The translations under genes and the position numbers were made by a program. A stretch of 64,000 nucleotides of DNA from Dimorphilus gyrociliatus (lineage: Eukaryota; Animalia; Annelida): contig CAJFCJ010000029.1 of assembly GCA_904063045.1 (NCBI GenBank), positions 434,001-498,000 of the forward strand, in the 5' to 3' direction. How positions within the stretch are numbered: the stretch's first letter is position 1; the number at the start of each line of letters is the position of its first letter. Below the pieces are notes generated by a model. It worked only from the letters and a program-made list of their open reading frames with translations, searched no databases and was not told the DNA's origin. Positions 1 to 64,000 of this stretch are shown piece by piece.

Positions 1-2951
1 TAGGTGAGATCAAACGGCTAATTACTGATACTTGAATGCTCGGCGTTCTTTCACGAGCTTTTTATCGACACTTACGGCCTGACAACTTACTCTGAAATTC
101 AACACGGTTAGTCAAAGCTTATAAAATAAGCGAATGCTTTCGACAAACATTGAAAGCGACAGGGCGTACGCAAATGCCGTTTTTGTCTTCCTTTTCAAGT
201 CGACTTAAACGTTACGCGCGGCTTTCTTCAATTAAAAAATGGTGTAACAGAGCGTCTCTCGAGATGGCGCTAGACGTCCGTCCAGTAAGTAGATTAAAAT
301 GAGAAAAACAAATTAGAAGCGGAAGATGAAGTTATCAAGAGGGAAGTTGGAAGTATGAAAAAGAACACGTGTTACCCATTCGACGCCAATTCGACGTCTG
401 CGCCGTATATCATAAAAAGGATATATGAGGGCATAAAACGGAGCCTAATCACTCCAACCCTCTTTCCTTCCTAGCTCTTAGGTTGGAAATTAGCGTGTAT
501 AGTGCACCGGAATGCGCAACGATGTCAGTACGGTGATAAGCGGCGATAAGCGTGACAAGCAGTCATAAATCAGCCGCTCGTGAATATGAAGGAAAGGTAC
601 TCAGATAAGAGGAGAGGAGGGGGAGATGGGCTGCGGGGCAAGTAGCAAGCTAGTCGGATAGCAGCTGTGTCTGAAAACACGCAGGTTGATTTGTTTAGAC
701 GTTGCCCCAGCTGACTTTCATCTTTGATGTATTATGGAGGGGAGGAGATGGGATAGGTGGAAAAGGGCCGAGGTAATGGTAAAAGAAAAATACATCTCTT
801 ACCAGATTTTTACTTTATAAATTTACCTTACGACGTAAAAAAAATGTATAAATTCTATTTTATATCAATCATTGCTGTATTCTGTATACTATTTATAATA
901 GTCGGAACTCCATTAGCTTATTAGATTAGATTCCTGAAGTTAATTTCGCAGATAATTCTTTGCGGGAGAGTTAAAATCATATCTTGTACGGCGCGCCAAC
1001 AGACGCGTTGCGTTATAAATGGACATAACCGCTCCCGACATCAACGCAATCTGACAACCATGAAGAGATGAAAGGGCTTCTGACAGATGCAAAAATACCG
1101 CGCTCTAGCAATATTCATCTTTCATTGCGTCGCTGAAAAACTACTCTGAATGTGTACTAAGTCGTAAAGCCATCATACTTTTCTGAAACGCAATGTGTAC
1201 ATGCTGCATATGTCACCTGAGCTTTAATTTACTATACCCTCATCACGCTAATACAGTACATACTAAATTGTGTGCATTCTCCCTTCAATCTTCTATTTAT
1301 TACCTTGTTACAGACTTTTATCCTTTCCCAAATAAATAAACGAGTGAAAATATACCGCATATAGCTGTAAAATAATATAAAAGCATGGAGAAAGGGGGAA
1401 AATGAAAGGGAATGAAAAATGACGTTCGCCGTCTCTTTCGTCTAAACAGAATCGACGTATCAATCAGCGTCGTTTGCGTCCGACCAACACAATTTGTGAC
1501 GAGTTGATTGACAAGCCGTCGTCGGAATGCCGCCTCGTTTCACTATGCTTCATTAATTTCACTACCGATGGCGACATCTGTCGATCAACGCTCTTATCTT
1601 GATGCAAAAATCTATTTGAGCGTTGAATGATTATCTCTTCCGGCTACAGATGGCGTTTTCAACGCCGATGAAATTCCTTTCCTCATTTCGACGATTTATG
1701 ATGAAAAGTTGTTTGGAAAAATTTTCTTCGTTCACGCGAGTGTGAATATGCATAAGTTGTGCCATTTCCCATTAGATAAAAAGCAATAGTGACGAAATAA
1801 CTCTTCGATATTGCGATGGGCGATTCCTCAAGAGATTTACGCCCGCTGACATCTTTCTGAATAGATAGTCTTAACATAAAAGTATTAGCTGATTTATATA
1901 AATATACGAAGAATTCGTAGATCCTTGATAGTTAGAAATTTTCATGAGATGTTGATTATCGGATAATTTCTCAACGTTTTATTTATGGCGCCATCTCTTG
2001 CCAATTTTCATATGAATAACTTGTCATGAAGGTGACTCTGATTAAAAAGTACGGTAATGAGTTACCGAAGTCTCTTTTTAATTGAAATAACCTAATAGGT
2101 ACTATGGTAACATTTTCCCCGAGCAGTATTACAAAAATTTTCTTACCTAATTATAGAAAGTTGTAAACAACTTTATAAAATATTAAGTGGCAACTACTAG
2201 AGACATCTGAAGTCGAGTTTCATCTAAACTTTATTCACTCCTAGTTTATATCATTAGACTTAATTGACTAGGCTGAAGACGATTTTATTAAAAATTACAA
2301 ATTTTCCTGTGATATAGTTTATTTTTACCATAATAACAATATTATAGCAGTTTTTAAGCCTTCTTTTAGCCATTTAATATAAAATATATAAGATTATTTA
2401 TTAATAAATAAATTACGATATTACATAAATCAATTTTACTGCACTATTACAGTTTCTCATAATCTTAATGCAAAAAGTTGAACTTTAGTTATTTATTCAA
2501 TCTATTTCAATGTTCAGTGGAGAAATTTTTCTCTTTTTTTTCTTTCATTCACACAAAAATTTCTTCTCTTAGATAAAGGATAATAAAAAGCCCCTTTTCC
2601 TATTATTCCTTTTTAAATGTTCTTCTAATGTAGTTTCTTCTCAAAATTACTTTTTGAATCAAAAAAGTACGTGACATATTAAATTTATAAAATCTTTATG
2701 AAATTAGATGAGAAAACTTAAAACATATTAAAAATTTTTGAACTTTGATTTATCTCTGTTAAAGTATTGCAAATGTCTTATCATGAAGGTACTAAAATAG
2801 AATTCTGATATCCAAAAGGGGAACATGACAATGAGATAAAAGGAAATGATTGAAATAAAATTCACAATATAGTCTTCTTATGATCTAGTATATCTTCTTT
2901 AGACATTTGATATTTGCATAGTTTTCATATATAATTACATTCACTATTTGC

Positions 2952-2961
2952 GGCCAATCAG
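2952..2961 (+). promoter_or_regulatory. CCAAT (NF-Y) box upstream of the melatonin-receptor-like gene
   Basis: GGCCAATCAG, a full NF-Y consensus, about 77 nt before the ATG at 3038. A similar GGCCAATCAG lies upstream of NCX near 29010. Confidence 0.4.
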
Positions 2962-3037
2962 AAATAGTTTCTCTAAGATGCTTCAATGAGAAAGAGGATC
3001 CGTGCTTCATTTTTCGCTTACATTTCATTAGGATACC

Positions 3038-4250
3038 ATGGATTTGTCATACTTTCTCCCAAATTCGTCAATTATTGGATCTGAATTTATTAATAAGAGA
3101 TCTGATATAGCGATTCCTTACATGATTATCATGGTTACTGCCATATTCGTTGGAACAGTTGGAAATATTTTGGCAATTGGGGCAGTCCTTATCAATAAGG
3201 TTGGTCAACGATTACTTTTTTCTACATATAAATCATAAAGGCTTTTTAATTTTCAATGACAACTATTAGCATCTGAAAACCATTGGTAATATTTTTATTG
3301 TGAATCTGGCTATAGCCGATTTATCGGTTTCCGGTTTTGTAAACGTATTCAGCATTATCGGTCTTGTATATGGAGAAAAATGGTTTTTGGAAAGAAAAGG
3401 CATTTGTGAAGCTGTAGGCTCAATATGTCTAACAGCATGTCTCGCTTCTCTACTTTCTATTGGCGCCATTAGCCTTAATAGATATTTTCATATCGTGCAA
3501 AGAAATTTGCACAATAAGTTAGCATGAATTGTATTTATCCTTATATTACCTCTAAGACTTATGTATTGTATACTTTACAGAATTTATACTCTACGAAATA
3601 CAATTGGAATGATTATACTTCTGTGGACAATATGCTTCCTGCTTGAAATGCCTAATTTTGACTTTATAAACTGGAACAATCATTCCTTTGACAAGAAGTC
3701 AATGACCTGTTTATGGGATAGGACGTATGCCCATTCTTATTCGATTTTTTTCATTACTGTTGGCGTTGTTTTTCCTATAATTTTGATTGCTTTTTGCTAT
3801 TTGAAAATATTTCTTCATGTTAGACAAGCAAAGAGAAGAATCATGGCTGCAAAAAAAGGACAGGAAGCAGTTGAAAGTGCTTCTGCAGAGAGAGAAAAAA
3901 GAAATTCAATGCGCTTAGCAAGGACACTATTTGTTATCTTTGTTGTCTTTGCTTCATGCTGGCTACCGTATGGAGCTGTAATTCTTTACGATAAAGATGA
4001 TAAATTACCTCTTGAAGTTCATGTTTTTGTATTAATTATTGCTCACTTCAATTCTAGTTGTAACAGTATTCTTTATGGAGTTATGAACAAACACTTTCGT
4101 CAATCATATGTCCAATTGTTGGGAATACACCACTTGGCATATCATATGTGTAAAGTGCGAATGTATTCATACAAACACGAGGAAAGAGATGCTCAATCAA
4201 CAGTTATGACAAATAATAAGATATCTCAAAAGACTTTTATAAAATCGTAA
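3038..4250 (+). CDS. Class A GPCR, melatonin-receptor-like; exons 3038-3199, 3270-3517, 3581-4250
   Basis: Three ORF fragments join in frame through GT-AG introns of 70 and 63 nt. Seven hydrophobic segments, NLAIAD in TM2, NRY instead of DRY after TM3, CWLP in TM6 and NSSCNSILYGVMNKHFRQSY in TM7, all resembling MTNR1-type receptors. Ligand not established. Confidence 0.85.
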
Positions 4251-5513
4251 AGCAGAGATCAATTGAGAGAATTTATGTTGTGTTTCAATTAAAACACATG
4301 TCAAAGATAATTACTATGTACGTGTATAAAGGAACATAATTTGTTGTCATTAAAAGCACACTTAATAAGTGAATTGTTTAAATAAAAATCAGCTCTTATA
4401 CTATTTATAAGATTTTATTAGAGATTTTAATTTTAAAATGAACTGTTTATCATTAGAAGTTTCTACAATGGATTATCAAATACGATAACTTTTGATTAGA
4501 TTAGCGTTGATTTTATCATTCATATTAAATATTATAGCCCTACAGCTTAAGTTAGACCTCTACTACCGATAGGGTTGTGATATTCATTCAATTGTGAGCA
4601 GCTACAAGAGAAAACGACGCTCAATAAACCTCTTTTATAAATTTTATATGATCTACACAGAAGATAAAGAGTAGAGTAAAAAAATTACATTTTTCCAATT
4701 GAAGTATTATAGGTAAGTCTATTTTCTTGCAAGAGAGAGAGAGTGTAAAGTTACCTGAATTTGTATATTTGCTTTTGTTAAGTAGTATGATATAGTTGTT
4801 TTCTTAATAAAGGAGATGTGGATTCCAATATTGAAAGATATATGATAAGTTAAATTACAAGCTATTTAAAATAATATACTTTAAAATAAACTGTTCGTGG
4901 ATAGATTTACAATATGCAATTAATTTACAGCCCAACAGGATTTTCAAAAAAGCCTGGCACAAGTTCGGCCTCTTTTTAAACCTTTTCTGATGAGCTAAAA
5001 ATGTCGTTACTGTTTGTCAACAGAAAGTAAGTACTTAGTAATTTCCTTCATCTTCCTATAATGTGTAACAAAACAATATTGAAATATCTACTATGGTGTT
5101 ATTGATTTCATTCTACATTTTCCACTCAGATATATTAGAACGTGACTGATTTTTTTTTTTTATTATTTATTTTATGTACTTTAATGATTAATTAGAACAA
5201 TGTACATAGTTTGCGAGATTTTTGGTTACGTTAAAATCATTACAGTTACTGGAAAATAGGCTTTTACTACAAAAATATATTTTTAATGTTAGAATTCAAT
5301 GAGACGGTATAAACTCGCTTTTTTAAAATGCATCGATTATGCGTTAACAAGACGAACAAGCAGCATCAAGAGGCTTGTGTCTATTCTGAACATAGCAAAT
5401 TTCCTTTTCATTAAAGAAATAGATAATGAATGTTTCTATTGATCTACTGCTGCTTTCTCATCCGAAATTCATTTTTATACTTTCTAAACACATCATTCTT
5501 ATATTTTTCATTA

Positions 5514-6764
5514 ATGTACAGAAACCTAACTGCTACATTATTTGGATTATGTTTTCTTACGTCTGTTTTTATTATCATTTATGATAATGTTGGATTAGGC
5601 TCAGTTATTAGGAGAGATAGCATTCAAGAGTCGTTTTCTACTTTCTACAACCCATTCCATATTTTATCCGAAGTAAACTGCCTTCAGAGAATGATGGTAG
5701 GGGAAAAAGAAGTAACTACTGTAAATATAAGGAATGCTAGTATTCCTGAGAAGAGTTATACACAATCAGATGAACATTTTTTACAGTTTTTAAGAAGAAT
5801 AGGATGTTCTAATTTTCGAAAATTACGAAACTATCATAATAAACCAAAAACTGAAGAAGAAAGAGATTTTCCTATTGCCTATGGCATATTAGCACATCAT
5901 AATATATTTCAAGTGGAGCTATTATTAAAATCTATCTATGAACCTCAAAATTTGTATGTTATACATGTGGATAAAAAATCACCCGAGGTAGTCCACGATG
6001 CTGCCTATTACTTGGCTTCTTGCTTTAATAATGTTCATTTTTTAAACCAGACTACTGTAGTCTATGCTAGTATTTTACGTCTTCGGGCAGATTTAAACTG
6101 CATGAAGTTTGCCTTGAATCAGACCATTCCTTGGAACTACTATATTAATTTAGTTGGGGAGATGATGCCAGTGAAATCTAATAATTATTTTGTAGATTAT
6201 CTAAAGAAATTAAATGGAAAAAATTTTATTGAAATTTTAAATGGTAGATCACTTGTTAAAACTCGAACAAGGAAAAAATATATTATTAGCAATGTAAACA
6301 AGACACTTTTTATAAAGAGAACAAAACACTACAAAAAACACGTTCCCTTAAACATTACATTATTTAAGGGTTTAGCTTTAGGAATTTTCTCACGACCTTT
6401 TTTAAATTTCGTTATGAGTAATAAAAATGTCTCTATATTTCTTGAATGGCTTAACGATACATACAGTCCAGATGAAACTTTATGGGCAACGCTTAATGCA
6501 GGAAAAATAAATGGACACATCTTTAATGCTCCCTCCATAGAAAGGGATGAAAAGTTTCAAGGAAAGTCTCATGTATATGTAAAATGGATGTACGATAAGA
6601 AACAGAAATGCTATAGCAATCATATAATACGAAAAATATGCATACTTGGACTTCAAGATCTCATAAAGCCTATAACATCCAATATGAGTTTGTTTATCAA
6701 TAAAGTTCGTATAGACATTGATCCAATTCCGGTTTATTGCTTAGCCAATAAATTTCTGACATAG
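5514..6764 (+). CDS. GCNT: Beta-1,6-N-acetylglucosaminyltransferase (core-2/I-branching, GT14/Branch family), single coding exon
   Basis: N-terminal signal anchor followed by FPIAYGILAH, IYEPQNLYVIHVDKKS, RLRADLNC, YYINL and catalytic-region YSPDETLWATL. Start placed at ATG 5514 (MYRN); the ORF track starts at 5430. Confidence 0.9.
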   Translation: MYRNLTATLFGLCFLTSVFIIIYDNVGLGSVIRRDSIQESFSTFYNPFHILSEVNCLQRMMVGEKEVTTVNIRNASIPEKSYTQSDEHFLQFLRRIGCSNFRKLRNYHNKPKTEEERDFPIAYGILAHHNIFQVELLLKSIYEPQNLYVIHVDKKSPEVVHDAAYYLASCFNNVHFLNQTTVVYASILRLRADLNCMKFALNQTIPWNYYINLVGEMMPVKSNNYFVDYLKKLNGKNFIEILNGRSLVKTRTRKKYIISNVNKTLFIKRTKHYKKHVPLNITLFKGLALGIFSRPFLNFVMSNKNVSIFLEWLNDTYSPDETLWATLNAGKINGHIFNAPSIERDEKFQGKSHVYVKWMYDKKQKCYSNHIIRKICILGLQDLIKPITSNMSLFINKVRIDIDPIPVYCLANKFLT

Positions 6765-9336
6765 CCTAGTAAAGTTAAAGAGTTGATACTTTCAAATATA
6801 AGACTCACAAGAGAAGGTTGTCATATATTTTCCTTGGGAAATATTTCTTTACTTGTTTTAAACCAATTTTTCTATTTAATTAAAAGTTAAACATTAATAT
6901 GTTTTAATTAAATTAATTTTTTACAATAAATCGATAGTCAATATGTGTTTTTTGCTTGTCATTTTCCTTTTCTCACACATTTATTTGCAATTTAATGCTA
7001 GTTCTGTATGAAATGTTATGTTTTACAAAAAGTGTTTGTTGTAAAATAATTTATGTTTAAACACTTCTATGCTGAAGAAAGATAATAAGCTACCGCCATC
7101 TATCTTCTTATAATGAATTAATTATAAATCAGGATACCTCTATGCATGGTATTTATTTTCAGAAAAAATTCTTTATTTATTAAGGATGCAAATGAATAGA
7201 CAGGATTGAAAAGTACATATAGCTTTGTTTGTTTATAGAGACTCTGAAATTTTTTAGGAAACTTGGAGTTGTATAACGATTCTAAGACGTACTCTTCATT
7301 GAATCCAATTTTCATACAATTTTGCAATTCAAAGGTTATCATTTATAAGATGGATACTGTTGGAATACTGTCACTGGAATGCTAAATACAAAATATCTAT
7401 TTTGTTATTTTGTCAGAAAAACTGGAGATATAAGTCAATTCCAGTGGTCAAAAAACTTTCTTTTTGCGATGTTGTTTCATTGGAGAGCCCCAATTGAAAC
7501 CGTAGTTCTAAAAAAGTATTTGAGCTAATCACGAATATCTACAATAAACAAAATATAATTACTACCTAAAATTTGTTATCTATTCAGTCATAAAAATCAT
7601 AAAATACCCTAAGCTGATTGGCTAAACTACATAAACTATTACTTAACATTGTGGGAGCTTAGTGTTTAGGCAATACTAGTAGATTCGCCTACCACGGCTC
7701 TCTTATATTAATTTATTTATTGTATGTACAACTATATATACTGTATATAGCTTAGTGAATTACGACGATTTTCCTATTCAGTTATAACTATAGTCATAAT
7801 AACGTTAATGTTTTAGTTATTGAATAGCTTAAAGAAAAAATATTATTAATGTTTGCAATAAAAACTAATTCATATAATAATGAAAAGACTAAGATTTTAA
7901 TTACTATTCCATTATTTTCTTCCCCAGGCGGTTTATGCTTAATTTTAAGGCGTCATTAGTACTTTTAAAAAAAAGGATAGCTAGATTTTCGTCCTTTATT
8001 TAGCTCATTGATTGAGGTACAGAATAGCGAAACGAGATAATTTAACTAGTCATTGTATAGTAATTTAAGCAAGAAATAGAAAGAAGATATCAGCAATTTT
8101 TGTCTAAATTAAAATAAGAAAAATATATGCTGTACCAATTTCATTTTTGACATTTACTGAGATCTTTCATAGGTTTCATTAAATATTTATATATATTCTA
8201 AACATCTAAGTAAAATTTGAATAGAAAGATCACCAGTATCATCTTTATTCTAAGCTAACGATAGCTTGTCAATATATCAAATATTTGCAAAATAGATAAT
8301 AACATCCGTCTTATAAATTCTGTGTTTTTTTAAAGCGAAATGGCTTCTATAAATAGCAAAATGTTTATTTTTAGTTCTTTTATAATTTACATCTACATCT
8401 TTTTTGTATATATTGTATATAGTGTATATAATATTTACAAGATCGCTAAATATCGTATAAACAATATTTTAAAGTGTAAGTTATTGAATATATCAACATA
8501 TATACATGTATATATAACTTTGAGTTCATTCATTTTTATTTCATGTATATACTTAATTAGTGCAAATTTAAGCTTCATAATTATTACTCTTTGTCTTTTT
8601 TGTCTTTTTTATCCTTCACTAAAATTTATAGAAATCAAAACTTTTATATAATAATAAAGATTTTATCCGTTATATCTAGAGCTAAAACACTGTGTATTGA
8701 ATGATTTGTTTTAATTGATTAATACGCATTTTTCAGCAACAGAAGCTACTCGGAGTTTATTTTTTAATAGAAGCGATAAAAATAAAATCATTCAAGTAAT
8801 ATTAAAATTCATCGCAAAAAAATACTACAAGGATCAGAGTTGAATAGCAAAATACGATTACATTAAAGACATGAATTCAGCAACATTTGAACATTGAATA
8901 CAAAGCATTGTTTTGTTTTTCTTTTTCCTTTTGGAGTCTAAACAAAGTTAAAAGAAAAAAATTAACTGGAATTTATCTTTCAGAAAGATTCCTTGGACAT
9001 TGCAGATTGAAGAAGAAAAGAAAACATAGCAGAAAAGTATATATAAATAGAAAGAATTATTGAACTGATGACAATATCTTTTCTTCAATAAGTAGTCACA
9101 CAAAAAATACATATACAATGTAAATATATACATAGCTTTCATAAGATACTTCTGGAAAGGGGCAAGTGCGTAGAATAAAGTTTGTTTTGATTTTTTTTTA
9201 ATTTTTTTTCAAGTTTCGTTCAAGAGAATCAGAAAAATCCTTTTTTTAGTTCTTTTTTTTTTAGGTAAAAGAATGCAGGGAAAAAATTTAGCTAGAGTAT
9301 GCTTCACATCGCATTCCACAATATTTTTTAGCACTT

Positions 9337-9729
9337 TTAGGTATGCAGATAGTTACAACCTATCCCTTTGCATAACTTGCATTCGCAAGTATCTGCTACG
9401 TATAAATACATAAAAGGATCAGGATGGTTTGGATCACAATCCAAAAGCTTTACTTTTTTCAAAGTTTTACGACCATACGAACAAACAGAATGATTCCATT
9501 GAAAATCTGGTATATCCCATGTATCACATCTTCCCCAGCATATTGGAACTTGAATCGTATGGCGGCACTTAAGGACGGATGTTGCGTTAATTTTCAAATC
9601 TTTGTTCAAATTCATTTTGTGACTACTATTGAAACATCCAAATTCCGTTCCCTTTCTTGATTTCTCGTCGGCCTTTACCATATAAAAAATTGCTAAAAGA
9701 AGGAAAAGTTTGGTCCATAGTAGAGTCAT
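9337..9729 (-). CDS. GPB5: Glycoprotein hormone beta-5 (thyrostimulin beta), intronless CDS, 130 aa
   Basis: Signal peptide MTLLWTKLFLLLAIFYMVKA and 10 cysteines in cystine-knot spacing, including CWGRCDTW, NHSVC and CECKLC...C. Confidence 0.88.
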   Translation of the reverse strand: MTLLWTKLFLLLAIFYMVKADEKSRKGTEFGCFNSSHKMNLNKDLKINATSVLKCRHTIQVPICWGRCDTWDIPDFQWNHSVCSYGRKTLKKVKLLDCDPNHPDPFMYLYVADTCECKLCKGIGCNYLHT

Positions 9730-10025
9730 TGCTTCCACAAAAGTGTCTTCAATCCCTATAAATTCTATCTGTGGAGGCGTCAGCATGACAAAAACGGCGC
9801 CATCTATTGAACGCAACGCTAAAATATGCAAATTTTTTCGCTCTTTCCCACCATAAATGGCATTAAAACGGTTAATAAAGTATTATCAATTTAATATTTA
9901 TCAATTCCAAGTTCATTTATTACATAATTGATATATAACTAAACTATTTACTTTTATTTAATATGTAAACACAATGAATATAGATGACAGACCATTAGGA
10001 AAGTTACACACAATTGAATTTATTT

Positions 10026-10961
10026 TTACCACAACTCTCCTTTACACATTGAACACTGACAAACTGTAGCCGACGTAAATCTAAACTTTCTAAGACCATT
10101 ATGGCACCATGTAGTCATATAAACGTCTTCAGTTTGGAGAGCGGTACAACATGAAGCTTTTGACTCGAGTTTTTCTGTTTTAGAATTAGGTGAATTAAAT
10201 GGTATTGGTAGTGTATAGCTTTCGCAATGTCCTCGGCAAGCATTTAATTGAACTCTAAACCGAACACAACCTCCAATTTCAATTAGTCTAGTGTGACCTG
10301 TAAAAAAAAAGAGGAAATTTTTAACTCTCCAGCGTCCTCTAAAATTAGAGTCGACTTTCACGTCGAATCCTTTAAATGATAGAATATTCTACACAATTAT
10401 CAGTCTTTAGCTGTTTGGACAGCTTTTAATATTTTCATCAACAAAAGAAAGTCTATACTTAACTCTCACTTCAGGAAAGCATCAAAACTCCTTCTCAAGT
10501 TTCAGTACAAGTATATAGAATAAATGAACGAGTAAACTACTTTTGACTTGATTTATATTTTATTAATCGTTGTTGTTTTAACTTATCCATAGGCCTAGTG
10601 GAGTTCTAGAACTGACGCTAACGAGACTCACGCATTGAACGTCTACAGCTAGCTGTTAGAGTATTTTTTCTTAATTGTCGAGCTTGGGGAGTAATAATTT
10701 TAAATTATGCTCAAAGTCCATAAAACGCTATTCAAATGATAGTAAAAACAATCTCTTTTCCATCGTTTATCATCAAAAATAGTTTCATTGAGAATACATT
10801 ACTTTACCTTATATGTACTGTTCTAGCCTTAAAATTTACTTTGTTAAACAATTTTTCAAAAATTGGAACAAACCCAATCTATGACAGCCAACTTTCTGCC
10901 ATGCTTTCTGGGAAAAAGTAAAGGGAAGAAGGATAAAAACGATATATAAGACTTTCATCAT
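10026..10961 (-). CDS. GPA2: Glycoprotein hormone alpha-2 (thyrostimulin alpha); exons 10961-10874 and 10297-10026, 119 aa
   Basis: Signal peptide plus WQKVGCHRLG joins HTRLIEIGGC...NACRGHCES...SCC...CQCSMC across a 576-nt phase-1 GT-AG intron; 10 cysteines typical of GPA2. Confidence 0.9.
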
Positions 10962-12997
10962 CTCGTCGACGTTGCGCCGCACCGAATGGCGTCGATAAAT
11001 ATACTGCACGCTTAATAGACAGATACATGGATTTATGGTTGTCGTTAGAATTTTTGTTTCTCGACTGTTTAAAGAATACAAATTTTTTACTCATTATTCT
11101 TAAAGAAAAAATTTATTATAAAAGTATAAAGGAACTTGAATCTATACAAACTGATGTATATAACGTAAAAAAAATAACAGTCAACTTAAAAACGCATAAC
11201 ATTTTTTTATGAAAAGATAAACGCTTCTAAATGCGCATATTAAAGATAAACGCATGTACATAGCATGCGTATGTCTTCAAATTTGTTTACATGGTGATAA
11301 ATCTGCTGAAATGAATATAATATATACATATATATATATACAGTATATATGTATATGGATAAATTTTCTCTTTGTTAGAGTATATATTGGTAGACTAGTA
11401 ATTCTTCTTTTTAACTAAAAAGAAAAAAAAACACATCTCTTTATTTTATTTGCTGTCTTTATTACGTGTATACTCTGTGAAGAACGGTGTTTATTTTTAG
11501 AAAATTATTTATTATGTTTGGCTGTATCTTGCTAATTAATGTATCTGTAGTACTTTTGTGAAGGAAATTAAGTCAATTTCATTACAACTATTTGGAATTG
11601 GCAATCTTATTTACTTTTCTAAAAGTATCCTTCGGTCAAAAATATACATATATCATTTATGCAATATACTAATATATTAGTATATACAACTTTTTTGAGA
11701 TTCAAATGATTATATTAAATATATATTTAATGGATATTTAATCAATTAAATGACTCATAAAGAAAGACACAACTCACAACGTCGGTAAACTATCAAGATA
11801 TTTAAGTTTATTAAATAATTAACTGGTTATTTTAGTTGGTAACATTAAGGAGATCTGCTATAATAAATCTATAGTACTTCAAAGTATTGTCTCCTCCGGT
11901 GCAACCTAATTTTACCTGTAATAATTAGCTATATAGACGAATTTCAAGGAAAAACCTATTAAGAAGTCACAACCGAGCGAGGTATGCTGATTCGATGAAT
12001 ATGATTTTAAAAAAAAACTTTGTTATAAAAATAAAACCAAAAAAAAGATAAAAACTTTTCACTTATTATTATAAAAAAAGGATGAAAATTAAAGGAAAGT
12101 TTATTATGAAAATAGTAACAAAACTAAAAAAAAGAGAGAGAGAGAGAGAAAGAGACAATTATAAAGAAAGAAGAAAGCTAGATGGTAAAAGAAATAAAGA
12201 CAAAAAAATTAACAATTGTATCTTTTTATATATTAAGAAGAAAAAATTAAAAATTAAAAGAACCCTAGTTTTTCTTTTAGTAAAATGGAAATCGAAAGGG
12301 ATTGTATAAAAATAAATCATCGTCATTTTTTATCTAAGCCTAGAATATATCGACAGAAGAAAAAATAGTTTTTAAATACATATTCAAATACATAAAAACG
12401 TATTGTACCAGAACATCTTTTTTTATATAAATGCATGGTTAATTTAATATATTTGGGTGCGTGAAACACCTAATATAGGCTTTAAATATATTTATTTATT
12501 ATTTTCATATACGGCTAACCTTTTTATACTGACTGCCTTGTTCTTCAATTGTGCTTTCTACCCTACCGATATTGACATAATTTTCGTTCAATAAATATAA
12601 TATTCCTCTCGGATAATTTTTTCAACAGTTTCCTAAATATAGACCTACATGTATATAATTTAAGCAGATAATTATTAATAGCTTTAATATTTATTTATTT
12701 TTTTAAGCCCAGATAATCAAATAGAACATTAGCTTATGTTGAGTAACCGAAAACAGGACAATTTTTAAAAATGAAAAACAAAAAAAACAACCTCCTTTAA
12801 ATCATTTTTATCTGTTTACTAAGTATAAACACAAATTTTTGTGTGATCACGTAAACTCCAAGTGTTTAGGTTCGTGTATATATAATAACGCCATCTACTG
12901 GAAGATATTCAACAAATATTTTTTCGCAATCGGTGAACCGAGACCCTTTTATTGTTGAATCGAATGACTTAGTAGGCGTGTTTCTGAACAGCGAAAA

Positions 12998-14587
12998 ATG
13001 TCTTCACTGGATACGACTGAAGTTCGCGGGGAAATGCGAAGAGTTTCGTTTTCGGATCATACAATAGATATTAGAGACAGCTTGAACAAGAAGGAATCCA
13101 ACTCTACAACGCAATCTGATGAACAGGCTAGTGCTATGGAAGACATTGAAATTGACGAAAGCCCAAGAAGGAGTGTACGAGATAGAACGCCCACACCTCC
13201 CATACTTCATGAATCGAAACTTTCAAAAGAGAAACCCCCTCCTTTCACAGTTCAGAATGGAGATATCATATCATCTATAAAACTAGGAAGTGCCAAGAAT
13301 CAACAAGCTCAACAGAATGGCTTCATTCAAGAACAATTACCTTCCAGTATCAATTATGATTCATCAATGGAAATAGCTAACATAGTAATGGGAACGGATG
13401 AACCAGTTGTAGATGTGGCAGATGTCGTAGATGTCGAAACTAGCACAGAAAGCGAAGAGCATAAGCCCACAACAACTTTGGAAATTGGTAAAAAACCAAC
13501 AGAAAACGCTAATCAACAACGACCCATTTTAAAAGAAATTAACTTTAATCCTGACATAGTTGTAAATAATTCGACAGTGATAACGAGTGGGTTAGATTTT
13601 GATAAAAAGAAGAAACGAGTAATAAAAAAATCTTCGAATCCCTTACCAAAGACTACAAAAATTGAAGATGAAGGTTTCTCCAGTAATCATTCGACGCCTA
13701 TTGGAACGTTGGAAAGAGAAAAGAAAGTTACTAGCTATAACCAGGTTAATGCTGTTCAGAGAGAAATCGCAAATGATAAAAAAATATTGAAAGAACTGAA
13801 ATTAATCGATGACAAAAAAAAGCCTTGGTATAAGTCCAGTTTAATTTACATTGTCATTGGAAGTATTCTTCTTCTTTTGGCTATAATTGGTGTAATAATT
13901 CTGGCTGTTGCGTATGTTCAAAGGTTAGTTAATGACAATTTTATAGTTCATTTCACATTTTCAACTGACAAAAATGACCCTCTAGCAAAACTATTGATTG
14001 GAACGAAGACAAGGGGGAAATTATTTCCAAGTATAAATTGGACAATGTTAAAAACCAATTTCTAAACAATGTACTAGTTTCACCAAACTCGTTTCCTAAT
14101 TCAAATTACTACCTATTTGAAGCAGGGAGTAAAATGTTTTGGTTTAAAATAAACGATGCTGAGGGATTGACTTTGACCTGGAATAGAGGAAGGGAGGTGA
14201 AAATTCATTCAATTTCCCCTTCAAACTATTCCACACAAATTCTCGGTGACTTCCTACGAGAAGATGGTAGCAAAGAAGCGATTTATAGCATTCATCTATC
14301 ATCCAATAGATGGCATGCCGCTGAATATTGGTCGACAGATGGATTTTCTTTCGTCGCAGTCCGGCGTCACTCTGGTAAGATTGTATTATGGTTACTAAAG
14401 CTCAATAAGATTATTAATTTTATAACATAAAACTTACTTATTGACCATATATTAAGTATTTATTAAATTTGAAATTTAACACTCCAAAACAGGAAGTAGT
14501 CAAGCCTTTTCAGTTCCATCTTCCTCCGACACCGATAAATTTCCGAAGGCTTTTGAAGACATAACAAAAAAATTTACTAAAAGTTAA
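12998..14587 (+). CDS. Uncharacterised type II single-pass membrane protein; exons 12998-13923, 13986-14374, 14493-14587
   Basis: About 280-aa charged, low-complexity N-terminus, then KKKPWYK, a hydrophobic stretch of about 25 aa and a C-terminal domain of about 160 aa. The two overlapping ORFs join in frame via a 62-nt GT-AG intron; the last exon is less certain. Confidence 0.7.
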
Positions 14588-14969
14588 GGACTGGTGTCTA
14601 ACGTTCTTCACATATATATACAGTATGAAATGACATATTAAATGGTGATCTTTAACGTTTTTTACTAAACATTTCTTCGTAGCTTTCTTGGTTTCTGGCT
14701 TATTTTTGGATCTTTTTTTTTCTACTCTTTTTTTATATTTATTACTTTTAATTATAAATTTTTTATTAATCTTGTTTTCTTTTTTTTCGCCTTTTTTTAT
14801 TTTTTAAATTAAAACTATTGTAAAACTTTTTATTAACAATTTTTTTCGTCTGCTTCCTATAATTCTCAATATACAAAACCTTTTTGACCCTACACGCTTA
14901 TCAATTATATTACTTCCACAACTACGCTAAAGATTTACCCCTCTTTCACCCTACCGGAAGCAAATGCAA

Positions 14970-15518
14970 TGACGTCCTTGACAAAAGATCACGTGACTCT
15001 TTCGATTGAGCCATCGAACGAGGTCAATAGACGCAAGTAGAATGAGCCAACTTTATCTTATTTGTTTACTTTGGACACATCGTATAGAACGTCACCCAGT
15101 TAACGACAAATTTTCTAGGCTTAGCAAAGCACACACTTATTCCGTAAAAGTTCAGGACTTAGCGTCTTATTTACTGAGTGACGTTCGTCTTTAATTTCTA
15201 GGTCAAGGAAGTTGCTAAGCGTAACTCAAACGACCGTAACGCCTCAGGCTTGATATACTTATCGCGATCATTTTTTCTACCTCTTTATTATTTCGTCTGT
15301 CGCAACTGTTACCAAGTTAGTTATAAAGCAGACGCTTTTTATCGACCTTGACGCTTTTTTAACATTTTCATCACTTGTTTACGTTGTTGAGAAAAGCATT
15401 CTGCATTTCACGGAAAGCGGTTAGAAGTTAAGGCGTATGGGAAAGAGCAGAGCGGAGTGGAAGTAAAACTGCTTAGAACCCAATATCGGCGTCACTCTTG
15501 AAAAAGGGTGTGACGTCA
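14970..15518. promoter_or_regulatory. CpG-rich block with CRE and E-box motifs upstream of the NHL gene
   Basis: TGACGTC at 14970, ATCACGTGAC at about 14988-14997, further TGACG/CGTCA half-sites and a perfect TGACGTCA at 15511-15518, in otherwise AT-rich DNA. Confidence 0.45.
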
Positions 15519-16076
15519 AACGTCGGCAAAAAAGCAAGTTCAATTGAGTGCGTCGTTCCAAATTGAGAATACGTATACGTCGTTCGGTACTCGTGTTCTA
15601 ATTATTATGGCAGAATACATCGAAAACCTTTAGTGTTAACCGTTCGATGAAATATATACGGTTTTTATGTACAATGTACAGCTTACATACTGTATACAAA
15701 ATATATTGTATACATTGTAAATAAACTATCATACAGTAAGAGTCTATTCTTAGTGGTAAAAAACGCCGATAATAAAGTGGCGTTCCTTTTTCTTGGGCGC
15801 ATTTAATCTTATACTATTCAAGGCGAAAAGCTACACAAGAGTACTCGGTGGCATTTGCTTATTCGACCAATTGTCGCACTCGTTCGTAGTCGATCGAATG
15901 AACCGCAAAATTGGCGTTTGTTGTAATATAAGCTTATATACAATTCCGGATCGACTCTGATAAGTTGGGGTCTAAAGCAATTAGGTCGAATTTCTCCCTC
16001 TTTTTCTACTCAAGTATTTGCGAGATGGTCACTAAATAATGCATAGGGTCGTTTCTTACACACATGATTTCTAAAA

Positions 16077-16227
16077 TTATTATTACTATTATTATCGTTA
16101 TCATTATTATTATTTAATCATTGTTTTCCTGAGGTTGTTAGTAGTATTGCTATTATTATTATTATCATTATTTGTATTTTCGGATTTTTTCTTATAATAA
16201 TAATTATTATTATTATTATTATCATTA
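16077..16227. repeat. Degenerate (TAT)n trinucleotide low-complexity tract
   Basis: Interrupted TATTATTAT/TCATTAT runs. Confidence 0.8.
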
Positions 16228-16526
16228 GTTCTACTTTTATTTGATTTGTATTCTAATGATTAGTACTTTGTTCTGTCTCTATTTTTTCCTCCTAAAGAAA
16301 AAATCTTTATACTGAACGAATTTATATTTCTATATCATACTACACCCACGTTCCACGTGTGCCGTAAAGCGCCTCCTAGCAACTGCAATATATAACACGG
16401 GTACAGCAAACGCTTGCGGTCGTCGTCGTCACGCTTCGATCAACCGCCACAGTGGATGCCGCTACGTCGTCCCGCGCCGCCACTGGTGCCGCTACACCCC
16501 CGCGAACGCTCAATTTAAGGAACGTC

Positions 16527-17930
16527 ATGGGTACGGCATCTTCCAGCCCTTCCCGTCATTACTCTATCGGGTCAGCGAATTCGCCTCCATTAACTGAACG
16601 CCGGAGGTTATCAAGTGTTGAAGGAGCCTTAACCAATGTTCCATCACGAAGACAAAGAGTTTCTGTAACTTCTTTGTCGTCAATGAGAAGTAGCTTTGAA
16701 TCGCCGAGTAAAAAATTGAGCAGAGATAGTTCCTTAGAACAAGGATCACCAAGTAAGAAATTATCGATGTGCTCCCTACAAGATCCTGCTAGATTATCTA
16801 TATCATCAGCTGTTGTCATACCAGCAAGAGGATCACTAGATTCAGGATATAGCGGTTCATGGAGATCGTCCGTTTCTTCTGCCAGATCAAGATCAAGGTC
16901 TAGTTTTGAAGCTTATACAAGGTCTAGATCTTCGGTTGATAGTAATATCATTTCGGTTATAGCGGGTAATTCAACCGGAATGGAGCAGATTCATGAAGAA
17001 AATGAAGCCATATCAGCAGCTGAACAGTTCGCTTTAAGACATAGTAGATATGTGGCTGTTGAAGCTGAAAAGGTTGCTAGATGCGTCCTAAGGTTTGGTA
17101 ATTACGGTGGCAAAGAAAGTGATAAACCAAATTGTAATTTAGGAACATTTTCAAAACCGCATGCCATTGCAGTCTGTCAAAGATCGGGAGATATTATTGT
17201 TGGTGAATGGTCTTCGGAGATTATTCAGGTATTTGATGCTCGAGGTGATTATAAAACCTCTTTTGAAGTTGGTCTAGTTCATGGTTTATCCGTTCTACCA
17301 GACGGGAACTTAGTAATAGCCTCGTCGAAGGGCGTTGAAACCTATACCAAGGACGGTAAAAAAATAGAACAAGTTACTCCCAATCTCGCAACAAGCGTTG
17401 CTTCCGCTCCAAAATGTTTGATAACCGCCGAACACTCCTCTGTAGATATCTATGGGGAGGATGGTCGTTTATTAAAACGTATCCGGAATTCTAAATTACC
17501 ATCTCTAATCTCGAAAGTATTACACCGTCATTTTGCTTTGAAACGAATTGTTGGAGTAGCTATAATGCCCAGGGACTATTCAATTGTATTGTTAGATGCG
17601 GAATCCCGACTCCTATTTGTATTTAGTGAGAAGGGACGTTTCTCGCACGCTATAGTTCCGGCAGAAGAACCTTGCGGCGATTTGAAAGGTCCCCAGGGTA
17701 TTTGCGTCGATTCTCGGAATAATATTGTTGTAGCCGATACGTATAATCATCGCATCGTTCAATTCTCTCCTACCGGTAAATACTTAGGGCTTGTCGAACA
17801 GTTTTTAAATAACAAACAAAATGCTGGCGGTTGGTATCCACATGGTGTCTCATGTACGAACGAAGGACATTTGGCAGTTACCGTGACTGGACATAATTTT
17901 GCAGAGGTTAGATTATACCGGTATAAATAG
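16527..17930 (+). CDS. NHL-repeat (six-bladed beta-propeller) protein with a Ser/Arg-rich N-terminus and no RING/B-box; single exon
   Basis: NHL signatures FSKPHAIAV...GDIIV, LKGPQGICVDSRNNIVVADTYNHRIVQF and YPHGVSCTNEGHLAV. First ATG at 16527 (ORF track uses GTG 16452), in-frame stop at 16377, TATATAA at about 16389 and CACGTG at 16354. Confidence 0.8.
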   Translation: MGTASSSPSRHYSIGSANSPPLTERRRLSSVEGALTNVPSRRQRVSVTSLSSMRSSFESPSKKLSRDSSLEQGSPSKKLSMCSLQDPARLSISSAVVIPARGSLDSGYSGSWRSSVSSARSRSRSSFEAYTRSRSSVDSNIISVIAGNSTGMEQIHEENEAISAAEQFALRHSRYVAVEAEKVARCVLRFGNYGGKESDKPNCNLGTFSKPHAIAVCQRSGDIIVGEWSSEIIQVFDARGDYKTSFEVGLVHGLSVLPDGNLVIASSKGVETYTKDGKKIEQVTPNLATSVASAPKCLITAEHSSVDIYGEDGRLLKRIRNSKLPSLISKVLHRHFALKRIVGVAIMPRDYSIVLLDAESRLLFVFSEKGRFSHAIVPAEEPCGDLKGPQGICVDSRNNIVVADTYNHRIVQFSPTGKYLGLVEQFLNNKQNAGGWYPHGVSCTNEGHLAVTVTGHNFAEVRLYRYK

Positions 17931-18001
17931 AATGTGAACAAATTGCATTTATATTAAGTGGCTATATTCCTTTCCGTTTATATACAAATAAATCTGGATA
18001 T

Positions 18002-18004
<3 letters not shown>

Positions 18005-18037
<33 letters not shown>
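18005..18037. repeat. (TA)n microsatellite
   Basis: Perfect TA run downstream of the NHL stop. Confidence 0.95.
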
Positions 18038-18041
<4 letters not shown>

Positions 18042-21000
18042 ATATATATATGTATGTATACATTTTTTATATAAATGAATATACTGTATATAGTTTCTTA
18101 TGATAAAAATCTTGATAAAAAGAAGAGCAAGTTTATTTACAAGATGTATTTTTTTGTTTCTTTTTGGATAAAAAAGAAAATATAAGAAAATTGATTAAAA
18201 AATAAATACTTTAAAATCTCAATTTTTAAGGTTAATCCTTATTTTCATATTCCTTCTACTTATTATATCATCTTAATCTTCTAAAGATGGAATCTAGTAC
18301 ATTTTTTACAAACGTATAAGTGTAAAAGAGATGCTTATGAAATAGTCCTGACAAACAAGTAATTACATTCTATATGCGCTATTCGCCCTCCCCCGCAATC
18401 GTTAAATATACAGTATGCTATCTCACCGCATAGATTGCTTCATATGAAAAGAGGATAAGTATGATTAGTATTATACAGAGAATACACCGGCATTTTATAT
18501 AAATTCGTCTTTTAGCTACATGATATCGTATTCCTGTTAATAAGAAAGGAATTCGTTACTACTTGTTTATATAGTCATTATAATTACTGAATAAGGTAAG
18601 TATTTTCATGGATGGACTTTGTTTATAGTGTCTACACCGGATAATATATTATTGCATTAGACTCTGCATATATTACTTTGCTTTTCTCATAAAATAAGCG
18701 CATAAAAGTATTTATATTGTGAATATTACGTCCAAGACGAGATCTTTCATAGATTAAACATGGACGGTTTCTTTCCTTACAGATTTTACTAAATATCAAA
18801 CAAATATACTTGATACAGTAATTTTATGTTTTTGTTAAGTACATAGTACTTGTAAGGGTACGTGCTAAGTTTCGCATATATCAGAATATATTTCCTCATT
18901 TTTCACCTTTCGTGAGGTAAGACTTTAACTTCATTTCAACCTTAAATATCAATATAAACTGTTATACACTCGTCTCAACAATCTATCTCATACAAATATT
19001 TTTTCCCTTCAAACATTCCAACTATAATATATACGTATAGATACTCTATATATGTTGTATATATACTGAATATATACAGTATTATAGTAAGTAGATTAAT
19101 GGCTTTACAATACTTGATTCGCCAATAGCATCTTATATAATTAGTATTCATTATGCTAAGGCATAAATTACGTAAAGTATCACATAAAGATCGAGTAGAT
19201 ACGTAGTATCATTCTAGTAATTGGACTATTTTACAAATGTAAGACTTGTTAATTATTAATAATAAACTCGGATCGTAAGCGGTATGCCATCGAATAGTTT
19301 GTTTTTCATTAACCCAAAAAAGACTTGTTTTCTCCTACTTTTATCATCTTATACGATCCATTTCAGAATATATAGGTAAAGGATGATCTTTAACGCTATA
19401 TTAGAACCAACCACGTTTTTCTGTTGTATAATAAACATATTATCCTTTCCTAGTCTTTGTTCCAATTCTTTTGCTTTTACTTCTTTCTATCTATTTATCT
19501 TATCCTCTTCAGCGTCTTTCAATCTCTTCTTCTTTCTAGCTCTTTCTGCCTTTTTCTGTCGTTCTCTGTCTCTCTCTGGCTCTGTGTCTATCCGCTTTCT
19601 CCCCCTCTCTTTCTCTTTCTCTCTCTCTCTATCTCCCCAGTTCTATTCACCTTGCTCTCTGTGTCCTTTTATTCTTACACTTTACACCATCTATATGGAT
19701 ATGAAATCAATATATGAATAATATTGACACTTGTTTTTTTTTACCGAGAAATTTCTCCTCAATCTCTCTTATGACAAAAAAATTATTGTTTACCAAATAC
19801 ACTCAATTCTAAATGACTAGATTTCGAGTATAATGACACAAAACGGTACTGAACTAATTGGTGGTATTATAATGAGGTCAAAACATGATGTCCTTGTACA
19901 AGATTATGACGAAGCAAAATTGATAAACAACTGGTACAAAAAAAAACTAATATAAAATGTCGCATAATTCAGTGTACGCGTTCAAATTACCATGGTAGAG
20001 TCTTAAAGGAAATCTAAGAATTGTATTAAAACTTACTAGAGGAACACAGTAGTTTATTATTTTAAGAAAATTTCGTTGTTTTCTTTCTTTTTCCGTTATC
20101 CTGCTATTTTCTTATGTAATACTTTTATATAGAGAAAGAAATAAAGTTAAAAAAACCTAATATATACTTATAAAAAGTTCATAAACGACCCTATATGTTG
20201 CCCAATTACCCCCAATATCTGCGAAATACGTTTCTGAGCGAATGAAAAAGTAGGTTGCCATAGCAATACTATACTTGTTTCTACTGGCATTTAGCCTTAG
20301 GAAAAAAAACAGTATCAAAAACGATTCAACATATTATCTTAAGTAAATTTGTTCCAAGATTAATTTTCATATTGGTGGGTGAGAAAATCTATCGTGAAGC
20401 TTTAGGTGATGAGCTATGGAAACATTATCCTACGTAATTAAAATTTATTCGAATTAATTTTCTAGCCCTACATACTAGGAAGTCACAAGAGGTCTATGAA
20501 CTCTAAAGAGATTTCAAACTCTTGTAATTTGCGTGTTAATTCGTTTATAAACGAAAGACATAAACGAAAGAAAACACTTATTCGACTTCTTCGTTTATTA
20601 AAGTGACAAAAGAGCACGAAAAGCATAAATTGAACATTACTAGATATATTTTGGAAGTGAAAAAAATAAAAAAAGGCGGGATATAGTTAGACATTTAGAG
20701 AAAAGTATCAAGAGAATAAACGCATAAAGAGTCTCAGTCAGGGTGGGGAAAGAAAGAAGAGAAAGATAGTGGGAGAGAAAAGAAACAACACACAAAGCCC
20801 TAATAGTCTCGGAGTAATGCATCAACTGGTTTGTCTAAAAGTCACCCCTACTCCATCTTAAACGACTCTTGTGTATCGCTTCTTATTATCATTATAATGA
20901 AAATCATTATTAATTATTATTATCAGCGTTATTATATCTAAAACAAAGTAAATAGTCTAATTTATAGACTTGTAGTGCGTATATAATGCAACGAATAAAC

Positions 21001-22553
21001 AAGAATTAATAACAAAATTAAATAATTTATATATTACTTAAGATTTGTAATAAGGAAATCTATTAAATTAATTTTTTGCTATAAATTTTTTTTTTCTTTT
21101 TACAATATCAACACTTTTTTAGTTTCTCCTTCTCTTACCGTGTCAGCTGGTGCAATTAATTAAGAACTCGGATCACAGATTTTGAACCTTTGAGGTTTAA
21201 TTTGCCTCCAAAACTTATAAGTTATCTTCCTATGTATGTATAGGATTTTTAAGGTTATAGCTTATGATTAATCATTTTTCTTATCAATAGTTTATTTCAA
21301 CTTGAACTTTTGAGAGAGTATGAAAAAAAAACGTTTTTCCAATAAAATATTGTCTAGATTATATCACGTATTGTAATAACAACTGTATTACTTAAATATG
21401 TTTCTTTTACCACGTAAGTGGAATCTTTTAAAGGTACTATCTTTCGCTAAATTTCAGAACAGATCTTCTCTAAAACCAAAATAGCTCTCGTTGACCGAAA
21501 CAAATGTAAATTATTCAAAGTTAATAATTTCCATTAATAAAATCTTTTTCATTTAAATGTCTGTTCTTTTATTAGAAAAAGACGAATAGTATTTAGTTAT
21601 ATTTAGCATTGGACGCTTTCCCAATTCTTTGCGTTACAATATAACGCAATAAAGTCATCACCTTATTCCTTGTCTATGAATCTAAGAGAAGATTATTAAG
21701 AGGATAATAATGGTAATTATTATTATTATAATTACAAGTTCTAATAAGAATACTCCATTCTTAATAATTGAATTCAAATTTTTACCTGTAGCACATTATT
21801 TTTTATGCTTCTTTTTGAGTAATTGCAATTAACGAAATAAAATAAAATAACCCATTATTGTCTACTGTAGAACAAATGATGTTTTAGAACAAAAGATCTA
21901 TGGATTGATGACGACAAGCGATAGTTATAGAGAAAAGCGTTAATAGTAAAACCTACGCTGTATTTGTATTGAAAATACGATAGAAATTGATTTTAGTATG
22001 CAAATATGTTTTGCTAGTCGGCTACGAAGATCGCTGAAATAATTGACATCAATTCGAAATTAGCCATGCTAGACCTGAGGGGGCTCTACTTATATCCATA
22101 CGTCAAGTCAAATGCTACCCGTTAAATATAATATATATATACATAAGTATATACTGTATATATATAAATTTATATGAGTATAGTATACCGTATATTATAT
22201 ATATTTATATATAAGAATAAAGACATAAGTATGTTTATACTTGTGTTGCTTGTAAAAATTTATATTTCTATACTTTTTATACATAAAGACCATACATTTA
22301 ATAAAATAGGTCTGTGTAAATGATTGCTTTCTTTTACTGATTTCTTTCAGTTCATTCCGTTTATCTTACTTGGAAATCCAAAGTATATTTTCTTTATGAA
22401 ATATTCTTAGAAGAATAAAAGCACTGAGCAACGGATGAATAATTAATTCATTGTTACTGTCAATATCATCGAAAGTAGGAAAATAAGGTAAAAAAAGACC
22501 GTTGCAGAATATATATAATATATCTACATTTCATACTGAATATACAGAATATA

Positions 22554-22556
<3 letters not shown>

Positions 22557-22591
<35 letters not shown>
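22557..22591. repeat. (TA)n microsatellite
   Basis: Perfect TA run. Confidence 0.95.
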
Positions 22592-22594
<3 letters not shown>

Positions 22595-23102
22595 GAAACA
22601 TATACATATATATACTGCTCGTACAAATTATACATAGGTAACGTATATAATATATATATAATACATATACTTATAAGCTTTAGATGGCACTACCATATAA
22701 CTCCTATCTAGTTTGAGAATGGTACTTTAAAAAGGAATTTTAATGGTAAAATTAAAAAAAACAGAATCATCGCAGTTTTCTCGTAATCATTGGAAAGTGA
22801 AAGGGAACTTTTATAAAAAAAGAATTTCTTCTTTTATTTAATTTGAATAAGCTTCTCATACTGGCAACAATAACAATAAAGGCTTTAAATGGGCTATACA
22901 TTGTAAAAACACAAAAAAGGCGAAGAATTTCAAAAAGCAAACATGCTTCCCTCTCAAGTTATTTTACTTCATAGTTTTGTCTTCTCTATCTTAGCTATTA
23001 TTTCCTTAAGTTCACACTTTCTGAGATTTACTTTCCATCTCCTTCACAATTTTATACAAAAACTTTATTTGATCGAGGAAGGATACTTCCTAGAATATTC
23101 TC

Positions 23103-25694
23103 TCAACTAATTATACATGATTTTGACGACTTCGATGCATTTTCCTTTCTTGGATGTTTTACTTCTTGTTCCTGGTCCGGAATAGTCTCATATAGAGGTT
23201 CATCATTTTGCGATTTCCGATTCTCACTTTCCGCTTCAGTTTCATTTCCGGATGGAGAAAAATAATTAGCGCTGATAGGCTTTTCATAAGTTTGTTTCGG
23301 AAGCTTGTGACTCATATTTGACTCTGTATTTGATCTAATAAAAAATTGAAATAAGAAAAAAAAGTTTGGCGTTTAGTTTTTGCCTCACTTTGCAGTCGAC
23401 TTCGTTAGCGTTACTGTACTATATAACTCTTCTTTTTTATTAGATTTTGATTCTTCGCTTTCTCCTATTTCCGTTTCACTTATCTCATTGGAGTTTGATT
23501 TTCGACATGAATCACTTTTCCTTTTTGATTCATCCTTCCTTAAAATTTTACTGTCCGACGAACATAGTACATCTTGCATTGGCTCTAATATCTTACTATA
23601 TAATTCTTGCATGCGAGCTCTTTCACTATCGTCATCTTCTGTAAATAAAAATTCTTTAATGTATCGTTATCATAAATTATCATAAGACATGTAGCGTAAA
23701 ACATATATTTATATGGATTTTCAAACCTGACGAAGCTTTTGGTGCGGGGGAGTCATTACCGGAGAGGAGAGGTCTACCGTGGCGCCGACTTCCTGCTCCA
23801 GGAGAAAAAACATTTTTTCCCTTAACCGAGCTCTTCCTACGTTTTATTGCCCTTCTTTTTAAAGCCTTATCTTGAACATCAGATATAGTAGTGTTAATTT
23901 CAGGATTATAGTCGGGTTCGTCGTAGCTAAAATAAAAAGGAGAACATATAAACTCCGTATAAACACCTGATAAACAAAGTATACATACCTATCTTTATGT
24001 GTCAACAAATACGTTGAATCCAATGTACCCAAAGGAACAATGCCTTTTGCTATGAATTCATGTTTTATCGGAAGTTGATTAACCCTACTCCCTGAGTATT
24101 TTCTGTAGAGAGAATTTTTAGACTTTGAAAAGATAGTTGGTACATTTAATTGACCAATTAATTAATTAAATAAAAAAAAAGGAAATAAAATAAAGGAAAA
24201 TCTAATTAGGTCAAATATAATTGATATAAAGAGTATCTAAGGGAACAAAAAGTGGGAGGGAAAGAGTGATTGCTGTAAAATAGAATTAAACAATAATGTT
24301 AATGATATTGTTATTAAAATATTACTGATGTTACAATTTCTCTTAGCTTAGCTTGCCTATTGTTTTAAAAGATAACAAAGATATGAATTTTGACCTTGCT
24401 TCCATATCTTTTATTCATGTAATAAAATCATTATCACTGTTTTTTTTAAACTTGTAGTTTAATCTCCTTGTACGCGATGTGTAAAGTAAAAAGAATCAAA
24501 GTTATATATATCTTACCTTTCTGTTTTGGCATCATTTTTCGGCTCGGTAGACAGTTTCGTCGCTTTATATCTTTTTTCTTCGTTAACTCTATTTTCTAGA
24601 TCTTTTATATTTTTATTTACGTCCTTTTTCATATGCTTTGGGGCTACTTTTAAAGATTGAATAAGACAACCCTTTAACGACTCCCAATCTTCTTGGATAT
24701 AATATAATGCTGACATATGACCATAGCTAACCCATTGAAGATCCTTCGGGCCTATATTTATTACGGTTAATAAGCATTCTTCGCACTCTTGTAGTTTATT
24801 TGTTTTGAAATATGCGTAAGCCAAATTGATTGCTGTTTCTGCTTGATATCTGTTTACTTGTATTTCTTCGTAAATCTGAAAGGCTTCTTTATGGAATTTC
24901 AACGATAAACGATACTGGTCACTCAAATTCATAACAACTCCTAAATTTTGTGAACTAACAGCAACCAATTCGTTGTTCTTTAGCTTTCTCGATACGGCAC
25001 GGGCCCTTTCAAAACACTCGACAGCCAACTGTAGAGCACCAATTTGGGTAAATAAAATACCTATAGTATTGTTCACAGTGGCGCTATATTCGCCTGCAAT
25101 ATCTAATACTGAATATTTCTCAAGGATTTGCTTTAAATATTCATAACTTCTTTCATAATCTTTGGCTTGGTATAGATAGCGTGCAGTATTAATTAAAAAG
25201 TCAATTTGTAAACGGCTGGAAATACATAATTTTGATATTTTCGAATTAACCAGGGCAGCGGAACCAACTTTTCCATCTTTTACATAAATTTTAGATAGAG
25301 AATAACACAAATTATGTAGATCTTGATCATCAAAATCTATAGATTTGCTCCTTTCTATTTGTTTTAAAGTCTTTTCATAAAGTTTAACGGATTTCTCAAA
25401 GTTTTTTAGTTTCTCATATCCAATTGCCAAATTAAAATTTCTATAAGCACTTTCATTCGTTATTGAATTATCAATTAAAGGTGTTAGTAATTCAATTCCA
25501 CGTTTTATATCGTCCTCTTTTCCACATTCTATATATGCAGCTGCCAAATTTTGAACGCATTTATTGATTACGCTTACTTTTTGTATTTGTTCTGCATAAG
25601 TCAAGCATTTTTTGAGTTCTGAGAGAGCGCCGTTAAAATTTTCGCCAATTAAAAATTCATATCCTTTTCTTGTAGAAAAAACAATTTTATCCAT
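23103..25694 (-). CDS. TPR-repeat protein (TTC24-like architecture) with a long disordered tail; exons 25694-24517, 24102-23989, 23926-23727, 23638-23389, 23334-23103, about 657 aa
   Basis: TPR-like helices (NLAAAYIE, NLAIGYEKL, NTIGILFTQIG, NLGVVMNL, NLAYAYFK). All four introns are GT-AG and phases match throughout (2,2,1,2), linking three ORF-track fragments and two exons absent from the track. Confidence 0.8.
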
Positions 25695-26022
25695 TTCTTT
25701 TTACATTAGCTTGATATCGAAAGTAGTGTTTTCATAGTTGTCGGGAGTAACATGAAAACTGGTAGTATTTTGTGCTATTTGCACAGGATGAAAAGAGTAA
25801 TCTTTCTTTTTGTATTTTTTTTTATAGAAATTTATCTTCCAAATATTTTATTAAATTTATACTAAAAATTTCTCAAAGAATTGATTACTAAATAAATATT
25901 ATTATTTATTTTGTAAAACTATAGATGGCCCTAGAACACGACCTTGACAGTTAGCTCTAAACACGGGTAGTAGGTCGCATTCTCACTATAGAACTGGGTG
26001 TGTATAATTGAACACAAACAAC

Positions 26023-27785
26023 ATGATGCTAAGAAGAGGCTTATCTAAATTGTCGGTTTTGCGTATGAGCACTGTTGCCCAACCTGTTAGAAACCCGAAT
26101 ATTGAATACGCCCAGGTCTGTATTTAGCTCTTATTCGTGTCAAGTTAACAAAATATTTATAAACAACTTAACAGTTTGTTGGTTTATACAGCTGTTTATT
26201 AACAATCAATTCGTCGATGCTAAAAGTGGTAAAACCTTTGATACTATTAATCCATCGTCTGGCGAAGTTATTGCACAAGTTGCCGAGGGAGATAAGGTAA
26301 GTCCTCAATAAAGAATCATCTTTCTAAGAAGACAATTGTCCGCCATTGTCCTGTTGTGTATTCTAGGCCGATGTTGACCTTGCTGTTAAAGCCGCTCGTA
26401 AAGCATTTGAATATGGATCGGAGTGGCGCCGAATGGACGCTTGCGAAAGAGGTTATTTATTGTCGAAGCTTGCCGATCTCATCGAACGCGATAGGGTACT
26501 CTTAGCTTCTCTTGAGACCCTTGACAATGGCAAAGCCTTCAACACAGCCTATTCAACCGATCTACACTTAGTCTTGCAGTGCTATCGTTATTATGCTGGT
26601 TGGGCTGATAAGAATGTGGGTCAGACCATACCTGTTTCTGGTGATATCTTTGCCTATACGCGTCATGAGCCAGTTGGTGTTTGTGGCCAAATTATACCCT
26701 GGAACTTTCCACTTCTTATGCAAGCTTGGAAACTTGCCCCGGCTTTGGCATGTGGAAATACCATTGTAATGAAAGTTGCCGAGCAAACACCCTTATCGGC
26801 TCTCCATGTCGCCGCTTTAACGAAAGAAGCTGGCTTCCCTGATGGTGTCATAAACATACTTTCAGGGTTCGGTCCAACTGCTGGAGGTGCTATTGCCTCT
26901 CATATGGATGTTGACAAAGTAGCGTTTACTGGTTCTACTGAAGTCGGACAACTTGTTTCCGAGGCCGCCGCCAAGTCTAATTTGAAAAGAGTGACTATGG
27001 AATTGGGCGGAAAGAGTCCTAGTATAATTTTTGGTGATGCTGATCTCGAGAGCGCAATAGCAACAAGCTCTATGGGTCTCTTTTTCAATCACGGTCAATG
27101 CTGTTGCGCTGGTTCAAGAACTTTTGTTGAAGAATCAATCTATGACGACTTTGTTGAAAGGAGTGCTGAAATAGCGAAATCTAAGAAACTCGGCGATCCA
27201 TTTGATCCATCAACCGAACAAGGTCCACAAATAGATTTAGAGCAGCAAAATAAGATACTTAGCCTTATTGAAAGTGGAAAGTCCGAGGGAGCTAAATTGG
27301 TCGCTGGAGGTGCTAAAGCAGGAGATAAAGGATATTATGTTCAGCCTACAGTTTTTGCCGATGTCACTGACGATATGACAATTGCGAGGGAAGAAATTTT
27401 TGGACCAGTTCAACAAATTATCAAATTTAAAACGGACAAAGAATTAATTGAGAGAGCAAATAAGACAATTTACGGTTTAGCCGGAGCAGTCTTTACTAAA
27501 AATATTGACAGAGCATTCACAATTGCAAACGGCTTAAGAGGTGGAACCATTTGGGTTAACAGTTATAACAAGTTTGATGCAACGATGCCATTCGGTGGAT
27601 ACAAGATGAGTGGACATGGTAGGGAGCTGGGAGAATATGGCCTCAGGGCATATACTGAAGTGAAATCGGTATGTAATATGCATTGACTTTAAATAATTTA
27701 AATAAAAATCTTGGCGTGTTTTATTGTCATCTCATTTTTTTTTCATTTATAGGTATGTATCCAAATTCCCGAAAAGAATTCATAA
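26023..27785 (+). CDS. ALDH2: Mitochondrial aldehyde dehydrogenase (ALDH2/ALDH1 class); exons 26023-26115, 26192-26296, 26367-27668, 27753-27785, 510 aa
   Basis: Basic transit peptide [41 protein letters not shown], catalytic [16 protein letters not shown] and C-terminal IPEKNS. Confidence 0.95.
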
Positions 27786-29764
27786 ACACAAAATTGAATA
27801 TAACAAGCAACGTATTCTGACTCTCATCTGGACATCAGTTGTGATTAACTAACTTGCCTAACACGAAATTGATTTTTTACGATAATCCTCGTTTTCTCAA
27901 AGAATACATTAGCTAACAAGTAATACAGAAGTAAAAAATGTCGCTGTTCAGCTTATAAACTTATATATATATATAGATTAATAAGTAGTTTTCAATAAAG
28001 ACTATTCTGAAATGAATTGAAACTTATACTCTGTTTGCTGCTCGTCAAATGTTCTTTAGCTAAAAAAAACTTGTATAAAATAATTTTTTAGACAATTATC
28101 TGAAAAACAACTATTTGAAAGGATTTATCTAGTTTTGTAAACCGATTATTTATAGTTACAAAATTGGCTATTCCCGTTTGAGAGCAGCGCTCCTATCGAT
28201 TAGCAGCGCCACCTTACCAATAATCATCTTTTACAAGCTAACACGCCTTTTCAAACAAGAGAACTAGTATTGCGGAAAGATTGACTTCTCTTAAAGGTTC
28301 ATGTGTAAGAGAATTCATATTGAAAAGAAAGCGAAGTTAGGTTTATAGAAGCATCTTCACCATTTGTACTTTATCTAAATATCATTCTACATGGATGTTT
28401 CGTAAGAGAAGGATAAAAATAGTATAAGAAAAGAGATTAAAAGGACTCGTTATTTTTTACCGAGGTAAGAGTATTATCGTAATTAAAATTTCTGTATAAA
28501 TACATATATATATACACATATATATATATATGAACAGATATATGTATTTATTATTCTCTTGATATGCATCTGATTCTATCAACTGCTTGGAAACGTATAT
28601 TTAATATTATACACAACCGAAGTATTGTCCTTTGAATTTGGCCAAAGTATTTGTCTGTAAATAAACCATATTATCCATTATAATCGAATATAGGAGTATT
28701 GAAACAGGTATAGAATTTACTATATATAGTTTTAAAATGAAATCGGTCTCACAGAAAAAAAATGGAAGGATATACTATCTGAATTTGACGATCAATCACT
28801 TTTAGCCAATTCTCATAAATGCTAAAAATCACCGGGCGATTGTGAAATATTAATTAATTAAATTATAAATAAATTTTATATAAACATCACTAATGTATAG
28901 TATAACAGAATATTTGCGATATATTTCTTTACGGCATTGACGTAGGAAAATTGCTTGGGAAGGGAAAATGAGCTCGAGTCAAAGAAACGACTCGAATGAA
29001 TAATTTACACGCACATAGGCCAATCAGCAATTTAATAAATGAATGTAGCAATAATCTTAGGTCATTGTATGAATACTTATACTTTTAATATATATTATTT
29101 ATGAACTATTTTTGAATAAGAACAAAATATCTAAAAGATATGATTATAGATATATCTAAATTTATCTAAGCCATAATATGCCGAATCAAATTCTCTATAT
29201 CTTATAACTTTTATCAAGTTACATTAAGGATTTATATGTAGTACTTGATACATACCGAATAGTTTGTGCCTGGTTTTAGCAAAATGAAGGCGAAACGAAG
29301 AAAGAAAAGTTAAAAAGAACAAGAATCGAATTTTCTAAAGGTTTTTAATGTAGACTAAATTGAAATTTCAAAAGATTTTAAACACCTTCTAAATTTACTA
29401 TAAGTATTTACATATGATGTCGTCGCGAAGCATTGACGTTAATGCGTCGTGTCTAGGACACCTGAATATTCGTAAACAAAACGCCATTGTCAATTTATAA
29501 ATTAATTCAAGGGAGTGCTCACTTCTTTTTTTTAATTCTACAGTCGATAACCTATTAAGTTCCGATGTACTCAGCTTTACAGAATTCATACTTTTAGGTA
29601 ATTAATGGAATTAGTGGAATTTTTCAATTATGTCAAATTCTTGTACGTTTTTTTACTGTATGCATCACTTATTAAAGTTGCTTTTATTAATAATAAAATG
29701 ATAACTGAATAATTCTTGATAGTATAAATTTAACTATTTACACAGGATTTAATTACTCAAAAAT

Positions 29765-31221
29765 ATGACGGATAACAGGACAGTTGATGAGATAATTAGT
29801 GATTTTAAATGTCACGATAAAGGACTAATTTTACCACTTGTTAATGAATATACATGGCCACTTGGAGCAAGAATATTTTTATATTTCTTTGGTCTATTTT
29901 GGTCGTTTTTAGGCGTTTCTATAATTGCCGATCGTTTTATGGGGGCTATTGAAATGATAACATCAAAAACTACAAAAATACGAATACCAGACGGTAAGCA
30001 TTAGATTTATTCATGAAATATAAAGATACTAAGACATAACTAAATATCTTACTCAACTATTTTATAATAGTTTTGTTTGAAAAGAAAAAAGATAGATAGA
30101 TTCGAATGTTTTTAGTAATTTTAGTAACGATTCCTATTATCTATCGATAGTATATTTAACCAGAATAAATACTTTATTCTTTGATATAATAAGGTTACGC
30201 ACTTTACATATTTCTTTAGTAGTAACAAAACAATTTTATTGAATTTTTATTTATTCTTATTAAACAGAAAATGGTGAAAAGAAAGAAATAGATGTTCCTG
30301 TGTGGAATAATACTGTTGCTAACCTGACTTTAATGGCTTTAGGCTCATCTGCTCCGGAAATTCTCTTAGCATGTATTGAAATCTGTGGTAACAATTTTGA
30401 AGCCGGCGATCTAGGTCCTGGTACAATCGTTGGTTCTGGAGCGTTCAATCTGCTTTGTATTATAGCTGTTTGCGTTGTATCTATTCCCGAAGGAGAAGTT
30501 AGGCGAATTGCTTCTGTAAAAGTTTTTGCTATAACAGCTTTCTCATCAATCTTTGCCTATGTTTGGCTTATAATAATCTTAAAAGCATCTTCACCAAATG
30601 TTGTGGAATTGTGGGAAGCCATCATAACATTTCTATTTTTCCCAATGTTAGTCTTAATAGCCTATTCAGTGGATAAGCAATGCTTTGGAAGATGTAGCCG
30701 TACCCAACCGGATATGACAACAGAAAAAACGATAGGATTCAGTGAGTAATTTTATTACTTTTAATTAATTAGACATCCATTAATATTCCACCTCCCCCAC
30801 CCCTCGTCGCCTCTCCTTCCAATTGTATACCTTAATATTTTATGAACTTAACTAAAACAAAGAAAAATAAAACGAAAAACAACTTAAAATAGTATTTAAA
30901 GGAAAAAATATCTCATTAATAAGTAGTAATCGCTTTTAAAAGATTGTAATCTTTCGTAGAATTATCAAGTTTTCAAGGTTAGTAAGTTCAAAATTTGTCT
31001 TCTGCTGCTACTACTATTACTACTTTTGTTCATAGCATACTCTTAATAGAATATTAGTAAAAAAATATTGAGAATGCAATTAACGTCTAAAAAAAAATAT
31101 TTAAAAAAAAAGAGAACTTAGTTTTTTTTTTTGCACGTTTTTTTATTTATTAATTCGATGTTTTTATTTTTAACTTTTTTTTTCTCCCAGTTAATCGATT
31201 TAACTTTCTTTTTCTCTCTCT

Positions 31222-31275
<54 letters not shown>

Positions 31276-34200
31276 GACTTAGCTTTTACATATGCTTATG
31301 TATGTGTAGATATCCCTTACGAAATAAGCATTTAGAATTAATCGATATAGATACAGTTAGCTTTTATTCCATAATATACTATGGAACATTTATAAATTAA
31401 TGTACATGTTTATAAATGCACAGTATTTAGATAATATACTGTATATAATAATTCTTTTAGCATTAAATATTTAGGAAAGACTAATGACAAGCATTTTATA
31501 AATGAACATTTTTCATTTTTTAAAGTTAATCATTAAGATAGAAAAGTTAAATTATAAACTAATAGTTAATTTAGTACCAAAAACAAACGTTAATATGACA
31601 AGTGTTTAAGAGTTACCGATTACTTTGTATTCAGATGATGATCATTTATTAAAGGATTGTAAGTATGCAATGTCGTGCTAACCATTGACAAGTCAATTGA
31701 CATTTAGTGTTTTTTTTTTTCATATTTTTTAAGCTTAATGCTATGGATAATACTAATATTTTCTATCTAATAATAGCTTTTATTCTAGAAAATAATAAAA
31801 GAAAAGAACATTTAAACTCCCTTTAACTCTATGTATTATTCATGTTAATCAATGAAACCTTTTAATATGAAAATATTCCTTTCATTTTATGCTTCTAATA
31901 GAATTTTTTTAAAATGCCTCCAAATGCTGAAATTAAAACATTTCCGATTCATGAAGTCTATTGGAATAATTTTTCTGTTCTCTATAATTCTTTTGCTTTT
32001 TTTTTATTATTATTATTATTCTCTTAGTATGATTTTTTATACATATGATCATTTATCACTTTGTTCTTTTTTATACTTTTAAAAAGTTCTACTGAGAAGC
32101 TTAACATAAAAATAGAAAGCTTAATTTTTTTTTCTTTATGAATAATTTACTCCATTTTCAAATATTTATATATAAGAAATATATATATATATACTGTATA
32201 TACACAGTATATATATATATATACTTATATATAATAGTAAAGATTTATACAAATAAAACTATTTATTTATTTATTGGAAAAGTCAAAGAAAAATTCAATT
32301 TATCTCCAGACTTTTTTCTTTCATGAAAATTAATTGGAAGATAATTGATTTATCTCAAGAAATAGAAGGAATAAACGAATTCCACTAATTCCAAATTACT
32401 CATATGTTTACTCTTTTAAAAAGTATAAAAAAATATACAGAGTTTTTATTTGTTCAGTCAATGCTTCCTCTCTACTTTACTAATCTAGTGTCTCTAAATA
32501 AATATTCTGTTTGTCCATGTTTATTTCTTTTGGAAACTAATTATTCTATCATTTTTCGTTTTCTTTGTATAGCTGAAAGAGACCGCTCTGATAATCCAGA
32601 AAGAAGATTATCCAAATATATTAAAGTGAGTAGCGCAAATTTAAACAGTAGATAGGACTATTATATACAGACATACACTATATAAATATATATATATATA
32701 TATATATGAATATGTATATTTGAAAACTTTATATATACAGTATAAATTTATATATATAGGCATATAGTGTAATTGACTATACAATTCTTATAATTCAAAA
32801 CCTGGCTGACTTCGATTGTTTTCGTGTTTTATTTTTTGTTTTTTATTAACGCATATGATAAATAAAATACTATTTCTAGAGCTCAAAATAACTTTCTTTT
32901 GAAAACTAATACGTTGTTAACACAAAAATATAAACTATATAACAGGGTTTGAGAAGGAAGTTCGATGAAGCGAAAAAGGTTTGAAAGCCTTTGCTTTCTG
33001 TGCTGTTATTTTATAAACTGATGCTAATTTATTTATAAGTTAAAACGTTTTTTGACTGAGGTGTTGAACTAAACTTGGGAATTTTCTCTATTAGAAACAG
33101 CAATACTCTTTTTTTTCAATATTCCCATATATTTCCTTTGATATGTAGAATTTTGGTTTTTATTAATTTTTCTTGCTTTTCTGTATTTATTTAGACTTTA
33201 CGTATGGAAAATAATGATCTTACTGAAGAGGAACTTGAAGAAATGGCCAGATTAAAATTGGAAGAGGAGCACAAAACTAAGCCAAGAAATTATCTTTATT
33301 ATAGAATCGGTGGAGTTAGATCTATGGCTGGAGGCAAAAGAATCTTTCCAAAATGGAATACAAAATTTAGTAAAATTGTTAAAATGGCTCTGACAAAGAC
33401 AGACAACGTAGCAACGTCGTTAGATCATGTCGACGCTATTGAGTGGCCAGAAAAAGCTATAGTCGAGTTTGAAGCTGTGAAAAGTTCAGTTCTAGAAAAA
33501 GCAGAATTTATAGAAATTCCTTTAAGAAGAACGGGAAATTTAAATATTCCTGCTATTGTTCAAGTCGAGACAGCGGACGGAAGTGCCAAAGTTAGTGACG
33601 ATGATTATGAACCACTACATAAAATAGTTGTTTTCAAACCAAATGAAGTGGAGCGTAAAGTCAGGGTGAAAATTATTGACGACGATCAATACGAGGGCGA
33701 TGAAATATTCTTTGTAAAACTGCATATAGATGACGCTTTTTCGCTATATAGAGTTATTCATAAGGAGAATATAGATTCGAGTGAAATTGAACACTTTCTT
33801 GGTTTTGATTGTAAATCATTAACAACCGAAGAATTTTGTACGCAAGTTGGTGACAAGATTGACTTTTCGTTAATTGCGTTAGGGGATCAAAAGATTCACG
33901 AAGTAACCATTGAAGATGATGATAATCCAGGAACCTTCGCTTTTAAGAGGCATTGTGAAATAGTTACAGAAAACACAGTTGCAAAAATTCCTGTTATTCG
34001 ATCAGAAGGATCCGATGGCTTGATCATTATCAATTGGAGCGCCAAAGGGGGAAATGCAACTCCAGATCAAGATTATTATCCATCGTCTGGTTCAATCGAG
34101 TTTAGGCATGGAGAAATTGAGAAAAATATTGAAATTACTATAGTTAATGATGAAGATAAAGAAGATGAAAACTTCCAGGTGTTTTTAGATGAAGAAACAG

Positions 34201-35143
34201 CCGGCCCAGGAGTTAAATTTGGTAAGATCACTTCAACTTGGATAACTATTGTGAGCGATGACGACATGAGAGGTATCGTGTCGAAATTGTTGAATAACGT
34301 AAAGCACGATCTCTTGGATATCCAATTGGAGAAGACCACCTGGAAAGAACAATTCGTCTCAGCTTTTTCGGTATCTTTCAATTCTTTGTTGCTAAAGAAT
34401 TTGGATTACATAATATCCGTTTTATCCGCAGGTTACCGATGGCGATGTTTCGGAAGCGACTGTACTGGATTTTATAATACATTTTCTATCCTTCCCATGG
34501 AAAGTTTTATTTGCTTTTGTTCCTCCTCCATCCTACTTGGGTGGCTGGCTTGCTTTTTTCGCAGCCCTACTAATGATTGCGCTCGTGACAACACTTGTTG
34601 GAGATTTAGCGACTATCGCTGGTTGTTTATCAGGTCTGAAAGGGAGTGTTACTGCAATTACATTTGTCGCTCTAGGAACAAGTTTACCCGATTTATTTGC
34701 AAGTAAACAAGCAGCCTGCGGTGAAACGACAGCAGATAATTCCATTGGTAATGTGACTGGTAGCAATTCTGTCAATGTATTTTTGGGACTAGGATTACCT
34801 TGGTTAATTGCGGCCATTTATCATACGTCAAAAGTATTTTACAACTTTCTTAAATAATTTATCATTACATTAACTTTTTTAATCTTTATAGGGAGGATCT
34901 TTCAATGTGACAGCTGGCACCCTAAGCTTTAGTGTTGTCCTCTATACTATCACGGCGTCTTTATGCATCATTTTGTTATTAATCAGAAGATATGTTCCAG
35001 CATTTGGAGATGGAAAAAAGGGTGGGGAATTGGGAGGAAACGTTAAATTAAAGTGGATATCGGCAATTTTTATGGTTTTCCTTTGGCTGACATATATTAT
35101 TCTTTCTGCTTTACAGGCCTATGGCCATGTTCCTGGCTTTTAG
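29765..35143 (+). CDS. NCX: Na+/Ca2+ exchanger (SLC8/NCX); exons 29765-29993, 30268-30741, 31635-31658, 32573-32625, 32946-32978, 33195-34370, 34432-34833, 34892-35143
   Basis: Alpha-1 repeat LMALGSSAPE, alpha-2 repeat FVALGTSLPD and NVTGSNSVN, two Calx-beta domains (IIDDDQYEGDE; TIEDDD). The three small exons are needed to reconcile phases between 30741 and 33195. A non-coding exon is likely at 29544-29597. Confidence 0.92.
31225..31262. repeat. (TA)n microsatellite in NCX intron 2
   Basis: Perfect TA run. Confidence 0.95.
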
Positions 35144-35661
35144 GCTTACTTTCCTGGAGCTTTATAGCTATAAACTTTAGACAAGAGATGATAAATAAAC
35201 ATTAGATAAAAACAAACAAACAAACAAAAAGTATACTACTTTTCCTCGTATAAAAAAAAGAAATGTGTTCACCAACTTTTAACTTTTTTTGTTCTTAATT
35301 TATTTGAAAAGTATAAAACAAAAAATACGAAAACAAAAGCAAACTTATAATTTCTGTTACGTCTTAATAAACTTTATATGTAACCAATATATATATATAT
35401 ATACTTTATAAGCAAGCAGTATAGACAGTATATCAATATACTGTATATACTGTATATACTGTATATATATATACTGTTTAATTCGTATACAATTCAATAA
35501 GTTATAGGTTTTATCCAAGGTACAATTAATTATTTATCCTTTATACAGTTGTATCAAAAATTACAATTTAATATTTATTGCTTGTATGTATCATTACTTG
35601 CTAGGAATGTCCTAAATATATTTATCTTCATTTATATTTAATGGCTACATAAGCTGTAATC

Positions 35662-36062
35662 TTATTCGTTTTCCTCGTTATATCCCAGTTTTTTCCAATC
35701 CTCTTTAGCCATTAAATTACTGGATTGCGTCAGGAAATAAAACATTTATAAACATTATTAATTTATAACAATATATCAATGCTTCTTACTGTTCCATACG
35801 GCATTGTAAATAGGCTTTTGATTCATTCCTACATGATGAGTTTTCCATATTGTTCTCCCGCAGGCACCTCATATATTTAACCATAAAAGTTTTACAATCC
35901 CCTGTTTTTAATGAAAAAAACAAAACACAACGGCATTCGATTAAAATGAACTCTTTGAAATATGGCAAAGTCATACGATTAACCTTCGTGATCTAATGGA
36001 AAGCTTCCCTTGTCTGGTGCCTTCTGTTTGAATACTTTTTGTCCAAATGTCATCGATGACAT
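35662..36062 (-). CDS. COX19: Cytochrome c oxidase assembly factor COX19 (twin CX9C); exons 36062-35984, 35901-35790, 35719-35662, 82 aa
   Basis: Spliced product [77 protein letters not shown] carries the diagnostic [10 protein letters not shown] motif and two CX9C pairs. Confidence 0.93.
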
Positions 36063-36685
36063 AATGATATTTTAAGTTTGTCAAACCCTTTTAATTTGGT
36101 TGCGTTTGAGCAATGCTGGAAGTTTGTTGACTAATTGCCCTTGCCGATAGATGTCTCTGTTGTTGGATGAGTGCCATCTATAATACCTGTGATTTACCTT
36201 TGTCACGTGATCAAGCTTTGTTATGGTTCGACGGGGATCACAGGTATATTACACTTAAAAATTGTTTTTAAAAATAAATAAATTATTAATACTTTTAGGT
36301 GAAAATAAAACAATAAGATATTAAAGAAGTAAATTAAAAAGGAGACCTCAACTCAAAGCCTATTAATTACTTTTGCACCTTAAACGTTAACCCCTGCCGA
36401 TTGTCAACGCTGTATAGAGCTAGTCGATCGTATTCAATCGAATGAGCCTGCGTGAAATCTGTAGTAGTAACCATTCGAAGAGTTGTCGTTGAGCAGAAAG
36501 CGCACCTGGATGCACTTTTACAGCTCCGTTTGTTCTACATTTAAATTACTCGGGATATCCATTCTACCAAACAAATACGGCGACGAATCGAGTTTCGAAC
36601 GTCAATCAAATTAGAAAGGCGCCGGTCAGACGGAGATGTCAGAACGATTTGGCATGTTCACAAGGAAGGTCGTCTAAAGTTGAGA

Positions 36686-39600
36686 ATGTTCGAAGTTTTA
36701 AGGAGATGTGTGTTTTTTACTAATAATAATCGGACTATGCTTTTTATTTATATTTTCCTCTCGGCGATTATTCGTCTAACTGCTTCAATTACGTCGATTG
36801 ATTTAATCGAAGAGCTCGAAGTAGGGAAGATAGCTTTTTATCTAGATGAAATTTTTGGATCGGACGCTGAATCGTTCAATATGATTGTCATAAAACCTCC
36901 CGGAGGTGAAAAATACTTAGAGGTGATCGATTCCCAAAGAGGGACTGTTCAAATTCGTTCGAAAATTGACAGGGAATCATTGGCAAAACTGGGCATCCGA
37001 GAATTCGATATACTCGTCAATGACCAGTTCGAATTACGCGTCAATATTAAAGACAAAAATGACAACGCTCCACAATGGATACGTACTCCGCTCAACATCA
37101 CTTTTCCAGAAAAAGTACCTATAGATTCTCGAACAAGTCTAGGCTATGCCTTTGACGACGATACGTTGGAATATTCAACTAAAAACTATGAAATCGTCTC
37201 GGGAAACATCCACGATACTTTCAGATTACAGGTTCATAAGAAAGTTTCCTTTTTATACGTCGATCTAATCGTAAATCGTGTTATCGATTATGAAACTGTG
37301 CCACACTTTAAATTGGTTATAAACGCCTATGATGGTGGCTCTCCCCGTCTTAGTGACAGTCTAGTGGTGAACATAGATATCATCGACTCGAATGATAGTC
37401 CACCAATATTTAATCTCAGCAGATTTTCAGCAGAAATACCTGAAAATAGTAATGTGGGAACTCAAGTCCGTTCCGTAACAGCCACGGATTTAGATACCAA
37501 TGACGTTTTGTCTTATACAATCACAAACTATAAAGATAAGTTTCAAATTGATGAGAAATCAGGAATGCTTACCGTTGCGGGCAAGCTTGATTACGAAAGA
37601 GAAACAAAGTACGATGTAATTGTTGTTTGCAGCGACAAAGCTGGTTTGGACGCCACGGCTGTTGTTTCCGTTAGTGTTACTAATGTTAATGATAATTATC
37701 CAACAATAGACGTAAAATATTTAGCGGAAGATGGCTCTAATCGAATAGTAGAAACAGCTGAAAAAGGTGATTATGTTGCTAGACTTTCTGTAAGCGATGC
37801 CGACGAACCTGACAAGGCTGTAAATGTGACAATCAAAGGAGATTCGGAATACATTGGCTTGGATAATTCGGATAAAATCATCTATCTGAAGTTATTATCC
37901 GTGCCGGATCGAGAAAAGCTTTCGGAGATAAGCGTAACGATAACGGCCACTGATAGTGGAACACCAACGTTAAGAACTAAGAAAACAATTATTCTTCACA
38001 TTACTGATAGTAATGATAACACACCTAAGTTCGATAAAGACATTTATTCAATTGTTATCAGTGAATCTCTCCCACCCGGTTCGTCGGTACTTCATCTTCA
38101 CGCGACGGATCTCGATGAGGGTGATAACGCACTTCTCAGATACTCTTGGGTGTCCACTCAAAGTCTCTTCAATTTAGACGCCGAATCCGGTCTAATAACA
38201 ACAAGCGGTTGGTTAGACTGTGAGAAAAGAGACGAAGAAGAATTGGAAGTTCGTGTTACCGATTCAGGATTAAGTCCTCTGTCTTCAAAGGCCAAAATAC
38301 ATTTAAAAATCGAAGATGTCGATGATAACATTCCAATTTTTGATCTCAGTTTTTATAATGCAACGATAGAGGAAGACGCAAAAGAGGGACATTGCTTTTT
38401 GCAGGTGAGTTCATAATTTTTGAATATAGTAGTATGAGTGTTCTGTGTATATTATTGGGTTGTATGGACTTCTTTATTTCTTTCTCTACTAGTCCTTCAT
38501 TTTACAAGACTTAAAATATTCTTGACTAAAAGCGCGCTTTTCTATACAGTATTTGTATACCGGGGACAAGGCCAAATATTGAGAGTGTAAAATTTTATGT
38601 TTGTCCAACTAAAGTTGTTTTTCACCCGCATATCACTTATTCAAACATTTTACTTCTTCCATTTATTGATTCTTTCCCTCACTAGGCGCCAACCTTATCT
38701 CTTGAGTTAGTTAGGTATAATTGTGACGCAACAACGTGTACGTCAGTTACGTAATGATTAAGGTGGAAGCAGATGTGTCAGCAGTTCATTTAACAATTTA
38801 GCCCATTGAACGTTTAAGAGCTTCGTAGAGCGTACTCTCTCATTACCGTCAGTGCTAGACGACTCCCCGCTAAAGGGCGTCTTCAATTGTTGTACTGTTT
38901 AGAGAAAAAAAAACACAAAGGCGAAAAAAGGCTGGTGTGGTGCAAGGAAGAATAGAGTAGAGAAAGAGAGGCAACATTTTGAACTCGAAAAGAGGGTGGC
39001 GAAGAGGGCATGGAAGTAAGAATAAAGAACACTGCTTAAGAAATCATTCTTATTTTGATCGAGCAAATATTATGTTGCGGCGATTATTGATTTCTCAACT
39101 CACTAATTCCCTTTACCATTTTGCCGTTATCCTGTTGGCGAGCTGTATTGAAATTTCCCTAATGCTCTCTTTTGTATAAATTATAAGTTAACTGACCGTA
39201 AGCAAACAGCGAAGCGGTTATTTCAGATAATCACTTCGCAAACAAGACTAGGCTATTTTTTCCATTCTTTATTGAGTTGAAACGAATATTTAACGAGTAG
39301 GCTCTTCTAACCCGTTACGTAATTTCTTAAGGGGTCGTATATAGTGTCGGCGTCTGGTGCCAGACGTTTCTTTTATTCGCTTTTTACGAGCCTCATTTTC
39401 CTTATCCCTTTCATCACTTATTTTAGCTGGCGCCAACATACTTTCGGTCAAGACCTATTAAGCCTTTGAGCATCTGCGTTTCGTCATTATCGATCACAAT
39501 TAAAAAATGCGACATTATAAAAAAAAGTGCATTCCATTCAGAGTTATATATTTTACTTTTTTTGACAAGGATCGAACTCTATAGGATTAGTCCGATTATC

Positions 39601-42600
39601 GAAATACCTCAATTACGTGACAGAACTTGAACGCGTTGAGCTAGCGGTTTGGTAAACAATGCAAAACTTATTGACCCGGTTTCGGACATTTGTCAACATT
39701 AAACTGGAAATTAAAGTACACATTTCACTTTAGAGAAAGTAAAGAGTAAAATAGTCTGTAAGAGTTTACAGGATAATTAGCTATTTGAATGACATTTTCG
39801 TTTAAGAGAACTAGTATTAGTTATTGATTGTTTGCGATTCGCGATTCTATTCAATTGCTTCTCATTAAAGGAAAGAGGGGATAGACAAAATTGAATTGAG
39901 TCGATTGCGTAGTTTGCGTGCCTGAGAGCACGAGGGTAGCGGACGGATGTTAATCAAATAGTTACGTAATTACGGTCAAGCTATACACACAGCGACAGGT
40001 ATTGCTGCTTTTACCGATGAGAATCTTGCGTGTTGAATAGCCGTAATTTCCGATTTTAATTTATGGTCGACGTGTTTCTTTTGACAATAGAAAGTGTGAA
40101 TATATTTTTTTTGTTTAGTTTACCCGCAAAAAAGAAATAAAAAGCGATATGGGCCCGCGTCTTAAATAGAAAATGAAAATATCTGAATTTTCTTTTCTAT
40201 TCGTACCCAGGATTTTTATCTTGAAGAGCGATCTATAAATCATTTGACAAAATTGTAAAACGTTCAGATAAAAGCTGTTTTAGCACGCTTTATTGAAATT
40301 TATGACATTTTATAATTTGATGTAGCATGCCAGTGTGGTCTTATTTTATAAAAGAAAGAAGTCTTTTCTTTTTTATTTAGTTTTCTCTTAAAAGGCCATC
40401 TGGTTGTTGCGTGCGCATCAAATTATCTTTTATTAAAACCGTCCACTTTGAAGTTGTCTTTTTACATCCGATTTTCAGATCAATTTAAAAAGGATTTGTA
40501 AAATTTTAATTCTCACAGAGATCATGTGATCTATTTGCTAACATATTTTATGTACAAAAGTAAATTCTTTTATTAAACTCATCCAATATCCAGATGCCGT
40601 AGTATTTTTTTTCTCTCTTACTTGGGAAAAAAAAAGAAAAGAAATAATCAACCATTATGTTATTATCATTTCATTCTTTTTGATCTCTTCACAATTTGTG
40701 ACGGGTTACCTAATATTTTCATCGATTACAGCAAGTATTTTGATATGGGCAGCTGTCACTATTCCCATTTTCTAGAAGCTAAAAATACTTATATTTTACT
40801 GTATATAAACATAAACGCCCGTATAACAGAACTAGTCTCAATTTTTTTCTCTCCACCCTGTCACCCACGCTACCCCTCTTACCTTCTCTCTCTCTCTTTT
40901 TTACAAAATAAAGAAATAGAGTAAACAGACTATAAATTTGCTAAGCGTTTATAAATAGGCCTTGTCCATAAAAATTGAGATACGGTAGTCTTCTTTGTTA
41001 TATTTGGATATACAGTATACAACAGTATTATAAAAGCGTTAAAATATGTATAAATTGTTATAATAAGCTGTCTTTCTGTTGATTTGATTTCCTTTATTCA
41101 TTTTTACCTTCGCCATTAAACGATCCATCGCCGGACTGTTTGCTCGGCAACTCAATACATTCGGGTCGAAACGCTAACGCAAACAACGCAGTTAAAGTCT
41201 CATAAAAATAGCGAAAGAAAGAAGTGGCTGAGGTAAAATGACCGGACATTCAAATGAACAGATTGAATTGTTTGGTGTAGTGCTAGAGGCAATATTAAAC
41301 CATAACTGACTTGTCCTGCTCTCTTTTAAAGCGTCATTGTTCACTTAAGGTTGGTTTTGAATATAAAAAAGAAAGAAAAAGAAGGAGAGCCAACGTTTTT
41401 GAATTTGAATGCTAGTACGCTTCGCTTAACGCTTCAATGTTACTCGAATAGTCCCTGGTTCTCTCCCAAGCCACACTCCTTTTTTTGTGTTTTTAAAAAA
41501 AAGCGGAAAATATGTAAGCAATTAACCCGTTTTACTTTCCTCTATTCTCTAGGTTATTGCAACAGACAACGATTGCTCACCAACAGAGCTTACCTATTCA
41601 ACTGAAAATTCTATTAGTCCGTTTAGAATCGAATCGAATTCAGGAAAGATATGTATCGGCTCACGGCTCGATTATAACGCCCAAAACGTATACGAATTCA
41701 ACGTGATCGCTACCGATTCAGGTGAGTCGATTGTACTTTTATAGAACACCTCGCCAGGGTGTCCCATATACTTTTTTAAATAGAGCGCGTTGGAGAAAAT
41801 TACGGTCAACGTTTCTTTAATATAAAAAGTTTTTAAAAGTTTATAATATAGAATTTCCTTTTCTTATTTCTCACCTTTAATTTCATATTTTAAGGTGGTC
41901 TGGCAACCTCCACACTTGTTAAGATACACGTGTCGGATGTTAATAATAACTATCCGATATTCGAACAAACCAACATAGAAGTTAGCATACCACCTACTTT
42001 TGGTGTTTCTAACCCTATTTTGGCGGTGAGAGCAAATGATAAAGATACAGGATATTACGGACTGGTGACATATAGCATCAAATCCGGTAATATTAATGGA
42101 CTCTTCGTAATAGATAAATATACAGGTAAGAGCTGACACCCTACTTAATGGATATAACATTTCAACGACGTTCCTTCTTTCTTCTCAGGTGTTGTCAAGC
42201 TAACAAGGGACATATCACACCTGTCTCTAGACTCTTTTGCATTGGAAATTGCGTGCCAAGACGGCGGTGGTCGGAAGGCTCAAGCGAATGCCTTTGTTTC
42301 GATTCTTATATTAAGACCATCTAGTTCTGCCCCCAAAGTTAGCTTTTCAAAAACTTTATACTCATTCGAAATTGACGAAAATAGTTCAAAAGGAGCTTAT
42401 ATAGGCCGTGTCGCAGCGGCTTTATCATCAGGTATGAATAAACAATTATTAATACAACATCCTCTATTTAAACTAGTTACGATATTGTTTACATCCTTTA
42501 TTTTAGGTACAACACCCATTTATTACACCCTATTATCTGGCAATCAATTGAACTTTACACAATTGGATCCCAATACGGGGACATTAAGAGTGAACGAAAG

Positions 42601-45600
42601 TCCCAATCACGAAAAGGCTAAAGTTGTTTTTCTTCGCATTCAAGCTCGATCCGGGAATGTTTTAGCAACAGCTCAAGCAAATATTACCATAAAAGATCTA
42701 AACGATAATACACCAAAGTTTAATAGTAACCAAGTAAATTTAAACTTGAATGAAAGAATACACATCGGTACTGAAGTCTATTCAGTAAAAGCGACTGATG
42801 AAGATAGCCAACAGAATGGAAGAATTCGATATAATTTAATCGACCCCACAAATACTTTCATCTTGGACGAATCGATACTAAAACTGCAAAAGAAGTTGAA
42901 CTTTGAAGAGACTAAAAAATATGAATTAAAAATTATAGCTTCCGATCAAGGATTTCCTCAAAAATCGACTAGTTTAAAATTAAATATAGCAGTTTTGGAT
43001 ACCAATGACCACTCTCCAGTCTTTCCTCGAAGTCTTTACAAAATAGAAACTAGCGAAAATGTTGATATTGCTACTAGCCTTGCCAAAATATCAGCTGTTG
43101 ATAAAGATTCTCGATTGAACGGGAAAGTGATTTATGATCTAGAGGGACCGTCTAATGTTAAAAGACATTTCGGTATCTTTCCTAATAATGGCGTCCTTTT
43201 CAACAAAGTCAAATTAGATAGAGAAAAAGCAAGCGATTTCATGTTTAAAATTGTTGCTAGAGACAGAGGAACACCCAGCCAAACTTCAACTACTAGTGTT
43301 ATATTAACAATTTTAGACTCAAATGATAATGCTCCTCAATCCCTAGAAGACGAATATAATTTTAAAATATCTGAATCTAAAGGGCCTTTGGCGATTGTAG
43401 GCAGTCTATATGCTCACGATATCGACGAAGGTATTAATTCGAAACTTTCATATTCTATAGAAGAAAATGCCTTATTCAGTATAAACTCGGAAACTGGAAC
43501 TATACAATTGAGAAAGAAATTAGATAGGGAAACTCAAGCTTATCATGAACTTATGGCAACCATTAGCGATTCGGGGGAGCCGCCTCTGTCGGCAAAGATA
43601 AAAGTCACCATACGCGTTGAGGACGCCAACGATAATAAACCGGAATTCACCTACATTGATCAATTAGTTCTTGATGTGAATGAAAATGAGGCCAAAGGTT
43701 ATTTTCTAGCTAACGTCACAGCTCATGATCCGGATGACGGAGTTAACGGGGCAATCAGATATTTTCTCGAACCAGGTAAATAGATCGGCCAACTGAATAT
43801 ATTGTAGGGTTTATTTGCTGTATGTATAGAAAAATTCTTTTGTTGTAGATTCCGACAATGAAGCGGATTACAGATCGTTCCGAATTCATACACACAGCGG
43901 AGCTTTACGCACGCATAAAGTTCTCGATTATGAGGCAAAGCAGTTCTATAGTTTTCGGGTAGAGGCGCGTGATTCCGGTAATCCCGTGCTAAGTAATTAT
44001 CAAAGGGTTCGTGTGAATGTTAGGGATATTAATGAACACCAGCCTCGTTTCGATTCAAATATCATACGATTCACTGTCAAAGAAAATGTTCCATTACCTT
44101 ATATAGTTGGTAAATTGAACGCATCCGATTTAGATTTTGGTGCTTCCGGTACGATAAGTTATTGGATTGTTGGAGGAAATCCTTTTGGAACATTCGGTGT
44201 TAATAGAACCTCCGGTGAAATATATGCTGCCAGAACTATTGATTATGAGCTTGCTTGCCAACACGAAATGATAGTTGAAGCTTTAGATAACAGCCCGAAT
44301 AGTCCAAAGTTTTCTAAAGTTAAAGTTATAATAAAAATCGAAGATATCAATGATAATGCACCAATTATGCAAGCTTTACCACCCTCAATTTCTATCAGCG
44401 AAAACAGCCCTAGAGGAAGTCTTTTACACACATTTTTAGCTACTGATAAAGATGACGGTCCAAGGGGAAAAGTTCGGTATCACATTGATAATTCTGATTC
44501 TTGTTGTTCAACCTGGTTTATGATCAATGAAAATACTGGAGAGCTAAGAGTTAATGGGAATGTTGACCACGAAGAAACAAACGAAACATTTATCGTTTTG
44601 AAGGCTCAAGACCAGGATCCAGATTCAGCTCAAAGACTCTCGGTATCATCTGTCATTCGTATAAAAATTCTCGATGAAAACGACAATAAGCCATTGTTTG
44701 ATGTTCAAAGTAAAATATATATGATGGAAGATGAAAAAGTGGGATATCCCGTTATTAATATTTTTGCTACTGATAAAGATTCAGGCCTAAATGGACGTCT
44801 CACATACGCGATTGTTTCAGGAAATGAAAGAGGAGATTTTACTTTGAATCCTTTGACAGGCCTACTTTCAACTAGCGAACTGTTAGACAGAGAAACTATT
44901 GCAAGCTATGTCTTGAATATTTCCGCTCAGGACGGAGGAACTCCAAGACAAATTTCCTACCATGCTTTGCGAATAAATTTAGTTGATGTCAACGATGACG
45001 TTCCAAAGTTTGAATATGATATATACGAAGCAACAATAAAGGAAAATCAAAAACCAGGGCAAATTGTTAGAACAGTTAAGGCCATTGATAACGACGAGGG
45101 TGACTTCGGTACAGTGGAATACCTTATCCCTAACGGCATTGCGCAAAATCTTTTCAAGATCAATCCCAATAACGGTCTCATAACTACAACTCAGAAAATC
45201 GATAGGGAATCACTCGATCCCGGTTTTGTCGTTTTTTCAGGTTAGTTTTTTCTTTATTAGCTTGTTATAAAAATCACACTGATATGCTTTTGTCAAAAAA
45301 AAATAGTTTACGCCCGTGACAAGGCCTATCCAGCTCATTATTCATCCTGTCAAATTCACGTGTTAATCGAAGATGAAAATGATAATTTCCCACAATTCAA
45401 ACATGATCATCAAACTATTTACGTTGACGAAAACGAAAGAAGAACTGCCGTAATTTATCAATTCTTTGCGTCGGATAAAGATCTCGATCAAAATTCTATA
45501 TTGAAGTTTGATATAATCGGTAAGGGTTCTGTACCTTTTAGCACGCTATTTACCAATCTTGCTTTTCCATTTACATTTATTTACTTTTTTCACTTATTTC

Positions 45601-48600
45601 AAACTCTGTCCATAGGTGGGAATACAGGAAAAAAGTTTTCAATAGACCAGCATAATGGAGAATTGAGGGCTGAACCTCTAGATAGAGAGGAAAAAGCTTC
45701 TTATACACTGACGGTTTTAGCCAGAGATAATGGATCTCCTTCAAAATCATCATCAGCTACACTTACAGTTTTGGTTAACGACGAAAATGACAATAGCCCT
45801 ATTTTTTCTTCCAATTATGATATATCCATACCAGAAGATGTAGACGTTGGGAAAGAAATTGTCCTTATTTCTGCCTCGGATCTCGACGAGGGGGCAAATG
45901 CCAAAATATCTTACTATTTAGATCAAGATGCTAGAGGTCTTTTTAGAATTGAAAAGAAAACTGGAAAATTGAGAACAAGAAAAAGGTTAGACAGAGAAAA
46001 ACAAGAACAGATCCAGATAAGTGTATGTGCTAAGGACGGAAGTCCTTATAATCCAAAAACAACTTGCACCAGTGTTAGAATACGACTAACTGATATTAAT
46101 GATAACGCTCCTGAATTTGAAAAATCCGCGTATTTCTCTGATGATGATGATGGTATTCGAGATAAATTCATTCTCCAAATAAAGGCTACAGATAAAGATG
46201 AGGGAAATAATGCCAAAATATCCTTTTCTATTAAGGAAAATTCCCAATATTTCTCCATAAACTCCAAATCTGGAGAAATAAGAACAAAAGCAAACGTTCC
46301 TACTGGTTCGTACGCTCTTACCGTTCTAGCTAAGGATGGTGGATCTTCTCAACTCTCAAGTTCTGTTCCCGTTAGAATTAGAATCGGAAATAAATCTGGC
46401 AATAATCTGCAGTTCACTGAAGCGGTTTATCAAGTAACTCTTGATGAGAATGCTCCTGAAGATACAATTGTAACAAACGTTCGTACGACGTCAGGAAATG
46501 GGGTAGTGTATACATTCATTTCCGGTAACGAATTAGATACTTTCAAAATAGACGCAAGAGGTAATAATTCATTAATTTCAATTTACATAATTGATCAATT
46601 GTCAATATTTTTCAGGTCGAATCACGGTGAAGAACAACAAACGATTAGATTTTGAAGAGATTCAAACGTTGAAACTAGTTGTTTTGGGCGAATCTGCAGG
46701 AACCTATGCTTATTGCACTGTAGATATAACAATAAGGGATGTAAATGACAACAGCCCAATATTTTCTGAAAACTTGTATGAGGCTTTTATTTCTGAAGAA
46801 AATCCCCCTGACCTAATTGTCGCACAAGTGTCTGCATTGGATATTGATTCAGATCAATATTCGAAATTGACTTACCATATTATATCTGGTAACACCAACG
46901 AAGTTTTTAAAATCGAGCCTGCCTACACCGGCGTTATAAAGACAAATGTAATACTTGATCGTGAAATAAAAGACCGGTATGAATTAATTATAGAGGCTAA
47001 AGATAAAGGTTTCCCTGTAAATAGTGCAAGTTGCACGTTCATCGTTACGGTATTGGATGTAAATGATAATGCACCTTTCTGGCCAAGATATAGTCCAAAG
47101 AAAATATCTGAAAATAGCCAAATTGGCAGTATTGTAATGCAAGTTACAGCAAATGACGCCGACGTCGATCCAAAAATAACATATAGACTTTTAACAAATC
47201 CTCATCAAACATTTACTATTGATCGTTATAATAACACTGGTCATATCTTCTTGGCAAAAAAGCTAGATTATGAATTGGAAAAACGCTTCGTTCTAACTAT
47301 TGAGGCGACGGATGCCGATAAAAAGCATACCTCAACAACTACTGTTGAAATTTTGGTGGAGGATGAGAACGATAATGCGCCGAAACTTGATCAAAGTCAA
47401 TATTACGTAAGTTTCGACGAACTAATAGCCTTTGGCAGATACTTGCTAGATCTATTTTTAAGATAAACCATTCTTTTCAGGTAAAAGTAAACGAACTAAC
47501 AAAAGCCAATCAGATTGTAATTCGTTTGAACGCTACCGATTTGGATGATGGTGATAATGGAAGGTTGACGTACGAAATTGAAGGAGGCAATCAGAATTTT
47601 AGTATTGATGCTACAACTGGCGTTATTTCAACTAAAACTGATATTGTTTACACAAATAATCCGATAGAACTATATGTTCAAGTTAGGGACAATGGTAAAG
47701 ATCCGAAAAGTGTTAAAGGCCAAGTAATAATCGATATCACAGATGTAAATAATAACTCACCTGTGTTTTTAAACAAAAATCATCAATCGTGAGTAAAAAT
47801 AAGTCTATTTTTATAAATGCTCCATTAACTAATTAGCATTTCCTCTTCTATTAGATTTTTACTTCGCGAAGACTCTTCGATTAATCATTTGATAGGAAAA
47901 TTTACTGCAACTGACGATGATCACTCTGATAATGGAAAAATTGAATATCATCTGCAATCGGCAGAAGATTCTTCAAAATTTGTTCTTTCATTAGCAACGG
48001 GAAATCTCTTTCTGGCCAAACCCTTGGATAGGGAGGAAAAGAGCATCTATACACTTACCATAATAGCTAAAGACAAAGGATTAACTCCATTATCAGCGTC
48101 GATAACGTGCACAGTTATTGTAACTGACGTTAATGATGAAAAGCCAATTTGTGAAAAGAATGTATACGAGACAAGCTTGAGCGAAAAAGCAACGATTCGC
48201 AATAATTTTTTACAAGTTAAAGCCAACGATTTAGACGAAGGTCCAAATTCTGTTATTTCTTATTCAATACTTTCTGGAAATGAGGGCAATCAATTCTCAA
48301 TTAACTCAAAAACTGGTCAACTACAATTGAATAAGCGATTGAATTATGAATGGAAACATGAACACGAAGTAACCATTCAAGCCAAAGATTCTCCCACGAA
48401 TGGCGAAGCATTATTTGGTTTTTGTACAGTTAAAGTTCATGTTGAGGACGAAAACGAATATCCACCTCAATTTCCACGACCCGTATTTACGGCTGCAGTG
48501 AAAGAAAATCAAACGCCACCAACGAAAATAATGTCCATACCAGCAAACGACAAAGACGGCGGCCGTTATGGATATTTGGAATATCAACTTTTAACAAAAA

Positions 48601-49751
48601 CAAAAGAATTTTTTATAAAATCTTCAACTTTGTATACAAACATTACAATGGATTACGAAGGAGTTAGAAATTATAAATTGGAGATACTTGTGAAAGATGC
48701 TGGAGATAAGTCCGCTAAGGCTAATCTTTATGTTGAAGTAGAACCTTTGAAACCAATCTTCACTGAAGAAGACTACTTATTTCAAATATTTGCTAACGTT
48801 CGTGTTGGTCAGTATATAGGTCAGGTGAAGGCCGTCGACCAAAGAACACCGAAATCACCTGTCACGTATTCTATAGTCTCGAATAACCCCGCTAGCCAAA
48901 AGTTCTCCATCAACTCGACAGGTCATGTTAAAACTACAGCTAATTTAATTAATATAAAAGAAGAAAGATTAGAATTGACAATAAGAGCTCAGGCGGGTAC
49001 AAGATCTAGTTTAGTAACGGTATGGATAACTCTCAGCCGAGATTGCGAAGGTTGTTCACCATCTTCTGGCAGTAGCGAATCCGACGGATTATTGCTAGTG
49101 CTTATGGTGATTTTCGGAATTATAGCCGTCATTGCCTGTGTTATTATAGTCGTCTTCTTGATACTACGAAAGACAAGACGAAAGAAGGTGCCTCCACCTG
49201 CCACATTTTCTACAACTACTTCTAGTTTACCCAGGACTTCCAATGGCTTTCTGCATTCCGATCATCATTCGTCACCAACGAGCGGGCGAGGTTCCGTATC
49301 AGAGGTGGATAAGGAAATCACAATGATAAACGATAGTAGGACTAGTTACAGTTCCGGCGATCGGGTTGCCGACAGTGGTCTACCAGACGAGACACCACCA
49401 ACCCCATTAAATCATGTTGAATATCTTGCCCGATTGGGTATTGAGCCAGTAAAAGTAAACGGTAGATCAATTGAAAGTATACAATCCTTCGGTGAAGAAG
49501 GAGGCGGAACATACATGTGGGATCACTTACTAAATTGGCAACCAGAATTTGCTAATATGTCTCAGGTATTTACGGAAATAGGCGATTTACAAGATATAGC
49601 TGTTCGTAAAGAACCAACAAAAATAGTTCAACAACGAACAAACACGGCCTTTTCCGTTCCGAGGACGGACCCTCCTCCAGTTTTAACAAGTACACCGCCA
49701 AGGACTGTTAATCAATCGAATACGAATAACCAGTTTGAATTTCGCATTTGA
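36686..49751 (+). CDS. ds/DCHS: Dachsous protocadherin, about 3058 aa, 27 cadherin repeats; exons 36686-38404, 41553-41721, 41895-42125, 42189-42431, 42507-43775, 43849-45240, 45307-45519, 45616-46560, 46616-47406, 47481-47788, 47855-49751
   Basis: All 10 introns are GT-AG and phase-consistent. 27 repeats counted from DxNDN-type linkers, one TM (LLLVLMVIFGIIAVIACVIIVVFLIL), and Dachsous-type tail motifs SGRGS, YMWDHLLNWQPEFANMSQVFTEIGDL and terminal EFRI. The start could instead be the downstream MLFIY. Confidence 0.92.
38746..39970 (+). promoter_or_regulatory. Cluster of PAR-bZIP/NFIL3 (D-box) sites in dachsous intron 1
   Basis: Identical GTTACGTAAT at 38746-38755, 39314-39323 and 39961-39970, plus variant ATTACGTGAC at 39612-39621. 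Confidence 0.5.
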
Positions 49752-52311
49752 CTGTGATATGTACGCTGTTGTTTGAGAACTGCCACAAAAATGTTTCTGT
49801 ATAGACTATACAGTAGAAAGTACTGTATATTAACGTTTAATGTATATATACTGTATACTATATATAAATTATATATATATAGTAATGTTTTGCCTCTGTT
49901 TATTACTCTTATTTTATCGTCATATCAAAGAATAAGAAGAGGAAGTAACTGAAATCTTTCTTTTAAAATCTCTTTCCATAAAATTAAGAAAAAATATTAA
50001 AGAAAGAGAGCTATAGATAGAGAGAAAATAAGATAGAAAGAAGAGAAGAGGAAGAAGAAATCTTTATGTTTATAATGTTAAAATTGTTGAAGATCTGCTA
50101 TTTTATTGAATATTTTTTACAACTGATTAAAAAGAAATCATTTTTTTTGTTTTTTTTTTATTAAAAGAAAATATGTTTATAGAAAAAAAAGGAAAAAAAA
50201 AGAGTAATTGAACTATTCTCTCTCCTCGACTGTTGAACTTGATACTAAGATATAATTTACTATATTTATCATTAATTCCTTATAGACCAATTTTTACGGT
50301 AATCTTACCTATCAATTTTATCTATATTACTTTTTCGAATTATATATACTCATCTTTTACGACCTTTCCACGCCTATATAATTATTTCTACTGTCAATAT
50401 CGTTATACCCGAACCGAATAATTCTTTAATTAGTTTTACATTAAAAATACGAGACAGATGTGGACGATTTCAATCAAGAAGAAGAGAGAAAAGTAATTAA
50501 ATTGCTTAAATTCAGGGGCTTTTCTCAAATCGAATCAGTAGTGTGACTAATTAATATACGCATAAAGTAGTACAACAATTTGACTACAGATGGAAGCACT
50601 CAAACATTTCAGAGTCTAGACATGACTAAGACATTTCTAAAGGAGAAGTAATCAATTTTGAATGTTCGTATAAAATCCATTCGCAGAAAATGCGTTATCT
50701 ATATTGCATAGTTACAAAAAAATTGTTTCTTTCAACTTTCCTGTTAAGTATGACGTGAAAAAAAATACGACAAAGGAAAGTCAATGAAATATTCACCTTT
50801 ATGTTCTAGTTTCATAACTTAAGATAAAAATTGCAGAAACAACAATCATTGAATACCCTTTTTTATGTAACAAGCCCAACAAGAAGTATATCTATTGTTA
50901 TTAGTGATTACTAGTCAAGCGGAATATACTAATCTAATGACAATACACTACTTATAAATTTTCCGTATTTATATAGCGTATGAAACTATTAGCGCATATC
51001 GGTTTGTCTATTTCTCTCTGCTGATTCTTCAGCTCTTTATCACTTATTCTCTACATATACTTACAATATATATAAACAAATATATATATACATATATATA
51101 TATACAATGTACTTTGAACTTTCTACTATTGAAATGCAAAAGAGAAATCGATAATTAATTAATATTCAAAGAAATTTATTACCTAAATTTAATGCTATTT
51201 ATGTGGTTTATAAATAATAATGATATTGCATTTAGAATAAATTACAAAGAGGTTTAGAACGAACTTATCGAAAATCGATATTCAACATTTGTATAAAAAA
51301 ACATATATCATTTTTTGTAAAGAAATTTCTGTATTATATGCTTTTCTACTTAAAATTTTCCTCTATTTGTGAATAATTTAGCATAATTAAATTATTGATA
51401 ATCGTTAATTAATTAATTACATTTGATTGTTACAGTACTCTAGTTGAACTATTGCAAAAAGGAAGAAGCAGACTACTTGCATATGCTATCTATAAGTCTG
51501 AAGAAGCTATCATTTCAATTTTAAAGCTTATTACGAACATTTGCAAGATGATGGCAAAGTTCATTATTCCACTTTCGAAATCATAAAAAAATAAAAAATA
51601 CTAAAAGCAAAATTCTAAAAATAGAAAGTATCTTCTATAAATCCCCGATTCAGATATAAAATTCTTGAATTGCTTTATAAAAACTAACTGCTTTTTTTTG
51701 TTTTGTTTTTCTTTTTTGAAAAACAACACAAACATAATAAAAAAATAAATGAACTTTGTTAATGTATAACATTACATTCTATTTTTCTTTTTATGTTTGT
51801 ACGTTCTTATCTTTTTGAATACAACCGAGTGGGAATCTTTTGTATTCGATATAGTTCGTATCGTTTTCTTTATGTATTTGAATTTTTCAATAGGATAGTC
51901 AATTGAGAAGATGTTGCAGGTTTATATTAATAGGCTTAATTTATCCAAATTCAAGGTCTAAATCTAAAGTGAAAGTATGCCAGCAGTGATTTTTTCAAGT
52001 CTTTTATTTTAGAAAAGAGTTGTGTTAATTTGTATATTTCTTTAGAGTAAACACAAAAACAAGTAAAAAGTGTCAATATACATATATCATATATATATAT
52101 AGATCATGTGTTTTTGTTAATCTAGTGCGTTCAAGACCTATAAATTTATTCAATTTAATTAAGCGACTTCTTTATACTGCAAAATACAAAAGATATTTTG
52201 CAGTTTTCTTAAAAAAATAAATAAAAAAATGTAGATACATGTAAATAATATATATATATATATTAAAATATAATATATATTATATATCTTAAAATATCTC
52301 TTATCTTTCAT

Positions 52312-53676
52312 TCAAGCAGAGTTTTGTTTTCGGTGCCATAAGTGTGAGGCGACGGCAACTACGGCACCAGGAATGAATCTCACAAAAGTGTCTCCTGCCA
52401 AAGCCCCAATTGCAAACATCCCTTGTGACCTCGTTATCTGGTGCGTTACGGGATCAATATCGATAGGGTTATGTTTAACAGAAATCGGAGCGTCATCAAC
52501 TATGCCCAAATTTCGACCGTCCCCTGGAAGAAATGATAGGTCGGGTCGTGTGCCTATTGCAACAAGAACTTTGCGCACTCGGACGAAATGATTAGTATTG
52601 GAGTTTTCAAGTAGCACGTGGCCAGCGCTGAATAGTTCAAGGACACGGTGCTGAGGTAGGGGTGTGTAGAGTTCGTCTCGTAATTCTTCTTTCATAAGAG
52701 ACATAACTTTTTTATATTCTGGATAAGCTTTTGAGGCCACTTTACGGAGGATATGGGCCCGATCTTTCGGATCCCTTCGGAATGCGTGTAGAACGGGCAC
52801 ACCAGCTTCTAATAATGTCAGAATTGAGTCAGCAGCACTTAATCCGGCTCCAACTACTAAAACTGGATCTGTTGAATCATTGAAATCTACTAAAACGTCC
52901 CTAACATTATTAACTACGTAGTCTTCGTGTTCGCCGATAACGCCCAGTTTTTCTTTAATATCTGACTGGCCAGTTGCCAAAACAACATAAGACGCTCTGT
53001 AGCAGAAAGACGTCGTTTTGCCTGTTAAAGGATCTGTCTGATGCCCTCGAACGTCGTACTTATGACATCCGAAATGAGAACGTGAACACGGTATCTGTTC
53101 ACCGCTTTCTGCGTCAATCTCGTGCGCAACGTCCAATACTCGTTCTACGCACGTGACGGTCGTGTTTGGTCGAATATAATCTGAAACTAGGCCAGAATAG
53201 GCTTTATAATATCTTCGTAAATCATTGGGTACAGCTCGCTGGAAACGATTCTGGGCCGTATATTTCAGACCAGGCAACTCCATCCAGCCAGCTTTGCTCA
53301 CAGTTTTTTGCTCATATTTAGAATCGAGACTATTCCAGACACCGCCTCCTTCGCTTTTTCCTAATACCACGTGATTTATGGCCCTTTCTGGATGATATTT
53401 CCATTCTAAATTCGATTCTTCTTCCGATCCCACATCGGCTCCTGGGCATCGTAACGAGTCTATTAGTTTCGGTATAGGATTGCTCGATCTTCCGTCTACT
53501 GCCAATTGAGATAGTAAATCCAAATCGTGTTCAATTAGCGATATCTTGGAAGATAAATGCTTGATCAAAGGATGTTCAGCGTCTGCCCTCAAATAAGGCC
53601 AATGACCAGACAAAACATACGATGTGAATAGACCGCTTGGACCGTTTCCTACTACCACTACGTCGATGTATTCCAT
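52312..53676 (-). CDS. OSGIN: Oxidative-stress-induced growth inhibitor (OSGIN1/2-like FAD-dependent oxidoreductase)
   Basis: VVVGNGPSGLFTSYVLSGHWPY, GRSSNPI..LIDSL..P.AD, second dinucleotide motif LVVGAGLSAAD and C-terminal FAIGALAGDTFVRFI. First in-frame ATG is 53676 (MEYIDV); the ORF track starts at GTG 53754. Confidence 0.88.
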   Translation of the reverse strand: MEYIDVVVVGNGPSGLFTSYVLSGHWPYLRADAEHPLIKHLSSKISLIEHDLDLLSQLAVDGRSSNPIPKLIDSLRCPGADVGSEEESNLEWKYHPERAINHVVLGKSEGGGVWNSLDSKYEQKTVSKAGWMELPGLKYTAQNRFQRAVPNDLRRYYKAYSGLVSDYIRPNTTVTCVERVLDVAHEIDAESGEQIPCSRSHFGCHKYDVRGHQTDPLTGKTTSFCYRASYVVLATGQSDIKEKLGVIGEHEDYVVNNVRDVLVDFNDSTDPVLVVGAGLSAADSILTLLEAGVPVLHAFRRDPKDRAHILRKVASKAYPEYKKVMSLMKEELRDELYTPLPQHRVLELFSAGHVLLENSNTNHFVRVRKVLVAIGTRPDLSFLPGDGRNLGIVDDAPISVKHNPIDIDPVTHQITRSQGMFAIGALAGDTFVRFIPGAVVAVASHLWHRKQNSA

Positions 53677-54382
53677 ACCAGGTTGTTCCGGCTGTCTGCC
53701 GGCTTTTTCGTTTATTTTTAGAGGAAAACCCCAATATTCACCTTGTCTTTCCACGCCATCTGCACTCAGTATTCTCGCTACATTTTTTTTGAGGCGCCAT
53801 CTGCACTCTACCTGCGAGAATACTTTGAAACAGTTTGCGCTAGATGCGGCATCCGCAACTGGTTTGCAAAAAAGATTTTCGATGGACTTATCTTATGTAA
53901 GTACAAAATACATGAATATTTGAGGATATTATAAATTCCTTGTGACATGAGGTAGGACCAGATTTACTTTACACTTGATTACTATTTGATGCAGTTAATT
54001 AAAAGATTAGGCATCTGGTAAGCAGAGTATAATCATCCACATGCTTTACAGATGGATGGATAAGTCCGTAGCTGGCCAAATTTTCTTACAAAATCCTTAA
54101 AATTCTTTATTTTTTTATAAGTAGAAGTAATTTATTTTTTTTTAAGCAAAACAAATTTTGCTCAGTGTAACAAGCTTACATCAAGAGAGCTCTCTGTCGT
54201 TCGTGGCTAAGAACGTCATTCCCCGGCGTTCTTAGCACTTCTTGACTGTTGTGTAGAAGAAAACTTTAAGCTAAAACAGTTCTTCTATTTGCATGTATAG
54301 ATTTACGGCGTGAGATGATAAAGCGTTCCGTAAGAACGATTTTCCACTTTATTTTGGCCTATCTTTTACCCCTCTCATTCTA

Positions 54383-55504
54383 ATGAAATCCACATTTCAG
54401 CCGATAACGTCCGGTTCTCCAACTATTTGTCTTATCGGATCGAACCGAACGAACACGACGTCGGAAGAGAGGATTTATCAAGTCGTCTATAAGGCCTACA
54501 CTTACTTACTGCCCATCATTTCTTCCTTCGGACTTGTCGGCAATATTCTAAATTTGATTATTCTTACCGGAAAGCGCGTTTGTTCCTCTCTAAGAACGGG
54601 AGAACGTTCGGCCAATGCTTGTCTAGTAGCGTTAGCCGTATCTGACATGTGTTTCTGTGTATTAGCTTTTCCGGCAGCCTTCGTTCATTCGGATCATTCC
54701 TATGAATCGGCTGCGTTTCTTGCCTACTACGACGCTTACTGTCCAGGAACAATAAACTTCTTTATACTGTCGAGTACATGGCTAACCGTAGCGATGTCTG
54801 CAGAAAGATGGCTAGCTATTTGTCATCCTCTAAAATCGAGAAACGCTATCACTTTATCCAGAACCAAAGTTGTTATAGTTGTAGTTTTCGCTATTTCCGT
54901 ACTCTTCAATATACCAGTTTATTGGCGATATAAGATGAAAACGACAGTAGAGTGTGGTCGAAGTATGGTAACTGTTGCAGAGGCGAAGATCATAAGCGAC
55001 AAATTTGAACATTCCTACCGGATTGCCTGGGCAGTTTTTGGTAATATTTTCCCGTTGTTGCTGCTCCTATTGTTTAACGGCGCTTTGATGCGTCAAATCC
55101 ATAAATCATACGCGATGAGGAGATTAATGAAGAACATGACTGGGAAACGGCAATCGGAGAGTGACGCTAGTAGACGTATTACACTGACGCTTGTTTCAAT
55201 CGTCGTCATGTTCTTCATTCTCGTTGCTCCAAGTGATGTTGCTAAGCATGTCACACTGCTTGTCGAAGAAGAACTGACAATGAACTTTACATACAAAACT
55301 ATCGAATTGATTACTAACGTCATGCAGACTATCAACTTTTCCGCCAACTTTGTTCTCTATTGCATCATTAACCCGTCTTTCCGAAGAAGTATGACATCAA
55401 GATTCGGTTGCCGAGAATTCGAAACGTCAGAGATGGCTCCAACTTCTTTTAGGATGTATAATACCAATCCGAGGTCAAGGTCGACTCGTAGCCTTCTTGA
55501 CTAA
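54383..55504 (+). CDS. Class A peptide GPCR, FMRFamide/MIP(sex-peptide)-receptor-like; intronless
   Basis: FGLVGNILNLIIL, LVALAVSDM, MSAERWLAICHPLKSR, FNIPVYW and TM7 INFSANFVLYCIINPSFR. Ligand unknown. Confidence 0.85.
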   Translation: MKSTFQPITSGSPTICLIGSNRTNTTSEERIYQVVYKAYTYLLPIISSFGLVGNILNLIILTGKRVCSSLRTGERSANACLVALAVSDMCFCVLAFPAAFVHSDHSYESAAFLAYYDAYCPGTINFFILSSTWLTVAMSAERWLAICHPLKSRNAITLSRTKVVIVVVFAISVLFNIPVYWRYKMKTTVECGRSMVTVAEAKIISDKFEHSYRIAWAVFGNIFPLLLLLLFNGALMRQIHKSYAMRRLMKNMTGKRQSESDASRRITLTLVSIVVMFFILVAPSDVAKHVTLLVEEELTMNFTYKTIELITNVMQTINFSANFVLYCIINPSFRRSMTSRFGCREFETSEMAPTSFRMYNTNPRSRSTRSLLD

Positions 55505-55626
55505 TTAGACTACATTAGTATTAAAGCTTCTAACTCGCTGCCGCCAATTTATCAACTTTGCTGTATATATGAAGTCTTAAGAAATCTAATAAGAATACTA
55601 AAATAAAAAGAAAGAGAAAGAAAGTG

Positions 55627-55632
<6 letters not shown>

Positions 55633-55665
<33 letters not shown>
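55633..55665. repeat. (GA)n microsatellite
   Basis: Perfect AG run after the GPCR stop. Confidence 0.95.
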
Positions 55666-55669
<4 letters not shown>

Positions 55670-56300
55670 AAGAGAAAGGAAGACGACAGAACAGAAAGAG
55701 TCCAATTGAAGAAAATGAACTGAAAAGACAGCTTATTCATAAAAGACGTCTAAAAATCATTTGTATAAAAAATTAGATATCTTAGGGTGTCTTTCTAGAG
55801 AGAATATTATATAATTGACTCATAGTATGGGTATAGTCAATATATTTCTTTTATATTTTTTAAATAAAGGAAAATATACAATCCATACTTTGTTGACAGG
55901 ATTTTCTCAATGATTAATTTTTAAATTGTTTGCCTGTAAACAGGAATGGAGTTTGGAAGTAAATAGATTGTTCCTCTAATATTTCGCGCATCAACGCCTT
56001 AGGCATCCCAGTTTGCACTTAAAAAATATTATACTAACTGAAAACATGAGCATAACAGTTATGCAGGAAAATAGAATAAAAATGGAAGGAAGAGGCCGGA
56101 AAATGGCTGATAAAAGCCTATTTATTACTAGTTATTTATGGTGTTAAGAAGTCCCGGTAAACTTTCAGTCGAAAATGACTACTAAAAAGTTAAATTTGAA
56201 AAGTGGATATCATTTTCTAAACGCGACTTAGTCAAGTAAAATTTACTATGAATGGCTTTTTTTTACTGAATATTGATTAACTGAATCGAATTATCCCTTA

Positions 56301-56454
56301 TGACGGCTTAATACTGTCGCCAGATGTTTCCGCTGAAACCCAATAGATGGCATAGTAAATTTCATAGAGGCGGAGCGGTTTGAAGTCACGTGGCATTGAC
56401 GTCAGAATGACAATCTGCTGACGTAGTTGCTAGGCCGAATTCCAATCGGTGACG
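56301..56454. promoter_or_regulatory. CRE/E-box/CCAAT cluster upstream of the short CREB gene
   Basis: TGACG at 56301, CACGTG at 56387-56392, perfect TGACGTCA at 56397-56404, TGACGTA at 56419, CCAAT at 56442 and TGACG at 56450. Confidence 0.6.
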
Positions 56455-56774
56455 CGAATTATTAAACTGGCACCGTATTCCAATTTTATTTGAAAGGCTT
56501 TTTTATGGTTCGGAAAGTGGTGGACTACAAATTTGCATAGGCCGACACGTATGGCATATGTGCTTTTTCGAAATTTAGGAGAGATTCATTGTCTTTATGG
56601 AAGAAAAGTCTGCAGCTGTTGAACGAAAATAAGAGTTTCTATTGTTACTTAAACATCAACTAAGCTGTTTTAACTGCTTCCGCATCAAGGTAGTACATTT
56701 TAAAGAAGAATCAGTCGATTAAAAGAAGAGAGGTTGATAGTAATCTGTTCTTTATACAACTTCATACTATCACA

Positions 56775-57134
56775 ATGACCAATTCAGCATCTACGCAAAA
56801 TTCAACATCGAATCCAACCATTCTTCAGTACGCTCCGAACGGTGAGGGGCAATTTTTCATTCCTGTTAGTGTCGCCGTTACGAACCAACAGCCTTATCAA
56901 ACGGCAACCACACTACTGCAAGAGAACACTGGTGTTCATGAGGAATCAAATAAGAAGAGAGAACTTCGTCTGTTAAAGAATCGCGAAGCTGCTAGGGAAT
57001 GTCGGCGGAAGAAGAAGGAATATGTAAAATGTTTAGAAAATCGTGTAGCTGTTTTGGAAAATCAGAACAAAGCTTTGATAGAAGAATTAAAGAGTTTGAA
57101 AGAAATTTATGGAGACAAAGAAGAAATTGTGTGA
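56775..57134 (+). CDS. CREB-like: Short CREB/CREM/ATF1-family bZIP protein (119 aa) lacking the KID; intronless
   Basis: KRELRLLKNREAARECRRKKKEYVKCLENRVAVLENQNKALIEELKSLK is the CREB1/CREM bZIP; TILQYA..GQFFIP is a Q2-domain remnant. There is no RRPSY motif. Confidence 0.9.
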   Translation: MTNSASTQNSTSNPTILQYAPNGEGQFFIPVSVAVTNQQPYQTATTLLQENTGVHEESNKKRELRLLKNREAARECRRKKKEYVKCLENRVAVLENQNKALIEELKSLKEIYGDKEEIV

Positions 57135-57860
57135 TTGTTAAGTGTTTATTAAATGAATTAATTGAAGATAATGAACAAAAGTGTACAAATTGGTGCTCAA
57201 TTGTGATTGAAAGCTATTCAATACAAGATATGTTGCTGAGATTAAGAAAAAAATGTACAAACAATCAGAAGTATAATCGTTTAAGACATTCTTAAAATGA
57301 TAAATAAGAAATTCTTAAAGAAATATGAAAAACATCCCCCAATAAAATTATACAACTAACTACTATTTACTTTCTTCTATTCAATTTAAATGCATTAATT
57401 ATCATAACTACCAATTTAAACAATCTTATAACTAATTACTGTGTTAACCGCAACAAATAAGCATTGCAAATACAGAATAAAGAAGAGAAGAATTCTAGAA
57501 ATATACTAGGCAGACTACCTAATCAATTACGTATATTAGTGTATATTATTTATTGTTCATTTAAAAACAATGTTCAATTAATATTGACATTTAGGAGGGT
57601 TAGAATATTCGGAAATTAAACTCAGTTTACAAGAGTAAACTTATCTTACTTAAGGAATTTTTAGGATTATATTTTCTTCATTCCTTCATAATGCAATCAG
57701 CTTTAACCTTAAGAAATGTAGAATTCTTTATGTAAGAGTTTTCTTAGTTTGTCATTCATTAGAATTAAATAAACTTCAAAAGATAAACTTTCTAGTTTAG
57801 GAAATCTTTCATTTTCGCTTCTCTCAATTTTCGAAAGAGTAATAGTTGGGGACGAAGTTG

Positions 57861-57957
57861 ATTGGTTGACAAACACGTGACGTTGAACTCTGAGCCTATA
57901 AGTAAAGCGTTACTTCCTCGGTTCCTGAATCAGAAGATATTACAAATAAAGGTAAGT
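57861..57957 (+). promoter_or_regulatory. Putative PDF promoter and non-coding first exon
   Basis: ATTGG at 57861, CACGTGACGT at 57874-57883, TATAAG at about 57897 and strong donor AG|GTAAGT at 57952, pairing with acceptor TAATCCAG at 58691, 2 nt before the PDF ATG. Confidence 0.55.
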
Positions 57958-58693
57958 AAGACGAAGAAAAGAGCTCTGCTTAAACTTTTCTTTACTTTTT
58001 ATTGTTGTTTCGTTTTATCACTCTTTTATTTTCCTTTTCTTTAAATATTTATAGCTTGAATGTTTTATATCGGAGAGACAGACAACAATTCAGCGAAGCC
58101 CTTTTCAAAATGTCTCCAAACAAAGAGACTTATAAATATTTTGTTAAATCAAGAGAGTAAATTAAAATAGTTTACAGCAATGAATACATATACATATTGT
58201 ATATGCTGTATAGATATATAGATATAGGTTCATACGTATTTAACTAGATGCTTAGTTTCTTAATTAAACAAAGTTGTGCATATGTTTTAAATTCAATGTG
58301 TATATTCATATAAGACTTGATAGAAGACTAAAGAAAATTTACGATACATCAGTATATGTTATATATAGAGGTGTATGCTTTTAAAACATATACACCTCTT
58401 GGAAGAGAGGAAGAAAAAAGTATTGCTACTTTGTAGCTAGAAACGGTTATGCTCCTTTATTCTATAAATATTTCCTGCACTTAATTTTTCTTTACCCTAA
58501 CAATATTGCCCCCTTTTATCAGAGGCACCTCTTAATGAAAAAGTCAATAAGTTAGTATAGGAGAAATAGCAGGTCGCAGAACAGATATAAGGTATAAGTC
58601 CTGCCTAAGCTGATGCACCTTTGTTTGACAAGCGCCTTTGGCAGACTAGTACTTGATGACGTAACGTAATCTTCTCGTATTCTTAATCCAGAT

Positions 58694-59067
58694 ATGGCAT
58701 ACGTTATTCGCTCGCTTTTCCTCATCGTACTCTTAGTCAACGGTCTTTTCGTCAATGCCGAAAACACTCAATCAAAGATGGTGGACGGTTTTTCACCAAA
58801 GACGGCACTGGTAAGTCTTCCTGTCGATTATGAGTGAAACCTTTAAAAAGAATGCTTCAATTTCGAGACGCTATTGTTTTTGACAAACCCCTCGCTTCTG
58901 GGTGTTAATTTGCTTTTGTATTTTCTCAGCAACTGGCTGCTATAGGAAGAAGATTACTAAGAATAGCTGCTGAAATGAGAGGCGACGTTGATGCCAAGAA
59001 GAGGAATTCTGGTATGCTCGATGCTCTAATAAATATTCCCGACTTTTTCAATTCTGGCCGTCGTTAA
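58694..59067 (+). CDS. PDF: Pigment-dispersing factor (PDF/cerebrin-type) neuropeptide precursor; exons 58694-58810 and 58930-59067, 84 aa
   Basis: Not in the ORF track. Translates as MAYVIRSLFLIVLLVNGLFVNA-ENTQSKMVDGFSPKTAL|QLAAIGRRLLRIAAEMRGDVDA-KKR-NSGMLDALINIPDFFNS-GRR-stop: signal peptide, basic cleavage site, 17-aa PDF-like peptide and amidation Gly. Confidence 0.9.
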
Positions 59068-61383
59068 ATAACGAAAAAGAAAAATGAAAAGTTTTTGAAA
59101 AAGAACTTTATCTGATCTCCAACTTTGAATGAGACTATTTAATGTCAATGAAATAAAATTTATCAGATCGAAATACATACAGAATCTTATCCAAGTTTTT
59201 CCCAAATATTTAAACAATCAGTTCAATAGATAACTAATAAACTGAAGAAAACTGAATCTATTCTAATCTCTCTTTACACTTCCTATAGTGTACTTTAAAC
59301 AAATTCGTTTTTATATAAAAATCTTTTCTCTCTTCTGTATTTTCCACTTGTTATCTATACACATACATACATGTACACATGTACTCTCTCTCTCTCTCTC
59401 TTTCTTTTTCTTCAATCTAACAATTTTCTTTTCTTATGAAAAGCAAGAGACAAAATAAAGCATAAGCGTAGATATTTCTCTAAGTTAACAAATATGGAGA
59501 ATATATAGAATATATATATATTTTAGGTTTAGAATATATTTTTTGATGCTCCGAATTAAGCTCTCAATCCCAGGGGACAATAGTTCGTAAATTTGAAGAG
59601 AAATGCAATCATTTCGGTAGGCATGTTTAGAAGTCTGAGTTTTCGGTTTGTTAATTGTTATATTGAAGGTTAAATTATATCCAAGAACTCATTTTATATG
59701 ATGAGTGATTAGCTCTTGTTCCTCTTTACTTATTATGGATCTCTTATGCTGTCTCACACAATGTAACTCGAAACTGTACAATAACAAAGAAAAAGTGGTA
59801 AATGATTAGCTTTCTTTATTTTCTTTTTCATGTGAATAATGGAACATCGATTAATTAGAATTGTATGTAAAATATTCAACTGTAGTAAGCTTTCAGGTTG
59901 GTTTTGTTAATAATCAGGTTTACTATTCCTCCATATAAAACGAAGGTTGTTGTTTGAAAATACTTTATATACTGTACATAAACTATTTTTAATAAAACAA
60001 AAAGCCTGTATTTTTCCATTTCTCTTAAGAATAACAAGTTAAGTGTACTGAAAAAAACGATTTGTATGATATTTTATATTCGTACGAATATAGAATATCA
60101 GAATATCTTAATCGCGTATATTAGTAATATTTTTAGTTTAGTAAAAGTACTCTAATCAATCTAAAATATACAGTCTACGGTTTGTCGTGAAGTTTTTTCG
60201 CGTGCCTGAAGACGCTATAATGCTATTGAAACCTTCATTACAGTTTTATTTCTTCACTAGCAAATTTAACCAGCGGTAAATTTAAGTTAGTATGGCTTAC
60301 TTTTATTTTCCTGGCTAACAGTTTTGGTATATATGGAATCATATGCATAATATTACATTATTCTACATTGGAATAGGTTTAATGAACTTTTTTCTACTTT
60401 ATCTTTACTGTATATTTTCTTAATCGATTTGTTGTTCACTCGTTCATTTCTGCTCTTTATTCTCCTTTTCTCTCCAATCATTTTTCTTTGATATATGCCC
60501 TTAACTTTCTTTCTAGAGGTGAAAAATTTCCTATGTTGGCAAGTATTCTTCTTTTCTATAAAAGCTAATCATCTTCATTTTTCCTATTAAGTAACGTTTC
60601 CTTATAGTATTTTCGTACATCTATGTCACAAAAATGTCATTTTAACCGTGGAATAAAACTTGTAGCCACAAGACATTTACCCTGGATATAAGACCTGTAA
60701 TAATTCGTAGTATTTAAGAGTTATAACACTTTATAAAATAATAAAAGAGGCGTCTATTATTCTTTAAAAAGTTTTTCAACATAATTATAAACCTTATCAT
60801 AGTCAAAAGTTTTCAAGAGCTTAATAATTCAAATGAAATTTTGTTAATAGTGAGAAATTCTTCAAAGGATGGTCTGACGTGCTGTAGTGCTGGTATAAAT
60901 TTTTCGTTTGATTCATCAAATTCGCCACCTAGCGACAGAAATTTACTTATTATTTCCCTTCCTGATTGCTGAACTAGTTCGACGCTGATATAATAAAAAC
61001 AATAAAAACATCAAGTCAAGATTTCCCAATAGAACATTTGAAAACGCCAAAGAGATGAACTTTGAAAAATATTTATGAATGAACCATTTAGTCAAATAAA
61101 CATTTCGTTATCTTATTGAGTTGTTTACTATTGGAAACATACAAATATTAAGAGTAACATACTCTGTTGACTAGTTTTCATTTCATTTATTATACCTATA
61201 TTTTTAAGAAACAGTGCAAAATGATCTAAATATTTATTATGATCATACAGGCACAATCCTATTTTATGCTTTCTTCTTTTTTCTTCATATTTGTTCATTG
61301 AAATATTAGAAAAATATATAAATTAAGCTGAGGAATTATAGCAACGACACGAGTTTTAATTCGAACCGTTGTCAGTCTGAAAT

Positions 61384-61845
61384 ATGAATACGTTCTCGAA
61401 AGAACATTGGGTTAGGAAGGTAAAAGACGCATCGAATAAACCTTATTCGACGTCTTATGGCGACTACGGTTATACTTCGGTGAATTGGCGTATGACTGAT
61501 AGGTTTCCGAAGCAACCGGATAGTCCAAGGACTGTTAGACGTAAGGCGGAAGAAGAAAGACAGTTCACGGAACGTCAACAGATGGAACAAAAGTACCTCC
61601 ATCAGAAGAAGGTTCGAGACTGGACGGAAAAGAAATTAAGAGAATCCGCAGAATTTTTCGATCAAGATAGTGTTCCCTTCAAGAAATCCGATAGAGAAAA
61701 GGTTACAGTTGTCCAGCGACGCCCTAGACGTCAACGAGATTTACACGTAAACGAACGCTTTTTCGACTACAAGTTCAACGAACCTTGGAGACACTTCCGT
61801 CACGACCACAAAAACAAGGGACCGTGGAAGCAAACCTACTGGTAG
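61384..61845 (+). CDS. Uncharacterised basic 153-aa protein; single coding exon
   Basis: ATG-initiated ORF markedly more GC-rich than its flanks, with a coiled-coil-like middle (RRKAEEERQFTERQQMEQK) and Trp/Tyr/Phe-rich ends. No family recognised. Confidence 0.65.
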   Translation: MNTFSKEHWVRKVKDASNKPYSTSYGDYGYTSVNWRMTDRFPKQPDSPRTVRRKAEEERQFTERQQMEQKYLHQKKVRDWTEKKLRESAEFFDQDSVPFKKSDREKVTVVQRRPRRQRDLHVNERFFDYKFNEPWRHFRHDHKNKGPWKQTYW

Positions 61846-62660
61846 ATCACCTAAAGACATTGTACGGCATAAATAGAGAAAATAATATCCTGTCTGTTAA
61901 ATGTTGAGTTGCACATTTATGAAACTCTAAAATATCAGAAGGGAAGTTTAATTATGTTTCAGATAATGTTATAATTACCTAATTATAATATTTAAATTCA
62001 CATTGCGATATGCTGTTAGTATATTTAAATATTTCACCACACGGCGAATAAGACAAGTTGAGTTTGCACATATAAAAAAAAGTATTATGACAACCATTCC
62101 TTCTATCGCTTAAGAGTGAAGGATTTTACATTAATAGAACACAAACGGTTATCTAAATCTACTCAAAATAGATGATCAAAGACATATCTTAAAAAAAGAA
62201 ATTAAACCTATTTAAATAATATAGGTTAGTATACTAACAAATAATTAGAAGACTTTTACAAATACAAATTCTATATATAAATATATATGTATATATATGA
62301 ATATATCTATGTATATGTATATATCGCATATATACGTCGTATTTACATTCTTTTATAGCATAGCAAGAACACATTTTTGTCCGCATTCACGCGTACTGTC
62401 ATTTTGTAGATAAATTGAATAGCACATATTGGCTAATGTAACTAATACGAGATAAGCAGTTCGCGGCACCAAGAGAAATCGGTCATTTAGGATGGACTTT
62501 AACCATTCTGGACGAGATCAATGATGCAGACACTTTCCATCACGTGTTTCTTTGTGAAAATCAGAATATTTGCTTTTTTTCAATTTTGAGATTTGATGTC
62601 TGCATTTAAATCTTGCGTAATCTGCATTCTTTCGACTAGAAAATATTGGAGGTTCAAAAT

Positions 62661-64000
62661 TCACTTTTGTTTTACAGCAGATAAGTCCGCATAGCGCGGA
62701 ACAATAGTTTTGTGTGTATCAGGTAGACACGACATTCGTCGCTCGACCGCCTCTTTATCTGTTTCGAGGAAGACGTGTTAATTTAAAAGTAAAGCAGTAT
62801 GGTTCATTTTATTTACAATCAATTAAGGTTTCTTTGTCCATGTCGTTTTTAGCATGTTGAGACAGATGCTGAAGGAGGATTTGGGCACTTTTGTATAACT
62901 GGAAACTCTGCCAAAAAAATATATTTTCAATTGATTCAAAAATAGCAATTATGAATTGTAAATTTACCTCTTCGTTTCTACCCATTAGTTCTTGCATAGG
63001 AGCCGATCGACACTATAAATACAAACTATATGTTATTTTTCTGAAATATCAAGGTGTAATTTCACCTACCAAATCAACAACATGCTGATATATAACTTTA
63101 TCGGCAATCCTGCTTAACTTTTCATAATCAAAGCCAGCATGGTTTTCCTTTTCGATATAATCTCGTTTAATATTACTACATACTTTTAAAGCTTTCTTAT
63201 AATTCGTATGAGCTTGACGAATAACTGTTGGAATAAGTAAATGAAATAAAAGCTTGAAAAGTTACACTAATTTAAAACTAACTTTGTACGACAGTAGGAG
63301 TTACTTGTAGTCGACCATTTTTATGCTCCACAGCAGTTAAACTGAGAACATTTTGTAACATATTGATAACTCGAAGGTAGAGGGCTAGTAGTTCAACAAT
63401 TTTCTGTTTATGCTCATTCATAAAGCTCAGACTAACATCTTCATTAGCATTTTCCAAGACAGGGCTACTTCTATCTTCTGCTAGCTGCATTATGTATTCA
63501 CAACTTCCTGTTGCAAAATCCAGTCTATTCACGAGCTCGTTATGAATGTTATTCAACAGTAGTTCGTCAGTCAAGTATGGTGTCTTCATTTCATCGGATT
63601 CATATCTTACAAGTGCATTTTGACCAACGGCTGCTTTTAAAATACCTTTTTGATGTTCGGACAGCTGAACTCTTCCACCACTCGGCAAATCCAATTTCGT
63701 TTCCGAATGCTTTCTCTCCATGTGGGATTCGAAGTCAATTTTTGATACAACTTTTGTAGGCGACTGAGCAATCGTTGGCAAGGATGATGGACTTGTGGCA
63801 GCCGCATGCATACCTGAACGGGATCTCGGCGAAGATCCGAAAGATCCAGAATTTCTTCTCCATGTCAATCCGGGAGACATGTGATCAGGAGGAGTACCAA
63901 TAGTAAAATGAGCTGTTGGAGGACTCATCGACTCGATGTCAATTCTTTCGATTGAATTTTTTCTCCTTCTTATCAAAGATGAACTTGTGGATGATAGGCT
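62661..64000 (-). CDS. ULK/Atg1: ULK1/2 (Atg1/unc-51) C-terminal region, partial (kinase domain lies beyond the window); exons >64000-63283, 63224-63070, 63012-62968, 62907-62817, 62758-62661
   Basis: Ser/Pro-rich linker with SPP..FTIGTPP, then tandem MIT-like EAT-domain motifs LALYLRV, ADKVIYQHVV, YKSAQILL and YKEAVERRM; intron phases are consistent. Confidence 0.85.

Follow-up and report, generated by a model that had tools for sequence, protein, structure and literature searches.

A separate, transcribed gene for a KID-less CREB behind a conserved cluster of CREs in the annelid Dimorphilus gyrociliatus

We hold with moderate confidence that a short CREB gene of the annelid Dimorphilus gyrociliatus is a stand-alone, truncated paralogue of CREB, that it is transcribed from a promoter containing a cluster of CREs, and that it is likely to take part, as we infer from its domain content and its promoter, in a CREB-driven feedback for which a negative sign is favoured. 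The gene occupies positions 56775-57134 on the plus strand of the window, by which we mean the whole 64,000-nucleotide stretch of contig CAJFCJ010000029.1 (assembly GCA_904063045.1) that was analysed, and its open reading frame encodes a CREB-type bZIP protein of 119 amino acids (P0001), the exact sequence of which was found encoded on this contig. The database record lists the protein merely as an unnamed product, which the present analysis corrects. In our literature search, no description of the short gene was found, and the only mentions related to CREB in D. gyrociliatus were those of CREBBP/EP300.

What remains of CREB in such a small protein? Residues 1-57 are a remnant of the distal Q2 region, and residues 58-119 constitute the bZIP part, in which Pfam and the alignment place the bZIP domain at residues 59-113 (56949-57113, plus strand). 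The Pfam score for bZIP_1 is 67.1 bits, and a match to pKID is absent. The CREB-type basic region KNREAARECRRKKKEY and the zipper, by which members of the CREB/CREM/ATF1 subfamily are recognized, are both present; a KID with RRPSY, another mark of this subfamily, is lacking in P0001, and known isoforms without a KID are nevertheless included in the family. Residues 67-99 are exactly those of human CREB1 (solved chains 5zko, 5zk1, and 1dh3), and inside this identical stretch lie R77 and R90, which correspond to R301 and R314 of human CREB1, the former involved in DNA binding and the latter contacting CRTC and needed for CRTC binding (PMC11773003). On the amino-terminal side, the Q2 signature LTMTN...TI(V/L)QYA...GQFFIP is represented by the distal part of Q2 only. 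Its most conserved core, TILQYA...GQFFIPV, is kept, and the protein has neither Q1 nor a KID, the domain that carries the PKA site RRPSY. In an alignment of annelid, mollusc, brachiopod, and vertebrate CREBs (A3), M1, N3, I16, Q18, Y19, A20, G25, Q26, and P30 of P0001 are invariant, and the initiator methionine of the short gene is itself the invariant methionine of the LTM(T/S)N motif within Q2.

The missing KID is not hidden elsewhere in the neighbourhood. A scan of all six frames of the 64-kb window for RRPSY-type motifs gave none, and when the full-length CREB of the same species (P0121, described below) was compared with the window by tblastn, only its residues 109-232 found a match and nothing was obtained for residues 1-108. 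The preceding GPCR open reading frame stops at 55504, which leaves a distance of 1,271 nt to the ATG, and in-frame stops 5' of the ATG are located at 56661 and 56691 (TAG at 56691-56693). A reading made from the sequence only had described a 119-residue frame with a CREB bZIP and a Q2 remnant and without Q1 or KID, an in-frame stop at 56691, and a distance of 1.27 kb back to the GPCR stop in which no KID exon was seen; the open reading frame, the Pfam search, and the alignment bear this description out, and the motif scan and the tblastn search extend the absence of a KID to the whole window. Homology to CREB does continue for about 15 nt 5' of the ATG, where LHTIT stands before MTN (56760-56774, plus strand). 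This is the point at which the tblastn and blastn homology to P0121 starts, and the 12 codons 5' of the ATG, reading ...LFFIQLHTIT, resemble ...HIQL...VQTIT of P0121. By eye, 5 of these 12 codons differ between the window and the corresponding contig L001 of a close relative (alignment A1), and therefore 56760-56774 is taken as a relic of ancestral Q2 coding sequence that has lost its coding constraint and has become 5'UTR. A 155-aa version of the protein (P0003) appeared as a candidate for an N-terminal extension; it begins with a GTG start proposed by a bacterial-style gene caller, the codons 5' of the ATG lack coding constraint, and it was rejected as an artefact.

The short gene is transcribed as a unit of its own. 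When RNA contigs from four runs were placed on positions 55700-59400 of the window, record 2 of run X1 (780 nt) covered 56562-57340 at 98% identity, record 8 of run X3 (266 nt) covered 56579-56844 at 100% identity, and record 17 of run X8, which comes from a relative (797 nt, depth 414), covered 56546-57319 at about 90% identity before passing into a run of A. Contigs of these three independent runs are collinear with the gene and show no joints, and since their first letters all lie on the genome, neither a spliced leader nor an upstream exon is present. The downstream neuropeptide gene has a 119-nt GT..AG intron, which is removed by splicing in all four runs, and the flanks at 55700-56195 and 57684-57931 have zero RNA depth; thus, the signal over the short gene comes from RNA and not from DNA carry-over. 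Because the contigs are collinear and unspliced and one of them ends in poly(A), the product is a stand-alone, polyadenylated, single-exon mRNA of about 780 nt rather than the final exon of some larger gene. The sequence-only reading had predicted a separate gene whose transcript begins between 56460 and 56775, and the contigs, starting at 56546 (X8), 56562 (X1), and 56579 (X3), agree with it. The zone 56546-56579 on the plus strand is accordingly used here for the transcription start, for which contig ends are a mere approximation. A low-depth contig (X1 record 1, 56275-56522, depth 2.6) covers the CRE cluster itself, and could reflect a minor upstream start or DNA carry-over.

The 5'UTR (56546-56774, plus strand) is unspliced and about 200-230 nt long, and its first 100 nt or so are conserved at 89% and the remainder at 68%. 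A mini-intron at 56688-56743 was considered because a GT...AG pair is conserved there, yet contigs from three runs pass straight through it. An upstream open reading frame of 11 codons (MEEKSAAVERK*, 56597-56632, plus strand) was recognized from the sequence, the alignment with L001, and the differences listed for X8; its start, stop, and length are retained in L001, and X8 lists no change at either the start or the stop, while the peptide varies. Twelve nucleotides around the ATG of this small frame are those around the start codon of P0121, an identity that is suggestive only and may be due to chance (BLAST E = 6.5). The 3'UTR (57135-57340, plus strand) contains a stretch of 57 nt, at about 57180-57235, that is invariant in comparison with L001. 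The transcript ends around 57320-57340. Two sequences, AATAAG at 57303 and AATAAA at 57341, are candidates for its poly(A) signal.

The coding sequence is kept under constraint. Comparison of the window with L001 gave dS = 0.90, dN = 0.070, and omega = 0.078, and by part omega is 0.11 in the Q2 remnant and 0.047 in the bZIP. Contigs L001-L003 of the close relative show collinearity with the window from a flavin-monooxygenase-like gene through the GPCR gene and the bZIP gene to the neuropeptide gene, and in a third lineage (P0002) the GPCR gene is likewise followed by the bZIP gene. The short CREB gene is thus expressed and under strong purifying selection, and for these two reasons it is not a pseudogene.

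Upstream of the transcript lies a compact array of motifs, the cores of which are all identical in L001 at a synonymous divergence of about 0.9. It consists of a distal TGACG half-site (56301-56305, plus strand, within TGACGG), a CCAAT box (56340-56344, plus strand), a palindromic E-box CACGTG (56387-56392) that ends 4 nt before a perfect palindromic CRE, TGACGTCA (56397-56404), a CRE-like site matching in seven of eight positions, TGACGTAG (56419-56426, plus strand), and a CRE half-site, TGACGCGA (56450-56457, plus strand); a second CCAAT, at 56442, is not conserved in L001. Relative to the transcript ends, the E-box, the perfect CRE, and the two CRE-like sites are situated about 90-160 nt upstream, and the distal half-site about 245 nt upstream. 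An octamer, ATTTGCAT (56531-56538, plus strand), follows in an AT-rich stretch 8-30 nt 5' of the transcript ends; it is also conserved in L001 and could act as an octamer or as a TATA-like core element. A perfect CRE with three TGACG half-sites, an E-box, and a CCAAT had been noticed on first reading, and each of these was found again in its place. The perfect CRE occurs twice in the 64-kb window against 0.53 expected, and the four TGACG matches within 60 nt form the densest cluster of the window, a density reached in 0.3% of 300 Markov-simulated windows. Clustering of TGACG upstream of the short gene therefore exceeds chance. The other perfect CRE, TGACGTCA, is found at 15490-15518, with a further TGACG 17 nt upstream of it.

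Conservation is not confined to these motifs. The sequence from 55760 to 56650 is about 88-97% identical to L001, in comparison with only about 55% in neutral sequence downstream of the gene. Within it, a non-coding block of about 250 nt (55895-56150), about 97% identical to L001 between neutral flanks of about 55%, is more conserved than the neighbouring coding sequences and holds no CRE. An RNA gene was considered for this block and rejected, as there is no Rfam match, RNA depth is zero in four runs, and folding on both strands is no stronger than that of shuffled sequences. The block probably regulates either the short CREB gene or the GPCR gene from a distance, and is possibly a distal enhancer. 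A (GA)n microsatellite lies just 3' of the GPCR gene at 55630-55672, and the sequence of the relative cannot be aligned across it.

Where did the short gene come from? A separate full-length CREB with a KID, for which the sequence-only reading had proposed a search, does exist: P0121, of 232 amino acids, is encoded on CAJFCJ010000007.1 of the same assembly, and its pKID, including RRPSY, scores 46.5 bits in Pfam. P0001 is 68-70% identical to P0121 over the shared 118-125 residues, and the two genes are 68% identical in nucleotides over 56763-57124. The short proteins and P0121 are both without the LPQGVVM segment and both have NKALIEELK, and maximum-likelihood analysis unites the three short proteins (100/99), with P0121 as their sister (93/79). 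From the tree and from this shared deletion and shared motif it follows that the short gene is a duplicated and truncated copy of the CREB of its own lineage. P0121 differs from the short protein by its 113 additional N-terminal residues, including the pKID, and by its chromosomal neighbourhood, and is like it in the lineage-specific deletion, in the near-identical basic region and zipper, and in an intronless coding sequence, which in P0121 is one unbroken frame of 699 nt (L004, 10001-10699). As judged by sequence comparison, the short gene is a truncated, lineage-specific paralogue of this intronless CREB.

Ancestrally, the gene must be compared with the CREBs of Owenia and Lamellibrachia, which have six coding exons with introns after FFIP and after LLKN. 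In the short gene, both positions are continuous, as in a retrogene set against its orthologues, and its detectable homology starts within ancestral exon 4. An intron-containing parent in the same genome, which a retrogene would also have, was not found, the only candidate being P0121 with its own intronless coding sequence, and no A-tract as a remnant of poly(A) was seen after the 3' end of the short gene. Retroposition, and duplication at the DNA level of a CREB that was already intronless, are equally possible origins. No ICER-like intronic cluster of CREs was found 5' of exon 4 in the CREB of Owenia or that of Lamellibrachia. Homology between the promoters of the short gene and P0121 was tried as well and rejected, the best local alignment being no better than those of shuffled sequences (p = 0.14); short strings common to both are TTTGRAGTCACGTG, ATCTGCT...TGACGTRG, and the above-mentioned 12 nt around the ATG of P0121. 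Orthologues of P0121 in close relatives were not found in the protein database, and P0121-like RNA contigs occur in runs X1 and X8.

Some observations concern P0121 and its relatives in their own right. As the main CREB, P0121 may have lost every one of its coding introns, or it may be a retrogene that took the place of an earlier CREB. Upstream of it, at 9253-9270 and 9472-9496 of L004, there are two CRE-like sites, TGACGTAG and GGACGTCA, separated by 2 nt, and an E-box GTCACGTG followed by TGACGTGG, which hint, by sequence, that the activator gene may be CRE-regulated too. Other CREB-like transcripts, in X1, X8, X3, and X5, match only the bZIP of the short gene (56955-57104) at about 81-84%; one of them is P0121-like, with a 30-nt flank equal to L004, and those ending in ...LYCQKEDGK* and ...LYCNKQE* may stem either from other organisms present in the samples or from further paralogues in relatives.

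How does such a gene compare with the KID-less CREB and CREM forms already described? The CREM P2 promoter, with its four CREs, produces ICER and is in turn repressed by it (PMC3941242). Like ICER, the short CREB is a small KID-less protein of similar size with an almost identical bZIP, is predicted to bind CREs, and has a dedicated promoter in which a tight CRE cluster near the start, conserved in the relative, would allow autoregulation as it does in ICER (PMC3941242). However, ICER belongs to the isoforms of CREM, its promoter being intronic and its mRNA being spliced and having a separate first exon, whereas the short CREB is a separate, duplicated, single-exon gene, with its own start and on another scaffold than the full-length gene; ICER has lost Q2 in addition to Q1 and KID, whereas about 45 constrained residues of distal Q2 are kept here; and the short-CREB promoter, unlike that of ICER, has the abutting CACGTG E-box and the octamer. 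S-CREM, which arises from an internal start codon (PMC4787626), is also without Q1 and KID and keeps Q2-derived sequence together with the bZIP, although it is a translational isoform of the full-length mRNA, while the truncation of the short CREB is fixed in the genome behind a promoter of its own. Since the constrained Q2 core is retained (omega 0.11), the short CREB is, by its sequence, nearer to S-CREM than to the pure ICER design. Internally initiated CREB repressors of testis, reportedly described by Walker and Habener, are again translational isoforms of a full-length mRNA, unlike the short CREB gene. Among spiralians, Aplysia CREB1b and the CREB1 repressor isoforms of Lymnaea are KID-less or repressor forms that act together with the activator (PMC11333461), but a single gene yields them through alternative splicing, in contrast to a second gene here.

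Thus, the proposal of the sequence-only reading that a separate gene has converged on the ICER design stands in part. The protein did not converge, being a duplicated and shortened form of the CREB of its own lineage, while the layout of the promoter is plausibly convergent; the anatomy of a KID-less product behind a CRE cluster holds, and the constrained Q2 remnant departs from that design. The repressor function that went with the proposal is weakened, because ICER has been reported to activate through CRTC bound to its bZIP (10.64898/2026.07.27.739364). Tentatively, and at slightly less than an even chance, the gene may be called an isoform of the ICER/S-CREM type turned into an independent gene, which would serve, from a presumably CREB-driven promoter, as a feedback or feed-forward arm and would have arisen independently of the CREM P2 arrangement of vertebrates.

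What would the short protein do in the cell? Because its basic region and zipper are nearly identical to those of P0121, it is expected to bind CREs in dimers that it forms either with itself or with P0121. A CBP/p300 orthologue has been reported in D. gyrociliatus (PMC12153100). Having no KID, the short CREB would not be switched on by phosphorylation of the KID and recruitment of CBP through KIX, and it would therefore alter the output of cAMP/CREB signalling at CRE-containing promoters. Since its own promoter combines the E-box and the perfect CRE with the two CRE-like sites about 90-160 nt upstream of the start, the gene is most likely a target of CREB, and would close a feedback loop on CRE-driven genes, itself among them, in the way that ICER does from CREM P2. 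Competition for CREs and formation of KID-less heterodimers would make the net feedback negative, the sign that we tentatively favour.

The negative sign of this proposal may be met by a different interpretation, namely that the short CREB is an activator independent of a KID, a feed-forward amplifier that recruits CRTC through its bZIP, perhaps aided by Q2, and reinforces the cAMP/CRTC response. We regard this as less likely, though far from negligible. In a 2026 preprint, ICER1 is reported to bind CRTC2 via its bZIP and to restore forskolin-induced Sik1 in Creb1/Atf1/Crem knockout cells, where it can stand in for the full-length CREB paralogues, S133 phosphorylation being largely dispensable (10.64898/2026.07.27.739364), and R90 of P0001, the equivalent of CREB R314, lies in the stretch 67-99 that is wholly identical to human CREB1. 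The same preprint, which is not peer reviewed, also finds locus-dependent repression, and S-CREM, which has Q2 sequence and no KID, is described as a repressor (PMC4787626, PMC11333461). The omega of 0.11 in the Q2 remnant speaks for an activator too, as a passive competitor would not obviously need it. The constitutive activation domain of CREB includes Q2, and with this role and the constraint on the remnant in mind, the short protein need not be a passive repressor. In run X8, the word depth of the short transcript is 414 versus 169 for the P0121-like CREB transcript, which goes in the same direction, word depth being a weak measure.

The CREB-driven feedback may also be questioned from the side of the promoter. 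If the CRE and E-box cluster serves ATF/Jun and bHLH-ZIP factors such as USF or CLOCK, the short CREB would be a constitutive CRE-binding factor of particular tissues or stages without cAMP feedback, and the likeness of its promoter to that of ICER would be superficial. Other bZIP factors (ATF, Jun) are indeed able to bind CRE-like motifs, which counts against a feedback through CREB; the CACGTG E-box abuts the CRE; and the conservation of 900 nt upstream (55760-56650), including the CRE-less block of about 250 nt at 97%, suggests that CREs are one input among several. Nevertheless, a perfect CRE with two CRE-like sites in 60 nt near the start is statistically unusual in the window, CREs clustered about 100-150 nt from the start are the classical layout of cAMP-responsive promoters, and full-length CREB is expressed in the same samples, so that we consider a purely constitutive factor improbable. 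As to the gene itself, one might suspect that the frame is just the end of a longer CREB gene that has a KID and upstream exons at some other place, or else a dead processed pseudogene; upstream KID exons and a lack of expression were both among the outcomes by which the sequence-only reading would have been overturned. The CREB homology of about 15 nt 5' of the ATG, the conserved GT...AG pair at 56688-56743, and the lack of introns as in retrocopies would suit such views. They are contradicted by the transcripts of three runs, which are collinear through 56546-56775 and carry no other sequence at their 5' ends, by the in-frame stops at 56661 and 56691 and the absence of a KID in 64 kb, by a dN/dS of 0.078 at a dS of 0.9 together with high word depth, and by synteny kept in at least two other lineages; we give them hardly any credence.

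A truncated CREB of the type known as isoforms in vertebrates, ICER and S-CREM, is thus a gene of its own in D. gyrociliatus. KID-less forms of CREB and CREM are central to the shut-off or, as is now argued, the amplification of cAMP-driven transcription, and those described in vertebrates, Aplysia, Lymnaea, and Drosophila are isoforms nested in the gene for the activator, which makes clean genetics difficult. D. gyrociliatus is a miniature annelid with a compact genome, is already studied by other groups, and has a single full-length CREB beside the short gene. If the CREB-driven feedback proposed here is true, the feedback or feed-forward arm would be genetically separable, and a knock-out could remove it while leaving the activator intact, an experiment that is difficult in vertebrates. 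Does a bZIP protein that has a Q2 remnant but no KID repress, or does it activate in dependence on CRTC? Do promoters with CRE clusters evolve recurrently together with KID-less proteins? By which route does an isoform become a gene? The short CREB gene would offer a natural system for asking all three.

Two further observations were made in passing. In the CREB locus of Owenia fusiformis (L006), the last bZIP exon is present in tandem, at 8220-8372 and 8722-8856, the two copies matching the same residues at 94% and 91%, an arrangement that recalls the two alternative exons for the DNA-binding domain in vertebrate CREM. Downstream of the short CREB gene, a PDF/cerebrin-like neuropeptide gene at 58690-59191 is transcribed, with 58809 joined to 58929 by splicing in all four runs and a depth of 387 in X8.
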